The notes: generated from the letters alone by a model not told the origin. Counted from the first letter of the whole stretch, positions 1 through 63,349 are shown. The stretch: DNA of 63,349 bases, filler included, from Candidatus Woesearchaeota archaeon (GCA_023266675.1; 8 parts of 8 records of this genome joined end to end with filler, not necessarily neighbours in it); one strand, 5' to 3'. Translations and numbers: made by a program.

Positions 1-183
1 GAATGGGTTATGTGTAAAAAATGAATGATATTCAGATTCAGTATTTCGATACTGTTCAGTTCCCGTTTTTCACGTGCCTGACTTACCCATTTCTCAACCA
101 TCAAAATTTCGCTAAAAACGCCACTTTTTACACTTTTTCTAAATATAGAAAGTGATGACGTGCCGACACGTCCTGTTTTGTGA

Positions 184-199
184 TGTTCCACGTGGAACA
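184..199. promoter_or_regulatory. parS centromere-like site
   Basis: TGTTCCACGTGGAACA, a perfect match to the bacterial parS palindrome; half-site TGTTTCAC at 202-209. Confidence 0.75.
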
Positions 200-331
200 T
201 ATGTTTCACAAAATACAATTTCTAAAATTGGAAAATTAAATAAAATCAGAACAATAATCTGGCACGATTTTAATTTGATATTTACAACCATCGTTTTTAG
301 CGAAATTTCGCCACTTATTTTACACGAGTTA

Positions 332-452
332 TGATGCTGCAAGTGATGCTGCAAATGATGCTGGAAATTATATGTATAAATATACGAGTACAGCTCCGCC
401 ATGTCACCGTTCGAACGGTGACAATAAATATACATGACAGGCACGTGCCTGT
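332..452. repeat. 12-nt tandem repeat x3 plus two perfect palindromes
   Basis: TGATGCTG(C/G)AA(G/A) x3 at 332-367; TGTCACCGTTCGAACGGTGACA at 402-423; ACAGGCACGTGCCTGT at 437-452. Confidence 0.85.
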
Positions 453-518
453 TTCCTGAAGTTGTCAGTCGTTAAGTGTGCATAGGCTGTTCATAAGTTG
501 TTCGTAACTCAATCTTTA

Positions 519-547
519 TTATACGGATAAAAAAGAAAAAAGTTATT
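519..547 (-). promoter_or_regulatory. ECF-type promoter (class B)
   Basis: Minus strand AATAAC-N16-CGTATAA; same geometry as the copies at 4062, 4215 and 9790. Confidence 0.5.
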
Positions 548-681
548 AACAATTTGTAGTTTATAACGATTCTTAATTGTGAGGTTGGCGGACTGTGGTG
601 TGAGCAGAATATAACGCAGGAGTGGATTACCCCTGACCCGAAGGTGGTCGACTCAAGTTGTAAACTTTCTGTCTTATAATG

Positions 682-711
682 TTATAGGTCAGAGAAAAGA
701 AAAAAAAGAAA
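682..711 (-). promoter_or_regulatory. Repeated phage promoter (class A), copy 1
   Basis: Minus strand TTTC-T-tract...GACCTATAA, 30 bp, one of 7 copies with identical spacing. Confidence 0.65.
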
Positions 712-763
712 ACCAAATATAATTTTGTTTGAGCTGAGGTATAACAAAATTATATTTGGTTTT
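709..763 (-). terminator. 21-bp perfect inverted repeat, probable terminator
   Basis: 709-729 pairs with 743-763 (13-nt loop), just downstream of ORF 774-1052. Confidence 0.6.
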
Positions 764-773
764 GTTTAATAAT

Positions 774-1052
774 TTATCGGTACATTGATATTTCTGCCGT
801 TTTAAGTATGAATGTAATCATTAGGCTATTATTACCAAGGTTTGTTTGTTTAAAATCCTCGATAAAGAATCCATCGTCATAGTACTTATCTAGTTCAGGA
901 TATGTAATCACTTGCTTTTCATTACTTATAGCTTTAAAAACAGTTAATACTATTTGTTTTCTTACTTTTATCCCTTTAGATAGAATGGTCTTATTATCTA
1001 ATTCTTTTGTTGCAGTTTCCATGGCGTAGCTATATTTTGAATTACCGTACAC
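774..1052 (-). CDS. Phage hypothetical protein
   Basis: ORF co-oriented with the phage gene array; start uncertain. Confidence 0.5.
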   Translation of the reverse strand: MYGNSKYSYAMETATKELDNKTILSKGIKVRKQIVLTVFKAISNEKQVITYPELDKYYDDGFFIEDFKQTNLGNNSLMITFILKTAEISMYR

Positions 1053-1417
1053 TTATAGCACTCAAAATATGTGCCTACATAATTGTGATAAAGAATAATT
1101 TGCTATTAATTTGCAATAAAAAGAGAATAATTCTTTAAATAATGTGATTTATCCGAATAAATCAAAAATATCTCGAAGAATTTATTTGTCTGGTAGAATA
1201 AAAAACTTTTGACTGTTTGAGACTTTTAGTTTTGTTTAAGCTCAAAGGAAAGTAGAATGTGGCTCAGTAATGATACGATATGAGCCGCAATGATATGATA
1301 GATGAGCTATAAATAAAAATCCCCCAGAGATAATTCTCAGGAGGATTTCAGGACTTGTCATTCCTTAACTCTGTATTCGACACCTAATCAAGTTATACAA
1401 ACATATAATAAATAATC

Positions 1418-1609
1418 TTATGTTACAAATAAAACGTTAAAATTTTTATTGTCATTTAATTCCTGGGCATATCTATAAGCTTCGCCTTGTTTCATATTGT
1501 CTTTATAGATGAAGCCAGTTTTATTTCCAATTGCAGCAGTGTTATTTGCATCTTTTCTCATACCAATTAAAATTTTTGTATCAATAAGCCAGGCCTGTTG
1601 TCTTGTCAT
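1418..1609 (-). CDS. Phage hypothetical protein
   Basis: ATG ORF with A-rich leader in a compact minus-strand array. Confidence 0.6.
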   Translation of the reverse strand: MTRQQAWLIDTKILIGMRKDANNTAAIGNKTGFIYKDNMKQGEAYRYAQELNDNKNFNVLFVT

Positions 1610-1625
1610 TTTTGTTTGAGGTTAA

Positions 1626-1841
1626 TTAAAAACTAGAATAACTAAATACAACGGCTTTTTCTGACTTCCCAGATTTTGGACCGTCAGGTTGAGCGTGTTC
1701 ACTAACAACTACATTATGGTTCTCAATATGAGATTGTACACTTCCCCAGTAGTCATCAGCTTCAGATATGACGCAGTTGATGTCGCCATGTTCAGCTCTG
1801 AGTTTTTCCAGATGAAGGATTAATTGAGATATTGTTTTCAT
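1626..1841 (-). CDS. Phage hypothetical protein
   Basis: ATG overlaps upstream stop (TAATG coupling). Confidence 0.7.
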   Translation of the reverse strand: MKTISQLILHLEKLRAEHGDINCVISEADDYWGSVQSHIENHNVVVSEHAQPDGPKSGKSEKAVVFSYSSF

Positions 1842-2359
1842 TATACATTTATTTTTCTACGAATGGAACCGTTGCTTACCTCATTATGTTTATTTCCAAT
1901 CTCGCCAAGTACTTTACGCCATTTATTATCAGTACCTAAATATTCATCTCCAATCTTTATAATGTCACCGTCACAAAGAGTTTGATAAAAAATTGGTCTA
2001 CGTGTTTTATTCTTTTGCGCAACAGTTCCAGTTCCATCAAACTTTTCCTTTAGGATTAAATCAGAATATGGATTGTCAGCATCAGCATTCTCAGCATATT
2101 TTTCTAATAACTTAAGCGCTGCTTTTAACTCAGGAGGATAATTCTTTTTGATTCTGCCATTCAATCCAGAATCACGATAATGATATTCCAAGGCTTTTAA
2201 TTGATTGAGATAGCATTCAATGAAGTTTACTTGAATATAGCCAGTAGCTTTAAAAGCTGATGGATATTCTTTAAATAATAACCCAAATAATGATATAAAT
2301 GCAGCATGAAGGTCTGTTTTTATATCAATAAGTTTGTCGAATGATTTATTTTTTTTCAT
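1841..2359 (-). CDS. Phage hypothetical protein
   Basis: 172-aa ORF tightly coupled to neighbours. Confidence 0.7.
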   Translation of the reverse strand: MKKNKSFDKLIDIKTDLHAAFISLFGLLFKEYPSAFKATGYIQVNFIECYLNQLKALEYHYRDSGLNGRIKKNYPPELKAALKLLEKYAENADADNPYSDLILKEKFDGTGTVAQKNKTRRPIFYQTLCDGDIIKIGDEYLGTDNKWRKVLGEIGNKHNEVSNGSIRRKINV

Positions 2360-2360
2360 A

Positions 2361-2645
2361 TTATTTGTAGCTTTTTAGAACATGGTCAATAACTTTTTCA
2401 TATTTAACGCCATCCAAGTCAACGGATACTTCCCAGCGATTTCCTATTGGGAAAAATCTATGTAAAGAAAAACGTCCAGGTTTATCTGAGTCTTCAGACA
2501 CAATGATAACTTTGTTTGTTGGCATTATTGTGTAGCTGATGATATTCATATCTTCAAGCCAGGACTCAGCGAGTTCTTCCAGTTTGCCAGAGGCAACGTG
2601 AAATTGTTGGTCTGCTTCTTCGCAGATGTGTCTAAGTGTTTTCAT
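2361..2645 (-). CDS. Phage hypothetical protein
   Basis: 94-aa ORF, A-rich leader. Confidence 0.7.
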   Translation of the reverse strand: MKTLRHICEEADQQFHVASGKLEELAESWLEDMNIISYTIMPTNKVIIVSEDSDKPGRFSLHRFFPIGNRWEVSVDLDGVKYEKVIDHVLKSYK

Positions 2646-2813
2646 TTTTTGTTTTTTGTGAACCGCATGGGAATTGGACCCAATACATTCCTTTGTTTAT
2701 TCAGACTTTATTGCAAGCAGTACTGAAGACTCAGGTTTTACCGTTTATATTATGCTACCACAATTCCGTTTTGCAAATTAGAATCAGGTCATCAATATGC
2801 AGCTCATATAATT

Positions 2814-3035
2814 TTAAATTTCAATTTCAACTTTTGTGCTCGTTTCAATCACTTTGTGTCCTTTTTCTTCAAGAATTTTAATTGCTTTCCACAATCCTGA
2901 GACATTGAAATATTGTCCGAAGATTCTACCCTCAAATCCATCAACTGTAATATCATCATTTCCGATGATTGATTTTGTTTTACCTGTGTCCTTGTTGACA
3001 ATTGTAACTACTTTAACTGGAACTTTGATTTTCAT
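2814..3035 (-). CDS. Phage hypothetical protein
   Basis: ORF directly downstream of class A promoter. Confidence 0.7.
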   Translation of the reverse strand: MKIKVPVKVVTIVNKDTGKTKSIIGNDDITVDGFEGRIFGQYFNVSGLWKAIKILEEKGHKVIETSTKVEIEI

Positions 3036-3059
3036 ATCTTTATGTTTTGATTTATAAAC

Positions 3060-3089
3060 TTATAGGTCAAGGAAAAGAAAAAAAAGAAA
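3060..3089 (-). promoter_or_regulatory. Class A phage promoter, copy 2
   Basis: Plus strand TTATAGGTCAAGGAAAAGAAAAAAAAGAAA. Confidence 0.7.
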
Positions 3090-3094
3090 TAGGT

Positions 3095-3289
3095 TTAATT
3101 TTTAGATTTATTAGTGAAAAGAATTTTACGGCAATGTTTTCCAACTGTCCACTTAATTTTTTTGCCATAATAATTAGGCTCATCTGGAATATGACTATCA
3201 ATTTCTAAACATTTATCTGTAACGCCAAAAGCTACAATATCATCGTCTACTTTAATTTCTTCATTTTCTAAAACAATATATTTTTTCAT
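3095..3289 (-). CDS. Phage hypothetical protein
   Basis: ORF between two class A promoters. Confidence 0.65.
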   Translation of the reverse strand: MKKYIVLENEEIKVDDDIVAFGVTDKCLEIDSHIPDEPNYYGKKIKWTVGKHCRKILFTNKSKN

Positions 3290-3312
3290 AATTTATTTAA
3301 TTACTTTTATAA

Positions 3313-3342
3313 TTATAGGTCAAGGAAAATAAAAAAAAGAAA
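3313..3342 (-). promoter_or_regulatory. Class A phage promoter, copy 3
   Basis: Same 30-bp motif. Confidence 0.7.
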
Positions 3343-3573
3343 TTACTTACTCAGCTCTATTTGCACGGACATTGTTTTATTGCAACTTGTGCAATAATAG
3401 CCTTCCCAATGTTTAACTGCGAATTGATATTTACCTTTACCACCACCATAGCCAGCTGCAGCAAGATAAGTCGTATATTTTCCGCAATTAAAGCATTGTT
3501 TTCTGCTTGCATAATAAGATTGAATCTTACCAATAACAAATCCGATTAGGACCAGGATAAAATATTTTAACAT
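3343..3573 (-). CDS. Small membrane-anchored zinc-ribbon protein
   Basis: N-terminal hydrophobic helix, CFNC and CTSC pairs. Confidence 0.6.
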   Translation of the reverse strand: MLKYFILVLIGFVIGKIQSYYASRKQCFNCGKYTTYLAAAGYGGGKGKYQFAVKHWEGYYCTSCNKTMSVQIELSK

Positions 3574-4040
3574 TTGATTAAGTTTTTAAGATTAACAATC
3601 GTAATATTATCCATTTCCTCATTGCCGCCTTGTCCATTTGAGTCGCCATCAAATTTTTCTTTCAGCCTAAGAGCTTCCCAATAAGAAGTTTTTTCCATGG
3701 TTACTTCAGGATTACCTCTGTGAAGAAAAGCCAATACAAACTGTTCCTTATTAAGTTCAGATAATTGTCTCAACATTATACTCTCCAGCTCTCTCTTTTG
3801 CTCTGACCATAACACAACTTCATTTTTTTTCAATACTTGATTAAACCAAACAGAAAAATCTTTCCAGAGTTGTTTCCAGTTGATAATGTTAGGTACCGTC
3901 TTTTCGAAAGAGTCTTGAATCTTTTCAGTTTGCAATTCCCACATTGGAGCACACTTGGCCTTTGATTGATAAGCATCGTGCCATACCAATAACTTTTTCC
4001 AGTTGCGAGAGAATTTAAAATCAATTTGAGTAGATGCCAT
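3567..4040 (-). CDS. Phage hypothetical protein with internal Trp-rich duplication
   Basis: NWKKLL..W...W..Q and NWKQLW..W...W..Q segments. Confidence 0.7.
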   Translation of the reverse strand: MASTQIDFKFSRNWKKLLVWHDAYQSKAKCAPMWELQTEKIQDSFEKTVPNIINWKQLWKDFSVWFNQVLKKNEVVLWSEQKRELESIMLRQLSELNKEQFVLAFLHRGNPEVTMEKTSYWEALRLKEKFDGDSNGQGGNEEMDNITIVNLKNLIKC

Positions 4041-4061
4041 AAATATTGTTTCTTTTCATTA

Positions 4062-4090
4062 TTATACGTAAGAAGTGTTAATAAGTTTCA
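4062..4090 (-). promoter_or_regulatory. ECF-type promoter (class B)
   Basis: Minus strand TGAAAC-N16-CGTATAA upstream of ATG 4040. Confidence 0.65.
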
Positions 4091-4214
4091 GGTTATTTTG
4101 ATTTTTTTAGAACTTTTTTAAAGAAAAAATCCTGACAACATTTCTGCTATCAGGATTCAAAAAAAAATAAAGAACGAAATCGGCAACTATGGCGAATTGC
4201 CACTTTTCAATTGA

Positions 4215-4243
4215 TTATACGTTTAAATTGTAAAAAAGTTTCA
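4215..4243 (-). promoter_or_regulatory. ECF-type promoter (class B)
   Basis: Minus strand TGAAAC-N16-CGTATAA. Confidence 0.6.
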
Positions 4244-4849
4244 ATTATTTTTTGTCTTTTCTAAAACCAGGTCTCTCACTGCAGCTGCCAATTCAAAATC
4301 TTGTTGACTAATTGCAAGTTGTTCTTCAGCTTGAAGTTCATCAATTGTCATATCATTAATATCTTTCTTTTGAATTCCAGACTTTGGACCGAAAGCTCTA
4401 TTTAATATTTCATCACGGTTTTTTATAAGGTCTTCTGCGTTTGTAAAATTAGTTTCACCCAATGGAGTTATGGTTCCATCTTCATCTAATGATGAGATGC
4501 TTAAAGTTCCTGTAGCTCCAAATCCAGGGAGACCATTGTTTCCGAGACCGCCAAATAATTTTGTAAATGGATTTTCGGGTTGGTTAACTGTTTTGGTCAT
4601 TTCGTGTTCTATGAATTTAGTCATAACATCAGCAATGATTGAAGTGCTTGTTAAAATTTTTGTTATCATATAAGAAGAAATGGTAACGAAGAATAAAATT
4701 GTTCCCAAACAAAAAACATTAAAGCCATGTGTAAAATTTGGTCCACCTGAATAAGCATCATAGGCCATAATTCCAGCACCTGCAACAGCTGCAACAAAAG
4801 AGAATAACATGATAACAGTAAGGGAGAGAGCAAAAAAAATGTTTTTCAT
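4241..4849 (-). CDS. Membrane protein with C-terminal UVR (UvrB/UvrC) motif
   Basis: Two TM helices; C-terminal ELQAEEQLAISQQDFELAAAVRD. Confidence 0.7.
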   Translation of the reverse strand: MKNIFFALSLTVIMLFSFVAAVAGAGIMAYDAYSGGPNFTHGFNVFCLGTILFFVTISSYMITKILTSTSIIADVMTKFIEHEMTKTVNQPENPFTKLFGGLGNNGLPGFGATGTLSISSLDEDGTITPLGETNFTNAEDLIKNRDEILNRAFGPKSGIQKKDINDMTIDELQAEEQLAISQQDFELAAAVRDLVLEKTKNN

Positions 4850-4876
4850 ATATTTGAGTTTTTTATTGTTGAGCTA

Positions 4877-4907
4877 CAAATATATTATAAATTTATAATA
4901 AAACAAA
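4877..4907 (-). promoter_or_regulatory. Bacteroidota housekeeping-type promoter
   Basis: Minus strand TTTG-N19-TATATTTG matches -33 TTTG / -7 TAnnTTTG. Confidence 0.6.
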
Positions 4908-4908
4908 A

Positions 4909-5175
4909 TTAAAATTCATCATATTCTTCGAGCAATTGTGTATAAATAATTTCGATATCATTTCGTAAATCTTCACCACCATCCATTTCATCCCAGGGAG
5001 CGTCATTGACAAATACCATTAATTCTCTTGCAGATGAAATAACATCATCAATGTGTTTCGAAGCGGATACATCATTATAAATTCCATGACAAGTATCGGA
5101 AAGAATTTCTTCTTCGAGTTGATTGCAGATATCAATAATATCGAACAACAGGGATTTAGCTTTTTTTATTTCCAT
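4909..5175 (-). CDS. Acidic phage hypothetical protein
   Basis: 88-aa D/E-rich helical ORF. Confidence 0.7.
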   Translation of the reverse strand: MEIKKAKSLLFDIIDICNQLEEEILSDTCHGIYNDVSASKHIDDVISSARELMVFVNDAPWDEMDGGEDLRNDIEIIYTQLLEEYDEF

Positions 5176-5251
5176 TTCGAATAAATATGAAAATAAAAAG
5201 AAAAAAATCCTGGTTTATTATTGGGGGCCAGGATTTTTCATATGTTATATT

Positions 5252-5491
5252 TTATTTGCTATTCCACAAGTCATCGAAATTTTCTTCTCGTTCAATGATT
5301 TTAATTTGAATATCATTGTTTCTACAGAAGGAGTCGAGATGATAACCTTCACTTTCAAAATATGTTTTATCTCCTGCTTTATTAAGCATTCCACACACTT
5401 GAACTGTATCACATCCTTCTTCGCAAACAGCAGATGTTTTGTTTCCGTGGCTATCTTTTAAAAGGTAGATTTTTGTTGTTACTTTGTTCAT
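5252..5491 (-). CDS. Phage hypothetical protein
   Basis: ORF followed by hairpin ATCCTGG..CCAGGAT at about 5203-5238. Confidence 0.7.
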   Translation of the reverse strand: MNKVTTKIYLLKDSHGNKTSAVCEEGCDTVQVCGMLNKAGDKTYFESEGYHLDSFCRNNDIQIKIIEREENFDDLWNSK

Positions 5492-5509
5492 TTTTTTTGT
5501 TTTTTAAAG

Positions 5510-5761
5510 TTAGATGTCATTCAATGTTTCATCAAGAAACTGAGAAGTAATTTCATCTTGTTCTTTTGATGCTCTATGAACAATGCTAAATGATATTACT
5601 TTAGCAGTTTTCTTTGTATTAACAAAGTCTTCTAATTCTTGATAGCTATCGGAATTTGAATACAGAGTTAAATTTGAAGAATAAGGTTCACCTGTTTCGA
5701 ATTTAATTATAAACCTATGAGTAAATCCTTCAAATTCTGTTTTTGAATATTTCGTTTCCAT
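5510..5761 (-). CDS. Phage hypothetical protein
   Basis: ATG ORF with A-rich leader. Confidence 0.7.
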   Translation of the reverse strand: METKYSKTEFEGFTHRFIIKFETGEPYSSNLTLYSNSDSYQELEDFVNTKKTAKVISFSIVHRASKEQDEITSQFLDETLNDI

Positions 5762-5778
5762 TTTTGTTTTTTTAAAAA

Positions 5779-6498
5779 TTAATATTCGTCTTCTTCAAAA
5801 ATTTCTTCTTCTTCAGCTGCTTTGATAGCCTTAGCAGGCTTGGTATGAATTCTACCATATTCAAACTCAGTTGATTTATTAATCAAGAACTTTTTCATTT
5901 CAGCTTTAGAACGGTGCATCAATCCTTTAACAGTACCAATTGGCAATCCAAGTTGTATTGCTGTGTTCTCATAACTTTCTTCTTCAATAAATATTAAAGT
6001 GATGATTTGTTTGCCAAGTTCTGATTTAATAGAATTCAAAGCAGCAATAGCTTGTTCGGCACGTTCATTTTGAATATAATTTTTAAATAAGTTTGTGTCT
6101 TTATCTTCAATTTGAAAAGCAATTTCGTTCATGCTGTCATCTCCACCGTGTTCAGACATAAGAGAATCTACACTAAGAACTTCTACTTTATGTTTACGTT
6201 TAACATCAATTAAATGATTTTTTGCCAAATTATATAACCAAGTAGAGAATGCTGTTGAAAAGTCATACAGGTTTATTTTTTCAAATACCTTTGCAAATAT
6301 TTCCTGATTCATATCTTTTGCAGACTCCTCATCCATCTTAACAAATTTAAGTGCTTCATAGAACAGAGGGTTCTTATAACGTTTGTAGATTTGGTTGAAA
6401 GCATCTTGTGCTTCAACTTTATTTCCAATTTGCATTGCAAGAGCATTGTATTTATCTGCTTCAATTTGCTCGATACTTTTAACTGCTACGTTTTTCAT
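5779..6498 (-). CDS. ECF-family RNA polymerase sigma factor
   Basis: Region 2 AFNQIYKRY...AKDMNQEIFAKVF...FSTWLYNLAKNHLID; region 4 SYENTAIQLGLPIGTVKGLMHRSK. Confidence 0.9.
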   Translation of the reverse strand: MKNVAVKSIEQIEADKYNALAMQIGNKVEAQDAFNQIYKRYKNPLFYEALKFVKMDEESAKDMNQEIFAKVFEKINLYDFSTAFSTWLYNLAKNHLIDVKRKHKVEVLSVDSLMSEHGGDDSMNEIAFQIEDKDTNLFKNYIQNERAEQAIAALNSIKSELGKQIITLIFIEEESYENTAIQLGLPIGTVKGLMHRSKAEMKKFLINKSTEFEYGRIHTKPAKAIKAAEEEEIFEEDEY

Positions 6499-6539
6499 AT
6501 TTGTTGTTTTGGATTTAAAGATTAAATTGTTATCTGAAT

Positions 6540-6569
6540 TTATAGGTCAAGGAAAATAAAAAAAAGAAA
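6540..6569 (-). promoter_or_regulatory. Class A phage promoter, copy 4 (upstream of sigma gene)
   Basis: Same 30-bp motif. Confidence 0.7.
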
Positions 6570-6574
6570 ATAGT

Positions 6575-6868
6575 TTATTTTTCTTTAATTAATATAGCTT
6601 TGTTGCCATAAATTGATACTCGATTACCATCTTTTCGTGGAGTTAAATCTTTTTTTAATTCATATCCACTATAAACAGGTTCAGGTAATCCAAATGATTT
6701 ATAAACAGTAATATTATCAATAATGAAAGCCCATCTCTCATCTTTAATCACATCTCCTTTTTTAAACTTGGCATTGCTCATTGCAAAGTCATAATGCAAT
6801 TGTTTTTTTGCCAGTTCAAAATCAGCTTCAAGTTTTTTTAACTTTTCTTTATAATCAATTTCTTCCAT
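6575..6868 (-). CDS. Phage hypothetical protein
   Basis: 97-aa ORF downstream of class A promoter. Confidence 0.75.
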   Translation of the reverse strand: MEEIDYKEKLKKLEADFELAKKQLHYDFAMSNAKFKKGDVIKDERWAFIIDNITVYKSFGLPEPVYSGYELKKDLTPRKDGNRVSIYGNKAILIKEK

Positions 6869-6885
6869 TGTTTTTGTTTTTATTA

Positions 6886-6915
6886 TTATAGGTCAAAGAA
6901 AATAAAAAAAAGAAA
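6886..6915 (-). promoter_or_regulatory. Class A phage promoter, copy 5
   Basis: Same 30-bp motif. Confidence 0.7.
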
Positions 6916-6943
6916 TACTATATAGGAACAAGTTCCTTTGAGC

Positions 6944-7159
6944 TTAAAAGAATCCTTTTGGAGTAGGATTTACTAAAGGTGCTGGAACATTGAATGGGTC
7001 ATTTTTGTCTGGGCTTGGAATAACTATTGGAGCTGGTTTTGTAATTGGTTCAGCTGGAATAACTTCTGGTCGTCCGTTACAATCCCAATTAGGAAATTCA
7101 GTACAGCTATATAAAAAATTCTCAGCAGCTAATTTGTTTATATAATTTATAAAATCCAT
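6944..7159 (-). CDS. Small proline-rich protein
   Basis: 71 aa, overlaps upstream stop, Pro-rich C-terminal half. Confidence 0.6.
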   Translation of the reverse strand: MDFINYINKLAAENFLYSCTEFPNWDCNGRPEVIPAEPITKPAPIVIPSPDKNDPFNVPAPLVNPTPKGFF

Positions 7160-8208
7160 CCGTTTATTTTTTTTGTTGCTTCTTCTTTATTATCCTGAAT
7201 CAAACGAAACAGGTCTACGAGTTCTTGATAATTAAGTTTCGTTAATCTGGAAATTAATTTTGGTAAGTCTTCATTAGAGACTTGAGCAGTTTCCAGAAGT
7301 CCCGCCCACAATGAAGGTGAAAGTAAGTAGTGATAAACTTCATTTTGATAGCTATCGCTTTTTGAATAATAATAAGTAAGCTCTTCATTAGTGTAATTAT
7401 TTGGAATTCCTGCTGACACTAACCAATCTACCACACCTTTATTAATTTCATGAAGAAGTACAGGGAAATTTATTCCCTTTGCTTGAACTTGACCTCCAAA
7501 TCCTTTTTGTCTATCAAATTGTAATTTATTATATCCTTGTGTTATTTGAGTACCATTATCTATTTCAGATTGAAATGAATCTGGATTGATATTCCATATT
7601 GCTATTCCAAGATTGGATGTATAGTAATCGTATAATTCTTTAAGTTGAGGATTAAGTTTATCCAGTTCAACTGAAACAAGATGATATATACCTTTCCAAA
7701 TATGTAAACTTGAGCCATGACAAAGACCATTAAGAATTATTCTTTTTTGAATTTCTTCACGCATTTTGTTTTTTTGACTTAATGTTAGTTCAAGAAATGA
7801 ATTTGGACTATTATCCTGTTCTGTGTCTAAATCTATTCTTGGATAAATAATTCCTTTCAGGTCAACATAATCTGGCACGTGATAAATATTTTTAATTGTA
7901 TTAACTGCGAGTTCTTCAAGTTGTTTTCGTATTGGTGCTTCTGCCTTAGCAATTAAAGATTGAATCCCAGCAATTCTATTAATTCCCTCTAATGGTTTAA
8001 GACCAGGATTTCGTTTTTGAAAAAGTTCAAAACAGCGTTTATATTCTTTAAATGCAAGTTGTTCAGGCTTATAGGAAAAAACAAGATTGTGGTCTAATGG
8101 AAACATCCTTGAATCTATTTTCTTAACCAGAATTTTATCTGGTTGATGAGAAAGGGAGAGGAGTAGTTCTGAGAACTTCTTTGAGCTTATATCTGGTTTC
8201 TTTGCCAT
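7147..8208 (-). CDS. Phage hypothetical protein with LLHEINKG (zincin-like HExxK) motif
   Basis: Long ORF; start reassigned to ATG 8208 (MAKKPDIS) because a TACTTTTG -7 box lies at 8213-8220. Confidence 0.7.
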   Translation of the reverse strand: MAKKPDISSKKFSELLLSLSHQPDKILVKKIDSRMFPLDHNLVFSYKPEQLAFKEYKRCFELFQKRNPGLKPLEGINRIAGIQSLIAKAEAPIRKQLEELAVNTIKNIYHVPDYVDLKGIIYPRIDLDTEQDNSPNSFLELTLSQKNKMREEIQKRIILNGLCHGSSLHIWKGIYHLVSVELDKLNPQLKELYDYYTSNLGIAIWNINPDSFQSEIDNGTQITQGYNKLQFDRQKGFGGQVQAKGINFPVLLHEINKGVVDWLVSAGIPNNYTNEELTYYYSKSDSYQNEVYHYLLSPSLWAGLLETAQVSNEDLPKLISRLTKLNYQELVDLFRLIQDNKEEATKKINGWIL

Positions 8209-8275
8209 GCGACAAAAGTAATTATTTATTTTGAAAAAGCAATTTAATAATTTATATTTATATAAAAATAAATTT

Positions 8276-8851
8276 ATGTCAAAAAAAGAAAGAAACAAAA
8301 AATATAGAGAATCCCATAAAGAGGAAACTAAAGAATATAAACAAAAATATAACAAATTAAATAAAAAAGAAGTTGCAAAATATCAAAAAGAATATAATAA
8401 ACAATATTATAAATCTAATAAAATCAAAATAGATAAAAAAAATAAAACATACAGAAAAGAAAATATAGATAAAGTTAGGGAGACAGGCAGACTTTATAAA
8501 AAGAATAGAAAATCAGTAGATTCTTTATTTAAACTTTCTCAAAATATTAAAAGCCTTATTTTAGGTTCTATAAAAAGTTCTGGATTTAAAAAAGAAACTA
8601 AAACTGCTAAAATTTTAGGTTGCACTATTCAAGAATTTAAAGAATATTTAGAGAATCAATTTGAATCATGGATGAACTGGAATAATTATGGAGTTTATAA
8701 AATAAATGGAAAACGTACTTGGCAAATCGACCATTTGTTACCTTCAGCATCAGCAAAAACAGAAGAAGATATAATTAAACTAAATCATCATTCTAATCTT
8801 AAACCTCTTTGTTCAAAAGAAAATTTAGATAAAGGAAATAAGTTAATTTAA
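8276..8851 (+). CDS. HNH/endonuclease VII-like homing endonuclease
   Basis: K/Y-rich N-terminus; WMNWNNYG...WQIDHLLP...LNHHSNLKPLCSKENLDK; the only plus-strand gene called on the contig. Confidence 0.75.
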   Translation: MSKKERNKKYRESHKEETKEYKQKYNKLNKKEVAKYQKEYNKQYYKSNKIKIDKKNKTYRKENIDKVRETGRLYKKNRKSVDSLFKLSQNIKSLILGSIKSSGFKKETKTAKILGCTIQEFKEYLENQFESWMNWNNYGVYKINGKRTWQIDHLLPSASAKTEEDIIKLNHHSNLKPLCSKENLDKGNKLI

Positions 8852-8878
8852 AACTCCCCATATTTCAGGGGAGTTTTT
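8851..8878. terminator. Bidirectional intrinsic terminator
   Basis: AAAACTCCCC-loop-GGGGAGTTTT between convergent genes. Confidence 0.75.
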
Positions 8879-8881
8879 ATT

Positions 8882-9772
8882 TTATTCAATGAAAGCATCA
8901 ATCATTTTGCTAAGCGGAGTTTTAGCTTCAATGCCATCAATCAATTCTAACAACACTCTTGTACGGACATTATTTACTTTAATTTTTTCAAGTTCAACAG
9001 CTATCTCTTTCAAGCGTAACAAGGGAGACTTTTCTCTTAATGTAGCTTTTTCTTTCAAGCCTTTAACATTGCTTGCAGTTGCTTTTACTTTGCTGCCAGT
9101 TGCTTTTGTTTTATCTTCTGCATCATAGATTGCTGAAAGAACCAATTCTTTTTGTTTCTCAACATCTTTTTCTTCACGGATGATTGTTACAACAGTGCTT
9201 CCACTTATTTGTCCTGATTCAACAAATGCTTTAATATCATCATCAAGGTCATTTAATTGCAAGATGTTATAAACTGTTGCCTGAGAGATTCCAAGTGATT
9301 TAACGAGTCCTTTGATGGCTTCTCCACGTTTCAATCCGCTTTCCATATCAAAGTCAATCAATCTTTTATATAGACTTGCTTTTTCAAGGTCAGTCAAAGG
9401 CACTTTTCCAAAGCCAGTTGTTGCCATTATGAGTAAGCGTTCTTTTGTATTGGAAGAAGCAGAACGGAAAGGGATGCGTTCAATTTTTGAGATGTCTTCA
9501 AATCCAGATTTCCCCTCAGAGTGAAATTTAAAAGCCAATTTAACAGCTCTTAGTCTTCGGTGTCCTTCTGTCATAATAAAACGGTCTTCACCACGAACTT
9601 TAAAACCGATAAGAGCGTCAATAACTCCGTTTGCAACGATATTACGAGCAAGACCTTCGATATCTCCGTAGTTATTTTCACTTCTTGCATTAAAGTTTTC
9701 TTCGATTGTAATGTTGCGGTGGTCAACGTGAGCCAAATCCGTGCGTTCTGTTTTTAATGTTTTTGTTTCCAT
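8882..9772 (-). CDS. ParB/Srx-domain protein
   Basis: NFNAR..NYGDIEGLARNI..NGVI, EGHRRLRA (GxRR CTPase motif), downstream HTH LVKSLGISQATVYNILQL. Confidence 0.85.
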   Translation of the reverse strand: METKTLKTERTDLAHVDHRNITIEENFNARSENNYGDIEGLARNIVANGVIDALIGFKVRGEDRFIMTEGHRRLRAVKLAFKFHSEGKSGFEDISKIERIPFRSASSNTKERLLIMATTGFGKVPLTDLEKASLYKRLIDFDMESGLKRGEAIKGLVKSLGISQATVYNILQLNDLDDDIKAFVESGQISGSTVVTIIREEKDVEKQKELVLSAIYDAEDKTKATGSKVKATASNVKGLKEKATLREKSPLLRLKEIAVELEKIKVNNVRTRVLLELIDGIEAKTPLSKMIDAFIE

Positions 9773-9789
9773 GTTTAGAATTTATTTGT

Positions 9790-9818
9790 TTATACGTTTT
9801 TTTTATTAAATTGTTTCA
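9790..9818 (-). promoter_or_regulatory. ECF-type promoter (class B) upstream of ParB-like gene
   Basis: Minus strand TGAAAC-N16-CGTATAA. Confidence 0.65.
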
Positions 9819-9820
9819 AC

Positions 9821-10042
9821 TTAAAGTAATTCTTTTTGACTTATTGATTGTGATATTTCAATGTTATCAGGAGTAAATGTTGTTCCAAACTCATTGGACA
9901 AGTTATCCCAATATTTTTCTAAGGTTTTCTTTGCCTTATCTTCGCTTTCAGCTTCAACGATGGTGTTTTTGCCTTCTTTTTTGCTGCCAGTTTCCATATA
10001 TTGCCTTGTAATCAAGACATAATGGGCTAAGAATGTTTTCAT
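9821..10042 (-). CDS. Phage hypothetical protein
   Basis: ATGA overlap with upstream gene. Confidence 0.7.
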   Translation of the reverse strand: MKTFLAHYVLITRQYMETGSKKEGKNTIVEAESEDKAKKTLEKYWDNLSNEFGTTFTPDNIEISQSISQKELL

Positions 10043-10254
10043 TTGTTTTTGGATTTAATCTGTCTATTGCTTCTCTGTCTTCTTCTTTCCTCAGACATAC
10101 CTCTCAGCACACCTGCATCATAAGCTTGTTCAAGTGCTGTTTTGATGTTCCATACTGCTTGGTCTCTAAAGTCAAGACTGTCAGAATTTCTTGTTTCAAG
10201 AGTTTCTAAATGTAGAACTTCTTTTGCGATTGTTTCGATTGTTGTTGTTTTCAT
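10039..10254 (-). CDS. DUF6900-like small phage protein
   Basis: LETLETRNSDSLDF...VWNIKTALEQAYDAG signature. Confidence 0.75.
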   Translation of the reverse strand: MKTTTIETIAKEVLHLETLETRNSDSLDFRDQAVWNIKTALEQAYDAGVLRGMSEERRRQRSNRQIKSKNK

Positions 10255-10258
10255 TTTT

Positions 10259-10447
10259 TTAATTTAAGGGTTTACCAACTAAGTTTCTAAGTTCGTGAAT
10301 ATCTTTATGTGCAAGATGAATTGCATTGGCAATTGATACAACAATGGAAGGGTCTTCATTCCATTCATCTTTATGCCATCCAACAACTTCTTCTTTGCGG
10401 TGAATGATTGCGATGTAGTCATCGCTTATTTCTATTTTTGTTTTCAT
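10259..10447 (-). CDS. Phage hypothetical protein
   Basis: Start placed at ATG 10447, just after class A promoter. Confidence 0.65.
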   Translation of the reverse strand: MKTKIEISDDYIAIIHRKEEVVGWHKDEWNEDPSIVVSIANAIHLAHKDIHELRNLVGKPLN

Positions 10448-10451
10448 AATA

Positions 10452-10481
10452 TTATAGGTCAATGTTTTTAAAAAAAAGAAA
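10452..10481 (-). promoter_or_regulatory. Class A phage promoter, copy 6
   Basis: Same ends and spacing, divergent middle. Confidence 0.65.
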
Positions 10482-10486
10482 GGTTA

Positions 10487-10747
10487 TTATTCTTCAATTG
10501 TCAATTTACTTATAGCCTCATTCCAACCGCCAGCATATCTATGTTGATTTAAGCCATGCTCTACATATTTGGCAATTATTTTTTCTCTATTTCTATATAG
10601 AATTGGACAGTCAGTTGTAGAATTCCATGTAAATGCGTTTTTTCCAGCCTGAAGAGAAAACATGTTATTTGAGTTGACATCAATATAAACGTGAATTTCG
10701 TTTGGGCCTGGATTAATTACTTCTTTAAGTTTCAAAGTGATTGTCAT
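10487..10747 (-). CDS. Phage hypothetical protein
   Basis: ORF between class A promoters. Confidence 0.7.
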   Translation of the reverse strand: MTITLKLKEVINPGPNEIHVYIDVNSNNMFSLQAGKNAFTWNSTTDCPILYRNREKIIAKYVEHGLNQHRYAGGWNEAISKLTIEE

Positions 10748-10764
10748 AATATTTAGTTTTATTA

Positions 10765-10794
10765 TTATAGGTCAAGGAAAAGAAAAAAAAGAAA
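10765..10794 (-). promoter_or_regulatory. Class A phage promoter, copy 7
   Basis: Same 30-bp motif. Confidence 0.7.
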
Positions 10795-10795
10795 T

Positions 10796-11205
10796 TTAGA
10801 AAGAGATTATTTTATCAAATACCAATGTTGCTCCTGCAATATTTTTTTTCAGCAATTTCCTTTTTGCCTTAGCTTCAGTCTCAGCGAATATTTTACAATA
10901 CGTTCCACCCTGAGCAATTACATTATATAAGTTCATACCATTTGCTGACACAGGAATAAATCCTATAGGGTCATAGTAAATGTGTTCTTCAGCTCCAATC
11001 AAAAGTTTTATTTTATCGGGTTGGTCGCCATAATAACTTCTTTGTTTCATAATGAACGTAGCAAGTTTGGCAAACTTTTCAATATATCTTGGTCTATCAG
11101 TTTCAACCTTGAAGGTCATTCCGTACCAACGGTCAGGTTCATCCATATTTGCCTGGAATGTAATTTCTCCCATTGTTTCAAGATGGTCGTCATCTCCGCC
11201 ATAAC
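10796..11205 (-). CDS. Phage hypothetical protein, 5' truncated
   Basis: Frame stays open to the contig edge. Confidence 0.65.
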
Positions 11206-11305
11206 NNNNNNNNNNNNNNNNNNNNNNNNNNNNNNNNNNNNNNNNNNNNTTAATTAATTAANNNNNNNNNNNNNNNNNNNNNNNNNNNNNNNNNNNNNNN
11301 NNNNN
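11206..11305. other. Artificial contig spacer (also 22492-22591, 33456-33555, 36463-36562, 39426-39525, 50084-50183, 60552-60651)
   Basis: Identical N44-TTAATTAATTAA-N44 linker with stops in all six frames. Confidence 0.98.
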
Positions 11306-11543
11306 AGATAGTTGGTGTGGATGCCTGCTGGTTAAAGTAAACGTAAAGAGTTTGAATAAACCGGTTGTCAGTTATTGCATCAGACAATGTTATATGCAGA
11401 ATGCATTTTTTAGGTGCATAAGTGCTTACAACATCCCGTCTTATCTTTATGCATCTTTGAGAAACAAGTTTTGATTTGTCTTCCTCTTTTTTTCTTGCAA
11501 GCGCTCCTGGTAATTTAAGGCTTCCGTCAGGGTTGAATTCCAT
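11306..11543 (-). CDS. Hypothetical protein, 3' truncated
   Basis: ORF MEFNPDGSLKLP runs into the gap. Confidence 0.7.
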
Positions 11544-11628
11544 TACAACTTGTTTTTTTGTCTTGTTTAAATTGCTTTGTTTTTTTAATAATACATACCA
11601 TTAAGACATTCATTAAAATACTTAAGAA

Positions 11629-12036
11629 GTGAATTGTGAAAAACTGATTAAAGAAGCAAGAAATTCTATGAATACATTTTGTTTTGAGGAGTGCAAATCT
11701 TACTGCTGCAGAAAAGGCTATCTTGTTTTAACAAAGGAAGAAAGCGAGGTTGTAGCAGGAGAGAAATTAGAGAGTTTAATTGTAAAAGATGTTGTAAAAA
11801 AAACTGATGACGACAATTATTCGTTACATATAAATCCGTGTCCGTCGTTAAAAGACAATAAATGCAGCATTCATAAAGATCCAAAGAGACCAACAGTTTG
11901 CAGAGAGTTTCCAATATTTTTATGGAGTAACAAAGTTATCCACGTCTCAAACAGATGCCTTTTTGTGAAGCAGGGATTATTGTATCCTTACCTAGCAGAG
12001 TTGAAACTTAAAGGTTACAAATTAGAGTATGAATAA
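11629..12036 (+). CDS. YkgJ-family (CxxCxxCC) cysteine-cluster protein
   Basis: CFEECKSYCC, CPSL...CSIH..RPTVCREFP. Confidence 0.85.
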   Translation: MNCEKLIKEARNSMNTFCFEECKSYCCRKGYLVLTKEESEVVAGEKLESLIVKDVVKKTDDDNYSLHINPCPSLKDNKCSIHKDPKRPTVCREFPIFLWSNKVIHVSNRCLFVKQGLLYPYLAELKLKGYKLEYE

Positions 12037-12048
12037 AATAAAAAAAGA

Positions 12049-12306
12049 TTACATTACTTCAGCGCTGTTTTGTGCTGATGTGCCGCATGCTGGACAGATT
12101 CTGTCTTCAATATCGAGTGATTGCCTGCAGAATTTGCATAGCTTTTCATCCAGCTTTTCCTGTATCTCCTCGTCGTAGCCAATCATAAAGGATTCCTCAC
12201 TAAGAGATACTTCATCATCATTTAATAATTCTTCAACTTCTTTTACTGAATAAATGTCTTCTTCCTGTTCTTCTCCAAAGTATTCATCTTCTCTCATAAA
12301 GACCAC
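12049..12306 (-). CDS. Acidic protein with C-terminal zinc ribbon
   Basis: D/E-rich; CKFC...CPACG. Confidence 0.7.
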   Translation of the reverse strand: MVFMREDEYFGEEQEEDIYSVKEVEELLNDDEVSLSEESFMIGYDEEIQEKLDEKLCKFCRQSLDIEDRICPACGTSAQNSAEVM

Positions 12307-12509
12307 CCCTGGACTAAGAGTTATATGCTTTCTTTATATTTAAAGCTAGTCTTTAAGTCGAATAAAATAAAAGAAAAGAAGAGGGTCAATCAAAAAAGAC
12401 CAACCCTCATGTTTTTTGTACACCGACCTTTTTAGGAAAAAGCTCGAGCAAAAATAGGAAAGAATAAAGAAAAGTGAGTCAGCAAATGCCAACCCACTTG
12501 TTTTTTGTA

Positions 12510-12593
12510 CGCCACGACTCGGATTTGAACCGAGATATCCTTTCGGAAACCAGCTCTCAAGGCTAGCGCATTACCAGATTGTGCCATCGTGGC
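12510..12593 (-). tRNA. tRNA-Ser(UGA)
   Basis: Acceptor stem GCCACGA/TCGTGGC, anticodon loop CT-TGA-GA, long variable arm, GGTTCAAATCC T-arm, G discriminator, CCA not encoded. Confidence 0.93.
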
Positions 12594-12745
12594 AGTGAAG
12601 TTTGTTTTGTTTGTGGTAATTTACTTGCGCTAACAATGTGAAGAAATAGGGTTTATTTAAAAAATTGTTGATTTTGAAGATAAATTAAGTAATATCACTA
12701 ATAAGTAACAAAAGATATATAAATATTTTAAGTTTTCATAAAAAG

Positions 12746-13264
12746 ATGGATAAGATTACTTTAACAAGATTAGATATGTATTTTGGTCAGATTGGTATAC
12801 CTATTAGAAAGTTAGATGTAAGTAATAGATTTCAAATACCTGCAGAATACATCTCAGTTATTGCTACAAGAAACCAATATAATTTAAGGTATATGTTAAA
12901 GGATTTTTCAATAACCGATGGATATGTGTGTTATAATGGTAAATTAGCGTTTAAGATAGATAAAAAGGCACTTTCTGATGATTATGAAAGAACATCAATC
13001 TCAACTGAGAACATAAATTTAGAAATATTGAATAAGACACTCTATTTTAAAAAAATTAAAGAGGGAAAAGAACTGAGAGTTTATGCTGCTTTAGATTGGA
13101 TAAAAAAACCGCAAACACTCGATAATTGTTTTGATTGTGTTATGGATGATGGAAGAAGAGTATTGCTTCCTTCACACGCAATAGAATTATTAAATACTAC
13201 AGATAAACAAGTCAGAATAGAAGGTAGTGAGAAAGGAGATTACTTTAGTATAAGAAAAAGTTAG
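12746..13264 (+). CDS. MraZ-like tandem AbrB/SpoVT-domain protein
   Basis: KLDVSNRFQIP and MDDGRRVLLP...VRIEG..GDYFSI resemble the two DxxxRxxIP repeats of MraZ. Confidence 0.5.
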   Translation: MDKITLTRLDMYFGQIGIPIRKLDVSNRFQIPAEYISVIATRNQYNLRYMLKDFSITDGYVCYNGKLAFKIDKKALSDDYERTSISTENINLEILNKTLYFKKIKEGKELRVYAALDWIKKPQTLDNCFDCVMDDGRRVLLPSHAIELLNTTDKQVRIEGSEKGDYFSIRKS

Positions 13265-13307
13265 TTCTTAAAAATTATTTAAAAAAAATATTAGAAAAAC
13301 CCGGGTT

Positions 13308-13619
13308 TTACGAGTCTATCATTTCGATTTCAATATTCAAACCTTCTGGGATTGGCACTCTCATAACCATTCTTAATGCTCTTTCATCAATTCCAAGGTC
13401 AATTAATCGCTTGTGGATACGCATTTCGTATCTGTCCCATGTTGCAGTTCCGTCACCGCATGGACTTTTTCTTGTTGTGATTTTGAGCTTCTTTGTTGGA
13501 AGGTGTATTGGTCCTCGTATTTCTACGCCTGTCTTTTCTGCTATATCCTGGATGTATTTACATGTATCATTAATTTTTGAAATATCAATACTTGCTAATT
13601 TTATTCTTGCTTTCTGCAT
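13308..13619 (-). CDS. rpsJ: Ribosomal protein uS10 (archaeal type)
   Basis: [26 protein letters not shown]. Confidence 0.97.
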
Positions 13620-13713
13620 TCTTTATTCCTCCCGTCTTAATGTTTATGTTTTGTGATTACCACATGATAAGCTAAGTTTACCATGACCCAAAAAAGGTAA
13701 AATAAAAAAATAT

Positions 13714-15003
13714 TTATGCTTTTTTAACTAGGTCAATGCACATACCTGCTGCAACTGTGACTCCTGAATCCCTTATGGCGAATCTGGATAGTTGTGGTAT
13801 GTCTGATTTCTTTTCGATAACCAGTGGCTGCATTGGTTTTAGCCTTACTATTGCTGAGTCTCCGTTTCGCAGGATTTCTTTGTTTTCTGTTATTTCTGCT
13901 CCTGTTTTTGGATCCATCTTCTTTACTATTTCTACGAATTGGCAAGCTATCTGCGCTGTGTGTAAGTGGAACACTGGTGTGTATCCTACAGTTATGACGC
14001 TTGGGTGGTTTAGTACAACGATTTGTGCTGTGAATTCTGTAGCTACTGTTGGAACGTTTGTTTCGTGTCCGATTACGTCTCCTCTCTGTACAGATTTCTT
14101 TTCAAATCCTCTTACGTTAAATCCGATGTTGTCTCCTGGTTCAGCTTTCTGAAGTTGTTCGTGGTGCATCTCGATTGTTTTGACTTCGCCGTGAACTCCT
14201 TTTCCTTCTCGTCCAGGTACTGCGATTATTTTGTCTCCTATCTTGATTATTCCTGTTTCAACTTTTCCAACTGGTACCACTCCTATTCCTGTGATTGAGT
14301 ATACGTCCTGGATTGCAAGTCTTAATGGCAGACTTGTTGGTTTTTCAGGCTGTTTTAATTCGTTTATTGCTTCCATTAATGTTGGTCCTTTGTACCATGG
14401 CATCTTATCTGATCTCTTTACAACGTTTTCGCCGTGAAGTGATGCAAGTGCTACGAATGTTATTTCGTCTGGTTTGTAACCAACTGATTTTAATAGTACT
14501 GATACTTCAGCTTTTACTTTGTTGAATCGTTCTTCCTTGTGGTCAACGCCAGAGATGTCCATCTTGTTTATTCCGATTATTATCTGCTGGACTCCTAGTG
14601 TTCTTGATAAGAATACGTGTTCTTTTGTCTGGGAGTTTATTCCGTCGTTTGCTGCTACAATTAATACTGCTGCGTCAGCCTGTGATGCTCCTGTTATCAT
14701 GTTCTTGATAAAGTCTTTGTGGCCAGGTGCGTCGATTATTGTGAAGAAGTATTTTTCTGTTTCAAACTTCTTGTGTGCTAGGTCAATTGTGACTCCCCTT
14801 TCTCTTTCTTCCTTTAGGTTGTCCATGACGAATGCGAATTCGAATCCTTTTTTACCTAGTTCTTCTGCTTTTTCTTTCAGTTTTCTCATTGATTGTTCGT
14901 CTACGTTTCCAGAGTCGAATAATAATCGTCCTACTGATGTTGATTTACCGTGATCAACGTGTCCTATGAATACAAGGTTCAAGTGTGGTTTATTTGCTGC
15001 CAT
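13714..15003 (-). CDS. tuf: Elongation factor 1-alpha
   Basis: [30 protein letters not shown]; start at ATG 15003 after GGAGG. Confidence 0.97.
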
Positions 15004-15163
15004 TGTTTTTTCCTCCGATATATTTGTTTTTTTGTGAATAGCCAACCCTTAATTTTAAGAGTAAGCTTCGAAATTTGCGCCTATTTAAAAATGTTATGGT
15101 TTTCTGGTGTATTTTCTGAGTTAAATACTTGAAAAACTTAGAAAGCTTGAAGTGTTTATATAG

Positions 15164-15499
15164 TTATTTAGATACAATTTTTTGCATCTTTTCCTTTAAA
15201 TCGTTTAATTTGTTCTGAATTATATCCCAAACAATATCTTTATCGACTTCCCAATATTTATGAGTAATTACATTTCTAAAATCTTTTACTTTTCTAAAAT
15301 CAATTTCTTTATGGGAATTCTTAAAATCTTCAGGAAGCTGGCTTGCCGCTTCTCCTATTATCTCAAGATTTCTTACAACTGCATCTATTATTATGTGTTT
15401 TGAGGAGAATTCTTCAAATGTTAAAGATTCAGTGTAATCTTGAACTTTGTCAATCGCATTCAATATATCTGTGAGATATAGTTTATATTCTCGCTTCAT
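15164..15499 (-). CDS. HepT (DUF86) HEPN RNase toxin
   Basis: DAVVRNLEIIGEA, RNVITHKY (Rx4H). Confidence 0.9.
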   Translation of the reverse strand: MKREYKLYLTDILNAIDKVQDYTESLTFEEFSSKHIIIDAVVRNLEIIGEAASQLPEDFKNSHKEIDFRKVKDFRNVITHKYWEVDKDIVWDIIQNKLNDLKEKMQKIVSK

Positions 15500-15797
15500 A
15501 CTTCTTACCGCCTAATATATATGGTTTTAATTCTTCTCTTACAAGATTCTTTTTTACCAAATCAATGTTTCTTTCAAAAGTTTCTTCAAAAAGATGTAGA
15601 AGATTTGTATAATCATCAAAAAGTCCTCTTTTATTTTCAAATTCCACTAAAAAATCGATATCACTATTGTTTTTTTGAGTATCTCTAGCGTATGAACCAA
15701 AAAGAGTCAGTTTTTTAACGCCTAAATTTTTTATGATTTTACTATTTAGTTCTATAGTTTTCAGTATTTCTTCCTTAGTCAATAACTTTTTAACCAT
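15483..15797 (-). CDS. MntA-type minimal nucleotidyltransferase antitoxin
   Basis: LFGSYAR...SDIDFLVEF. Confidence 0.9.
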   Translation of the reverse strand: MVKKLLTKEEILKTIELNSKIIKNLGVKKLTLFGSYARDTQKNNSDIDFLVEFENKRGLFDDYTNLLHLFEETFERNIDLVKKNLVREELKPYILGGKKYEARI

Positions 15798-16063
15798 AAC
15801 AAGATTAAGTCTAAACTTATATATAAATATGAGCGAAATAAATGAATATAATTCAGTTGGTTATATTTTGTAACCGACTCAATTTCAACTTACACAAATT
15901 GGGGGCAATTCAGTAAAACATTAATATAACTATAATGAGAGTAGCAATTTGCCACCGCCCCTTTTCAACTGTACGATAAAATCGTACAACTCAATGACTC
16001 TTTTGATTAGATTTATGTCTTTTCAGAAATTATTAGAAATAAAAAATAATAAAATAAAAGGTT

Positions 16064-18244
16064 TTATGAGCTCTGGTCTTCCATCTTTAAGCCTTTACGG
16101 TTTCTGATTTGGCTTACTATTTTTATTTGTAGTTCGCCTGGTAGCCTTTCAAAAGTTTGGTCTATTAAGCTTGAGCTTCCTCGTCCGCCTGTTGCTGACC
16201 TTAGTTCTGATGCCATTCCAAACATTTCGCCGACTGGTACTCTTCCTTTAACTGTCATTTGGCTTCCTGTCTGGTCCATTTCAAGCAGTTGTCCTCTCTT
16301 GTTAGAGATTAGCTTTGAGATTTCTCCCATGAATTCAACTGGGGCTTCAAATCTTAGAGTCTGTACTGGTTCAAGCATTACAGGGCTTGCTGTTAGCATT
16401 GCGCCTCTGATACCTTCTCGAATTGCTGGGTACATCTGTGCTGGTCCTCTGTGGATTGCGTCTTCGTGAAGCTTACAGTCTGTCAAGATGACTTTTATCT
16501 TATTGCATGGTTCTCGCGCAAGTGGGCCGTTTCGCATTACGTCTTCAAACATGTCAAGGAGCAGTTCCATTACTTCGCCTATGTATACAATTCCTCTTGT
16601 CATGTCGATGAAAAGGTTTCCGTTGTAGACGTCTTTTATGTTGTCTGCAACTTTTGTTTCGTATCCTCGCTCGGTGAACTTGTTTCGAAATTCAAGGTCT
16701 TTACGTTTGACTCTCATTTCAGGGATTTCGCCGCTTCTTATTGCTGCATAGATATCATCTTCAAGCGGTTCTACTTTGAAGAAGATGTGGTTATGCTTGT
16801 TAGGCGACTTTCCCATTATTTCTTGTGAAAGTTTGGTTACTGTTTCCCTGTAAACGACAATTGGCGGAGATGTTGTTAAATCTACTCCTTTTTCTGTCCT
16901 GATTCTGTTTTCTATGACTTCAAGATGCAATTCTCCCATTCCACTCATCAAGTGTTCGCCTGTTTCTTCGTTGATTTCAATCTTGATTGTTGGGTCTTCT
17001 TTCATTACTTTTCGAAGTACTTCGACAAGTTTTGGAAGGTCTGATGGTCTTTTTGCTTCGATAGCTTTTGTGATTACCGGGTCAAACAAGTGTGTGATTT
17101 CTTCAAATGGCTCTGTTTTTTCAAAAGTTATTGTTTCTCCAGGTCTAGCTTTGACGCCGGAAACTCCGATGATGTTTCCTGCTGGAACGTGGTCTACTAT
17201 TTCTCTTTTTGCTCCGTTATAGATGAATACCTGCTGTATTCTTGATGGAAGCTTCATTCTGTTTAGGTAGACGTCTAGGCCTTTGCTCATGGTTCCTGAG
17301 AACAGTCTTCCTGCTGAGATTTCCCCTGCTTGCGGGTCGACTACTACTTTTGTGATTACGAAGAATAGTGGTCCGCTCGGGTCGCATGTTGCAAGTGATT
17401 TTCCTTCTACTGATTCGATGTCTCCGTGCCAGATCTTTGGGATTCTGTATTCTTGCGCTGCTGTTGGCGTTGGGTGGTGTGTAACTACCATGTTAAGTAC
17501 CACTTCGTGTATTGGCGCTTTCTTTGCGAGGGCTTTTCTTTTGTCTTCATCTTCTGACTGGTATGCATCAATTACGTCTTTGAATGTTATTCCTTTCTCT
17601 TTCATGTATGGAATTGAGAGTCCCCAGTTGTGGAATGCTGAACCAAATGCTACTGTGCCGTTTAGTACGTTTACCTGCCATTTTGCTCCGTATTCTTTTG
17701 GCGCTATGTCCATGATTAACTGGTTTACGTGGTTAATTATTGACACGAATCTTTCCTGCATTTTCTCTGGTGTAAGCTGCAGTTCTTTGATTAGCCTGTC
17801 TACTTTGTTGATGAATAGGATTGGTTTTACTCTTTCTTTTAGAGCTTGTCTTAGAACTGTTTCTGTCTGTGGCATTACTCCTTCTGATGCGCAGCATAAA
17901 ACGATTGCGCCGTCTACTGCTCTCATTGCTCGAGTTACGTCTCCACCAAAGTCTACGTGACCTGGTGTATCGATTAGGTTGATTAGGTATTCGTCTCCTT
18001 TGTATGTGTGCACCATGGATACTGATGCTGCGTCGATTGTGATTCCTCTTTGTATTTCGTCTTCGTGAAAGTCAAGAACGCATGCTTTTCCTGCTAGGTC
18101 CTCACTCATCATTCCTGCGCCTGCGAGGAGGTTGTCTGAGAATGTTGTTTTTCCGTGGTCAATGTGAGCACAGATAGCTATGTTTCTGATGTTTTGAGGT
18201 TTCTTCATAATCCTCGTTACTTTATCAACCATTTTTTCTGCCAT
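16064..18244 (-). CDS. fusA: Archaeal elongation factor EF-2
   Basis: AHIDHGKTT, DTPGHVDF, diphthamide loop HEDAIHRGPAQ. Confidence 0.97.
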   Translation of the reverse strand: MAEKMVDKVTRIMKKPQNIRNIAICAHIDHGKTTFSDNLLAGAGMMSEDLAGKACVLDFHEDEIQRGITIDAASVSMVHTYKGDEYLINLIDTPGHVDFGGDVTRAMRAVDGAIVLCCASEGVMPQTETVLRQALKERVKPILFINKVDRLIKELQLTPEKMQERFVSIINHVNQLIMDIAPKEYGAKWQVNVLNGTVAFGSAFHNWGLSIPYMKEKGITFKDVIDAYQSEDEDKRKALAKKAPIHEVVLNMVVTHHPTPTAAQEYRIPKIWHGDIESVEGKSLATCDPSGPLFFVITKVVVDPQAGEISAGRLFSGTMSKGLDVYLNRMKLPSRIQQVFIYNGAKREIVDHVPAGNIIGVSGVKARPGETITFEKTEPFEEITHLFDPVITKAIEAKRPSDLPKLVEVLRKVMKEDPTIKIEINEETGEHLMSGMGELHLEVIENRIRTEKGVDLTTSPPIVVYRETVTKLSQEIMGKSPNKHNHIFFKVEPLEDDIYAAIRSGEIPEMRVKRKDLEFRNKFTERGYETKVADNIKDVYNGNLFIDMTRGIVYIGEVMELLLDMFEDVMRNGPLAREPCNKIKVILTDCKLHEDAIHRGPAQMYPAIREGIRGAMLTASPVMLEPVQTLRFEAPVEFMGEISKLISNKRGQLLEMDQTGSQMTVKGRVPVGEMFGMASELRSATGGRGSSSLIDQTFERLPGELQIKIVSQIRNRKGLKMEDQSS

Positions 18245-18410
18245 TATATATCACTCCGTGTTAAGCGTTATTTTATTTTTATTTTAGTGTATTCCATTTT
18301 TGGGATACGCTTTGTTTTTGGTCAAACTTTTTAGCGAACTGAGGCTTGTTAGCCGAAGCTTGGTCATTTTTTGTTTTGTAAAAAATGACTGAGCGTCTAA
18401 AAAGGTTGTG

Positions 18411-18890
18411 TTACTGCGTGTGTACTTCGTGTACTGTTTTGTAATTGTGCATTTCTGATTTTGTGAACCAAAGCGCTATTTCGTATTCGGCGTCTTTCTT
18501 ATTTCCAGATGCGTGTATCAGGTTCTTTATTGGGATTCCTTTTTGGTCTGCGTAGCTGTATGAGTGGTGCGAAAAGTCTCCTCTTATTGTTCCTGGCGCT
18601 GCTGATTTTGGTTCTGTTGAGCCAACCATTTTTCTTACTGTGTCTACTGATGAAACTCCTTCAAGCACCATGCCTATGACTGGTCCTTGTATTATGAATT
18701 CTTCAAGACCTTTGTAAAAAGGTTTGTCTACGTGTTCTCTGTAGTGCTTCTTTGAAAATTCCGGTGTTACCCATACCATTTTCATAGCTACTATTTTCAT
18801 GCCAACTTGCTCAAATCTTTTTATTATTTCGCCTGTAAGCCCTCTTTGGACTGCGTCTGGTTTTAGTGCGACGAAGGTTTGTTCAATCAT
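18411..18890 (-). CDS. ndk: Nucleoside diphosphate kinase
   Basis: [23 protein letters not shown]. Confidence 0.96.
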
Positions 18891-19095
18891 CTTTTTTCGC
18901 CTCTGGTTTTTTTGCCTGGCCGTGCTTTAGGTTCTGGTACTCGTTTGACCATTTTGTCTGCCTTGGCTTTCTATTAAGCTTGTTTGTATTTTTTTCGCAT
19001 TTGTTTGAGCAGAAATAAAATATTTTTCCATCAACTTTCACAAACATTTTTCCTGTTCCTTTTGGGATTTCTAAATTGCAAAATGAGCATTTCAT
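18883..19095 (-). CDS. rpl24e: Ribosomal protein eL24
   Basis: [26 protein letters not shown]. Confidence 0.95.
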
Positions 19096-19105
19096 GTTGT
19101 TTCAC

Positions 19106-19408
19106 CTATACGCTTCCTTTTCCTACTTTGGATAAAGGTCTTGCTTCAAATTCTGTTTCTCGTAGCATTAGTAAGTCGCCAAGCTGCACTGGTCCTTTGA
19201 CGTTTCTTCTTATTACTTTGTTTGCGTCCCGTCCTTCTAGGATTTTGCATCTGACCTGTATTGCTTCGCCTCTTGTTCCTGTTCTGCCGACTATTTCTTC
19301 GATTCTTGCAGGAACTGCGATTGTAAAGCTTACTGCGCCCTTTTTTTCCTCAGGAGCTGCTTGTGGTGCTGCTTGAGGTGTTTTTTGTTGTTCGGTTTTT
19401 TCAGCCAT
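19106..19408 (-). CDS. rps28e: Ribosomal protein eS28
   Basis: [14 protein letters not shown]...[17 protein letters not shown]. Confidence 0.95.
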
Positions 19409-19419
19409 TTTTATTGCAC

Positions 19420-19764
19420 CTAGTTATCTTTTCTTTTTCCTTTTGGTGCTGGTTTTGATTGTGTCTCTTTTGAATCTCCTTCATTTACAACTGCTACTGC
19501 TGCGGTTCCAAGTGAGAGTCCAGCTGCTGCGCCTAGGTCATTTTTGCTTCCTACTTCTATGCATTCGATTCCTTTCTCTTTGCACATTAATGGGATATGC
19601 ATGATTATTTCTTTTGGAGTTACGTCGTTAGCTATAGCGACTAGTTTTGTGTTTCCTCGCTCGATTGCTTTTGTTACTTCGTTTGCTCCTTTCTTGATTT
19701 TTCCTGTTGATTTTGCTAATTCTATTGTTTGGTATGCTCTTTCTATCTGTTCTTTGTCTGACAT
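19420..19764 (-). CDS. rpl7ae: Ribosomal protein L7Ae
   Basis: [23 protein letters not shown]; start at ATG 19764 after GGAGG. Confidence 0.95.
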
Positions 19765-19987
19765 TTTGTATTCCTCCACGAATATTTTTGTTTTTGTTAA
19801 TATGAGGCTAAGAAATCTTTTCCTCATTCAGATAAGCATATGCTTATCGTCATTAATCACTGGTACGCTTTAGAAAATTATGGATGTTTATAAGGATTGC
19901 GGTTTGTACTCTTAAACTGAATAAGTGAGAAGATTTATAAGTTTGGTAAAGAACAAGTTTAATTGTATAAGAATAAATTAGTTAAAA

Positions 19988-20286
19988 TGAAAAAAGATAG
20001 AAAGAATAAATTGAGTGATTATGATATAACAATTTTAGTGTTAATTATTGGTCCGATTATGTTAGCATTCATTTTTGGGATTATATTTACAATACACCGG
20101 ATTATATACCAAGATTGGGATAGAGGTTGGAACTGGATAGCAGGGGTTACTGTATTTATTTTAATTATAATAGTTTTAGCATTAATAGGTATTGTATTAG
20201 AAACTCTTTTTCCAAAATCAAAAGTTGCAAAGAAGATTTCGACATTTTTAAAAGAGATATTAAGATATGTAGATATACAGTTTTAG
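19988..20286 (+). CDS. Small two-TM membrane protein
   Basis: Two hydrophobic helices; AT-rich. Confidence 0.65.
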
Positions 20287-20307
20287 AAAAGTGCTGAAAA
20301 AGAAAAA

Positions 20308-20790
20308 ATGATATTATCAATATTTTTACCTCATGAAGAATTTACAATTGTTTCTAATTTGGGAAATAATAAAATTAAAAAAATATTACAAGAGAATGTT
20401 GAACCTTACCAACAAAGAATTTTCGGTCTTTTTAATCCTTATCCTAATAACCATAAAAAATTTGCAGGAATTATAAAATTTAAGAGTAATGAGTTTCAAA
20501 TAAACAGAATAATCCATTATAAGAATGGTGCTTTGCCAATAATAACTGGAGAAATTGAGGATAAAAGAATAAACATTAAAATGAGAGTAGATAGTTTACA
20601 AGTAAAAGTTTTATACTTGCTGTTTGGTTTGCCAATTTTTTTGGCTATTACCCAACCTGAAAGAGCAGGTGCATATTTATTTATAATTAGTTGTTTCTAT
20701 ATTTTAATGATGGGAGGTTTTAAGATTGAATCAAAGATACAAAGAAAATTTCTATTGAGAATATTTAAAGGTAAATTAGTTATAAAGTAA
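20308..20790 (+). CDS. Hypothetical membrane protein
   Basis: Soluble N-terminal domain plus two C-terminal TM helices. Confidence 0.7.
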   Translation: MILSIFLPHEEFTIVSNLGNNKIKKILQENVEPYQQRIFGLFNPYPNNHKKFAGIIKFKSNEFQINRIIHYKNGALPIITGEIEDKRINIKMRVDSLQVKVLYLLFGLPIFLAITQPERAGAYLFIISCFYILMMGGFKIESKIQRKFLLRIFKGKLVIK

Positions 20791-20846
20791 TAAAAAAATT
20801 AGTATTCCCAAAACCATTATATATCTCTTGTTGAAACTTGTTGATT

Positions 20847-21470
20847 ATGTCGATTGTTGATAAGATTGTGTCTGAGCTGATTGTGTTTATTACTAATTTC
20901 ATTTCTATGACTGGTTATTTTGGCGTATTTGTGCTTATGGCGCTTGAATCTACGATGGTTCCTTTGCCGTCAGAGCTTGTGATGCCGTTTGCAGGATACC
21001 TTGCATATCAAGGAGTTTTCAATATTTATGCAGTCTGCATAATCTCAGCTCTTGGAACAGTGTTTGGCTCACTCGTATCATATTATATAGGTAAGTTTGG
21101 CGGCGAACCTTTCCTAAAAAAGTATGGTAAATATTTTTTTATAAACCATAAAGACCTTGAAAAAACCCATGCATGGTTCAAAAAGAGAGGCGACAAGACA
21201 ATATTTATCTCAAGATTCATCCCTGTAGTTCGCCACTTAATCTCTATTCCTGCAGGGATTGCAGAGATGGACAAGAAGAAATTTATTTTATACACTTTTC
21301 TTGGCGGACTCATTTGGAACAGTTTCTTGGCATACCTTGGTTATAAGCTAGCAGAGAAATGGGAAGTTGTGCATGAATATACAAAGCCTTTAAGCTATGC
21401 TGCATTAGTATTAATCATTGTTGGCGTTGTCTACTTTTACTATAATCATATTAAGAAAAATAAAGAATAA
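20847..21470 (+). CDS. DedA-family membrane protein
   Basis: LES..VPLPSELVMPFAG, SRFIPVVRHLISIPAG. Confidence 0.92.
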   Translation: MSIVDKIVSELIVFITNFISMTGYFGVFVLMALESTMVPLPSELVMPFAGYLAYQGVFNIYAVCIISALGTVFGSLVSYYIGKFGGEPFLKKYGKYFFINHKDLEKTHAWFKKRGDKTIFISRFIPVVRHLISIPAGIAEMDKKKFILYTFLGGLIWNSFLAYLGYKLAEKWEVVHEYTKPLSYAALVLIIVGVVYFYYNHIKKNKE

Positions 21471-21704
21471 TCATGTTGTGTCTATAAACAGTCTTTCTGA
21501 TGTAAAGTGTTGCGGGTTGTCCTCAATGAAAACTTCTGAGTCGCATTTGTCGCAGCGAAAGAAGATTGTTATTGCGCCGTCAATTGATATTACTTCCTGA
21601 AGATTCTCGCAGTTTAGGCATCGTCTCTTCTCAATCCCAACTCCTTTCATATTGGAGTCCTCAAGACTTGCCATACCTATTATCTGATTGACAATAGCAA
21701 TCAC
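21471..21704 (-). CDS. Small zinc-finger protein
   Basis: CLNC...CDKC; start uncertain. Confidence 0.55.
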   Translation of the reverse strand: MIAIVNQIIGMASLEDSNMKGVGIEKRRCLNCENLQEVISIDGAITIFFRCDKCDSEVFIEDNPQHFTSERLFIDTT

Positions 21705-21852
21705 CCCTCTATTTTAGTATAATGTTTGATTTCTATAAAAGGGTATGCCATATAATGTATATATAAGGGTTATATCCAAAGTTAAAGAAGTTATGTTAGG
21801 ATTAAATTAATAATTTAGAATAAAATGTGGAATAATAAAATAAAAATATTAA

Positions 21853-21980
21853 GAAAAATTTATCGTTTTTCCATGTGCTCAAAAATTAGAAATTTTTGGC
21901 ATAGGAAAAACTTATCGTTTTTCTATACAATCAAAACTATAAAAACAAAGTTTTTATGTCCCAAAAATTAGAAATTTTTG
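21853..21980. repeat. Cluster of short palindromic REP-like units
   Basis: GAAAAA(T/C)TTATCGTTTTTC x2 and CAAAAATTAGAAATTTTTG x2. Confidence 0.75.
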
Positions 21981-22016
21981 TGGAAATTAAGAATTTTTTG
22001 TGCATGAAAAAAAGTC

Positions 22017-22205
22017 TTACTTTTTCTCCATGTAATTGCATTTGCCGCAGGTTCTTCTGTCCTTGTGTTCAGCCATTAGTGTGCCTGCGCCGCATTTTGG
22101 GCATGATTTGTTTTTTGCTTTTGCGCCGTCGTAAAGTTTTCCTATTTGAAATCCTTTTGCTTTCTTTGGTGCTGCTGCCTTAGCTGCTGGTTTTTTTTCT
22201 GCCAT
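22017..22205 (-). CDS. rps27ae: Ribosomal protein eS31 (S27ae)
   Basis: [22 protein letters not shown]. Confidence 0.95.
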
Positions 22206-22222
22206 TTTTAATCATTATCTCC

Positions 22223-22491
22223 TTATTTCTTGTCAGCTTTTCCTGCTGCAGGGTTTTTTGGTTTTGCTTCTTTAAGCCCTTGTTTTACAAGTGTTCTGTC
22301 TTCTTCATATTTTTCCATTGTTGCTGCATCTTTGTAAACGTGAGCTATTATTTTTGAGGATGTGTTTCCAAACTGCGTGTAGATGTGCCTTATTGCGATG
22401 TGGTCTTCTTTTACTCCCAGTTTTTTTGAAACTTCCTTTGCCGCATTTTTTCGTGACAGTGTTTTTCCATCCTGTGATGAGTATCCGAATG
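22223..22491 (-). CDS. rps24e: Ribosomal protein eS24, 5' truncated (missing from ORF track)
   Basis: Manual translation ...TLSRKNAAKEVSKKLGVKEDHIAIRHIYTQFGNTSSKIIAHVYKD...; canonical position before eS31. Confidence 0.85.
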
Positions 22492-22591
22492 NNNNNNNNN
22501 NNNNNNNNNNNNNNNNNNNNNNNNNNNNNNNNNNNTTAATTAATTAANNNNNNNNNNNNNNNNNNNNNNNNNNNNNNNNNNNNNNNNNNNN

Positions 22592-23067
22592 ATTAATGGA
22601 TTTGCATGAACAGCCATCCATATTATTATCGCAAGAACAAGCGAAATCACAGCATAGAACCAGATTCCTATGCTTGAAAAAAACTTTTCAGTTCTAATAA
22701 GTCCGTACTCTTTTTTCTCTAAAAATAACCAATGGAAAAACAGGAAAACAAGGAATACTCCGCCGCCAACAAGAAGCATTGGCGCTGATGACTCTATCGC
22801 ATGTGCAACAGACGGGTCATTGCTGAAAGTTGCAGTTAAAGAGCCGATAAATCCGAGAGCCGGATTTGTAGCCCAGACAATTACCCACGGAAGAAATCCA
22901 CGCACAACGAATACTGCAAACAATATGCCCCATAGTAGGAACCATCGTCTTGCTTTCTTGGACATTGTTGAGAGCACTTCAGCATTTATTATTGCGTTAT
23001 CAATGCTAGAAATTACTTCAAAAAGAACAAGTCCAAAAACAATGAGCAAGATTGTTATTAAATCCAT
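22592..23067 (-). CDS. DUF475 (TerC-like) membrane protein, N-terminal part
   Basis: LFEVISSIDNAIINA..L..M, FLLWGILFAVFVVRG; continues at 63331-62860. Confidence 0.85.
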
Positions 23068-23125
23068 TTAAATCCACATTTTTTTCTTATTTTATTTAAA
23101 TGTTGCTGTTGGATACTAAGTTGTT

Positions 23126-23617
23126 CTAAGGATTTTTCCCAAAATAAGTTTTTAGAAAGTTTAAGACAGGAGAGCGAGAGAAATCCAAAAAAGGAGAACG
23201 AGTATGTTTGCTAAGTAACCTAATTTTATCTTCAAGAAGTTCAGTCTCTTTTTTTTTTAACTCACGCCTTAACCCCCAATAGGTATCAAATACTCGTTTG
23301 TCTTGTTTATCTGAAGCCCCCATAAATACAACATCGATAGAAGGGTCCAGGCTTCCATGGTCATACCCAGAATAATGCACCCTCATGCAATCTGCATCTG
23401 GAGTTTTATATACTTCAAGAAAAGGAACATGTCGGTTATTATCCAGATAAGTGTGTGTTAAAAAAAAGTGTGATTTTCCATTAAATCCGACGTAAATCGC
23501 ATTAACCCCTTCAATTCCTCCTTTAGGAAACCCAAGCCAGTATGATTCGCCATACTTTGGAGAGACATTTTCTTTTCTTTCTATATAAGGATTTAATTCC
23601 CTGTTTTCCCAAACCAT
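23126..23617 (-). CDS. Hypothetical protein
   Basis: 163-aa ORF, no recognised motif. Confidence 0.65.
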   Translation of the reverse strand: MVWENRELNPYIERKENVSPKYGESYWLGFPKGGIEGVNAIYVGFNGKSHFFLTHTYLDNNRHVPFLEVYKTPDADCMRVHYSGYDHGSLDPSIDVVFMGASDKQDKRVFDTYWGLRRELKKKETELLEDKIRLLSKHTRSPFLDFSRSPVLNFLKTYFGKNP

Positions 23618-23839
23618 TCTGTAACGAAAAAAAAGACTATTAATAAACCTTACTGAATAGTGGCAAATAGATAAAGGATACTACTAAAAATAATAATTTC
23701 AAGAAAAGGTAAATACCTAAATATTTTTGATTTTACAAAAAAACAATTTATAAAAAATAAATTTTATTTTTCAGTAGGTTTATATACCCCCTTAGGTTGA
23801 TATTAATCATATTTAAATTATTTTTCAGGTTAAATTAAA

Positions 23840-25096
23840 ATGATTCACTTTAGCACAATAAAAGGAAAAAATATTATGGATGTGAACGGAAGAATAATAG
23901 GTCCGCTCATAGATTTCACGATAACACCAGAAGGAAAATTTGCAAGAATAACATCGTTTGTTACAAAAATAAATGGTGAACGAAGAAAAATTCCTCATAA
24001 ATTCGTAATAAAATATGACAAACAGATACATTTGAATGCGCCTTTTGCAAAAATACCAATACTAAAAGAAGAAGAAAACGAGTTCTCTCTAGTCAATAAT
24101 GTTCTTGACATGCAGGTTGTCGACACAGAAGGGCTAAAAGTTGTGCGGGTAAATGATGTGCTTTTGTCAGTTAGAGACAATGCTCTTGCAGTTACATCTG
24201 TTGATGTCGGATTCAAAGGTTTTGTAAGACGAGTCGGTCTTGAAAAATTTTCAATATTTAAAAATGTAAAAGACCAGATAATTCCTTGGGAGTTTGTCGC
24301 GCCGCTTGAGATTAACACAAAAAAGATCCAATTGAATATTCCTAAAACAAAGCTTTCAACTATACACCCTGCAGACCTTGCAGACATAATGGAAGACTTA
24401 AGCCATAAAGAAAGAGCGATGATTTTCAACACGCTTGACGAAGAAGTTGCCGCAAAAACAGTGAGAGAATCAACCACCAAGGTTCAGAAATCAATATTCA
24501 AAAATCTAAGCCCTGAAAAAATTGCAGAGCTGCTTGATGAGCTTCAGCCTGAAGAAGCTGCAGACCTTCTTTTTGAAATGCCTGAAAACGAGGCAAGCGA
24601 AGTCATGAATCTTCTGAAAAATACAAATATCAAAGAAATAAGAGAAATAATGACTTACGGAAAAGAAACTGCTGGTGGACTTATGAAAACAAATTACATC
24701 GCAGTATCATCAAAAACAACAGCTGAGGATGTGATAGACCATTTAAGAAAGATAACGCCAAACGCAAGCGACCTTTATTATATTTATGTCCTTGGAGAGC
24801 AGGGAGTTTTACTTGGAGTATTGTCGCTTAAAAATCTTATAGTTGCAAACCCAAAAGAAATTGCAGAGAATCTCATGCATAAAAGAATGACAAGCGTAAA
24901 CCTTCGAACAAAAAAAGAAGAGATAGCAAATATTATCTCAAAATATAATTTAATCGCACTCCCAGTGGTTAACGACAAAGGACAGCTTGAAGGAGTAATC
25001 AGAAGCGATACGATACTTGATATCTCAATACCTGAACGATGGAAAGGCAAAGTCAAGCGCCACAGACGCTACAACACGTTTAAACGAAGACAGTAA
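23840..25096 (+). CDS. Cytosolic MgtE-N/CBS-domain protein with PRC barrels
   Basis: QVVDTEGLKVVRVND, HPADLADI, ETAGGLM, tandem CBS domains; no TM region. Confidence 0.9.
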   Translation: MIHFSTIKGKNIMDVNGRIIGPLIDFTITPEGKFARITSFVTKINGERRKIPHKFVIKYDKQIHLNAPFAKIPILKEEENEFSLVNNVLDMQVVDTEGLKVVRVNDVLLSVRDNALAVTSVDVGFKGFVRRVGLEKFSIFKNVKDQIIPWEFVAPLEINTKKIQLNIPKTKLSTIHPADLADIMEDLSHKERAMIFNTLDEEVAAKTVRESTTKVQKSIFKNLSPEKIAELLDELQPEEAADLLFEMPENEASEVMNLLKNTNIKEIREIMTYGKETAGGLMKTNYIAVSSKTTAEDVIDHLRKITPNASDLYYIYVLGEQGVLLGVLSLKNLIVANPKEIAENLMHKRMTSVNLRTKKEEIANIISKYNLIALPVVNDKGQLEGVIRSDTILDISIPERWKGKVKRHRRYNTFKRRQ

Positions 25097-25182
25097 CAAA
25101 TTATTTCTAAAAAAAGTAGATTATATAAACCCTAAACTTTCCTTAAATTATAAATAAAAAAACATAACTAATTTGGTGATGC

Positions 25183-26427
25183 ATGAAATTAAACTGGAAA
25201 TCGTTTGCTATTTTTTTAGCAGTTATAGGCCCTGGAATAATAACTTCAAACGTTGACAATGACGCAGGAGGCATAACAACGTATTCTCTTGCAGGCGCAA
25301 ATTTTGGATACACACTGTTATGGCTTTTAATACCAATAACAGTTCTTCTAATCATCGTTCAGGAAATGGGAGTCAGGATGGGGGTTGTCACAGGAAAAGG
25401 ACTCTCAGACCTCATACGCGAGAATTTTGGCGTCAAGACAACGCTTATGGTCATGACTGCGCTAGTGATTGCGAACTTTGGAAACGTCGTTGCAGAGTTT
25501 GCAGGAATCGCCGCTGCTGGCGAAATATTTGGCGTGTCAAGATACATCCTTGTGCCGCTAGCGGCAATTGGCGTCTGGTTTTTAGTCGTTAAAGGAAATT
25601 ATAAATTTGTAGAAAAAATATTTTTATGGGCATGTCTCTTTTACGTTGCGTATATCATCTCAGGATTCATGGCAAAACCGGTATGGATGGACGTTGCAAG
25701 AAGCACATTCATGCCAGTATTTCCAACAACAAACATCATCCCTTACATTATTATGGTAATCGGTCTTGTCGGAACAACAATTGCGCCATGGATGCAGTTT
25801 TATCTCCAAAGCTCAATCGTTGAGAAAGGCATAAAGTTAGAAGAATATAAATACTCAAAATGGGATGTAGTAATAGGAAGCATACTTGTTAACGTCGTTG
25901 CATTCTTTATAATATTAACATGCGCAATAATATTTATGAGCGGTGAACATGTTGAAACAATAAAGGATGTTGAAATCGCGCTTATGCCACTGGCAGGAAA
26001 ATACGCGACATATATATTTGCTTTTGGGCTACTTAATGCAAGCATATTTGCAGCATCAATACTCCCGCTCTCAACTGCTTACTCTGTATCTGAAGGGATA
26101 GGTTTTGAATCCGGGATAAACAAAAAGTTTCGTGAAGCACCGCAGTTCTACATTATTTATACTCTTCTTATTGTGCTTGGAGCAGCAATAATATTAATAC
26201 CCGGAATTTCGCTTATAACAATAATGTATATATCCCAGGTTTTAAACGGGATACTCTTGCCGTTTGTGCTTATATACATGCTTTTACTCATAAACAAGAA
26301 ATCCCTTATGGGAAAATATGTCAACAATGGAGTTCAGAACTTCATATCATGGACTTCAATAATTGCAATAATCGCATTGACAGCAATTCTTGTAGTGTCA
26401 TATATTTTGCCAAATTATTTTGCTTGA
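25183..26427 (+). CDS. NRAMP-family divalent metal transporter
   Basis: GPGII...DNDAGGITTY, GTTIAPWMQF, many TM helices. Confidence 0.92.
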   Translation: MKLNWKSFAIFLAVIGPGIITSNVDNDAGGITTYSLAGANFGYTLLWLLIPITVLLIIVQEMGVRMGVVTGKGLSDLIRENFGVKTTLMVMTALVIANFGNVVAEFAGIAAAGEIFGVSRYILVPLAAIGVWFLVVKGNYKFVEKIFLWACLFYVAYIISGFMAKPVWMDVARSTFMPVFPTTNIIPYIIMVIGLVGTTIAPWMQFYLQSSIVEKGIKLEEYKYSKWDVVIGSILVNVVAFFIILTCAIIFMSGEHVETIKDVEIALMPLAGKYATYIFAFGLLNASIFAASILPLSTAYSVSEGIGFESGINKKFREAPQFYIIYTLLIVLGAAIILIPGISLITIMYISQVLNGILLPFVLIYMLLLINKKSLMGKYVNNGVQNFISWTSIIAIIALTAILVVSYILPNYFA

Positions 26428-26489
26428 AGTCATGTTAAACAAAGAAGTTATTAATGAATGATTATGTTTAAAATTATAGAGGTGTCGTT

Positions 26490-26951
26490 ATGATAAAAGT
26501 TGGAAAAAAAGCAATTGATTTTAAATTAAAAGACAAAGACTCAAAAGTTTGGTCTCTAAAGAATATTAAGACAAAGTTTACAGTTATTTATTTTTACCCA
26601 AAAGACAACACTCCTGGGTGCACAATTGAAGCTATTGATTTCTCAAAGAGTATGGAGAAGCTAAAAAAAGCCAGTGCAACTGTTATTGGAATAAGCGGCG
26701 GAAACGAGAAATCAAAGGAAAAATTCTGCAAAAAAAACAATCTCTCTGTTTTACTGTTGTCTGACACAGATTTTGAAGTGTCAAAGAAATATGGACTATA
26801 CGGCGAGAAAAAGTTTATGGGAAGAAAGTATATGGGTATTTTTAGGACAACACTGATACTTGACAAAAACAAGAAAATAATAAAAATTTATGAGAACGTA
26901 AAAATCCTCGGACACACAAATGAAGTTTTGGAATTTATAAAAGGAATATAA
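26490..26951 (+). CDS. bcp: Peroxiredoxin Q/BCP
   Basis: YFYPKDNTPGCTIEA. Confidence 0.92.
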   Translation: MIKVGKKAIDFKLKDKDSKVWSLKNIKTKFTVIYFYPKDNTPGCTIEAIDFSKSMEKLKKASATVIGISGGNEKSKEKFCKKNNLSVLLLSDTDFEVSKKYGLYGEKKFMGRKYMGIFRTTLILDKNKKIIKIYENVKILGHTNEVLEFIKGI

Positions 26952-27013
26952 TATTGTTTCTTGATAGTAATTACAAGAAAAAGATTTATAAGTAAAAGTT
27001 TAATACTATTAGC

Positions 27014-27781
27014 ATGATATTAACACCGCAGGAGCAAGAAAGCATATTGCCGGGCGTTTACAGAACTTCTTTTAATTATACAAATGGCGTTCCTGGAATA
27101 AGACCTGCAGAATCTAATTCGTTTAACATACCACTAGAACTGGAAGAATTGATTAAAGAAGATTTAACTAAAAAAGGACATCATGAAATTATAACTGGAA
27201 AAGAAAAACCATCTGTCAGAGGAGATTGGTCTAAAAGAACATATTTTCCATCAATTGATTCTTTTTTAGATGGATGGAAAAAAGGATATGAAACAAATGT
27301 AAGTCAATTTGGAACAAATCAAGTTTATAACAAATTAGGATTTGAACTTTTCTACGTTAATTGGAAGCCTAATTCAGATTTTTTTGCATTTGGAAAACAC
27401 GAAGGAATCCAATACATTGGAGACAGAGCAGACTTAAATCCGATTTTAATTTTAGCAGACAATAATGGAATGAATGATCAAAGAGGATATTTAAATTTAG
27501 GTATTAATGATTTTAGAAAATTAAAAGTTTATGTCTATAGAAAGACAGATGATGAAGGATTTAGAATAAGGGATAAAGACAAAATTGATTTGACAGGAAA
27601 CTCACCAAAGATACTTCGAAACGATTTATTATATTACACGGATTATCATGAGGTTGAAGAATTCCCTTTTGATTCACCAAATAGCCTGAAATCTGCTAAA
27701 AATATGTGGACGGCAGTAGGAATAAGCCCAATTGATATATATTCTGCAATTGAGAAATTAGGGTTTGTTTTTCCTAAGTAA
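27014..27781 (+). CDS. Hypothetical protein
   Basis: 255-aa ORF with upstream TTTATA box. Confidence 0.7.
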   Translation: MILTPQEQESILPGVYRTSFNYTNGVPGIRPAESNSFNIPLELEELIKEDLTKKGHHEIITGKEKPSVRGDWSKRTYFPSIDSFLDGWKKGYETNVSQFGTNQVYNKLGFELFYVNWKPNSDFFAFGKHEGIQYIGDRADLNPILILADNNGMNDQRGYLNLGINDFRKLKVYVYRKTDDEGFRIRDKDKIDLTGNSPKILRNDLLYYTDYHEVEEFPFDSPNSLKSAKNMWTAVGISPIDIYSAIEKLGFVFPK

Positions 27782-27789
27782 ATATAATT

Positions 27790-30567
27790 CTATAAAACTT
27801 TCTTTAAAAACATCCCTGTATAAGAATTTTTGACCTTCACAACTTCTTCAGGCGTTCCCTGTGCAATTATTTTCCCGCCTTCATCGCCTCCTTCAGGACC
27901 AAGGTCAATAATGTAGTCCGCTGTTTTTATGACGTCAAGATTATGCTCAATGACAACTATAGTGTTTCCTTTTCCTACAAGTCTGTTTAAAACTTCTATG
28001 AGTTTTTTTACGTCGTGAAAATGCAGTCCTGTTGTCGGCTCGTCAAGTAGATACAACGTGTTTCCTGTGTCCCGTTTTGAAAGCTCACGCGTTAGTTTTA
28101 TTCTCTGAGCCTCACCGCCTGAAAGTGTTGTTGACGACTGTCCAAGCTTAATATATCCAAGTCCAACATCATTTAGCGTCTCGATTTTTCTTTTTATTGG
28201 CGCAACGTTTTCAAAGAAAGCCAAAGCTTCTTCAACGCTCATACTAAGAACCTGCGCAATGTTTTTTCCCTTGAATGTGACGTCAAGCGTTTCCTTGTTG
28301 AATCTAGTGCCTTTACATTCTTCACATGTGACGTAAACGTCAGGCAAAAAGTTCATTTCTATTTTTATTACTCCGTCTCCTTCGCACGCTTCGCATCGCC
28401 CGCCTTGTACATTGAACGAGAAACGTCCAGGCTCAAATCCTCTTGATTTGGCTTCTTTGGTTAATGAAAATAAATATCTTATCTCGTCCCATACTTTAAT
28501 GTATGTAGCAGGGTTTGACCTTGGCGTTCGCCCAATTGGCGACTGGTCAATCATGATTAATTTGTCAACGTTTTTTGGAACGTCAATTCTTTGATGTTTT
28601 CCAGGTGTTTCTTTTGATCCGTATAGCTCCTTCATCAACGCCTTGTATAAAACCTCATGAATTAACGATGATTTCCCTGAGCCTGAAACGCCTGTAATTA
28701 CAGTTAATACTCCTGTTGGTATTTCTACATCGATGTTTTTTAAATTATTTTCTGATGCTGATTTTATTTTTATATAACTCTTTGACGTTCTTCGTTCATT
28801 TGGTGTTTCGATGAATAATTTTTTTGAAAGATATTGTCCTGTGATTGATTTAGGATTTTTCTCAATCTCCGACGGTGTACCCTGCGCTATTATTTCTCCG
28901 CCGTGAATTCCTGCGCCAGGACCCATGTCAACAACAAAATCTGCTGCGCGAATTGTGTCTTCATCGTGCTCAACAACTATTAATGTGTTTCCAATATCCC
29001 GGAGTTTATTTAGAGTTTCTATTAATTTATGATTATCTCTCTGGTGAAGCCCGATGCTTGGCTCGTCAAGAATGTATAACACCCCCATAAGATTTGATCC
29101 TATCTGAGTTGCAAGTCTTATCCTCTGCGCTTCGCCTCCTGAAAGTGACTCCGATGAACGTGATAAAGTAAGATAATTTAAACCAACATCAAGCAAAAAC
29201 TTTAATCTTGATTTAATCTCTTTTAAAATTTGTTTTGCAATGAATTCCTCTTTTTCTGTAAGTTTTGTCTGCTCAAAAAAGAATGCAGCATCTTTAATTG
29301 AGAATTCTGTAACGTCCATTATACTCATCTGATTTATTTTTACAGCCAATATCTTTTCTTTGAGTTTTTTACCTTTGCATTTTGGGCACGGAAGATGCCT
29401 CATGAACTTTTCTATCTCTGTTTTCCTGTAATCGGATTCTGTCTGCAGGTATAATCTTTCCATCTGATGCACTATCCCTTCCCAGTATTTTGAGCCTTCA
29501 CCCCAAAATGTCCTGATCTCTTTGTCAGACCCGTGCAGAATTATATCATATTGCTTGTCTGTCAAGGAATTAATTGGATCAAGTATGGAAAATCCGTATG
29601 CTTTGCCAACTGCTCCAAGCTCTTTTACACGCCATGAATCCATGACATTTTTGTATGCCTTTACAGCGCCGTCAGCAATGCTTAATGTTTTATCTGGAAT
29701 TATTAAGTCTGGGTCAATTTCAGCCTTAAATCCAAGTCCCGTGCATACTTCGCATGCTCCAAACGGCGAATTAAATGAGAACATTCTTGGCTCAAGCTCT
29801 TCAAATATGACGTCGCATTTGGGGCATGACATGTTTTTTGAGTAAAGTTTTTCGGATTTACTGTCTAGAACAATTACAAGTCCCTCAGCCTTTTTTAACG
29901 CTGCTTCAACTGCTTCTGTTACTCTGGAGATATCTTTTGTATTTGGGCGATCTATGACAATATCAATGTCATGTTTTTTCTGCTTGTCAAGATTAAGCTT
30001 TTCATCAGTTGATATAATTTTTTTGTTGACCCTGACTTTTGAGTATCCTTCTGCTTTTAAGTCTTCAATATTTTTTTCATAAGTTCCTTTTCTTTGGCGG
30101 ATTATTGGCGCAAGAATACTTATGTCTTTATTTTTGAAATCATTTACAATTTCTTCTGCAATAACCTGCGGAGTTTTTTTTTCTATTTTGATATTATGTG
30201 TCGGGCAAAACGGCGTTCCAATTCGCGCGTATAATAAACGAAGATAGTCATATATCTCCGTAACTGTTCCAACTGTACTTCGAGGGTTTTTTGAAGTTGT
30301 TTTCTGCTCGATGCTGATTGCAGGTGATAATCCGTCAATTGAATCAACGTCTGGCTTGTTCATAAGTCCAAGAAACTGCCTTGCATATGCTGACAATGAT
30401 TCGACATATCTCCTCTGTCCCTCAGCGTATATTGTATCAAACGCCAAAGTTGATTTTCCTGAACCAGATAAACCTGTGATAACTATGAATTTATTTCGAG
30501 GAAGTTCAATAGTTATGTTCTTTAAATTATGCTCCCTCGCCCCACGTACTATAAGATTGTTTTGCAT
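27790..30567 (-). CDS. uvrA: Excinuclease ABC subunit A
   Basis: [18 protein letters not shown], two LSGGEAQR signatures, zinc fingers. Confidence 0.97.
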
Positions 30568-30611
30568 GTTTTCACGATTTTTTGAAGTATTTATAAGAGT
30601 TATGTTAAAGA

Positions 30612-30869
30612 CTAAATATTATCATAAATATTTTTTCGATGACCAATAAATCGTATCTCAATCTTTTTCTTATGTTTGTCAATGTCAGCTATTACTCTGT
30701 AATCACCGACTCTAAGTTTATAGTCAGCCCTGTCTGTCAATCTGATAAAAAAGTGAAACGGGTTTTCCTTTGCTGATTGGATTTTATTCCAGATTCTTTT
30801 TGCATCTTTTTTCTCTAATTTTTCTAAAAAGTCTATTGATTCACGGTCAAAAATCAGTTCATACACCAA
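30612..30869 (-). CDS. RelE/ParE-family toxin
   Basis: [19 protein letters not shown]. Confidence 0.92.
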
Positions 30870-30887
30870 TAATCACCATTGTTTTCA

Positions 30888-31127
30888 TCAAAAACCAAGC
30901 CTCTTTTTTGCTTCAGCTTCAGTAATAAAATTCCCTTCTTTCATGCGTTTTCTTGCTTTTTCTATTGATTCAATGGTTTCTTTGCTTAGTTTTGGGTTTG
31001 TTTTTGATGTATTCGCTATGTATATGACTTTTTTAATAACTTCATCATAGCTTTCATTCTTATACTCCCTGAACTGGTCAAGACCCGATTTTGTTTCTGT
31101 ATGTATTTTTATTGTTGTTTCACTCAT
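30888..31127 (-). CDS. Archaeal RHH-type antitoxin
   Basis: TTIKI..ETK..LD...ESYDEVI, EAKKRLG; directly upstream of toxin. Confidence 0.85.
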   Translation of the reverse strand: MSETTIKIHTETKSGLDQFREYKNESYDEVIKKVIYIANTSKTNPKLSKETIESIEKARKRMKEGNFITEAEAKKRLGF

Positions 31128-31139
31128 GATATCACCTTT

Positions 31140-31165
31140 GTATACTATGGTATACTTAGGTATAT
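31140..31165. promoter_or_regulatory. Probable TA autorepression operator
   Basis: GTATAC, GTATAC, GTATAT at exact 10-bp period between TATA-like box and start. Confidence 0.55.
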
Positions 31166-31335
31166 TTATACTTTTTCTTAAATTGGATTAGTTTTAATTC
31201 TGAAGAATCCATTTATATATCTCACGCGAGCATGTCCAAATGTCCAGTGACCCACAAGAAAACAAAGTTTTCTGTGCACAGAAAATGCGTTTTTGCATTT
31301 TCTTGTGCTTTAATAAGGTTCAATCGAAACAAGTG

Positions 31336-31362
31336 GAGTTATTTATGCACGATAAATAACTC
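31336..31362. other. Candidate tyrosine-recombinase core site
   Basis: GAGTTATTTAT-GCACG-ATAAATAACTC, flanked by TGTCCAGTG at 31241 and 31384. Confidence 0.4.
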
Positions 31363-31414
31363 ATAAAAATAGAAAAAGAGTGGTGTCCAGTGGAATAAAA
31401 AATAGGTTATTACC

Positions 31415-32308
31415 TTATTTTTTATTAGTGTCCTTTTTATTTTTAAGTTGAGATAATTTCTCTTTTTTTATCTCTAAGTCAATACACATAGATTCATCTA
31501 ATATTAGTTGATTTACTCTCCAATTTTTAAATCCATAAAAAGACATTATAACTCCAATTATTAGAAGAGGTATCATTAAATACAAATTAATATCATCCTC
31601 CATTTTAACTAAGGTTTTATATCGTTGGTAATTAAGAGAAGATTTGATATAATCTTCGGTTATAACGATGTCCGATTCTTTTTTATTTAAATTGTTTAGC
31701 TGTTCAATGGAATTACTCCTGTTAGAAAGCATGGCATTAATATAAATACTGAAATTGTCTGTTGATTCATTAAACTGTAGAAATTCTTGAAATAGGTTAG
31801 ATGATTGATTATTATATTCCTCCACTTGTCTATTAATCAAGGAAATTGCAACAAAGGTATTTTGAATGTTTGGTGAGGTATTTTTAAGACATTCAAAATT
31901 TGTTGTAAAACTTGAAATATTGTTTTCTTCACTAAACTCAAAACAAGAAGAATTTTTTAGTGTCTTAACCGCAAATTCTCTGTAATGTGTCCCCTGCTCT
32001 AAATTATTTCGTTTTTCATCTAATTTTGATTTTTTATCTGACAAATTTTGTAAAGAAATATTTAATTCATTGAGTTTTTTAAAAACGAGTTTAGTAGTAT
32101 TATCAAATTCTTCAGTTAATTTCTGGCGTTCTAGTGTTATACTATCTAATTGAGTATCTAATTTAATTTTTTTTACTATATCATCCGAATATTTCTCAGT
32201 CAAATAAAAATAACTAAATGGGAATATTAAACTTAGGATAATTAATATCAAACCAGAAATTGCCATAAATTTATATAAATTATCATAGGGTATATCTGGT
32301 ATGCTCAT
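31415..32308 (-). CDS. Two-TM coiled-coil membrane protein
   Basis: PDIPYDNLYKFMAISGL, coiled-coil middle, C-terminal TM then GFKNW. Confidence 0.75.
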   Translation of the reverse strand: MSIPDIPYDNLYKFMAISGLILIILSLIFPFSYFYLTEKYSDDIVKKIKLDTQLDSITLERQKLTEEFDNTTKLVFKKLNELNISLQNLSDKKSKLDEKRNNLEQGTHYREFAVKTLKNSSCFEFSEENNISSFTTNFECLKNTSPNIQNTFVAISLINRQVEEYNNQSSNLFQEFLQFNESTDNFSIYINAMLSNRSNSIEQLNNLNKKESDIVITEDYIKSSLNYQRYKTLVKMEDDINLYLMIPLLIIGVIMSFYGFKNWRVNQLILDESMCIDLEIKKEKLSQLKNKKDTNKK

Positions 32309-32378
32309 AATTAGATAATGTAATTGTTATTTAAAAGGCTTTTGAAACTTAATGTAGATATAGACGTCGGATAAAAAA

Positions 32379-33281
32379 TCAGTGAAGGTTTCCTTTTTGT
32401 TCTCTTTGTCTTAAATAAACTTTAATTTGATTTCTCACATATTGAATATATTTTGTATTTTTTTCTAGTCCTTTCCTCATTAAATCTCTTTGTATGGTGA
32501 ACAGCTCTGCTTGATATTTATCTATAACATCCATAACTGAATAGAATGAATAAACATTTCCTGATGCAGCTTCAAAAGTTTTCTCACTAAACATATCATA
32601 TTTTAGCTCTTCTATGAATGAATAATCTTGTAAAATTCCCAAGAGTTCTATTAAGTATGGTCTTATATTGTTATAATTAGGATTTTTTATAGTTCTATAA
32701 TGAACTGTTGCTTTTCTCAAGATCTCTAAAGTTTGAGCGTCTGGAATACTCTTTCTATAAAATATCTGGTCTTTAATAATTCTAATTATTTGGTAATCTT
32801 TTTCTTCATTGGTGAAAGAAATTTTTTTTGTAAGAATATTTAGTCGATCAAGAGAAAAGGTGATATCTCTGGTGTCCTCAATTTCAAGTAACGCCAAAGT
32901 TATGTCTGCATCATTCTTCGAATTTAAAAGTTTAAAAGCCACATCCAATAATCCGTGTTTGTTTTTTAGATGTGGAATAATAGCATATCTTGCTCTGCCA
33001 TCTTTATTTTCAATACCTAATTGTTCAAAATTATCTTTTTTTGTTACTATCAATATCTTTTTTTTATCACGAACCCTATATATTGCGCGGGTGATTGTTC
33101 TAAGACTGCATTTACCACCATATAATGTTTTGAGAAATGAGACAAGCTCTTTGATGCGAATTCGTTTTGTTTCATTTACCTTAGTTTCAATATCTAAGTC
33201 AAGGTTTATGTCATTTTTAATGATATCTAAGTCACTTGTGCTTAAATTACGAGTCAGTTTCATAGTCATTTTAGAAGTCAT
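32379..33281 (-). CDS. Hypothetical protein (possible N-terminal wHTH, helical repeats)
   Basis: 300-aa AT-rich ORF, SLRTITRAI helix. Confidence 0.65.
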   Translation of the reverse strand: MTSKMTMKLTRNLSTSDLDIIKNDINLDLDIETKVNETKRIRIKELVSFLKTLYGGKCSLRTITRAIYRVRDKKKILIVTKKDNFEQLGIENKDGRARYAIIPHLKNKHGLLDVAFKLLNSKNDADITLALLEIEDTRDITFSLDRLNILTKKISFTNEEKDYQIIRIIKDQIFYRKSIPDAQTLEILRKATVHYRTIKNPNYNNIRPYLIELLGILQDYSFIEELKYDMFSEKTFEAASGNVYSFYSVMDVIDKYQAELFTIQRDLMRKGLEKNTKYIQYVRNQIKVYLRQREQKGNLH

Positions 33282-33568
33282 GTTGTATTTAAATAACTAT
33301 CCCCTAACTAATATGATGAGAGAAAATTTATTAGTATGTAAAGAAAAAATAGAAAATTTAAAAATAATTATACAAAATATGTTAGTTGTACTATTAGTGA
33401 TAGCTTTTATTATAGTATTCATTTATACTTTTATTTATAATTCAAAAGATAAATTNNNNNNNNNNNNNNNNNNNNNNNNNNNNNNNNNNNNNNNNNNNNT
33501 TAATTAATTAANNNNNNNNNNNNNNNNNNNNNNNNNNNNNNNNNNNNNNNNNNNNAGGAGGTCCATAA

Positions 33569-34108
33569 ATGAATCAAAAAGGACGTTGCCACAAGTGTCA
33601 TGAGTACAAAAAGGTTCACAAGAATAAAAAGACAGGCAAACTTACCTGTGAATGCTGTCACAAAAAAGAAAGGTACCGTGACAAATCTACACACGAAAAA
33701 TGTGTTAAGTGTGGAAGAATCACACATGTTCAAAAGAGAACAAAAGATGGTTCAATATGCGTAATCTGTTACGCAAAAGATTATCGCAAGAAACCAGAAA
33801 AACAAGAAAAATGTTCAGCTTGTGGAAAGGTGTCGCCTGTAATAGCCAGGGATTCGGAAGGAAAACCCATATGTCATAACTGCTATGCGACACGATTTAG
33901 AAACAATCCATCTGTCCACGAAAAATGTACGACGTGCGGAAATGTAGGACCGGTGCACACAAGAAACGACAAAGGAGAAATCACTTGTGACAAATGTTAT
34001 GCACTGATGATGTTCTACAAAAAAGAAAACGTGCTAAACTGGCTACTGGATTGGTTATTAAAATTTTTATTATTTTTAAGGAAAATAATAAAAGCCGTCG
34101 CTTCCTAG
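33569..34108 (+). CDS. Multi-CxxC zinc-finger repeat protein
   Basis: Four CxxC-x(13-14)-CxxC modules; AGGAGGT Shine-Dalgarno. Confidence 0.8.
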   Translation: MNQKGRCHKCHEYKKVHKNKKTGKLTCECCHKKERYRDKSTHEKCVKCGRITHVQKRTKDGSICVICYAKDYRKKPEKQEKCSACGKVSPVIARDSEGKPICHNCYATRFRNNPSVHEKCTTCGNVGPVHTRNDKGEITCDKCYALMMFYKKENVLNWLLDWLLKFLLFLRKIIKAVAS

Positions 34109-34119
34109 CGACGGCTTTT
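34091..34119. terminator. Bidirectional intrinsic terminator
   Basis: AAAGCCGTCGCT-TCCT-AGCGACGGCTTT between convergent genes. Confidence 0.85.
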
Positions 34120-34130
34120 ATGTTTTATTT

Positions 34131-36404
34131 TTAAACCACCTCACACATTCCCCCGGCACAAGCCAACTCTTTTTTTAAATCTGATTGGTCTGTTTTTTCG
34201 TAAGTAATAATTTTTGAAAAATCTATATTACCCATTTTCTTTACAAGCTCGTTATATTTCTTTTCATTTATTTCTTCATATGGTGCGAGTTGGTAAACAT
34301 GTTCACTTCTTGGCAAGAATGAAAGTCCTCCGACAATATCCCAATTTTCATAAATCCAATTTGCTACAGCAATCCACTCATCTTCACTTACATAAATAGT
34401 TACTGATGGATTGTGTTCCGTATAATTTACTTTTACCATTTTCCAAAATTCTAATTGTTGTATCGCAGACATGTCATTTCTGTACAAAGAACCTTTTGGT
34501 GCCTTCACAGGAAAATCAATAACATAAGTTGTTGCATTTTCTTTTGACTGACCATTTTCCGGTTGATATGGAACTCCTTGATCTCTCAACATTTTAAAAA
34601 GTGAATCTGTTGCAGAAATTCTAATTCTTCTGATATAGAATGGTGCATATCTTGGATGCATACCTGACGCACAATCAACCGTCTGAGAAACTGTTCCTGA
34701 TGGCTTAACGCAAGTGACACATGTCGAAGCACTTATTTTAAATCTTTTTGCATACAATTCGTTTGCTTTTACTGCGGCCTTTCTTAGTTTAGTTAAAACA
34801 GCAGCGTTTCTTACAACTGGACAATCCCACTGACCTGTAATTGAAACTCCGAGTAATCTTTCTTTTTCACAATTTTCTTTCCACTCTTTAGAAAGGTATG
34901 GGAAATGCGTAAGTGTTGCTTGATATGTACCTAAAAGAGCCGCTAATTTGATTTTTCTTAATAGATCCTTGGCTGTATCCTTTTCCCTAGCGACTACCTC
35001 AGAAAGGTTACAAAACTGCTTAGATTGCAAGATAATTTCACCACATGGATTGGTACCCAAAGCACCAATATAGCCACCTAAGGTCTTTAATCTTCGTTCT
35101 GGTAGTGTTGTAGCAAGTCCAGCACGATTAAATATTCCTCTTTCTCCTGTGCCTGATTTCATAAGAGCTATCCACTCATCAAAAAATTCTGTAGCAGTTG
35201 GCTTATGCATGTATACAGCAGAATTGTTAGCAATACTTCTTTGTGGTTCTGTTAGAAAAAATTGTCCTTTCTTTGCATCTCTCATTGCATCATCATCCAA
35301 ATCAGAAAGTGAAATGAGTGCACTTCTTCTTACTCCACCGGCAACAACACAATCTCCTATTGCACAAATAATATCGTGTGCATCAAGATTTGAAAGACGT
35401 CTTCCTTGTTTTGTAATAACTTTTCTTTTTACTAATTCCATAAGTCGAATAAGTGGATCGGGGCCGGACGCTTTTCCTCCCATTGTTTTTAATCTGGCAC
35501 CTGCTGGACGAATAAGAGAAAAATCAAATTCAACATCATGACCGTCGTACCAAGTTTTTATTCCGTGGGTCAGAGCATCTGCCCAACCTTCTTTACTGTC
35601 AGCAACAACATACTTAGCTAATTTTTTTCCTGTCTGAAATTTAATTTGAGGAAGTGACTGAACGTTTTGACTTTCAACAGAAAAACCAACTCCGGTTCCA
35701 CACATTGAGATATACATTATTTCTGCAAAGTCAGTAAGAAGTGACGGAGCGATGAAAGAACAATTGTATGCACAAACATTTGTTCGCTCAACAGCACTAC
35801 CTGCAAATTGTAGGAGTCGCATTGAAGGCATGACTTCCTGATTTAAAATTGCATCTCTCAAATCTGCATACTCTTTATCTTTTATCATTTTGCCCATTCT
35901 ACTTTTCATCAAAGAAAGATATCTGTCCACTGTTTCAATCCAGGTCTCTCTTCTTTCTTCTGCATCAATCCATTTTGAGTATGATCTGTAATAAACAAAT
36001 TCTCCAAGTTGGTTTTTAAAATATTTTTTACTGTCAGCTGCAAGTTTTTTTACTTTTGGAGGAACAGCGACTCCGACAATTCTTAATTTTGATCTTTCTT
36101 GTCTGTAAATAATATATTCCTTCGCGGATTTTACATACTCACCAAGAATAAGTTCCTTCTCAACAATATCCTGAATACCTTCAACGTCTGGCATAAAATC
36201 CTTGAATTTCTTGGCTATTCTGACAAGTTCGGCTAAAACCTTATTAGCAACAAGCTCGGCTTCTTCAATAGAACCTTCGCTACAAACACTCATGGCTTTG
36301 TTTATAGCATTAGTAATTTTCGTTAAATCAAAAGGTACAATCTGACCATCCCTCTTCTTAATACTTCGGATAAGATGTGCTCTTCCGTGTCCTGTTTTTA
36401 CCAT
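34131..36404 (-). CDS. nrdJ: Class II (B12-dependent) ribonucleotide reductase with ATP cone
   Basis: IKKRDG ATP cone, GGVRRSA, TNPCGE, KPSGT, C-terminal CAGGMC. Confidence 0.92.
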   Translation of the reverse strand: MVKTGHGRAHLIRSIKKRDGQIVPFDLTKITNAINKAMSVCSEGSIEEAELVANKVLAELVRIAKKFKDFMPDVEGIQDIVEKELILGEYVKSAKEYIIYRQERSKLRIVGVAVPPKVKKLAADSKKYFKNQLGEFVYYRSYSKWIDAEERRETWIETVDRYLSLMKSRMGKMIKDKEYADLRDAILNQEVMPSMRLLQFAGSAVERTNVCAYNCSFIAPSLLTDFAEIMYISMCGTGVGFSVESQNVQSLPQIKFQTGKKLAKYVVADSKEGWADALTHGIKTWYDGHDVEFDFSLIRPAGARLKTMGGKASGPDPLIRLMELVKRKVITKQGRRLSNLDAHDIICAIGDCVVAGGVRRSALISLSDLDDDAMRDAKKGQFFLTEPQRSIANNSAVYMHKPTATEFFDEWIALMKSGTGERGIFNRAGLATTLPERRLKTLGGYIGALGTNPCGEIILQSKQFCNLSEVVAREKDTAKDLLRKIKLAALLGTYQATLTHFPYLSKEWKENCEKERLLGVSITGQWDCPVVRNAAVLTKLRKAAVKANELYAKRFKISASTCVTCVKPSGTVSQTVDCASGMHPRYAPFYIRRIRISATDSLFKMLRDQGVPYQPENGQSKENATTYVIDFPVKAPKGSLYRNDMSAIQQLEFWKMVKVNYTEHNPSVTIYVSEDEWIAVANWIYENWDIVGGLSFLPRSEHVYQLAPYEEINEKKYNELVKKMGNIDFSKIITYEKTDQSDLKKELACAGGMCEVV

Positions 36405-36562
36405 GTTTATAAAATTACTAACTAATAAATTTGTAATGATAATTTTACACCTAAAATAATTANNNNNNNNNNNNNNNNNNNNNNNNNNNNNNNNNNNNNN
36501 NNNNNNTTAATTAATTAANNNNNNNNNNNNNNNNNNNNNNNNNNNNNNNNNNNNNNNNNNNN

Positions 36563-36852
36563 CGGACATTTCCGCTAGGGCTACTCGCGCCTAGATGTCT
36601 AGGTTTCCTGCTTATCCTCGCCATTCCCGCTCTGCGGAGCGGTGGCGAGGGCAGGAGACTGTTTGGGGGAAGGAAGGAATCCTTCCCCCAGCTTCGCCTC
36701 GTCTCGGCAGGGCTCGACCAACCGGCTCAGCCAACCCCCATCCTCGTTTTCATATCGGCTGTATGTGGTGTCGCTTCCGCTTCGGATTTCTGTATTGCAA
36801 GATAACGGCGGCGCTCATCCTTTAGTCATGGACGCCCTAGCGGAAATGTCCG
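36563..36852. other. GC-rich highly structured non-coding element
   Basis: 19-bp perfect terminal inverted repeat (36563-36581 / 36834-36852) enclosing several hairpins. Confidence 0.7.
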
Positions 36853-36938
36853 AGGCTCAAATGCAAATGCGCTTGACCCACCCTCCCGTTCGCGCGCAAG
36901 CGAACATTCTCCCTTCATTATTATTTTTAGTCGGAAGA

Positions 36939-38219
36939 TTATTTTCTGGTTTTCTTTACTTTATTTCTATCTTTTGTGACCTTTAATACTTGTTTTTTAA
37001 TACCATCGTTGCTAATAATTTCTAGTGCCTTTTTGAAATAGTTGTTCCTGTTTTTTGTTTTTTTGGATGTATCCTTTTTCGGATTTCTTCTGATTGGTTT
37101 TATGTTATTTAGCAACTGTTTTTGAGTCTTCTTTATTTGTTTACGTTTTAATTTTTGAATTGTATTTTTTCTTAACAAAATATTTCTTCCACTAAATTCA
37201 AGTCCGAGATAATCAACATAGTCACGACTTTTTCGTTCACCAAGACCGTCTGTAACTTTTTCGCATACCAAGTTTTCATTTACTTTTTTAAAATAGGTTA
37301 TAAAAGATTTGCTAGCGTTAATTCTAAGTTTAGATTCCTTAATCTTACTTTCAATAAATAATAGTAAACTCTCTTTTTGTTCGTCTCTACAAACAAAAAC
37401 TAGGTCATCGCTGTATCTTCTATAAAAGACGTCTGGAAAAGATGTATTTATTTCAAAATCAAAATCTATTAAGTATATATTTGCCAACAATCCACTAACA
37501 GGGCTTCCTTGAGGTATTGCTATATTTGTCCTGTTCTCATGGACAAGTCCTTTTAAAGTATTGTAAATTGCATACTTATTATTTTTTGTTTTCCTTTTTA
37601 TTTTCTTACCAAGAAAATCAGAATGCTCGATATATCTGTGAGCTGTTAATGATCTGAATACTTTATAAAAAGACTCATCAAGCTTTTCTGTATTATTAAC
37701 TTTACAAATCTTTTTCTTTAATAAACTATGGTTTAGATTATCAAAGAAGCCTTCAATGTCTTGAGTTATGACAACACATTCACCTTGCTTTTGTATGTGG
37801 TCAAAAACTTCTTGTGCAAAATGAATATTGCTTTTACCTTTGTTAGTTTCTTCAATTTTAATTTTTCTATAAGCAGTCACATTTCTACTAAGATTTAAAT
37901 TCTCTAGGTATTTCTCATATTTTTCTTGAAGAATAAAATTATAGTAACTATAAATATGGGCATCTATGTGGGACGCGTACATTATCGGTCTTAATTTTAT
38001 TGACCTACGCACTTCACCTTCTTTGTTTTTGCGAAAACGAATTTTAACCTCTTCTCTTTTTATGAAAGGTAAAAATTGATGATTCTTTATATCTTCAATA
38101 ACCTTGACTACTCTTTGAAAGGTTTCCTCGTTATCTAAATCAAGAGCATCATCAATATGCTGATATGTTCTCAGTTTCCTGTCTGGTTTTATTTGGTTTT
38201 TCCACTCTTGATATGTCAT
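36939..38219 (-). CDS. drt2: DRT2 (UG2)-type antiphage reverse transcriptase
   Basis: YQHID, HQFLPFI, KLRPIMYASHIDAHIYSYY, KSNIHFA, DIEGFFDNLNH, IPQGSPVS..LANIYL..FD, YRRYSDD, YLGLEFSG.NILLR; 426 aa with no fused domain. Confidence 0.88.
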   Translation of the reverse strand: MTYQEWKNQIKPDRKLRTYQHIDDALDLDNEETFQRVVKVIEDIKNHQFLPFIKREEVKIRFRKNKEGEVRRSIKLRPIMYASHIDAHIYSYYNFILQEKYEKYLENLNLSRNVTAYRKIKIEETNKGKSNIHFAQEVFDHIQKQGECVVITQDIEGFFDNLNHSLLKKKICKVNNTEKLDESFYKVFRSLTAHRYIEHSDFLGKKIKRKTKNNKYAIYNTLKGLVHENRTNIAIPQGSPVSGLLANIYLIDFDFEINTSFPDVFYRRYSDDLVFVCRDEQKESLLLFIESKIKESKLRINASKSFITYFKKVNENLVCEKVTDGLGERKSRDYVDYLGLEFSGRNILLRKNTIQKLKRKQIKKTQKQLLNNIKPIRRNPKKDTSKKTKNRNNYFKKALEIISNDGIKKQVLKVTKDRNKVKKTRK

Positions 38220-38585
38220 ATAAAACGCAAAGACCTCTTCCTACAAACCGTTGACATGGTTCGATACTTGGAAGAGGTCATTCAACTATGTGTTGGCTTG
38301 TATTATGTGGTCTCGCTTATTTCTAAGCTAAGGTCAACTAAAAACGTGTGTATAATAATTATAAGTCTAATCAATTGCTATAAGCAACAAATTATGATTC
38401 CATTCCTATACAATGTGCTGTTCAACCTGATGGTCAAACATTCTTACGACTGCTTAAGTGCTGTTGCCAGACTCTTGCAAATCGTTGATAACACCGGGAC
38501 TAGCTCATCTGGGAAGAGATAACGGTCAATACAAGCAGAGACCGTTCATGTAGTTGCCCACAATGCCTACTTCTTAAAAGCTAGT
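38220..38585 (-). ncRNA. DRT2-associated template ncRNA (ends approximate)
   Basis: Intergenic region directly 5' of the RT with multiple stems, long-range pairings and its own sigma70-type promoter. Confidence 0.78.
38346..38492 (+). other. Predicted 147-nt cDNA repeat unit encoding a Neo-like 49-aa repeat
   Basis: Only one stop-free frame; TATAAT 38351-38356 precedes TTGCAA 38475-38480; AAC at 38343-45 and 38490-92, exactly 147 nt apart. Confidence 0.68.
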
Positions 38586-38591
38586 AACTAA

Positions 38592-38620
38592 ACACTAGCA
38601 TAAATATGAAAAATTATCAA
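38592..38620 (-). promoter_or_regulatory. sigma70-type promoter for ncRNA-RT
   Basis: Minus strand TTGATA-N17-TAGTGT with TGn extended -10. Confidence 0.6.
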
Positions 38621-38637
38621 TCTATATTTTATAGCTT

Positions 38638-39425
38638 TTATTTACAAACGACATAATGTAAATATTCTAAAGTTTTATTTGAACTAAAGTCTCGATTCTC
38701 GTCTTTGTCTGCTTTAAATCTGTTATATTCTTGAGTAAAATATCCATACTTACCTCGTGAACCCATTATTTCTTTTATATCATCGAGTGTCATGAGGCCT
38801 TCATTATTGTAGCTTAAGAAAATATATTTTTGTTTAGCATTTGATATTAAATCACTAAAAGATTTTTTAACTTTTGTTCGAGAGCAATATAAAGATTTCT
38901 GACTCTCGTATTCTCTCAGCCCTGTTTTTCCGTGAATTTTTGGGTCATCATATTTTGCAATAGTTTCAAGTAAATGATAATTTGTCGCGTACTGTCTTTG
39001 GTTATAAGGTGGGTCAAGATATAAAATATCCCCCTCAATTTTTCCCACAAGTTTATTTATATCTTCATTAAAAACTTCGTGTTCTTGATCATTTATTATT
39101 AACTCTGCTGGCTTTAATACAAACGGCACTTGTGCTGTCTTTTTTAATTGCTTTAAAAATGCACCATAAACTGAAGCTGTGTTAGCTCGTTTATCAATAG
39201 TTTCCAAAAGTGTAGCTAAAAGAAAATAATATTCATTATCTGTAATTAACTTCTCATTTTTCCATTCCTCTATTTTCATTCTGATAGCATCACATCTCAT
39301 TCCATTCTCATCTGAAAAATATTGTCTTTCAAATTCTTGATTCTTTGTTCCACCCGAACAATAGTTTTTGTATATAAATCCTTTTTCTCCTTTTATGTTT
39401 GATAGATAATCGCAAACAAAATCTT
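38638..39425 (-). CDS. N6-adenine DNA methyltransferase (D12 class, M.NlaIII-like), 5' truncated
   Basis: ANTASVYGAFLK, DILYLDPPYNQRQY..NYHLLETI, FLSYNNEG; frame open to the contig edge. Confidence 0.9.
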
Positions 39426-39525
39426 NNNNNNNNNNNNNNNNNNNNNNNNNNNNNNNNNNNNNNNNNNNNTTAATTAATTAANNNNNNNNNNNNNNNNNNN
39501 NNNNNNNNNNNNNNNNNNNNNNNNN

Positions 39526-40616
39526 AAGATCTCCCTGTCAGTAATGTCATTTCTTACAAAATTCCTAACCATCTGTTTTGGGGCTTTTTTCATGATAATA
39601 TACATTTTTTGAAGCATATCAGAAGGTATGTCATTAAGCACTATTCCAAACATTAATAGGTAAAGATTGTTTATCTCATCCGCAACATCATTTGGCAAAG
39701 CTAAATCTTTTTCTGAAAAAGTATTTTTTTCAATGCAGCTTGTTATATGCCTTGATATTACCCGATACTGCCTTAAGATTTCGTTAAACCCCATACCATT
39801 TATGCAGGGAGCATAAAATGCTGAATCCCCAAAAAGCAGTATATTATCAAGCGATCTCTTTTCTATTATTCCTGACGGATAATAAGCGGCTTTTAATTCC
39901 GTTATTTTGTGCTTTTTTATGCCAAATGTCTTATTTGCGTCATTCATCAGTCTTTCATATAGTTTCCAATCAGGCTTCTTTTCTGAATACTTGTCATACA
40001 ATAAAAACGCTTTTTTTTCGCCTGTTTTTGTAAATCCATAAGTAGAATAAGACTTTTCACCAGCTTTTTTGTATGAACAGTAGAAAATATGATTTTTCAC
40101 ATCCTCGCTGAATTTGGCATAATATGAATAGCAATTTATATTTATCTTAATCTCTTTAAGCTTGTATTTTCGCATAATAATGGAGCTGTTTCCCGTGCAG
40201 TCAATAAGAATTTTTGTTCTAAATTTATTGTTAACAACAAGCCGGCCGTCAGCTCTTTTAAACTTTTTAAAAACAGTGTTCTCAAGTATTACAGCTCCCT
40301 GTTTTTTGTTTATTCTTCCAAGATATTTTAAAAACCCGTGTTCCTCTATGGTTATGAAATCATCTTCAATGGTAAACTCTTCAATTTTACCATTATGCCT
40401 TGTCTGCATAGACCAAGTAGCAATCTTATTTGTTATAAATTTTTGAGGGAATTTTTCATGGCTCCATCTGTCAGTATAAGTTATCCAGCTTTTATCAGAA
40501 ACACCCAATTTATTTTTTTCAATAATAAGAATCCTAAATTTTTTGGATAATTCCTTGCCAAGCAAAAGCCCTGCGGGACCAGCGCCGACAATAATTGCAT
40601 CATACTCTTCTTGCAT
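39526..40616 (-). CDS. FAD-dependent oxidoreductase (lycopene cyclase/geranylgeranyl reductase-like), 3' truncated
   Basis: DAIIVGAGPAGL, IDCTG, FGDSA...GMGF. Confidence 0.8.
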
Positions 40617-40651
40617 ATCTTTTTTTTAAAACATCACATATTTAAAATTAT

Positions 40652-41248
40652 CTAGAAAAACGCCTTGAACAGGTTGTAATAAACCGACCATCCGTCAAAT
40701 CCCGGTATTGGAAGAAGGTTGAAGATGAACAGAAAGAGGTTTATCTTTTTTGACAAAGCCCACGCATAAGCGGCATTTCTTGAAAGCTTAAACTTTTTTG
40801 AATTTTTAAGAACTAACCAAGATATTCCAAACATTACAAAATTAAATAAAGGCCCTGCAAATGCAATTAATGAGTATTGAAGATAAGTTCCAGCTCCGCT
40901 AATTGATACGTATCCAGGTACAAAAAATACAAGTGGAAATCCTGCAATCATAAGCACAATTGCAAACGCCAAAAAGAGGTACGCTGCATAAAAAGTTGCC
41001 TGTAATCCAAAGCTCATTGCTACAAATTTGTGCGCGAGTTCATGAAGTATAATTCCTGGTGCAGCTATTGCTGCCGCAAAAAGAATGTTGTCTTTATTAA
41101 AATTAAACTTTGACATGTAACCGCTTTTATACTGCTCAATTATGTCTTTTGGCTCTCGTTTTCGTTCAACATAAAAACTGAATATGAATCCTACACCGAA
41201 TGTCATTACAATAATTCTCCATATCTCAATTAGTGTGATCAAAGCCAT
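40652..41248 (-). CDS. M50 (site-2) membrane metallopeptidase
   Basis: HELAH, IAFAGP, NLLPIPGFDG. Confidence 0.92.
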   Translation of the reverse strand: MALITLIEIWRIIVMTFGVGFIFSFYVERKREPKDIIEQYKSGYMSKFNFNKDNILFAAAIAAPGIILHELAHKFVAMSFGLQATFYAAYLFLAFAIVLMIAGFPLVFFVPGYVSISGAGTYLQYSLIAFAGPLFNFVMFGISWLVLKNSKKFKLSRNAAYAWALSKKINLFLFIFNLLPIPGFDGWSVYYNLFKAFF

Positions 41249-41339
41249 TGATTAAAGAAGTTTTCAATAATTTAAAAACTTTTGTTAATAAACATCGAGT
41301 ATCGAAAGATATAATAATAAAATAGGTATAATTGATAAT

Positions 41340-42029
41340 ATGTTTTTTAAAAAAGATAAATTTCCAATTAGAAAAGACACGCTTTCAAATGAAGAAAGAA
41401 TAATGATAGGTATCCTATTTATTCTAAGGGCTGCACTCGTATATGCTTTCGCGCTTGGGATATGGTATAAACATTGGATAACGTTATTCATCTCTTTGAC
41501 TGCGTTACTGCTGACATTTTTACCATCAATGATAGCTCATAATTATAAGATTAAGCTTCCTGCGGAATTTATCCTTATAACAACAGTTTTTATCTATATG
41601 TCTTTGATTCTTGGGGAAACAAAGGGATATTATGCAAAATACTGGTGGTGGGACAATATGCTTCATACCCTTGCAGGGATAAGCTTTGGTTTCATTGGTT
41701 TTCTGATAGTATACAGTTTATTTAAGACAGGAAAGATTGATACTAAACCTGTATTTGTTGCATTATTTGCTTTTTGTTTTGCCCTCTCAATTGGCGCCAT
41801 GTGGGAAATATTCGAGTTTAATATGGATTCTTCGTTTCACACAAATATGCAAAGATTGGAAACGGGTATAAAAGATACCATGTATGACCTTATGGAAGAC
41901 GCTGTTGGCGCATTATTCACCTCATTTATTGGTTATTTTTATCTTAGAGGGGTTAAAGGGTCTGGTTTTTTTGATGGGATAGTAACACGGTTTGCAAAGC
42001 ATAATCCACATCTTTTCAGGAAAAAATAA
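41340..42029 (+). CDS. Membrane protein, DUF2238-like
   Basis: WWWDNMLH, WEIFEF, DTMYDL. Confidence 0.75.
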   Translation: MFFKKDKFPIRKDTLSNEERIMIGILFILRAALVYAFALGIWYKHWITLFISLTALLLTFLPSMIAHNYKIKLPAEFILITTVFIYMSLILGETKGYYAKYWWWDNMLHTLAGISFGFIGFLIVYSLFKTGKIDTKPVFVALFAFCFALSIGAMWEIFEFNMDSSFHTNMQRLETGIKDTMYDLMEDAVGALFTSFIGYFYLRGVKGSGFFDGIVTRFAKHNPHLFRKK

Positions 42030-42107
42030 GCTTGTAAACCCAAACTCTTTTATATGCTAAATTATTTCTAAAAAATTAGTATAATCATGATTAAGTGAGG
42101 TAACACA

Positions 42108-42752
42108 ATGAAAATTGAAAAAGGACAGAAAGTAAAATTACATTACACAGGAACGCTTGATGACGGCCAGGTATTTGACTCATCAAATGGAAAAGAACCG
42201 CTTGAATTTATCGTAGGAAGCGGAATGGTAATCAAGGGATTTGATGACGCTGTTATAGGCATGCAAGCTGGAAACGAGAAGAAATTCATAATTGAATCAA
42301 AAGACGCTTATGGCGATGTTGTCAAAGAACTCATGCAGGACGTTCCAAAAGAGGCTTTTGGCGAAGAAAAACCTGAGATTGGCGCAACAATTGGAATAAA
42401 AACACCTGACGGACAGGTTATGCCTGTCAAGGTAGTTGCTGTAAAAGACGACAAAGTTACACTTGACTTAAACCATCCGCTTGCTGGAAAAAGATTAACT
42501 TTTGAGATAAAGATTGTTGATGTGGAAAACCTTACAAAAGAGGAGCTTGAAGAGCTTAAACATCAGTCAGAGCATCATCACCACGGACATGGCTGCGAAC
42601 ACGGATGCGAACATGAGCACAGGCATGAACATAAACATGGTGAAGGCCATGAACATGAATGTTGTAAAGATGACCACAAGCATGAAAAACATTCTGAGCA
42701 TCACGAACAAAAGCATTCAGACAGTAAGGAAGGCAAAAAACACAAGAAATAA
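42108..42752 (+). CDS. slyD: FKBP-type PPIase with His/Cys-rich tail
   Basis: HYTGTLDDGQVFDSS, DLNHPLAGKRLTF, His-rich C-terminus. Confidence 0.92.
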   Translation: MKIEKGQKVKLHYTGTLDDGQVFDSSNGKEPLEFIVGSGMVIKGFDDAVIGMQAGNEKKFIIESKDAYGDVVKELMQDVPKEAFGEEKPEIGATIGIKTPDGQVMPVKVVAVKDDKVTLDLNHPLAGKRLTFEIKIVDVENLTKEELEELKHQSEHHHHGHGCEHGCEHEHRHEHKHGEGHEHECCKDDHKHEKHSEHHEQKHSDSKEGKKHKK

Positions 42753-42760
42753 ATCATTTT

Positions 42761-43351
42761 TTAATTTTTATTTGTTTTTTTATTTATTATAAAATTATAC
42801 AACTCATACAAGATTCTTAAAATTATTTCTAAGAAGATTATTAATAAAAGATAATAAAGTATAGTTTTAGAAAATGAGGGTATAGAGTATATTTTCTCAA
42901 AAGTTTTTGCTAAAGAGATATAATTTGGATCAAGAAGATAAACTGCAAGCAAAGAAAATGGAAGCATTTTAGAAAGGTCTGATGCCAGATTTTCACTTAA
43001 ATACGCAATTATCCTAATTGAACCAATAAGTGCCACTGATATTAATATCATCATTTCAGTATTGTTATTTGAGAAAAATGACATAAGAGCAATTAAAATT
43101 ACAAACCCCATGAAAACAAGAATAGGATAAAGTAGTATATGTTGAATTATATAAAAAATTGTTCTAAAAAACTTTTTAACAGTTTGATGCTTTGAGGTAT
43201 TGTATCTTTCAAGATGCAAAGAAAAAATCTCTTTTTTAGACAAAAACTTGCAAAAGCTTGAGATAAAGATTAAATATACAACCATTCCGCACAAAAAAAG
43301 AACCAATGGATACACGGTATTCCACCACTGCGAAAAACTGAAAGTTATCAT
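42761..43351 (-). CDS. Hypothetical multi-TM membrane protein
   Basis: About 5 hydrophobic helices, IRIIAYLSENLASDLSKMLPF. Confidence 0.75.
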   Translation of the reverse strand: MITFSFSQWWNTVYPLVLFLCGMVVYLIFISSFCKFLSKKEIFSLHLERYNTSKHQTVKKFFRTIFYIIQHILLYPILVFMGFVILIALMSFFSNNNTEMMILISVALIGSIRIIAYLSENLASDLSKMLPFSLLAVYLLDPNYISLAKTFEKIYSIPSFSKTILYYLLLIIFLEIILRILYELYNFIINKKTNKN

Positions 43352-43369
43352 AGTTTAAACCTCTTATAT

Positions 43370-43567
43370 TCAATACAGATTATATTGATTCTTCTGTTTA
43401 ATGTACTTTTCGACTTCTTCTTTATCAAACCATGAGCCGCCGCAGTTTTTACAAACATCCAATATTATCTCTCCATAAATCTTTTTGCTCATACTGATAT
43501 TGCATTTAGGACATATTAATTCTTTCTCTCCTATATCCACAGCGTTAGTCTTTAAAAATTTAAACAT
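43370..43567 (-). CDS. zf-TFIIB-domain protein
   Basis: CPKCNISM...LDVCKNCGGSWFDKEE; start placed at ATG 43567. Confidence 0.8.
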   Translation of the reverse strand: MFKFLKTNAVDIGEKELICPKCNISMSKKIYGEIILDVCKNCGGSWFDKEEVEKYIKQKNQYNLY

Positions 43568-43729
43568 TAGTTTCCTCAAATAATAAGTAAGTAGGTGGTA
43601 TTTAAATTTTCTTATTGAACATAAAAACAACAAATTTTTTAAATATCGTCTACGATTTTGAAAAAGCAGTAAGCTTTTTAAATAACCTAAAAACAAGCGG
43701 GTTATAATCGTTTTACGGGGGTAGAAATA

Positions 43730-45805
43730 ATGAGTGGATACATAGAATATACAATTTTAGGAGTAGGATTAATTGCTCTTATAATGGCATTTTGCACATT
43801 TATGCAAGTAAGAAAAATGCCTGCAGGAAACAAGAAGATGCAGGACATCGCAGAGCTTATTTCTCTTGGCGCAAAGTCATTTTTAAAAGCAGAATACAAG
43901 ATAATGTCAATATTCATTGTTGTAATATCAATACTGATATTCTTCTTTTTGGACGTCAAATCGACTCCAAATGTTGATGAAGGATTTTATACTGCAATCT
44001 CATTTATCATAGGAAGCTTCGCATCAATAGTATCAGGAGCTATAGGAATGTTTGTTGCAACAAAAGCAAACGTTCGTACAACAGAAGCCTCGCGAAAAAG
44101 CGTTGGTGAAGGATTCAAAGTCGCATTCAAAGCAGGCTCAGTCCTCGGACTGTCCCTTGTAACATTTGCAATGTGCGGAATAACACTTTTATTCATGCTA
44201 TACTCTGCAATTGGACTAGAAACATCAACAGTCGTTGAAGTCATAACAGGATTTGCACTTGGCGGCTCAATGATGGCTTTATTTGGACGAGTTGGCGGCG
44301 GAATATACACAAAAGCAGCTGACGTCGGCGCAGACCTAGTAGGAAAAGTTGAGAAAGGAATTCCTGAAGACGACCCAAGAAACCCAGCAGTAATCGCAGA
44401 CAACGTTGGAGACAACGTAGGCGATATAGCAGGGATGGGCTCAGACCTTTTTGGCTCAATGGCAGAAAGCACAGTAGCAGCTTTAGTAATAGGAGTTATC
44501 GCATTTGGAATAAGCGACCCAAAAGCACTTCTTTTCCCACTGTTAATATCAGCAGCAGGAATAGTAGCAAGCATGATAACACTGTTCTTCATCAAAGTCA
44601 AAAAAGGCTCAAAGAACGTTGAACTCCCAATCAAGATGAGTTTAGTTATAAGCACAGCAATAGTTGGAGTTGCAGCATATTTCATGACAAAATGGGCAAT
44701 ACCTGAAGCGTTTAAGCTGCACGGAATAATGTACAGCGGAATTGGAGTATATTACTCACTTCTTGCAGGACTAATATCCGGACTTTTGATTGGACTCATA
44801 ACTGAATATTACACATCAGCTTCATACAAGCCAGTAAAAGACAACGCAGAAGCAACAAAAACTGGCGCTGCAACACTGATAATAAATGGAATAGCTTTAG
44901 GCTATGAATCATCAGTTGTACCAGTATTATTACTTGCAGCAACAGCAGTAATAGCTTTTAGCTTTGCAGGGCTCTACGGAGTTGCTCTAGCAGCTTTAGG
45001 AATGCTTGCAACACTTGTAATAGCATTGACAGTTGACGTTTACGGACCTATATCAGACAATGCTGGCGGAATAGCTGAAATGGCTGGCCTAGAAAAAGGA
45101 GTGCGTGCAAACACAGACGTTCTTGACGCAGCAGGAAACACAACAGCTGCTATTGGAAAAGGATTTGCAATTGGCTCAGCAACACTAACAGCGCTTGCAC
45201 TTTTCTCAGCATTTGTAACATCATACACAAATATGTCAGGAAAAGACATCGTTGTAAACCTACTTGATTTTAAAGTGCTTGCAGGAATAATGATTGGAGG
45301 AATGCTCCCATTCATATTCTCAGCACTAACAATGAAATCTGTTGGTCGCGCAGCGCAAGGAATAGTCATGGAAGTCAGACGCCAATTCAAGGAAATAAAA
45401 GGATTAATGGAAGGAAAAGCAAAACCTGACTACGAAAAATGCATCGCGATATCAACAAAGTCATCACTTAGAGAAATGATACTGCCTGGAGTAATAATCA
45501 TATTTACACCAGTAGTTGTTGGAACAGTATTTGGAGTGCAGGTACTCGCAGGAGTGCTTGTTGGCTCAATCGCATCAGGCGTAGTCTTGGCAATATCAAT
45601 GTCAAACTCAGGCGGAGCATGGGACAACTCAAAGAAGTATATTGAAGCAGGAAACCTTGGCGGAAAAGGAAGCGACTGCCACAAAGCAGCAGTTGTAGGC
45701 GACACAGTAGGCGACCCATTCAAAGACACATCAGGACCGTCATTAAACATCCTGATTAAATTAATGGCAATAACCTCACTGGTACTTGTGCCACTGTTTA
45801 TATAA
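43730..45805 (+). CDS. hppA: Membrane-bound ion-translocating pyrophosphatase, K+-dependent type
   Basis: GGGIYTKAADVGADLVGKVE, DNVGDNVGD, GNTTAA (Ala form), DTVGDPFKDTSGP. Confidence 0.95.
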   Translation: MSGYIEYTILGVGLIALIMAFCTFMQVRKMPAGNKKMQDIAELISLGAKSFLKAEYKIMSIFIVVISILIFFFLDVKSTPNVDEGFYTAISFIIGSFASIVSGAIGMFVATKANVRTTEASRKSVGEGFKVAFKAGSVLGLSLVTFAMCGITLLFMLYSAIGLETSTVVEVITGFALGGSMMALFGRVGGGIYTKAADVGADLVGKVEKGIPEDDPRNPAVIADNVGDNVGDIAGMGSDLFGSMAESTVAALVIGVIAFGISDPKALLFPLLISAAGIVASMITLFFIKVKKGSKNVELPIKMSLVISTAIVGVAAYFMTKWAIPEAFKLHGIMYSGIGVYYSLLAGLISGLLIGLITEYYTSASYKPVKDNAEATKTGAATLIINGIALGYESSVVPVLLLAATAVIAFSFAGLYGVALAALGMLATLVIALTVDVYGPISDNAGGIAEMAGLEKGVRANTDVLDAAGNTTAAIGKGFAIGSATLTALALFSAFVTSYTNMSGKDIVVNLLDFKVLAGIMIGGMLPFIFSALTMKSVGRAAQGIVMEVRRQFKEIKGLMEGKAKPDYEKCIAISTKSSLREMILPGVIIIFTPVVVGTVFGVQVLAGVLVGSIASGVVLAISMSNSGGAWDNSKKYIEAGNLGGKGSDCHKAAVVGDTVGDPFKDTSGPSLNILIKLMAITSLVLVPLFI

Positions 45806-45848
45806 GAAAATTATTTTATTTTTTTATTAATTTTTTATTTTTCTAAAA

Positions 45849-46691
45849 TTAATTATTGTCTGGAAATCCTTTCGACTTAATCATCTTCAAATCTTTTGTG
45901 ATAACTAAATATTTTTCTTTAGAGAACTTTTTCAGATTTTTTGAGCCACAGACAAATATCGCTGTTGCAAGTGCATCGGCAACTGCAAGCTTCTTGTGGA
46001 CAACAGTGACCGATATTATGTCTTTCTTGTTAATGATGTGAGACTTGTCGTAATCATTATTATAGTACTGATTATAATCCCCTGACGTCGCTACTGATTC
46101 GCTTTTCAAGTTAAATGAATAAATTGTTTTTTCCTTGTCACGAGGATGCTGAATTGACATATTTTCAGTGTGTTTTCCAAATGAGATCATATCTCCGCGT
46201 AAATCAATGAATCCTGATTCAACACCTTCATTTTTCAGAAACTCTGTCAGTTTATCACCTATATATCCCTTTGCAACACTTCCAAGGTCTATTAAGACAT
46301 CATCATTTTCAAGCGTTAAAACATTTCCTTTGATTAAAACATCTTTGTATGAGCAATTAACTTTTTTTTCTTCGTCTTTTTTTCTTGACAAGAATTCTTT
46401 TCCTTTTGCCGCGTCATATTCTCCTTTTGTGAACTTTGAAAACTTGATGGATAGTTTTATGACTTTAGCAAGCTCTTTTGAACATTTCATATTTCGTTTC
46501 TGGTTAAGCCGTGAAAGCTCGCTAGTCTTATCGTAGAAATTGAATATTTTTTGAAGCCTTAATGCTTCAGAATAGAATTTGCTAAAAATAACTTCTGACA
46601 TATCCTTATCAAAATCATAAAGAGTTAATTCTATATTATCTCCAACTAACTGGAACTTTTTTGAGATTTGAGTTAAATCATGATTTGCCAT
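45849..46691 (-). CDS. apbE: FAD:protein FMN transferase
   Basis: SELSRLN, IDLGSVAKGY, VATSGDY, ADALATA; start placed at ATG 46691. Confidence 0.88.
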   Translation of the reverse strand: MANHDLTQISKKFQLVGDNIELTLYDFDKDMSEVIFSKFYSEALRLQKIFNFYDKTSELSRLNQKRNMKCSKELAKVIKLSIKFSKFTKGEYDAAKGKEFLSRKKDEEKKVNCSYKDVLIKGNVLTLENDDVLIDLGSVAKGYIGDKLTEFLKNEGVESGFIDLRGDMISFGKHTENMSIQHPRDKEKTIYSFNLKSESVATSGDYNQYYNNDYDKSHIINKKDIISVTVVHKKLAVADALATAIFVCGSKNLKKFSKEKYLVITKDLKMIKSKGFPDNN

Positions 46692-46776
46692 ATTATCAGT
46701 TATCTCCTTGTTTATTAAAACCTTTTTTTTAAACAAAAGCGAAATGAATATAAATCATATTTAAATATAGAGTATA

Positions 46777-47202
46777 ATGTTTTACAAAATCAAAGGAGTG
46801 GACACAGATAAGTGCAACGGATGCGAGAAGTGCGTACAGATATGCCATCATAGCTGCTTTGATATGGTTCTTTCAGGAAATAATGTTGTTGCTAAATTTA
46901 TTAATCCAAAAACATGTGACTCATGCGGAGACTGCATCGTTGTATGCCCTGTAGAAAACACTGCAATACTTCTTAAAAGTGCAAATAAAAATAAAGAGGG
47001 GTATGTAGTAAAGATTGACGGGGAAACATGTGACGCATGCGGAAAATGTATAAGCGTATGCCCTGAAAAAAACATTGAGATAGTTGAAGAAAATGGAAAT
47101 ATTTTTGCAAAGATAATTGATCCTGAAAAATGCGCTTCTGACGGACACTGTACATTCTGCTGTGAGAACGACAATAAGAAGTATGCTAAGCATAAAAAAT
47201 GA
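46777..47202 (+). CDS. Polyferredoxin with four [4Fe-4S] motifs
   Basis: Three CxxCxxCxxxC motifs plus one with Asp substitution (CASDGHCTFCC). Confidence 0.88.
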   Translation: MFYKIKGVDTDKCNGCEKCVQICHHSCFDMVLSGNNVVAKFINPKTCDSCGDCIVVCPVENTAILLKSANKNKEGYVVKIDGETCDACGKCISVCPEKNIEIVEENGNIFAKIIDPEKCASDGHCTFCCENDNKKYAKHKK

Positions 47203-47232
47203 GATAGTTTTTTATATAATATTTGGGTTCTG

Positions 47233-47586
47233 ATGTGCATGGCTGATTTAATAGCATGTTTTACAACTGACAATCACAATAGGCATCTTCATAGACTTAT
47301 CAATGAATCGGAGTGGGACAGGATTTTTGTAGTAACAACGCCAGAACTTCGGCGGCGCCACAAATTCCAGAAAGAAGTCCTGTATATAGTAATTGACCCA
47401 AAGAAGCCCATAGATGAGTATGTTGAAGACATAAAAAGCAATCTTAAGGGATTCTTCCTTGAAGTAGGTATAAACCTTGTGAATGGTGAAGGAAAGGATC
47501 ATATGGCGCTTTTGTCTGCTGTCATGAAAGCAGGTCTAGGGTTTAGGCTTGTTGCAGTAACAAAGAACGGCGTTGAAGAAATATAG
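47233..47586 (+). CDS. Hypothetical protein
   Basis: GEGKDHMALLSAVMKAGLGFRLV; resembles conserved DPANN hypotheticals. Confidence 0.75.
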   Translation: MCMADLIACFTTDNHNRHLHRLINESEWDRIFVVTTPELRRRHKFQKEVLYIVIDPKKPIDEYVEDIKSNLKGFFLEVGINLVNGEGKDHMALLSAVMKAGLGFRLVAVTKNGVEEI

Positions 47587-47642
47587 ATTTCTAAAGATTT
47601 TAAAATGTAATTAGGCAGAGCCATATTCATTTTCTAAGAAAT

Positions 47643-47845
47643 TTAATCATACATATTAATAATAATAAAATAAGCTAAATCATAAATTATTCTCTAAAAA
47701 TAGCTAAATATATAAACAAGTTATCATACGAATTAATAATATAACTGAGAAAGTAAATAAAGTCAGGAGATTAATCATACATATTAATAATAATAAAATA
47801 AGCTAAATCATAAATTATTCTCTAAAAATAGCTAAATATATAAAC
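47643..47845. repeat. 75-bp perfect direct repeat
   Basis: 47643-47717 equals 47771-47845 (128-nt offset). Confidence 0.9.
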
Positions 47846-47891
47846 TAGTAATCATACAAATTAATAATTAGTTTTTGCGGTTGTAATAAAA

Positions 47892-48413
47892 GTGATAGAT
47901 AAATCAGTTAAAGATAGAGATATAGATTCCATTCTTGATAATCAAATCAATCTTGAAATTCTTCTAAAAAAGTCAAAACAGGAGCTAATTTCTCTAATTT
48001 TAAAGTCGCAAGATCTACAGATACCTATATCATTATTTCTCAACAAAGCAGGACCTCTCGAGTCACTTGTAAAATACCTTAAAGACGAGAAAAAACTTGA
48101 AACAAAAGTAATAGCAGAGAAACTGAACAGAAATATCCAGACAATTTTTACAACATATCATAACGCAAAAAACCAAAAGATAAAGTTTAATGAAAAGGGA
48201 CAAACTGTTCCTTTATACATTTTCTCTAAAGATGATAAATCAATCCTTGAGTCGCTTGTTTTCTACATGAAAGACTCATTAAAATTACGCTTCTGTGAAA
48301 TATCAAAAATTCTAGACCGTGACAACCGGACGATTTGGATTTACTACCACAGATATACCGCAAAAACAAAACAAAAAAATCCTTTAGGAGGGAAAAAATA
48401 TGGAGAGAAATAG
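47892..48413 (+). CDS. Duplicated-HTH DNA-binding protein
   Basis: Two copies of LESLV.YLKD...IA..L.R...TI...YH. Confidence 0.75.
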   Translation: MIDKSVKDRDIDSILDNQINLEILLKKSKQELISLILKSQDLQIPISLFLNKAGPLESLVKYLKDEKKLETKVIAEKLNRNIQTIFTTYHNAKNQKIKFNEKGQTVPLYIFSKDDKSILESLVFYMKDSLKLRFCEISKILDRDNRTIWIYYHRYTAKTKQKNPLGGKKYGEK

Positions 48414-50083
48414 AAACAGGAAAAAGCACATAGAGAGAGTAAGAAAGAAAGAAAAAGCAAGAATTGAATACAAAAGCAAGACAAATAAAACATTAAATAT
48501 TTTCAGAACTCCCTCAAAAGTATTACATAACCTAGCGATAGCTCTCCTCTTCCTAACAGTTTTTGTAATAAGTGCGACAAATGCAAATGCAATAACAAAT
48601 CTGATAGCGCTTCAGGGAAATGCAAATGACAACGGTGTGCCAATAAACAACGGAGACCTTGTAATAACAGTGTATGATGCAGCAAGCGGTGGAAGTCAAA
48701 TACATGATTCAGGAACAGATTTCAATGGTGTTGTAAACAATGGTCGATATGACGTGCTTGTTGGAAGCGGAAGCAACTCACTCTCACTTGAATATGGAAA
48801 AAATTACTACATAGACATGTCCATAAACGGACAGAACCTTGATTTTAACGGTGCAGACAGAAAAATATTCCAGTCAAGCGTTGGCGACATTAATGCATCA
48901 TTCATAAAAACAAACACGATAACTGATGCAGAAATAAACGCTTTGGCAAATATAGCAAAATCAAAGATAAGCTCTAGCGGTACATGGACTGAAAGCGAAA
49001 TACCAAGCATAACTGGCGCATGGAGCGGAACAGTAAACTCTTCAAAGATAGTTTCACAAAATCTCATGAACGTAAATAGTTCAACATATTCAAATTATTT
49101 AGGTGGATATCTTGCATCTACATTCCTTCTAAATGACTCGACTCTTAACGCAAGAATTGACAGCTTAAACTTAAGCAAGGCAAAGATAGGAACATGCCCT
49201 TCAGGACAAATTGTTCAAAATATAACAGCAAACGGCGTTGAATGTGTAGTTGACCAGACAGGAAGTGTAGGGGACGGAAACAATTATACAACAGGTGTAA
49301 GCTTCAACAATAGCGGAGGAGTATATCAGATTAATATTGCAAGAAACGGAGCATCAAACATAACTGCAACATTTGATATAACATCATACAACGACAGCAC
49401 AGCAATAAATACAGAAATAACAAATAGACAAAACAACGACACAAACCTGCAAAATCAGATAAACAGTTTACTTACAAACGACACTAACCTAAACTTAAAG
49501 ATTAATTCAGTAAACAGCTCGTCAAACATTAAAGGTTTTGGATTTAATATTACAACAGAATTAAAAATATGGTTTGATTCATTATACACTTCAGTCAACA
49601 TAAATGTACTTACAAACTTCTACAATAAGACAGACAGCGACGCAAGATATCTGCAATTGTCAGACCAAAAGTACAATGAGAGTGCATCGATAAATTCTGT
49701 AAATTCAACAGCTGTAAATGCACAAACAATTGCTATAACAGCAAACACTACAGCAAGCGCCAAAGCATCACCTGGAACATGCGCTGTCGGACAAGTTGTA
49801 CAAAATACAACTACTGGAGGCGTACAGTGTATATCAGTTGGCGCAGGCACAGTCACGCAAATCAATTCTGGAACTTATACAACTGGTGGTGTAATAACTG
49901 GAAGCGGAACAATAGATGTTAACACAACATCACTAACAGCAACAATAGGCAACTGGAGTGCGGACAAACCAAACTATTTGACAATTGCTAACGATAACGC
50001 TCAGCAATTAAGCCAAAACAACACCATAACATCAATAGGAAACTGGAGCGCAGACAAACCTAGCTACGCAACAACCGCCACAG
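48400..50083 (+). CDS. Large Asn/Thr/Ser-rich surface or adhesin-like protein, 3' truncated
   Basis: Basic N-terminus plus hydrophobic helix; repeats GTCxxGQxVQNxTxxGVxC x2 and IGNWSADKP x2. Confidence 0.75.
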
Positions 50084-50259
50084 NNNNNNNNNNNNNNNNN
50101 NNNNNNNNNNNNNNNNNNNNNNNNNNNTTAATTAATTAANNNNNNNNNNNNNNNNNNNNNNNNNNNNNNNNNNNNNNNNNNNNTTATATAGAAATCGCAC
50201 ACACCTGTCCAGTGAGTCCAGTGCAGAAAATCATAATTTGATAGTTAAACATTCAATAA

Positions 50260-50700
50260 GTGATTTTAAGAAATTTGATAAAATGCATAGAGATTATGTT
50301 AAAACATATAACAAGAATATTTAAATATAAGATGCCAGAGAGTGAATGTAAAATGTTTGAGAAACTAGTGGATATTGTTCTTTCGGATAAGCCAATGCCT
50401 CTTGTGTCGGCGCTTGATGACAGAAGGATAATGTATGATGAGTATCTTTTCGGATTAAAAATAGAAGCAGGAAATCCGCTTATAGTGTTTAACCCGGGAC
50501 TATGCATTTTAAGAGCATATGCAGGAAATAAAGTTATAAGAGGTATGGATACAAGAGACTCTGATTTTGAGTATCTTGCAAATGACTATCTTTTAAAGAT
50601 GTACATGCATTCAACAATTATTACAACGCCTAAGAAAAGATGTTTGGCTGGAAAAATTAGCAGAAGCCGCGGATATGAAGTTAATTTTGTAAGAATTTAG
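50260..50700 (+). CDS. Hypothetical protein
   Basis: ORF with uncertain start. Confidence 0.55.
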   Translation: MILRNLIKCIEIMLKHITRIFKYKMPESECKMFEKLVDIVLSDKPMPLVSALDDRRIMYDEYLFGLKIEAGNPLIVFNPGLCILRAYAGNKVIRGMDTRDSDFEYLANDYLLKMYMHSTIITTPKKRCLAGKISRSRGYEVNFVRI

Positions 50701-50729
50701 ATAAATTTAATTCTAATAAATTAAAAAAA

Positions 50730-52973
50730 TCATCCAGTGATATTTCCCATTATCTGTGATGCTACAACATTGAAGATTATTGTTATGATTAATGCGATGA
50801 CGCAGTAAATTATTGTACTTTTAACAAGGTTTTGTCCGATAAGATATCTTTCATTTAATTTGTCAGCGCCGTTTTCTATGCCGTTTATAAGAACAGTCAA
50901 TATATAAACAATCTGAACAACATATATTCCAACAACAATCTGAAAGTAAAATGTAGGGATGCCATTTCCAAAAAAATCAACTCCTGCACCCATCATGCCT
51001 GCTCCGCCAGCGCCGCCTATTCCGCCGCTTCCTTCATTTAAATTTTTAAACTGCGAGCTAAGATTTAGAAGTATTGTTGTTATCATGCTTGTAATACCAA
51101 TTACAATACCTGATATTGCAGGCGTCAAGAAAGAAATCTGCCCTTTCATTGAACTTATTGTATCTGAAAGCAAATCCTTTAACCGCTCATTTGTTTTATG
51201 AATGTCTTTAATATATATTGAAACGTTTATCATGGCATTACTTGCAATCTTTGGGCCTTTCTTTGCGCTTTCAGTAAAAACCTTCATCGAACTTTCAATT
51301 ATGTTTGATGGATAAAGAGTAAGAGCTCCGTGCTCTGGATCAAATATTGCCTGCTCAACACTCATGCCAAGCTTTGTTATTCTGATAGAGACTTCATTAA
51401 AGAAATTTCCAGGGATAGATCCCTCCATAACCTCTGCAACTTTTGAAAAAGCAAGTTCTGCAGGTACACCGTCACCAATCCTATTGCCTAGCTGGAAAAG
51501 CGCTGACGCAAATTCCAGCTCAAGTTTTTTGGCCTCTTCGCTTATTTTTATAACGTTTTGCGCTTTAAGCCTATAATAGAGTCCAACACTGATTCCAAGT
51601 GCCAAAGTCACAAAAAAACTAAGAACTGTGGCTCCAAGACCAAATGGACCAACCATTATTGATGCATCTTTTTTATCCGCGGTATATTGTAATAATTTAT
51701 ACCCGCCATTTCCTTTGGCGTCCTGACCGCCAAGCGGCATATCAAAATCAGGGTTTAATGTGTGTAAAATTATAGGACTTATTCCAATAATAAAAAACAA
51801 TATTCCAACAATTAAAGCAATTTGGATTGGAGGAATTGCAAATTCCCTGTTTCCAAGTTTGAAAATTATATTCCTGAATTTTCTGAGTTCAGGATTGCTC
51901 TCAGAAATGTCAGTTGCACCATATCCAGTCGGTCTGCTTGAAAGAATTGTTTTCCCAAGATAAAAAACACCTAGCGGAAGAGCGACGTTGTACAAGAGTG
52001 CAAGATGATACCACTTTACACCTTCCATAAAGGAAACAATTAGTGGCAAAATCACAAGGCCGAGTATTGGAAGAATGATACCAAGCATGTGAAGCATCGT
52101 AATTGGGCTCTTAAGGTTTTGCGCGTAGTGAAGCATTTTCTCGTAAGTCTCTTCAAGCATCAGTGACAATGCCTTGTCAAGCGCTGCAATTCTTCGCTCT
52201 TCACTCGTCTCATAAAGCGATGACTCTACAAGGTGTATTGACTCGATAAACTCCATATTCCATTTTCGCCATGTCAACAGATAATCTTCAAGCGATTCCT
52301 TTATTGATTCAAATTTTTCAGTTTCCACATTCCATATTATTTTTTTTAAGTCAAGGGAAAGAGGCGGTGAAAGATGTTCTGAAGCGTATTCTATTGCAAG
52401 TTCAAGATTTGATGTATGCCTCATGTAAGTAACGATATAAAAAATGCTAAGTACCATCTGATTTGAAGTTTTTAGTCTCCAATTATTTGCAAAGAATTCA
52501 GGAAGCTTGACAATTATCGGATAAAGTATCATTCCAAAGAATATGAAAAAGATTGAAAAGAAAAGCTCATTGTTAGAGTTTAAAAGCATGTTTGGAATTA
52601 TAAATCCAAGAAACCCTCCAAAAAACATTACAAACGCAGGAAGCAAAAGCGACAAGCTTGTTGCGCCAGTTGGCGTGATATTAAGATGGCATATGTCAAT
52701 TGATTCCTGTATTAATTTTTCTTTTTCTGCATCAGGCTTTACTTTGATTATTTTTTCAGAAAAATTGCACGCTTTTTCGTAAAGACTCATATGACGCGGA
52801 AGATATTCACTTTTAAACTGTTCATATTCGACAGAATTTATTTTTTCAATATCATCTCCTTTTTTAAATGATTTTTCTTCCTCTTCAAAGTCCATATCTG
52901 TCTTTAGTTTATGCTTGTATTTTTCAAGAATATCCTTGTATTTCCTGTCATTTATTTCTGTTTTATCAGCCAT
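50730..52973 (-). CDS. Type IV pilus platform protein (TadC/FlaJ-like, two T2SSF domains)
   Basis: Multi-TM, ELEFASALFQLGNRIGDGVPAE; overlaps the secretion ATPase gene. Confidence 0.75.
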   Translation of the reverse strand: MADKTEINDRKYKDILEKYKHKLKTDMDFEEEEKSFKKGDDIEKINSVEYEQFKSEYLPRHMSLYEKACNFSEKIIKVKPDAEKEKLIQESIDICHLNITPTGATSLSLLLPAFVMFFGGFLGFIIPNMLLNSNNELFFSIFFIFFGMILYPIIVKLPEFFANNWRLKTSNQMVLSIFYIVTYMRHTSNLELAIEYASEHLSPPLSLDLKKIIWNVETEKFESIKESLEDYLLTWRKWNMEFIESIHLVESSLYETSEERRIAALDKALSLMLEETYEKMLHYAQNLKSPITMLHMLGIILPILGLVILPLIVSFMEGVKWYHLALLYNVALPLGVFYLGKTILSSRPTGYGATDISESNPELRKFRNIIFKLGNREFAIPPIQIALIVGILFFIIGISPIILHTLNPDFDMPLGGQDAKGNGGYKLLQYTADKKDASIMVGPFGLGATVLSFFVTLALGISVGLYYRLKAQNVIKISEEAKKLELEFASALFQLGNRIGDGVPAELAFSKVAEVMEGSIPGNFFNEVSIRITKLGMSVEQAIFDPEHGALTLYPSNIIESSMKVFTESAKKGPKIASNAMINVSIYIKDIHKTNERLKDLLSDTISSMKGQISFLTPAISGIVIGITSMITTILLNLSSQFKNLNEGSGGIGGAGGAGMMGAGVDFFGNGIPTFYFQIVVGIYVVQIVYILTVLINGIENGADKLNERYLIGQNLVKSTIIYCVIALIITIIFNVVASQIMGNITG

Positions 52974-55272
52974 TTTTCAAAATTTTCTCTGCCAGCGTAA
53001 ATTTTACCATCTCTTTTTTTAGCCACTCCTCCCATTCAAAAAAGAGTCTGTCATTATCTCTTGAGTTATTTTCAAATTTTGATTTTGACGTCAGTATATG
53101 AAACATGTCATTTGCCTTAATGACAAACTCTGCTTCAAGAAGATCAGGATTATTCTCTGTTTTTGAATAATTGACAAGTGTCTCTTTTGTTTTTGCGCGA
53201 AGAAGAATATCCTCCCAAAGAGCGTTCCAGTTTCCGGAGAATTCAGGGATATTAGATGCAATTGTTTTTAATATTTCACTATCGCCGTTTATCAGCTCAT
53301 CAGTTGGCAAAAGTTGGTCTGTTTTAGCGTCATACCTCATCAAGTCAACAAATCCATTCTCTGTCATCGGGTCGTTTTCCCATGTTTTTCTCACTTCAGT
53401 AATCTGTGTTACCCTTCTTATTTTGGAAAGTCCGTCTGATGATTTTATAGGATTAACAATTATGATTATGTCTGTTGCCTTAAATGATGTTTTTGGAACG
53501 CCGATGTCATTAACCACCCTGTCAAAAACCCCGTAAGGCGAATCTCCGTGTATTGTTCCTGCTACAACGTTTGCAGCTGCGCCAACCCTCATAGCTTCAT
53601 AAAGCGCCTTAGCTTCAGTGCTTCTGACTTCCCCAACGATTAAGGAAGAATCTCCAAGTCGAAGTGTGCTTCTTATTCCGTCTGATGCATTCATCTCACC
53701 TGTATCACGCGCAAGCGCTGACGAGACTTTCATATTCTGGATATTAAAACCAAGCTTCATCATCTGATGCGATGGCAGTTCTAGCGTATCCTCTATGGTG
53801 ATTATTCTGTATCTTCGCATAATCTCAACCATTACTGAGGAAAGAAGTGAAGATTTACCACTTGACCTTGTTCCTGCAATAAGCATTGAACGAGTGCCGT
53901 CAACTAGAAAACTTATCAGACCTGCTGCTAGCGGCGTCATTGTTTTATATTTTACAAAAAGAGGTAGCGTCCATGGCTTGTCTCTGTGACGCCTGAAAGA
54001 AAACGCAAGCCCTGTTGGGTCAAGGGGTTCTGATATTACAGAAACTCTTGTATTTGCTCCTGGAAGAATTAATTCAGTGTCAAGTATCGGGTCTGCTTCA
54101 TCAAGTGGTCTTCCTGATAAAAGCCTTAATTTTGATGCCCAGCTTTCAGCTTCTGTTTTTGTAGGCACAATATTAGTTATGCAGTCATTGAATTTTCCGT
54201 GAACTATAAACATTGGCGTGCTTCCAAAAGGACTGTTGACTGAGACGTCCTGCATATCCTCATCCTGTAAAAGCACTTCAATTAGTCCAAACCCTATAGT
54301 ATATCTTACAAGAATATTTGTGAGTTCAGTTAATTCTTTGTCTTTTAGTTTTATTCCCTTATATGTTGAGAGTTCTTCAATCAAGTCTTTTCCAACATTA
54401 AGAAAAACTTCCCTCATTCTTTTTGGGTCGACAAACTCGCTTTTCTTTGGTTTATGCTCTGCCAAAATGTTTCTTGCAAGGTCAAGTATTTCATATTTTT
54501 CCTCAGAAAGCTTGAACTCAGGTGGAATAACGTGATAAAGAGTCTGCACGCTGTCAGCAAGCCTAAACACTGTCACCTCAACATTGTCTCCGATGATGTA
54601 GCTTGCGATTTCTTCGGCATCTTTTGGATACTGGGCCATTATCTTTGTATACATGAAATCAGGCTTAATTAGTGGCGAGAATATTTTTCTGTAAATGTCC
54701 CGATTTGTTAGATCGTATCCTGCAAGGTATGGTCCTGCTGCTGCAACAAGTTTTGTTTTTTCAAGATTTTTTTGAATGTAAGTCAATAAAGAAATATATC
54801 TGCTTCTTGCACGTACTTCGTCATCATCAAGCGCGCGCTCATGCATTATTGTTTCCCGCCGTATTATCCTTTTTAACTCAACGTATGCGCCAAGAGGGTC
54901 AGTTTTTAACGTGTTATATAGAATATTCTGAAGTTCAGTATACCACTGGTCTGCAAGGCGTGCATTGTATAAATTAAGATTTTTATATGAAAATGCATCC
55001 TTTTCTCTTATAAACTTGTTATAGATAATGCCTATCTCTACAAGAATCTTTGTCTGGTCATAATCATATTCATACTCCCTTTTTTGGGAAAACACTATCT
55101 TTGAAATATTTGGAGTCTGGGCGAGTTTTTCAATGACTTTTGACATGAAAAGTGAGCTGTCTTCAATTGAGGGTATATCTTCTACATTGTTGCAGTCAAA
55201 TTTTAGGATGACATCTTCTCCCTGCCTGATTATTTCTGAAAAAAAGTTGTCTTTGTTATTTGAGAAAATCAC
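52966..55272 (-). CDS. Type II/IV secretion or pilus ATPase (FlaI/TadA-like)
   Basis: GFGLIEVLLQD, Walker A GTRSSGKS, TIEDTLEL, Walker B LIVGEVR, GTIHG. Confidence 0.92.
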   Translation of the reverse strand: MIFSNNKDNFFSEIIRQGEDVILKFDCNNVEDIPSIEDSSLFMSKVIEKLAQTPNISKIVFSQKREYEYDYDQTKILVEIGIIYNKFIREKDAFSYKNLNLYNARLADQWYTELQNILYNTLKTDPLGAYVELKRIIRRETIMHERALDDDEVRARSRYISLLTYIQKNLEKTKLVAAAGPYLAGYDLTNRDIYRKIFSPLIKPDFMYTKIMAQYPKDAEEIASYIIGDNVEVTVFRLADSVQTLYHVIPPEFKLSEEKYEILDLARNILAEHKPKKSEFVDPKRMREVFLNVGKDLIEELSTYKGIKLKDKELTELTNILVRYTIGFGLIEVLLQDEDMQDVSVNSPFGSTPMFIVHGKFNDCITNIVPTKTEAESWASKLRLLSGRPLDEADPILDTELILPGANTRVSVISEPLDPTGLAFSFRRHRDKPWTLPLFVKYKTMTPLAAGLISFLVDGTRSMLIAGTRSSGKSSLLSSVMVEIMRRYRIITIEDTLELPSHQMMKLGFNIQNMKVSSALARDTGEMNASDGIRSTLRLGDSSLIVGEVRSTEAKALYEAMRVGAAANVVAGTIHGDSPYGVFDRVVNDIGVPKTSFKATDIIIIVNPIKSSDGLSKIRRVTQITEVRKTWENDPMTENGFVDLMRYDAKTDQLLPTDELINGDSEILKTIASNIPEFSGNWNALWEDILLRAKTKETLVNYSKTENNPDLLEAEFVIKANDMFHILTSKSKFENNSRDNDRLFFEWEEWLKKEMVKFTLAEKILKNG

Positions 55273-55574
55273 TCGTCACCCCTCCCTTTTCTTAATTTTA
55301 AAATAGGTGTTGTAATGCAGGTTTTATTGAAAACCCACCCTTAACGCATTAAAGCGTAAAGTTTATTATCACCTAAACAAATAGTTGAATGTAATATTTA
55401 TATAACTTCCTATTTTTAATGTCAATAAGAAATGTATAAAATTAGATTGGATATGTGGAAAAAATTAAGGAGATTTAAAAATATTTAATTAATTGGAAAG
55501 TTTATTTAGAAAAGTAGTTATATAATATAATTTATATAATAAAACATTGAAATGTTCATAAAAGAGAATTAAAA

Positions 55575-56048
55575 ATGGAAAATCAAGCACAGAAAAATGA
55601 TTCACCTCCTTCGTTTACTGGCAGCCCGTCCCAGATTCAAATACCTCAAAAAGGAGAAAAGATGGATGTATCGTTAAATAAAGTTGGAGAAGAAATTGGC
55701 CAATCTTTAAGGACTTTAAGGATGCTTGAAGAGAGATACTCAACAATCCGTTCAAAGATACAAGTTTCTGACCAGAACATAATTGAGGACACAAATAAGA
55801 TATTTACGCAGCTAAAGCTTATTGTGAAAGACATAACTGACTTGAAAATAAAGATTGAAGACATGAGGCTAAAGCTTAATACATTCTCAACTGAGATTAA
55901 AGAAATGGCATCAAAGCAGGATGTGAAGGTTTTGCAAAGATATGTAGAGATGTGGGAGCCTATGCAGTTTCTGACTGAAAAACAAGCAATACAGATTATA
56001 AGGGAAGCGTTAAGGCAATATAAAGAGAAAGAAGAAATTAGGAAGTAA
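55575..56048 (+). CDS. Coiled-coil hypothetical protein
   Basis: Heptad pattern; VLQRYVEMWEPMQFLT. Confidence 0.75.
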   Translation: MENQAQKNDSPPSFTGSPSQIQIPQKGEKMDVSLNKVGEEIGQSLRTLRMLEERYSTIRSKIQVSDQNIIEDTNKIFTQLKLIVKDITDLKIKIEDMRLKLNTFSTEIKEMASKQDVKVLQRYVEMWEPMQFLTEKQAIQIIREALRQYKEKEEIRK

Positions 56049-56140
56049 GCTCAATATAGTATTTAAAGAAAAAAGGCAAATATTGCGTAACTCATTAGTT
56101 AATCGAAATGTTTTTAAACTTTCTACATAGATATTAAGTT

Positions 56141-56800
56141 ATGGCAGCGCCAAACTACAATAATCCACTGCAGGGAATACCAACAGACAAGGTTCTTCAG
56201 ATGAGAGGTCAAGGCCTTTCAAACAACCAGATAATACAAGGTTTACAGAGAGAGGGATACATGCAAAGCCAAATATTTGATGCTATGAATCAGGCAGAAA
56301 TAAAGATGGGAGTTACCGGAATTCAGCCGGATTACATGCAAAGCTACGAACCCGCAAACCCAATGACTATGGGAGCACAACCTCAAATGCCTCCACCTCC
56401 TCAGAATCAGACAAGAGCGCAATCACCTTCTCAGGGCATGAATTTTCAACCTCAAACTATACAGACTAACCAATCAAGCATTATGTCTGAAGAGCTTATT
56501 GAAGCATTGGTTGACGAGAAATGGAATGAGCTTCTACGAGACATAAATAAAATTGCTGAATGGAAAGACAAAGCCGAAGGAAGAATTTCAAAGATGGAAC
56601 AGTCTTTTGATGATATAAAGAAGAATTTTGACACACTTCACAAAGCGGTAATTGGAAAAATAGGAGAATACGACAAGCACATTCTTGATGTCGGAGCAGA
56701 AATACAGGCAATGGAGAAAGTCTTCCAGAAGGTTCTTCCAACATTTGTAGAGAATGTAAATGAACTCTCAAGAATAACTGATAATATCAAGAGGAAATAA
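56141..56800 (+). CDS. Coiled-coil hypothetical protein with P/Q-rich linker
   Basis: N-terminal helical domain, P/Q linker, EELIEALVDEKW coiled coil. Confidence 0.78.
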   Translation: MAAPNYNNPLQGIPTDKVLQMRGQGLSNNQIIQGLQREGYMQSQIFDAMNQAEIKMGVTGIQPDYMQSYEPANPMTMGAQPQMPPPPQNQTRAQSPSQGMNFQPQTIQTNQSSIMSEELIEALVDEKWNELLRDINKIAEWKDKAEGRISKMEQSFDDIKKNFDTLHKAVIGKIGEYDKHILDVGAEIQAMEKVFQKVLPTFVENVNELSRITDNIKRK

Positions 56801-56973
56801 ATCAACCTTTTAGAAAAAGCTTGAGCAAAACAGTTAGACTATCACAAAAAAGTGATAATCTATATTTTACTATTAATCTAAAAAGATTATATAAATTGAA
56901 ATTTGTTTAAATCCGATATATATATCTATTTCAATAAGAATTTCTAAAATAATTTTTACAAAGGTGAATATTA

Positions 56974-57366
56974 ATGAGTTTATTTGGGTTAGGAACTAAA
57001 AAAATGAAGAATAAGGAATTTAGTGCATTATTTAGTAATTGTATATCAAGAAGAAAATCTGGAGAGATGATTGAGACACATAATCATAATGTAGAATATG
57101 TAATTGAATTTATAAATGTTCGAGTCTGGGATGCAAATCGTGAAGATAGAGATAATCCTTTAGTTAATAACCGATTTAAAAAACCAACTGTAAAAATTCA
57201 GGCATATAGAAGGGATGGATTAAGTTTAATAGTAAAACATGATAATAGTGTAATGCATATACATATAGATGAGCTTAGAACTGTAGTTGATCATAATGAT
57301 AGTCATTATATGGTGGATAGTGGAGGCAATCAAGTTAATATTGATTTTGATAACAGATACTACTAA
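56974..57366 (+). CDS. Hypothetical protein
   Basis: 130 aa, AGGTGA Shine-Dalgarno. Confidence 0.65.
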   Translation: MSLFGLGTKKMKNKEFSALFSNCISRRKSGEMIETHNHNVEYVIEFINVRVWDANREDRDNPLVNNRFKKPTVKIQAYRRDGLSLIVKHDNSVMHIHIDELRTVVDHNDSHYMVDSGGNQVNIDFDNRYY

Positions 57367-57412
57367 TTTTTAATCAAAGATATTCTTCTTTTATTTTTAG
57401 ATATAACGAAAG

Positions 57413-58042
57413 CTAATTAACCTTAGTTATCAGAAGTATCGTGAATGTTCCTAATAGAAGTATGAATATGATACCAAGCATTTTTGGGTGAAAAAGCGTT
57501 GCACCAAGGTTTGTCTGGTAATTTCCGCTGTCAACCTGTCCTGTTCCTCTAAAGTTATCAGCTGTACCGCTTGCTATGTTTGTGCCATTTGAACCTGAGA
57601 GTGAATAGTCTACAACATTTGATGAACCACTATCAGTTAAGTATGGACCTACTTTCTGTCCATAGCTGTTTCCAACGCCTATAAGTATGATGATTACTGC
57701 AAGCGAGATTATCCAGTAGATCACTGTTTTATGCCCGCCCCCTGCTATTAAAAGATTTGCTACATTGACGCCTGGATTAAACATTGAATAAGCCATTAGT
57801 ATCAAAAGAATTGAGATAAACATTATTGTGAACCATGGAACAACAAAGTTGATTACACTAATTGCATCTTTTGAAAACATAAAAAGGACAGCGATTGATA
57901 TTGCAATTAAGGAATGGATTCCTGAATTATCTCCAAGGACATGCCCCCATGTCAAAAGAGCATAAACTACTATGAATATCAGTAAAAATGTAAAAATGCT
58001 TGAGAAAAAACTCAAGCCTGATATGTCAAGAAAAGTAGCCAT
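57413..58042 (-). CDS. Membrane protein, paralog 3 of tandem triplet
   Basis: IFTFLLIFIVVYALL...LG; multi-TM. Confidence 0.8.
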   Translation of the reverse strand: MATFLDISGLSFFSSIFTFLLIFIVVYALLTWGHVLGDNSGIHSLIAISIAVLFMFSKDAISVINFVVPWFTIMFISILLILMAYSMFNPGVNVANLLIAGGGHKTVIYWIISLAVIIILIGVGNSYGQKVGPYLTDSGSSNVVDYSLSGSNGTNIASGTADNFRGTGQVDSGNYQTNLGATLFHPKMLGIIFILLLGTFTILLITKVN

Positions 58043-58642
58043 TTAGTGTTGGCCTCCGCCGCCGTGGATTATCTTGCTGAATTGATCTCCAAGACTTGAG
58101 AAGAACCCTGCTTTTTTTGATTCAGCGTCTTCTTTTGTGATGAATGCTATTATTATTCCAAATACGAGTATTATCACAACAAGGTTTCTTATGTCGCTAT
58201 CAACTGTGAGCCAATAGAACCATGATGCATTGAACCAACCTGCAGCATTTCCAAAGATGATGACTATTATTGCTATTGCAATTATTGTGAACCATCCACC
58301 CATTGTTGTTCCTGCGAGCCTTATGTTTGCTCCAAATACTCCAAGGATGATAAGCATCATTAGTATTGCCACAAGTATTATTGATACCTGAGGAAGCGCA
58401 GAGTTCATTATCAGAACTATGTCTGATTCCCTTGAAGGGTATCGTCCAAGCACGTGAGGAATCACAACACCAAGCGCCATTGAAAGGGCGATTATCACGT
58501 TGTAGTTTTTTCTTCCTTCACCGAGTAGTTTTGTTTTTTGCATTACTGCAAAGACTATTGTGAATATTATTATGAATGGAAGCAGCACATCTGATATTCC
58601 ATAATATTCAAGTGTTCTTATCATGTCAGGGAATCCGACCAT
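58043..58642 (-). CDS. Membrane protein, paralog 2 of tandem triplet
   Basis: DVLLPFIIIFTIVFAVMQKTKLLG. Confidence 0.82.
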   Translation of the reverse strand: MVGFPDMIRTLEYYGISDVLLPFIIIFTIVFAVMQKTKLLGEGRKNYNVIIALSMALGVVIPHVLGRYPSRESDIVLIMNSALPQVSIILVAILMMLIILGVFGANIRLAGTTMGGWFTIIAIAIIVIIFGNAAGWFNASWFYWLTVDSDIRNLVVIILVFGIIIAFITKEDAESKKAGFFSSLGDQFSKIIHGGGGQH

Positions 58643-58687
58643 TTTTTCTCCTCCTTAAATGTTTTTTTTAATAATAAATTTTTTTAA

Positions 58688-59260
58688 TTAATGATGTGAT
58701 TCTGAATCTTTTTTACCTTCTTTTGGTGTATTAGTTATATAAACCATGAATCCGACCATTATTGATACAAGTATTAATGAGCCAAACCAGTTTGTATCCC
58801 AGTGTGACGCCAGGTAATCCCATGCCCACTCTGTAAATGGCTGGTTATTATAATGAATTGCGTGCAGAAATATTCCGAGTATTCCTACAAAAAATATTAC
58901 GTAAAAAGTCTTTAACCAACTTCCTGATAAAGCGAATTCCTTATCTCCTGTGTGAAGGCTTCCGACCAAAAGCATGAAGCAGATTGATAAAAGCATTAGT
59001 ACAACAACGTTTGCCATTGCCTCATTTATCGTCCTCACAAGCTCAGTTGATGCCACAACAAGGAATGATATGACAAATGCGAGCATTGAGTTCTGGTTTT
59101 TTCTCGTATATTTTTTTCCGTCAATCTCTTCAAGACCTAAAACCTTGGTTTTTTCAAGTATTGCAAATACTGCTGTAAAGACTAAAAGAAATGGCAAAAT
59201 GACATCATAGATGCCAAGCTTATCCAGAAATTCAATCATTCCTCTAAAATTTGATACCAT
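58688..59260 (-). CDS. Membrane protein, paralog 1 of tandem triplet
   Basis: DVILPFLLVFTAVFAILEKTKVLG. Confidence 0.82.
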   Translation of the reverse strand: MVSNFRGMIEFLDKLGIYDVILPFLLVFTAVFAILEKTKVLGLEEIDGKKYTRKNQNSMLAFVISFLVVASTELVRTINEAMANVVVLMLLSICFMLLVGSLHTGDKEFALSGSWLKTFYVIFFVGILGIFLHAIHYNNQPFTEWAWDYLASHWDTNWFGSLILVSIMVGFMVYITNTPKEGKKDSESHH

Positions 59261-59429
59261 GGTCTGTTCTTATTGTGATATGAGTAGTATATAAAGTTTT
59301 CTAACAACCGGTTACGCTCTGCTTGAAAATGCAAAAAAGCATTTTCTGCATCCTGAAAATCAAAGATTTTCATGAGGTTGACGCGCAAGGGTCTATTCAA
59401 GGTTTTCTTGAATAGCCCTTGTTTATTGT

Positions 59430-60092
59430 TTAAGCAAGCTTTGGAAGATTTGCCGTTTTGGAGTTTATATGTTTTTTATATAAATTGTCCAAAAGTTTCT
59501 TCATAAGCTTATGTTCCTTTGATTTTAACTTTATTCCTGATGCGAGCGTGTATGCATGAGTTTCATCATCCATTACTGCCTCATGATATCCTGCCTCAAA
59601 TTGAAGTATAAGCTTTCTTATGCTTTTAGTGTCAAATCGATTAAGAATTGTTAAAACTTCTTTTTTGTATACTTTATTTGTGTAGAAAAGCCCATGAGCA
59701 ATCTCATGCTTGAGTAAGGAAGCTACGTGAGGCATTTCTTTATGTATGCCTATAATATAATAAGGTTCTTCTGTTTTTTTAAACATATCAAGTATTCTTT
59801 TTTCCTTGCTTGACAGCGGATTGAATTTTCCCTCATAAAAAGGCGTTAAGACGTACGATGGCACGTTAAACCCGCTCCAATCATGATGATAGGTGAATTT
59901 TCCTGTTAATTTGCCTTCCCTTGAGTTTTGCACGTACCACTTCTTGAATTCTTCAAGCGAGAAAATCTTTCCCCGAAATTTCGGTGACTCATAATGCTCC
60001 TGAAACCTCAGGAAAGTTGATGTTATGTCAAACTGGTTTTCAAATATGATTAAGTAAATTTTATCGGTTATTTTCATTAATTTTAGCTTCAT
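59430..60092 (-). CDS. Putative zincin-like protein
   Basis: RFQEHYESP, HEIAH motif with downstream DETHAY. Confidence 0.65.
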   Translation of the reverse strand: MKLKLMKITDKIYLIIFENQFDITSTFLRFQEHYESPKFRGKIFSLEEFKKWYVQNSREGKLTGKFTYHHDWSGFNVPSYVLTPFYEGKFNPLSSKEKRILDMFKKTEEPYYIIGIHKEMPHVASLLKHEIAHGLFYTNKVYKKEVLTILNRFDTKSIRKLILQFEAGYHEAVMDDETHAYTLASGIKLKSKEHKLMKKLLDNLYKKHINSKTANLPKLA

Positions 60093-60138
60093 AAACAGAA
60101 GGAATATGAGTCGATTTTAAAACTATCGTTTAACTGAT

Positions 60139-60266
60139 GATATTGAAAAGTTAACCGTCTGTGCCTACAAATGCTGAAATTTGCGTAGCAAATGTAGGCA
60201 TGGCCAGACGTAATCGAACGAACACTTTTTAGTGAGTGAGATGGAGTAGGATAACTTTTCAATATC
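60139..60266. repeat. 128-nt element with 15-bp terminal inverted repeats and internal hairpin
   Basis: GATATTGAAAAGTTA / TAACTTTTCAATATC; inner TGCCTACA / TGTAGGCA. Confidence 0.7.
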
Positions 60267-60278
60267 GCCGTAACTGGC

Positions 60279-60551
60279 TTATTCAGCTTTTTTTGATATA
60301 TCCTGCTTTTTTAGTGCGTCTAGAAACGCGAGGAAGTTTCCTTCCCATTTCTTTATGCCAATATGGCTGCAGGTCATTGATGGGTCAATATATACTTTGT
60401 TTCCAAGACTTCTCCATTTACTACAAAAAACGTTGTCTTCACTCACTAGTTCGCCGTCAACAATCTGGATGTCAAAAGCCATCTTTCGTATTTTGCCTTC
60501 ATTTTTATATTCTTTAGACATCTCTGAAACTGCTTTTAGCGCTTTTTTGGA
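60279..60551 (-). CDS. GT2-like glycosyltransferase C-terminus, 5' truncated
   Basis: SEDNVFC..W...G.KVYIDP...CSHIG. Confidence 0.65.
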   Translation of the reverse strand, partial: SKKALKAVSEMSKEYKNEGKIRKMAFDIQIVDGELVSEDNVFCSKWRSLGNKVYIDPSMTCSHIGIKKWEGNFLAFLDALKKQDISKKAE

Positions 60552-60866
60552 NNNNNNNNNNNNNNNNNNNNNNNNNNNNNNNNNNNNNNNNNNNNTTAAT
60601 TAATTAANNNNNNNNNNNNNNNNNNNNNNNNNNNNNNNNNNNNNNNNNNNNAGAATTCTTTACTTCATCTTCTAATAAGGTTTTTCTTTTTATCATGAGT
60701 TTAGAAAGAATGTTGAGTATTTAAATATTATCATATTTTTACTACTTAATAATAGTTTCATTTTATAATTTATTAATGAAAATTTTTAAAAGTGTACAAA
60801 ATTCAACAAGAAGTGCTTTGAAAATTAAATGTATTTAAAAAAATTAAAAAAGAGAATGAAGTATAC

Positions 60867-61472
60867 TCAATTCCGAACAGTTATTGTAGGCTCGATTAAC
60901 TTTAGTTTTTTCAAGTCAATTTCACAGAAGATATAATCTTCCTTTGTGTTCTCCCAATTCCTGCAGACTTCAATCTCTGTTGCACCGAATTTTTTAAATG
61001 CTGCAAGAGAACCATTTGGCCGGAAATGTCCGATGACTCTGTCATAACCAAGCTCCTGTGCAGTTATCAAAAATTCCTTTAAAAGCTTTGATCCTATTCC
61101 TTCTCCACGGTAGCCATTTGCTATAACAAAATTAAAGAGATAAACATATTTGATATTTGAAAATTCAGGTTTATTCATCTTATAATCTATCATTTCCGCA
61201 TTTGTCGGCGGATAAGCTATTATGTTTCCTACATAGGTATTATCAAAAAAAGCAAGTTTTCCAATAGCATCTCCATCTATCAAAATTTGTGCATAACCCA
61301 TTTTTGACGTTCGTATAGATTTCTTATAGGTAAGTTCTGACTTCATAACTGAAGAAACAACTCTTTTCCAGTTATTTGTGTTTATATCTTCGAAAGTTAA
61401 CATGAGAAACTGCAAAATCAAGGGGGTATTAATATGCTTTACGGTAGAATCTGATTTATCGTCAACAATCAA
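60867..61472 (-). CDS. GNAT-family acetyltransferase
   Basis: YRGEGIGSKLL acetyl-CoA motif, FKKFG; start uncertain. Confidence 0.8.
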   Translation of the reverse strand: MIVDDKSDSTVKHINTPLILQFLMLTFEDINTNNWKRVVSSVMKSELTYKKSIRTSKMGYAQILIDGDAIGKLAFFDNTYVGNIIAYPPTNAEMIDYKMNKPEFSNIKYVYLFNFVIANGYRGEGIGSKLLKEFLITAQELGYDRVIGHFRPNGSLAAFKKFGATEIEVCRNWENTKEDYIFCEIDLKKLKLIEPTITVRN

Positions 61473-61543
61473 TAAATTTTTATATAGGAAGACTTAAATC
61501 ACTATATAGTGCTAATAATAATAAATTTATAGGCGGTGATAAT

Positions 61544-61924
61544 ATGAAATCAGTCCAATTAAAATGCTACCGATGCGGCAAGGAAAATGACGTTATTGAT
61601 ATGAGGTATACTGCATTAAACAGGATGATTTGCAAAAATTGCATGGAAAAAGGAAAAACAACCGTAGCAAATGAGATTATTCTGCCAAAAAAAACAACTA
61701 ACAGCTCTTTTGACTTAAAGAAAGAAACAAAAACACAGCCCAAAAATGAAGCAAAAGAGCCTATGATTGAGTATATATGCAAAGAATGCCATTACACCTT
61801 TAAAAGGAAAAAATCCGCAATTATAAAAACTTGCCCTTACTGCAATGCAGAAGAATCGCTTGATGTAAAAAGCGGAAAAACTGCTGACAATATTTTAAAG
61901 GAAAGTACTGGCGAAGGATATTGA
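61544..61924 (+). CDS. Double zinc-ribbon protein
   Basis: CYRC/CKNC and CKEC/CPYC. Confidence 0.8.
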   Translation: MKSVQLKCYRCGKENDVIDMRYTALNRMICKNCMEKGKTTVANEIILPKKTTNSSFDLKKETKTQPKNEAKEPMIEYICKECHYTFKRKKSAIIKTCPYCNAEESLDVKSGKTADNILKESTGEGY

Positions 61925-61981
61925 AGATATTTAAAATTAACAATGAATAAAAAAAATAGCAGATAAAATACAGGTGGGAAA

Positions 61982-62824
61982 ATGAATATACCAGGAAAAA
62001 GTGTTGAAATCAAATGCAGACGATGCGGAAAAACTGCAAAAGCTGAAGATTTTGCTTTAGATTATGTTTACAAAATGGCTGTATGCCCTTCATGCATAAA
62101 AGAAAGAAAGGCAAACGACTCAAAAACTATCAAACAAAGTGTTAAGGAAGCTGAAACGCAGACTGAAGCTCCAAAGAAAATACACCCGCCAGGATGGGAT
62201 GCTGAAGATGAATACCTTGAAAAATTGGCTCGCCAAAAACAGAAAGGAATTGAAACACCGCAGCAACCAACACCTGATTCACACCATATGAGCGGAATAA
62301 ACAGGATGCAAACAAGTTCTTACAGTTCACCAAAACCCCAAACAGTGAGTTCAACTACATCAACAAACACACAATCATCAAAACCTATGAGTGTCGCGGA
62401 TTTTGGGATGAGAGGAACTGCAAAACCTACGTCCCAACAATCAACTACACAGCCCAACACTTCTCAAAGTAGCAGTTCACAGTCAAAACCTATGGGACTT
62501 TCAGATTTTGGTATGCGCGCAGCCACTAAAACTCAGGCGCCTGAACAACCGCACGCATCAACATCTCAAAGCACGCAGTCATCTAAACCAATGGGGATTG
62601 CAGATTTTGGAATGAGGTCAAGCGGTAGAGCTGAATCATCTTCTGAACATCTACACCAGGAAAAAAGCGCTGTTGCTACAGAAAGAGAAGGAAAATCAAG
62701 CTCTGACCCTGACAAGATGAAATATAAATGCAAAAAATGCAACTATGAGTTTTATTACAACCGCGAAAGAAACATGCCTCGCGCATGCCCATACTGCAAC
62801 ACGCAAGTAATGCATTTACTCTGA
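61982..62824 (+). CDS. Double zinc-ribbon protein with disordered repeat linker
   Basis: CRRC/CPSC, PPGWDAEDEYLE, three SKPMxxxDFGMR, CKKC/CPYC. Confidence 0.8.
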   Translation: MNIPGKSVEIKCRRCGKTAKAEDFALDYVYKMAVCPSCIKERKANDSKTIKQSVKEAETQTEAPKKIHPPGWDAEDEYLEKLARQKQKGIETPQQPTPDSHHMSGINRMQTSSYSSPKPQTVSSTTSTNTQSSKPMSVADFGMRGTAKPTSQQSTTQPNTSQSSSSQSKPMGLSDFGMRAATKTQAPEQPHASTSQSTQSSKPMGIADFGMRSSGRAESSSEHLHQEKSAVATEREGKSSSDPDKMKYKCKKCNYEFYYNRERNMPRACPYCNTQVMHLL

Positions 62825-62859
62825 TAATCATTTTTTAGAAAAAGATTATTAAGAAATTA

Positions 62860-63349
62860 TTATTTTCTCTTTTTGGTTTTATTTTCTACTTTTTTCAATT
62901 CCCTGACTGATTTATAGAAAAAGTACCCTACAACAAGGAAAGTTGATAATGGCGCTGCAAAGTGAGGAATATGCATTCCAAAACTGTCAAGAATCATTAT
63001 AATACCTAAAAAGAGAATTGAATACATTGCGCCGTTTTTTAAATACTTATATTTTTTTACACGGTCAATATTGCTTACAGTCAATTGCCTTACAACAATT
63101 GCGCCGATTCCATTTCCAAGCAGGATTAAAGGAACGGCTAAAGTAAAAGCAAACGCCCCAAGAACACCATCAATAGAGAAAGTTGCGTCAATTACCTCTA
63201 AATAGAGTATTTTGCTTATATCCGACATGCCGCTTGATTTGCTAAGCAGTTTTTCTTCCTGCTCTTCTGCATTTTGCTTGAAACCGTGTGTTATAAAAAA
63301 AGCCGTTGAACCTATAACTGCACCAAATGCCATTAATGGATTTGCATGA
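62860..63349 (-). CDS. DUF475 (TerC-like) membrane protein, C-terminal part
   Basis: YLEVIDATFSIDGVLGAFAFT, YLKNGAMYSI; last 18 nt equal 22592-22609. Confidence 0.88.
   Translation of the reverse strand, partial: HANPLMAFGAVIGSTAFFITHGFKQNAEEQEEKLLSKSSGMSDISKILYLEVIDATFSIDGVLGAFAFTLAVPLILLGNGIGAIVVRQLTVSNIDRVKKYKYLKNGAMYSILFLGIIMILDSFGMHIPHFAAPLSTFLVVGYFFYKSVRELKKVENKTKKRK

Follow-up and report, generated by a model that had tools for sequence, protein, structure and literature searches.

A metagenome-assembled genome named Candidatus Woesearchaeota archaeon (GCA_023266675.1) carries a reverse transcriptase (RT) gene that a preliminary description took to be part of a complete DRT2-type antiphage system of promoter, ncRNA and RT. 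The locus raises two questions: does it contain all sequence parts of a DRT2 system, and does it belong to the archaeon at all? To our knowledge, no system other than DRT2 writes a gene that is absent from the genome. Our reading, which we consider probable, is that the stretch 36899-38635 constitutes a self-contained DRT2 defence cassette, that its host is most likely a member of the Patescibacteria, and that it operates by the mechanism proposed below.

The reverse transcriptase and its genomic setting

The window, i.e. the whole stretch of 63,349 nt that was analysed, is a composite. The linker map resolves it into eight contig pieces separated by seven N44-TTAATTAATTAA-N44 linkers, and gene neighbourhoods read across it span these artificial linkers and call for caution. 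The DRT2 module is on the piece 36563-39425, a contig of 2,863 bp from a bin of 83 contigs and 1.22 Mb. Because the window is joined by linkers, genes outside 36563-39425 are not neighbours of the module; a ribonucleotide reductase to the left and an FAD oxidoreductase to the right were rejected as neighbours, both being on other contigs. The sole true neighbour on the contig is a D12-class N6-adenine DNA methyltransferase (38638..39425, minus strand; Pfam and PADLOC profile matches), the N-terminal ~100 residues of which are missing, cut off by the contig end, up to which its frame is open (38638 to 39423).

The RT gene (36939..38219, minus strand) encodes 426 aa. RVT_1 (8.9e-17) is the sole Pfam domain above cut-off, with no fused effector domain; the catalytic motif YSDD (residues 269-272) is invariant across an alignment of 18 homologues, and the C-terminal tail is Lys-rich. 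In PADLOC, the best match is Drt2 PDLC03757 (1.1e-106), another Drt2 match follows (4.7e-76), and the next other class is UG39 at 4.7e-22. The best match in the PDB is KpnDRT2 from Klebsiella pneumoniae (9c0i_A; 2.5e-49), followed by Cas6-RT-Cas1 (1.1e-09), and in NCBIfam the best family by far is Drt2 NF041746 (7.1e-94). The NCBIfam score of 315.3 bits lies below the equivalog cut-off of 390 bits set for this family ('antiviral reverse transcriptase Drt2'); the RT clade falls beyond NCBI's Drt2 equivalog range. The phylogeny and PADLOC both group the RT with DRT2, and grouping with retrons, group II introns or another DRT class was not seen. On the strength of these matches and the tree, we assign the RT to the DRT2/UG2 type, as proposed in the preliminary description.

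The resemblance to KpnDRT2 (9c0i/9c0j) includes the overall layout, i.e. a lone RT of about 425 aa without an extra domain and a structured ncRNA upstream on the same strand, served by one promoter. The similarity in length remarked upon earlier holds up well (426 aa vs 425 aa in 9c0i, with YxDD intact). The two enzymes nevertheless differ: the local alignment covers only residues 15-379, the catalytic motif is YSDD in the window RT and YCDD in KpnDRT2, and the window RT scores under the NCBIfam equivalog cut-off.

The surroundings of the module vary between relatives. Homology with contigs bearing RTs that are ~90% identical ends sharply at 36939 and at ~38607-38629, and in those contigs and in other relatives the module comes after differing restriction-modification sets (BsaWI-like; NgoPII with a C5 methyltransferase; DpnII with GmrSD; DpnI; D12 and N4/N6 methyltransferases). 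Serine recombinases are found nearby in two of the relatives' contigs. We interpret the module, from this comparison, as a cassette within variable defence islands. The methyltransferase neighbour and defence-island setting reported earlier are borne out in that the D12 enzyme is real, though truncated, and the modules of the closest relatives follow restriction-modification genes.

The upstream ncRNA and its putative promoter

The space between the RT gene and its putative promoter is occupied by a ncRNA of ~366 nt (38220..38585, minus strand). An alignment of 460 nt upstream of the RT from 19 loci reveals conservation that starts just after a TGnTAnnnT box and continues to the RT start codon, and the ncRNA is kept in relatives with RTs that are 48-90% identical. 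It comprises a 5´ domain (38492-38585) and a 3´ domain (38220-38344) on either side of the predicted template. RNAalifold, applied to 15 non-redundant sequences, predicts 48 pairs in eight helices. Compensatory changes affect 29/48 pairs as opposed to 10.7 +/- 2.1 in column shuffles, with 0/500 shuffles reaching 29; in a control in which the partners were slid by 1-3 columns, 2-8 pairs were compensatory. The 5´ domain is closed by a helix of ACUAGCU (38585-38579) and AGCUAGU (38505-38499) that encloses two inner hairpins (38499..38585, minus strand); in these helices 1-3, 14/17 pairs have compensatory changes. A long 3´ hairpin, GACCUCUUCC ... GGAAGAGGUC, with an inner hairpin and followed by a U-rich run, lies immediately 5´ of the RT start codon (38232..38279, minus strand; helices 7-8); 100% of its cells are paired and 7/15 pairs display compensatory changes. 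One predicted long-range helix of 4 pairs is invariant and is neither supported nor contradicted by covariation. The fold of the window ncRNA has an energy of -99.3 kcal/mol (z = -3.19). The ncRNA is thus conserved and has a covarying structure, and the upstream ncRNA of the preliminary description is upheld by conservation, covariation, fold and the RNA contigs described below. Neither the ncRNA nor the GC-rich element of the contig matched an Rfam family, at the gathering threshold or at E <= 10, and ARAGORN found no tmRNA. Upstream ncRNAs of UG2 have been reported in 13 groups, as far as the accessible text describes (Mestre et al., 2022); the supplement file of that study, in the form available, has no CPR names.

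The putative sigma70-type promoter of the ncRNA-RT operon (38592..38620, minus strand) consists of a -35 element TTGATA (38620-38615), a 17-nt spacer ending in TGc (a TG extension) and a -10 element TAGTGT (38597-38592), with an inferred transcription start of the ncRNA at A38585. The TGnTAnnnT box, as read from the alignment, occupies one shared column in 17/19 loci, and the conserved RNA begins 7 nt past it. The window -10 agrees with the consensus at 3/6 positions and stays below the threshold of a simple consensus scan, a scan that found 14 promoter-like sites compared to 10.0 +/- 3.4 in shuffles. The sigma70 promoter of the preliminary description is in this way partly confirmed: its position is conserved, and the support for a putative promoter here is comparative, whereas the match in the window itself is weak. 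The description of the system as complete applies to its sequence parts: RT, ncRNA and putative promoter are all present, the last of them as a weak match.

Four metagenome or metatranscriptome runs, all in the form of assembled contigs, were compared with the window. One RNA run (X15), which shares its sample with the likely source, contained a single contig of 278 nt that covers 38297-38574 with 0 differences, and a second, on peat from another study (X17), contained a 268-nt contig that covers 38292-38558 with 3 differences. In these two runs, nothing was found over the RT or the methyltransferase. RNA contigs restricted to the ncRNA fit an abundant ncRNA and are hard to explain by DNA carry-over; KpnDRT2 is alike in that RNA data show the ncRNA far more than the RT mRNA. 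In the DNA run of the likely source sample (X1), contigs cover hardly any of the module. None of the four runs listed a template back-joint, but contigs such as these would not reveal rare joints. The 3´ hairpin is outside the contigs of both RNA runs, and their common 3´ limit hints weakly that the RNA ends near 38292.

The predicted template and predicted repeat protein

The least conserved stretch of the ncRNA, flanked by conserved sequence on either side, is the predicted rolling-circle template of the RT (38345..38491, 147 nt, minus strand). Its edges carry a short direct repeat, with G|TT both at the start and right after the end. The sequence at the two boundaries is G|TTATC... and ...ACG|TT(AT)..., and the repeat, at minimum GTT, extends to 8 nt in one locus (L006). 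When identical alignment columns were taken as boundaries in all 19 loci, the template was 141, 144, 147, 150, 159, 162 or 171 nt long, a multiple of 3 in 19/19 loci. As a control, the 5´ domain and the 3´ domain, each with 7 distinct lengths, span all residue classes modulo 3. Concatemers of the reverse complement have exactly one stop-free frame per locus, and it is the same one in 19/19. Shuffling leaves a unit without a stop in a given frame with P = 0.014-0.054; of the real distinct units, 16/16 are open, and sense-strand frames are open in just 2/16. Claims on the template are based on this alignment-anchored test alone. Two alignment-free template scanners were set aside as unspecific, since 114/240 and 432/480 shuffled sequences also matched.

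Antisense to the ncRNA, the collinear part of the predicted neo repeat comprises 48 codons (38346..38489, plus strand) inside a linear ORF at 38157-38522 (plus strand), and a 49th codon straddles the repeat junction. The predicted Neo repeat is hydrophobic and rich in Ile and Leu. Its Met17 (codon 38394-38396, plus strand) is invariant among 15 aligned repeats, with no clear Shine-Dalgarno sequence ahead of it. A predicted -35 half (38475-38480, plus strand) and a -10 half (38351-38356, plus strand) join only in the concatemer, where the antisense strand of the window repeat junction reads TTGCAA-N17-TATAAT. All 19 loci have a junction promoter of the form TTG(CAA/ACT/ACA/CAT/CAC)-N17-TATAAT (or TAGAAT, TAAGAT). 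Variable sites of the template are distributed as 21, 18 and 22 over the three codon positions, without third-position excess, and nonsynonymous changes outnumber synonymous changes in most compared locus pairs in the template frame; the amino-acid sequence of the predicted Neo is therefore weakly constrained.

The template, the single antisense frame and the junction promoter together follow the published Neo design. Both DRT2 papers, in their accessible parts, describe a repeat length divisible by 3, one frame that continues across the junctions, and a promoter split into halves close to the two ends of the template (Tang et al., 2024, preprint, PMC11100668; Wilkinson et al., 2024, PMC12039810). 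KpnDRT2 shares these traits with the window: its template length is likewise divisible by 3, a single frame of its antisense concatemer is free of stops, a promoter is assembled at the junction from -35 and -10 halves at opposite template ends, and a Met is located downstream of the -10. The dimensions are different. Templates are 141-171 nt in the window clade and 111-129 nt in the KpnDRT2 type, and the 5´ domain of the window ncRNA is ~94 nt with three helices, whereas the Kpn template would start near base 29, as inferred from the base ranges quoted for it. The jump repeat differs as well: according to the available text it is ACA in KpnDRT2, and the ACA-1 and ACA-2 trinucleotides are absent around the window template, with G|TT(AT) in their place. 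The G|TT(AT) repeat would be functionally analogous to the ACA motif, though it is not the published motif.

These elements suggest the following mechanism. A bacterial promoter of the sigma70 type would drive a single transcript comprising the structured ncRNA of ~366 nt and then the RT gene. The RT would bind the ncRNA and copy the 147-nt template, at the 5´ end of which the nascent cDNA (...AAC) could re-pair with the GTT located just 3´ of the template. Re-pairing would permit another round of synthesis and, by repetition, a head-to-tail concatemer. Once double-stranded, the concatemer would have TTGCAA-N17-TATAAT formed at every junction, and the junction promoter would give rise to an mRNA antisense to the ncRNA with one frame without stop, 49 codons per repeat and the conserved Met. 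The product, the hydrophobic repeat protein Neo, may arrest the infected cell, by analogy with KpnDRT2. For this clade, cDNA synthesis, a phage trigger, Neo toxicity and defence are predictions; the observations are the RT family, the conservation and covariation of the ncRNA, its presence in RNA libraries, and the design of template, frame and junction promoter at the level of sequence. DRT10 is described, in the available part of its report (PMC12632851), as a related case in which an RT and a ncRNA make tandem-repeat DNA by reusing an internal template in a telomerase-like manner. It is, however, protein-primed and has a SLATT effector, whereas the window RT is Drt2 by PADLOC and the contig is without a SLATT gene.

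One alternative is that the RT belongs to a DRT2 relative that produces a non-coding repeat or a single-copy cDNA, and that the open antisense frame is a by-product. Such an interpretation would account for the many nonsynonymous changes, the lack of a third-position excess and the fact that a ribosome-binding site is not evident. It is also in line with the Tang et al. preprint, which in its accessible parts raises 'alternative mechanisms' and notes that Neo annotation is harder in divergent clades, and the Table S1 of which has an 'NA' entry for one member of the RT clade (PMC11100668). We nevertheless consider it unlikely. A by-product would not be expected to have seven distinct lengths that are all multiples of 3 between flanking domains that are not, to be open in the same frame in 16/16 distinct units at a chance of 1-5% each, or to be accompanied by an invariant Met and a conserved junction promoter. 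A second alternative, highly improbable in our view, dispenses with reverse transcription and takes the 121-codon ORF at 38157-38522 to be an ordinary small chromosomal gene antisense to the ncRNA. The ORF does have an ATG start, and the window and its closest relatives are open for 46 codons before and 9 codons after the template. In other relatives, however, this extension is down to 5-30 codons upstream and 4-28 codons downstream, the rule of three is confined to the template, and the linear DNA has no promoter, the two halves meeting solely at the junction.

A possible natural trace of the junction that rolling-circle copying would create is found in a metagenome contig (L086). The contig opens with template positions 82-147, with 2 nt inserted, followed by 1-81; the normal locus comes next, again starting at position 1. 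The first joint is the predicted repeat junction, ...ACACACG|TTATC..., and the second, 81|1, is non-canonical, for which reason we regard the contig as suggestive and not as proof; it may reflect a genomic rearrangement or an assembly artefact. Taken with the RNA contigs, it hints at an active system in groundwater and peat communities. Among viral contigs, no close relative (best 30% identity) and no match to the junction pattern were found.

The system is of a known kind, and its occurrence in this clade has a precedent in the literature. Table S1 of the Tang et al. preprint, in the supplement available, lists a DRT2 homologue from Parcubacteria GW2011_GWA2_40_23 with ncRNA, cDNA and Neo all given as 'NA' (PMC11100668). 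This homologue is one of our loci (L010); it belongs to the same RT clade as the window and is included in the ncRNA alignment. One of the unspecific scanners returned a 138-nt candidate unit with TTGCAA-N17-TATAAT from it. In place of the 'NA' entries, we propose ncRNA structure, template boundaries and a neo frame for the clade. A literature search found no paper that combines 'DRT2' and 'Patescibacteria', and only a 2021 review with unrelated passages for 'DRT2' and 'candidate phyla radiation'. As far as this search and the preprint supplement reach, the ncRNA, template and neo design of the Patescibacterial clade would be first proposed here. The published pipeline left divergent DRT2 clades unresolved; the clade now has a testable RNA structure, template boundaries, a GTT jump site and a predicted hydrophobic Neo repeat. 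This suggests that the gene-synthesis trick extends to ultra-small bacteria with reduced genomes.

The host of the cassette

The bin is archaeal by its markers (TBP, EF-1alpha, aEF-2 and L7Ae are present), and the preliminary description had doubted that the module shares this origin, placing it in a bacterium, possibly of the Patescibacteria. Phylogeny and synteny agree with that view. The 14 closest RTs, taken from one genome per GTDB species and 40-76% identical, come from 12 named Patescibacteria lineages and 2 genomes labelled only 'bacterium'. In the RT tree, the clade of the window RT has 95% SH-aLRT, and its 15 other genome rows are 12 Patescibacteria lineages and 3 labelled only 'bacterium'; closest to the window RT is one from Paceibacteria, 76% identical. 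By comparison, KpnDRT2 is from Enterobacteria. A Nomurabacteria chromosome contig is 77% identical at the nucleotide level over 2.7 kb of the window contig, with the order methyltransferase-ncRNA-RT and part of the downstream element, and on a 276-kb contig the same region has NAD-dependent ligase, GyrB and bacterial PheS/PheT on its flanks. A relative of the RT was found in 0/60 kin of the bin and in 0/400 other genomes of its phylum. The RT is rare in Patescibacteria also (1/400 other sampled genomes), and prevalence alone therefore does not discriminate between hosts.

Composition was not decisive. The tetranucleotide make-up of the contig is at the 72nd percentile in the bin and no outlier, and a classifier returned a P(CPR-like) of 0.74 for the whole contig, which fell to 0.11 when the GC-rich end was removed and to 0.03 when only the RT was scored. 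An earlier composition classifier was discarded because its training set contained homologous DRT2 DNA. Since composition did not separate the contig from the bin, the host call rests on phylogeny and on synteny of the 2.9-kb contig. No domain-specific marker genes were found on the contigs with ~90% identical RTs. A GlmS gene beside an 89%-identical RT (L087) was uninformative as a host marker, with identities of 52% to a Paceibacteria GlmS and 39-52% (59% over a fragment) to those of the archaeal kin. We hold a bacterial host to be very likely, most likely a Patescibacteria bacterium, and the 2.9-kb contig was probably placed in the archaeal genome by a binning mistake.

The contrary explanation is that the binning is correct and that the cassette entered the archaeal genome by a recent transfer from Patescibacteria. 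It draws on the ordinary tetranucleotide composition of the contig and the archaeal-bin-like RT part in the classifier, on the occurrence of both groups in groundwater habitats, and on a 'Nanoarchaeia' bin (L039) that carries DRT2 too. However, the L039 RT groups with CPR rows and is itself on a 9-kb contig. The window contig, in turn, is short and without an archaeal gene, RT relatives are missing from the archaeal genomes surveyed, all named members of the RT clade are Patescibacterial, and the operon and junction promoters are both of the sigma70 type. We therefore regard such a transfer as quite unlikely. That the cassette resides in an archaeon, in which case both sigma70-type promoters would have to work in an archaeal cell, we rate as very unlikely. 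If true, this would give Archaea their first DRT2/Neo system and would hint at functional sigma-like proteins there. Sigma-70-like genes do occur in the archaeal order of the bin, which is a point in favour of an archaeal location: a Sigma70_r2 match was found in 28/61 genomes of the order, one-contig and closed genomes included, and the idea that the sigma-70 genes on two contigs of the bin (C9 and C10) are bacterial contamination was dropped on this account.

Genes and a GC-rich element around the cassette

The window joins eight bin contigs through linkers of the form N44-TTAATTAATTAA-N44 (11206-11305, 22492-22591, 33456-33555, 36463-36562, 39426-39525, 50084-50183 and 60552-60651), and gene neighbourhoods are not to be inferred from one side of a linker to the other. 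Among loci from other genomes or metagenomes that carry related DRT2 reverse transcriptases (RTs), the same cassette stands downstream of restriction-modification gene sets of no fewer than five kinds (L082, L084, L085, L087, L088 and L093), and serine recombinases occur near it in L093 and L086.

Downstream of the RT lies a GC-rich element, found in the window at 36563-36905, where it is truncated by the contig end, and at L088:4775-5225, L084:4213-4663 and L093:11320-11640. A 19-bp helix closes its structure, the inserted hairpins are variable, and compensatory changes affect 17 of 77 pairs in a comparison of only four sequences. The element matched no family in Rfam, and its identification as tmRNA was ruled out. 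It is absent 3´ of the RT in L082, L085 and L087 and is therefore not part of DRT2. In the DNA run X3, whose contigs were compared with the window, the summed contig depth was 1000-3000 for the element versus ~60 for the RT, which suggests that the element is widespread or multi-copy.

A possible empty site and a permuted template copy

One X3 contig joins window positions 36898 and 38636, thereby omitting 1,737 bp that correspond exactly to the promoter, ncRNA and RT. This joint, whose shorter side measures just 30 letters and for which likeness was set at 88%, could tentatively be read as an “empty site” in which the D12-class methyltransferase gene stands directly beside the GC-rich element.

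At the start of the L086 contig (L086:1-296), an extra, circularly permuted copy of the template is followed by the normal ncRNA. The copy runs from position 82 to 147, with a 2-nt insertion, and then from 1 to 81; it may stem from capture of a cDNA concatemer, from duplication in the genome or from faulty assembly.

Binning and sigma-like genes in archaeal bins

Another DRT2 RT was encountered within an archaeal bin, on the 9.2-kb contig L039 of a “Nanoarchaeia” MAG. In the RT tree it clusters with RTs of Saccharibacteria and Kaiserbacteria (97% support), and by this placement L039 may be a second instance of the binning problem posed by the contig that carries the cassette in the window.

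The archaeal bin itself holds sigma-like genes, at G000:C9:12825-16028 (locus L096) and at window 5779-6498. One product, 693 aa long, contains sigma-70 regions 1.2, 2 and 4; the other is a sigma-like protein of the ECF type. Of 61 genomes from the order to which the bin belongs, 28 have a match to Sigma70_r2, and these include one-contig genomes.

Follow-up and report, generated by a model that had tools for sequence, protein, structure and literature searches.

A putative neo-type DRT2 locus from Patescibacteria with its own candidate template-jumping repeat

Introduction

The locus described here raises the question of whether a gene that is absent from the chromosome can be laid down in a short RNA template next to a reverse transcriptase (RT) gene of an uncultured lineage. 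To our knowledge, DRT2/neo is the sole known case of a cell writing a gene that its chromosome lacks, and we know of experimental demonstrations of neo only in Klebsiella-like systems. In Klebsiella DRT2, synthesis is primed by the RNA's own 3' end.

In its available text, Wilkinson et al. 2024 (PMC12039810) gives the neo template ACA flanks, a promoter spacer of 17 nt and units of 111-129 nt, mostly 117, and compares it to the telomerase RNA template with its alignment region. The available text of Tang et al. 2024 (bioRxiv 10.1101/2024.05.08.593200) describes ACA-1/ACA-2 and a basal stem, and calls the annotation of neo 'more challenging' in divergent clades. We found no paper joining DRT2 with Patescibacteria and, by title or abstract, none on divergent DRT2 jump signals among the 2025-2026 papers listed; the bioRxiv supplements (Tang et al. 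Table S1, fig. S6) may list this clade.

An earlier note on this DNA had proposed a hidden gene, that is, a 147-nt unit antisense to a structured RNA, whose head-to-tail repetition would create a promoter and an endless frame of 49-residue repeats. We analyzed this proposal in the window (the whole stretch of DNA under study, 63,349 nucleotides long) and in related loci, and consider it probable, on the combined analysis, that the locus is a neo-type DRT2 (UG2) anti-phage system of Patescibacteria, comprised of one RT and one upstream structured RNA.

Results

Locus, contig and host

The window joins contigs from a genome of 1.2 Mb in 83 contigs, with runs of N between them. The DRT2 locus lies on a 2863-nt contig (window 36563-39425), which was assigned to a groundwater sample by sequencing-run matches and whose nearest public relatives are Patescibacteria MAGs (Paceibacteria, Nomurabacteria, Saccharibacteria). 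This contig carries a 426-aa ORF (36939-38219, minus strand), a 420-base gene-free stretch upstream of it, and the C-terminal part of a D12-class adenine methyltransferase (38638-39300, minus strand). The latter, a 220-aa ORF, aligns only with positions 102-249 of the 253-position D12 profile, and its N-terminal part seems to be absent or else split close to the end of the contig.

Just downstream of the RT there is a GC-rich block (36563-36935; 57% GC vs. 29% in the RT gene), single-copy in the source genome, in which we found no tRNA and no Rfam match above noise at E up to 10. In run X2, a microbial-mat metagenome with contigs of a relative, the depth of this block is 25-40 times that of the RT gene, and block bases 168-337 show 82% identity to the stretch directly downstream of the RT in the related loci L002/L083. 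If the block is the repeat of a serine-recombinase element, the DRT2 contig may be cargo of that element, and the contig end probably falls at the repeat. The first 19 bases of the contig (36563-36581) are the exact reverse complement of 36834-36852, reflecting either a genuine inverted repeat or a fold-back made in assembly.

The reverse transcriptase

The 426-aa ORF is the reverse transcriptase gene of the locus.

36939..38219, minus strand: DRT2-type reverse transcriptase gene, 426 aa (P0001), identified by PADLOC Drt2, Pfam RVT_1 and the NCBIfam Drt2 best match

Two PADLOC Drt2 models match the protein with E 1.1e-106 (residues 6-423) and 4.7e-76, while the runner-up family, RT_UG39, reaches E 4.7e-22, and Drt9 and RT_UG17 score far weaker than Drt2 (E 1e-17 and 1e-21 vs. 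1e-106). Pfam RVT_1 is found as well, the catalytic YxDD region is invariant in 46 homologs, and the public names of the homologs are generic. The Drt2 equivalog NF041746 tops the NCBIfam matches with 315.3 bits (E 7e-94), which is below its curated cut-off of 390; hence the protein, assigned by these profiles to the DRT2 (UG2) family, is called a divergent member of it. No Shine-Dalgarno motif was seen by eye before the RT gene.

In a FastTree tree of 152 RTs of the fetched loci (see below; supports SH-like only), the window RT and 16 full-length close relatives form one branch with support 100, separate both from the proteobacterial branch that holds Klebsiella-type DRT2 and from the Bacillota branch. 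Since the focal group was picked by similarity, the tree shows this separateness and nothing more. With the window RT as a query, no homolog was found in 60 related genomes of the same order, and the system is patchily distributed in its order, as defence genes are.

The upstream RNA and its expression

Directly upstream of the RT gene, and on the same strand, lies a structured non-coding RNA (ncRNA).

38222..38585, minus strand: DRT2-associated structured ncRNA, largest likely extent (RNA contigs over 38293-38574; covariation)

38592..38620, minus strand: probable ncRNA promoter, TTGATA (38620-38615), 17 nt, TGC-TAGTGT (38600-38592), as read from the sequence and the alignment columns

Four sequencing runs were compared with the contig in all, including two RNA libraries from different studies, X15, which comes from the source sample, and X16. 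The first of these contains a 278-nt contig, 100% identical to 38297-38574 (depth 40), and the second a contig over 38293-38572 with six differences (depth 4.9). In both libraries cover is zero on the RT gene, the methyltransferase and the rest of the 2863-nt contig, and since the flanks are silent, DNA carry-over is unlikely. As the covered RNA is colinear with the genome and extends past the template on both sides, it is the ncRNA rather than a junction transcript. The RNA contigs give neither strand nor true ends, the strand being read from the promoter and the fold. In the aligned columns of the promoter, relatives carry TGnTATAAT-like boxes, and the start of the ncRNA is expected, with probability, near 38585, 11-13 nt before the RNA contigs begin; a consensus promoter scanner made no call at 38592-38620.

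The fold of the ncRNA was studied in an alignment of 12 relatives.

38499..38585, minus strand: 5' domain, closed by helix H1 (38585-38578 with 38506-38499), with two hairpins inside, the second being 38546-38541 with 38526-38521 (alignment)

38528..38535, minus strand: CUUGUAUU, forming the loop of the second hairpin in the 5' domain as well as the 5' arm of a long-range (pseudoknot-type) helix (covariation)

38310..38335, minus strand: hairpin directly 3' of the template (8 pairs, 7 with both-side changes)

38297..38304, minus strand: AAUACAAG, 3' arm of the long-range helix, at which the RNA contigs end (RNA contigs, covariation)

38232..38279, minus strand: long conserved hairpin, followed by U-rich sequence (38231-38222) up to 2 nt from the RT start codon (covariation)

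Taken together, 95% of the alignment cells in the helices are paired, compared with 33-49% in slid controls, and 21 of the 44 pairs have changed on both sides, while shuffles yield 7.5 such pairs and none of 500 shuffles is as high. Helix H1 (8 pairs) is paired in 94% of cells, with both-side changes in 2 pairs; the long-range helix (38535-38528 with 38304-38297, 8 pairs) in 98%, with 4 such pairs; and the hairpin at 38232-38279, which lies outside the RNA contigs, has 16 pairs in two helices, paired in 97-100% of cells, 7 of them with both-side changes. The inner hairpins of the 5' domain were seen by eye in the alignment and left out of these counts. When the longest duplex between the 5' and 3' domains was sought in each sequence, shuffles equalled the observed length in 33-193 of 200 trials; this test is uninformative in such AT-rich RNAs, and the argument for the long-range helix is therefore taken from the aligned covariation only. 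A search of 36500-39500 against Rfam (E up to 1) matched no family, which leaves the ncRNA outside the catalogued models. These data support an ncRNA that is real, structured and expressed.

The hairpin at 38232-38279 is GC-rich and nearly invariant in relatives. Together with the U-run (38222-38279) it looks like a terminator or a processing signal between the ncRNA and the RT, though a scanner called no terminator there. The end of the RNA contigs near 38297 may be a real one, or else an assembly break before a hairpin that is near-identical among related loci.

The relative sampled in run X2 (contigs over 37408-38586) differs from the window in 3 of 199 and 3 of 184 bases of the ncRNA (about 98% identity) and in 47 of 579 positions of the RT gene (92%), so that the ncRNA is better conserved than the enzyme. 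Changes that fall inside the template unit (38365 and 38379; in X16, 38431 and 38450) introduce no stop, as judged by reading the codons by eye.

The template unit in the window

Between the 5' domain and the hairpin at 38310-38335 lies the putative template, whose features are given here on the antisense strand, i.e. in the sense of the proposed cDNA.

38346..38492, plus strand: 147-nt template unit in cDNA/neo sense (the RNA template is its complement), encoding a 49-residue repeat (sequence; homologous units in 19 loci)

38351..38356, plus strand: TATAAT, -10 half of the proposed junction promoter, 5 nt inside the unit (a like hexamer aligned in 20/20 loci)

38475..38480, plus strand: TTGCAA, -35 half of the proposed junction promoter, 12 nt before the unit end (a TTGNNN-type hexamer aligned in 19/20 loci)

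38343..38345, plus strand: AAC (GUU-2 in the RNA), just outside the 3' boundary of the template, proposed landing site of the jump (sequence; register in relatives)

38490..38492, plus strand: AAC (GUU-1 in the RNA), proposed final three bases copied per round (repeat of at least 3 nt at this register in 15/20 loci)

38394..38396, plus strand: in-frame ATG, first ATG after the junction promoter, proposed neo start (Met-17, invariant in the 12-sequence alignment)

All motif positions claimed in the earlier note were verified in the sequence, and the unit translates into the 49 residues given there. On the plus strand of 38200-38620, TATAAT occurs solely at 38351, TTGCAA solely at 38475, and GTGTGT (ACACAC in the RNA sense) only at 38346, the 3' boundary of the template. 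AAC is found 12 times in this span, its copies at 38343 and 38490 lying 147 nt apart, which equals the period. The note's single stop-free frame is likewise present: the plus-strand frame starting at 38220 is open over 38157-38522 (366 nt), and the remaining five frames (two plus, three minus) have many stops. In three in-silico copies of the unit, exactly one frame is open, the joint of 38492 to 38346 leaves a spacer of 12 + 5 = 17 nt, and the frame is kept (147 = 49 x 3), as had been predicted; the ATG codons at 38394 and 38430 are both in this frame. No Shine-Dalgarno motif was seen by eye before the ATG at 38394.

When the interior of the window unit was shuffled with the promoter ends fixed, 7% of the shuffles kept an open frame. 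For the window alone, the case for a design beyond chance is a moderate one, and the 3-nt repeat taken by itself makes a weak one.

The same open frame could belong to an ordinary chromosomal small gene antisense to the RNA and need no reverse transcription, the candidates being the 121-aa ORF at 38157-38522 and a 42-aa ORF from the ATG at 38394. The 366 nt of open plus-strand frame do exist in the genome, and TATAAT does stand upstream of the ATG, but no sigma-70-type promoter is called on the plus strand within 38220-38600, and Pfam has no match for either the unit peptide or the 121-aa ORF. Together with the comparison of relatives, described below, these negative results make such a gene very improbable.

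Conservation of the design among relatives

We fetched 160 loci with relatives of the RT and took the 19 nearest ones, whose proteins are 41-76% identical to the window RT, for analysis along with the window, i.e. 20 loci. A reversed -10/-35 pair is present on the antisense strand in all 20 of these Patescibacteria loci. The distance from -10 to -35 varies from 88 to 148 nt and takes 10 distinct values, and in 20/20 loci this distance plus 23 is divisible by 3, as it is in the window, where the period had been noted to be a multiple of 3. For a 17-nt spacer, the resulting periods are 111, 114, 138, 144, 147, 150, 153, 159, 162 and 171 nt. When each unit is concatenated in silico, exactly one frame stays open, and its phase with respect to the -10 box is shared by all 20 loci.

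For each hexamer we took whichever sequence matched best no further than 8 or 5 nt from its aligned column, and some of them are weak (TAAGAT, TATCAT, TTTACA, TTGTAC). The variants of the -35 box include TTGCAA, TTGCAT, TTGCAC, TTGACT and TTGACA, with TTG kept and the last three bases drifting; the consensus TTGACA is reached in L092 and L004, and L094 has TTTACA. An ATG 48-54 nt into the unit (Met-17) is invariant in 12 of the 12 closest sequences, and at least one in-frame ATG is found in each of the 20 loci. In the window, the ATG at 38394 is the earliest one past the expected start of the transcript.

Shuffled unit interiors keep an open frame in 3-34% of trials, depending on the locus. 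Multiplied over the 20 loci, these probabilities give 2e-21, a value that overstates the significance, because the loci are kin; for the same reason the independent evidence is nearer to 10 length classes than to 20 loci. In the sense-strand control, an open frame was found in 7 of the 20 units. Across relatives, the sequence comparison makes a strong case for a design beyond chance.

The relatives also bear on the small gene discussed above. The open frame exceeds the unit by 9-135 nt on one side and by 3-84 nt on the other, so great a difference among relatives being hard to reconcile with a linear gene, in which, moreover, a conserved -35 box at the 3' end, held in a fixed phase, would have no reason.

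For the family as a whole, with any phase admitted, a unique best reversed promoter pair was obtained on the antisense strand in 81 loci, 63 of which have a period divisible by 3, and on the sense strand in 43 loci, 13 of which do (the pair is ambiguous in 45 and 58 loci, respectively). A strict scan finds the complete design in 88/159 loci, as compared to 14/159 in the sense control and 51/795 among shuffles; it misses several focal loci because of its -35 rule. As a positive control we used enterobacterial loci: L112 and L107 give a unit of 117 nt and L104 one of 105 nt, with one open frame each and with a TGT (ACA) repeat 11 nt before TATAAT, in agreement with the designs of Wilkinson et al. 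and Tang et al. Two further enterobacterial loci have no exact hexamer, and no design was returned for them.

In a sister branch of Patescibacteria (L108, L156), the strict scan flags units of 87 nt (29 codons), with TATCAT and TTGAAG or TTGAAA and an AGA-type repeat 10 nt before the -10 box. These hint at possible, still shorter neo units, and at nothing firmer than a hint, because the false-positive rate of the strict scan is 6-9%.

The repeat peptide

The repeat encoded by the unit had been described as hydrophobic and helix-like, and both properties recur here. The unit repeats of the loci are hydrophobic (GRAVY 0.59-1.27, with 41-57% I/L/V/F/M/C), and AlphaFold2, run with a 12-sequence alignment, predicts one repeat as a single helix spanning residues 2-48 (mean pLDDT 77). 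Foldseek returned no PDB match for this one-helix model. Differences by codon position are weakly periodic (0.45/0.39/0.47), and because this signal is weak, selection on the peptide is claimed no further than for a frame that is open and hydrophobic. Such weak periodicity agrees with what has been published on Neo, in which little is conserved apart from an open frame and hydrophobicity.

The weak codon-position signal is also what one would expect if the cDNA acted untranslated, as in DRT9 or DRT10, with the antisense frame and the promoter halves being by-products of constraints on the RNA. This explanation agrees with the open sense strand in 7/20 units and with the fact that no joint transcript or protein was seen (in assembled contigs). 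Yet constraints on RNA structure do not explain why 10 different lengths are all divisible by 3, nor the phase of the 17-nt spacer in 20/20 loci, nor the invariant ATG. Moreover, the -35 element varies in the manner of a -35 box, TTG being kept while the last three bases drift towards TTGACA. We regard an untranslated product as improbable, and prefer a translated repeat of the neo type.

The jump signal

The earlier note had suggested that in this locus a GUU/AAC signal takes the place of ACA. Indeed, from the 5' handle to the -35 element the RNA of the window is free of ACA, and the published ACA-1/ACA-2 pair is therefore missing. At the register 12 nt after the -35 box and 5 nt before the -10 box, the two sides of the template share a run of at least 3 nt in 15 of the 20 loci and of 2 nt in the other 5. 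The repeat is AAC-like in most loci (GUU in the RNA) and 2-9 nt long. It changes on both sides together, being TAC/TAC in L092 and AAA/AAA in L094 and L004, and its length reaches 5 in L084, L088 and L089, 7 in L082 and 9 in L002/L083, with a sequence that differs per locus. In RNA terms, the start of the template (GUU..., the first 3-9 bases) is repeated just 3' of the template, and we interpret this repeat, from its position and co-variation, as an alignment region in the telomerase sense. The loci thus suggest the same mechanism with a different alignment sequence in this clade.

We hold the exact AAC joint with lower confidence than the neo-type reading itself. The earlier note had allowed the register to shift by up to about 5 nt, and any joint within the spacer yields the same period, promoter and frame, so the rolling-circle mechanism could be the same and the jump not be set by the AAC/GUU triplet: the joint may lie elsewhere in the 17-nt spacer, or a base may be added or lost per round, with stalling at the 5' handle fixing the end point. 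Consistent with this are the 5 loci of 20 that share merely 2 nt at the AAC register and the one extra base per round that the available text of Tang et al. (bioRxiv 10.1101/2024.05.08.593200) gives for Klebsiella. However, the repeat is at least 3 nt long in 15/20 loci, co-varies (TAC/TAC, AAA/AAA) and extends to 5-9 nt with locus-specific sequence, and since the distance plus 23 is already divisible by 3 in all 20 loci, no extra base per round is needed. A joint set by something other than the triplet is therefore unlikely, while deserving more weight than either of the two explanations discussed above, and a jump programmed by the GUU repeat is the reading that we retain.

A different repeat is observed in DRT2 loci of gut Bacillota (Oscillospiraceae, Acutalibacteraceae and others), in which TATAAT/TTGACA are reversed and a repeat starting with CAAT, or AUUG in RNA terms, precedes the -10 box by about 12 nt. 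A scan that left spacer and phase unrestricted found the CAAT repeat in 31 loci, each time combined with a spacer of 17 nt and a period that is a multiple of 3, and in no other combination; the periods of gut Bacillota DRT2 in the strict scan are 132-180 nt. The CAAT-repeat loci of Bacillota include L042, L044, L046, L051, L063-L072, L076, L109, L117, L119, L121-L123, L125, L126, L130, L136, L143, L152, L155 and L024. By sequence, CAAT/AUUG looks like a third clade-specific jump signal.

Proposed mechanism

The observed parts of the system are an RT of the DRT2 family, an RNA that exists, folds and is abundant, and a conserved design of split promoter, frame and repeat. The steps that come after RNA binding are inferred by analogy with Klebsiella DRT2; they comprise rolling-circle copying with its jump, the synthesis of a second strand, transcription and translation, as well as toxicity and the phage trigger. 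The RT would grip the RNA by its 5' and 3' domains, tied together by the long-range helix. The 147-nt template lies between these domains, and its copying would run from the ACACAC end in the direction of the 5' handle. The end of the cDNA, ...AAC, would then leave GUU-1 and anneal to GUU-2, immediately 3' of the template, and copying would restart after this jump, giving head-to-tail 147-nt cDNA repeats. In the double-stranded cDNA, every joint would set TTGCAA 17 nt before TATAAT. A transcript from this junction promoter would reach the conserved ATG (38394) about 30 nt downstream and continue into the stop-free repeat of 49 codons, and the predicted product is a hydrophobic, helical, open-ended protein that would arrest the infected cell.

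Several observations weigh against the neo-type reading. The window repeat is 3 nt only, and 5 of the 20 loci have 2 nt only; on the 3' side of the template the RNA contigs extend for about 50 nt, as opposed to about 133 nt in Klebsiella, which may reflect an assembly break at the conserved hairpin. In addition, the RT score is below the NCBIfam Drt2 cut-off, some promoter halves are weak, the loci are kin, and no Shine-Dalgarno motif was seen. No back-joint or permuted RNA contig was found in the four runs, all of them searched as assembled contigs, which drop rare forms; in the part of the source-sample DNA run X1 that was read, depth over 37811-38962 is zero.

Discussion

The parallel to Neo of Klebsiella DRT2, which the earlier note had drawn, holds both for the RT family match and for the neo-template features, present in 20/20 Patescibacteria loci for all their strong divergence in sequence. 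As in Klebsiella, a single RT gene is preceded, directly upstream and in the same orientation, by an RNA that is structured and pseudoknotted, and the template lies between a 5' handle and a 3' domain. The antisense strand has the -10/-35 halves in reversed order, and joining the units head to tail sets them 17 nt apart; the unit length is a multiple of 3, and a single frame, which contains an ATG, runs through the joined units without a stop. The peptide repeat is hydrophobic and, by prediction here, helical, and a short direct repeat flanks the template.

This kind of system has been known since 2024, and what differs here is the jump sequence, the place of the joint, the longer units, the 5' domain with its long-range helix, and the host lineage. 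The window RT is only about 34% identical to an enterobacterial DRT2 (L112, in the matched part). The jump repeat is GUU (AAC in the cDNA) rather than ACA, and the joint falls 12 nt after the -35 box and 5 nt before the -10 box, while in enterobacterial loci it falls 6 nt after and 11 nt before, respectively. The unit is 147 nt long (111-171 in the clade), compared to 105-129 nt in published systems. The 5' domain is about 90 nt long and has two hairpins, whereas the Klebsiella handle is about 28 nt, and, unlike in Klebsiella DRT2, a long-range helix links a 5' hairpin loop to the 3' domain. Finally, the host is a Patescibacteria MAG, and the system is known here from sequence and RNA contigs alone.

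Like telomerase RNA, the ncRNA repeats a stretch of one template end beyond the other end for re-pairing, of up to 9 nt in L002. The template is 147 nt, as opposed to 4-8 nt in telomerase RNA, and the proposed product is a gene instead of a chromosome end; we do not claim homology between the two. DRT9 and DRT10, class 2 UG RTs, likewise combine an RT with an upstream ncRNA and copy an internal template repetitively (as proposed here), but what they make, as given in the available texts (PMC12483538, PMC12632851), is poly-dA or short tandem repeats that lack a coding design.

Going beyond the window, rolling-circle gene making is a possible common design of the whole DRT2 family, a generalization towards which we lean by a narrow margin. 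Each clade would have its own telomerase-like alignment sequence of 2-9 nt (ACA in Proteobacteria, GUU in Patescibacteria, AUUG in gut Bacillota), at clade-specific places in the spacer. The Patescibacteria version would reside in genomes of about 1 Mb, have its RNA far above the RT message in groundwater, and travel as cargo of serine-recombinase elements. If true, a family-wide design would answer the remark in the available text of Tang et al. that neo annotation is 'more challenging', and would give a simple search rule.

The locus and its 19 relatives would carry the neo logic into a deep, uncultured lineage, with another jump sequence and another RNA scaffold. On this reading, the design requires a split promoter, a period that is a multiple of 3 and a repeat flanking the template, whereas ACA as such is dispensable, and a motif-independent rule is now available for finding hidden genes of the neo type. 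The two metatranscriptomes provide field evidence of the abundance of the ncRNA in situ, and the natural variants, with units of 111-171 nt and alignment repeats of 2-9 nt, are material for studying how the jump may be programmed.
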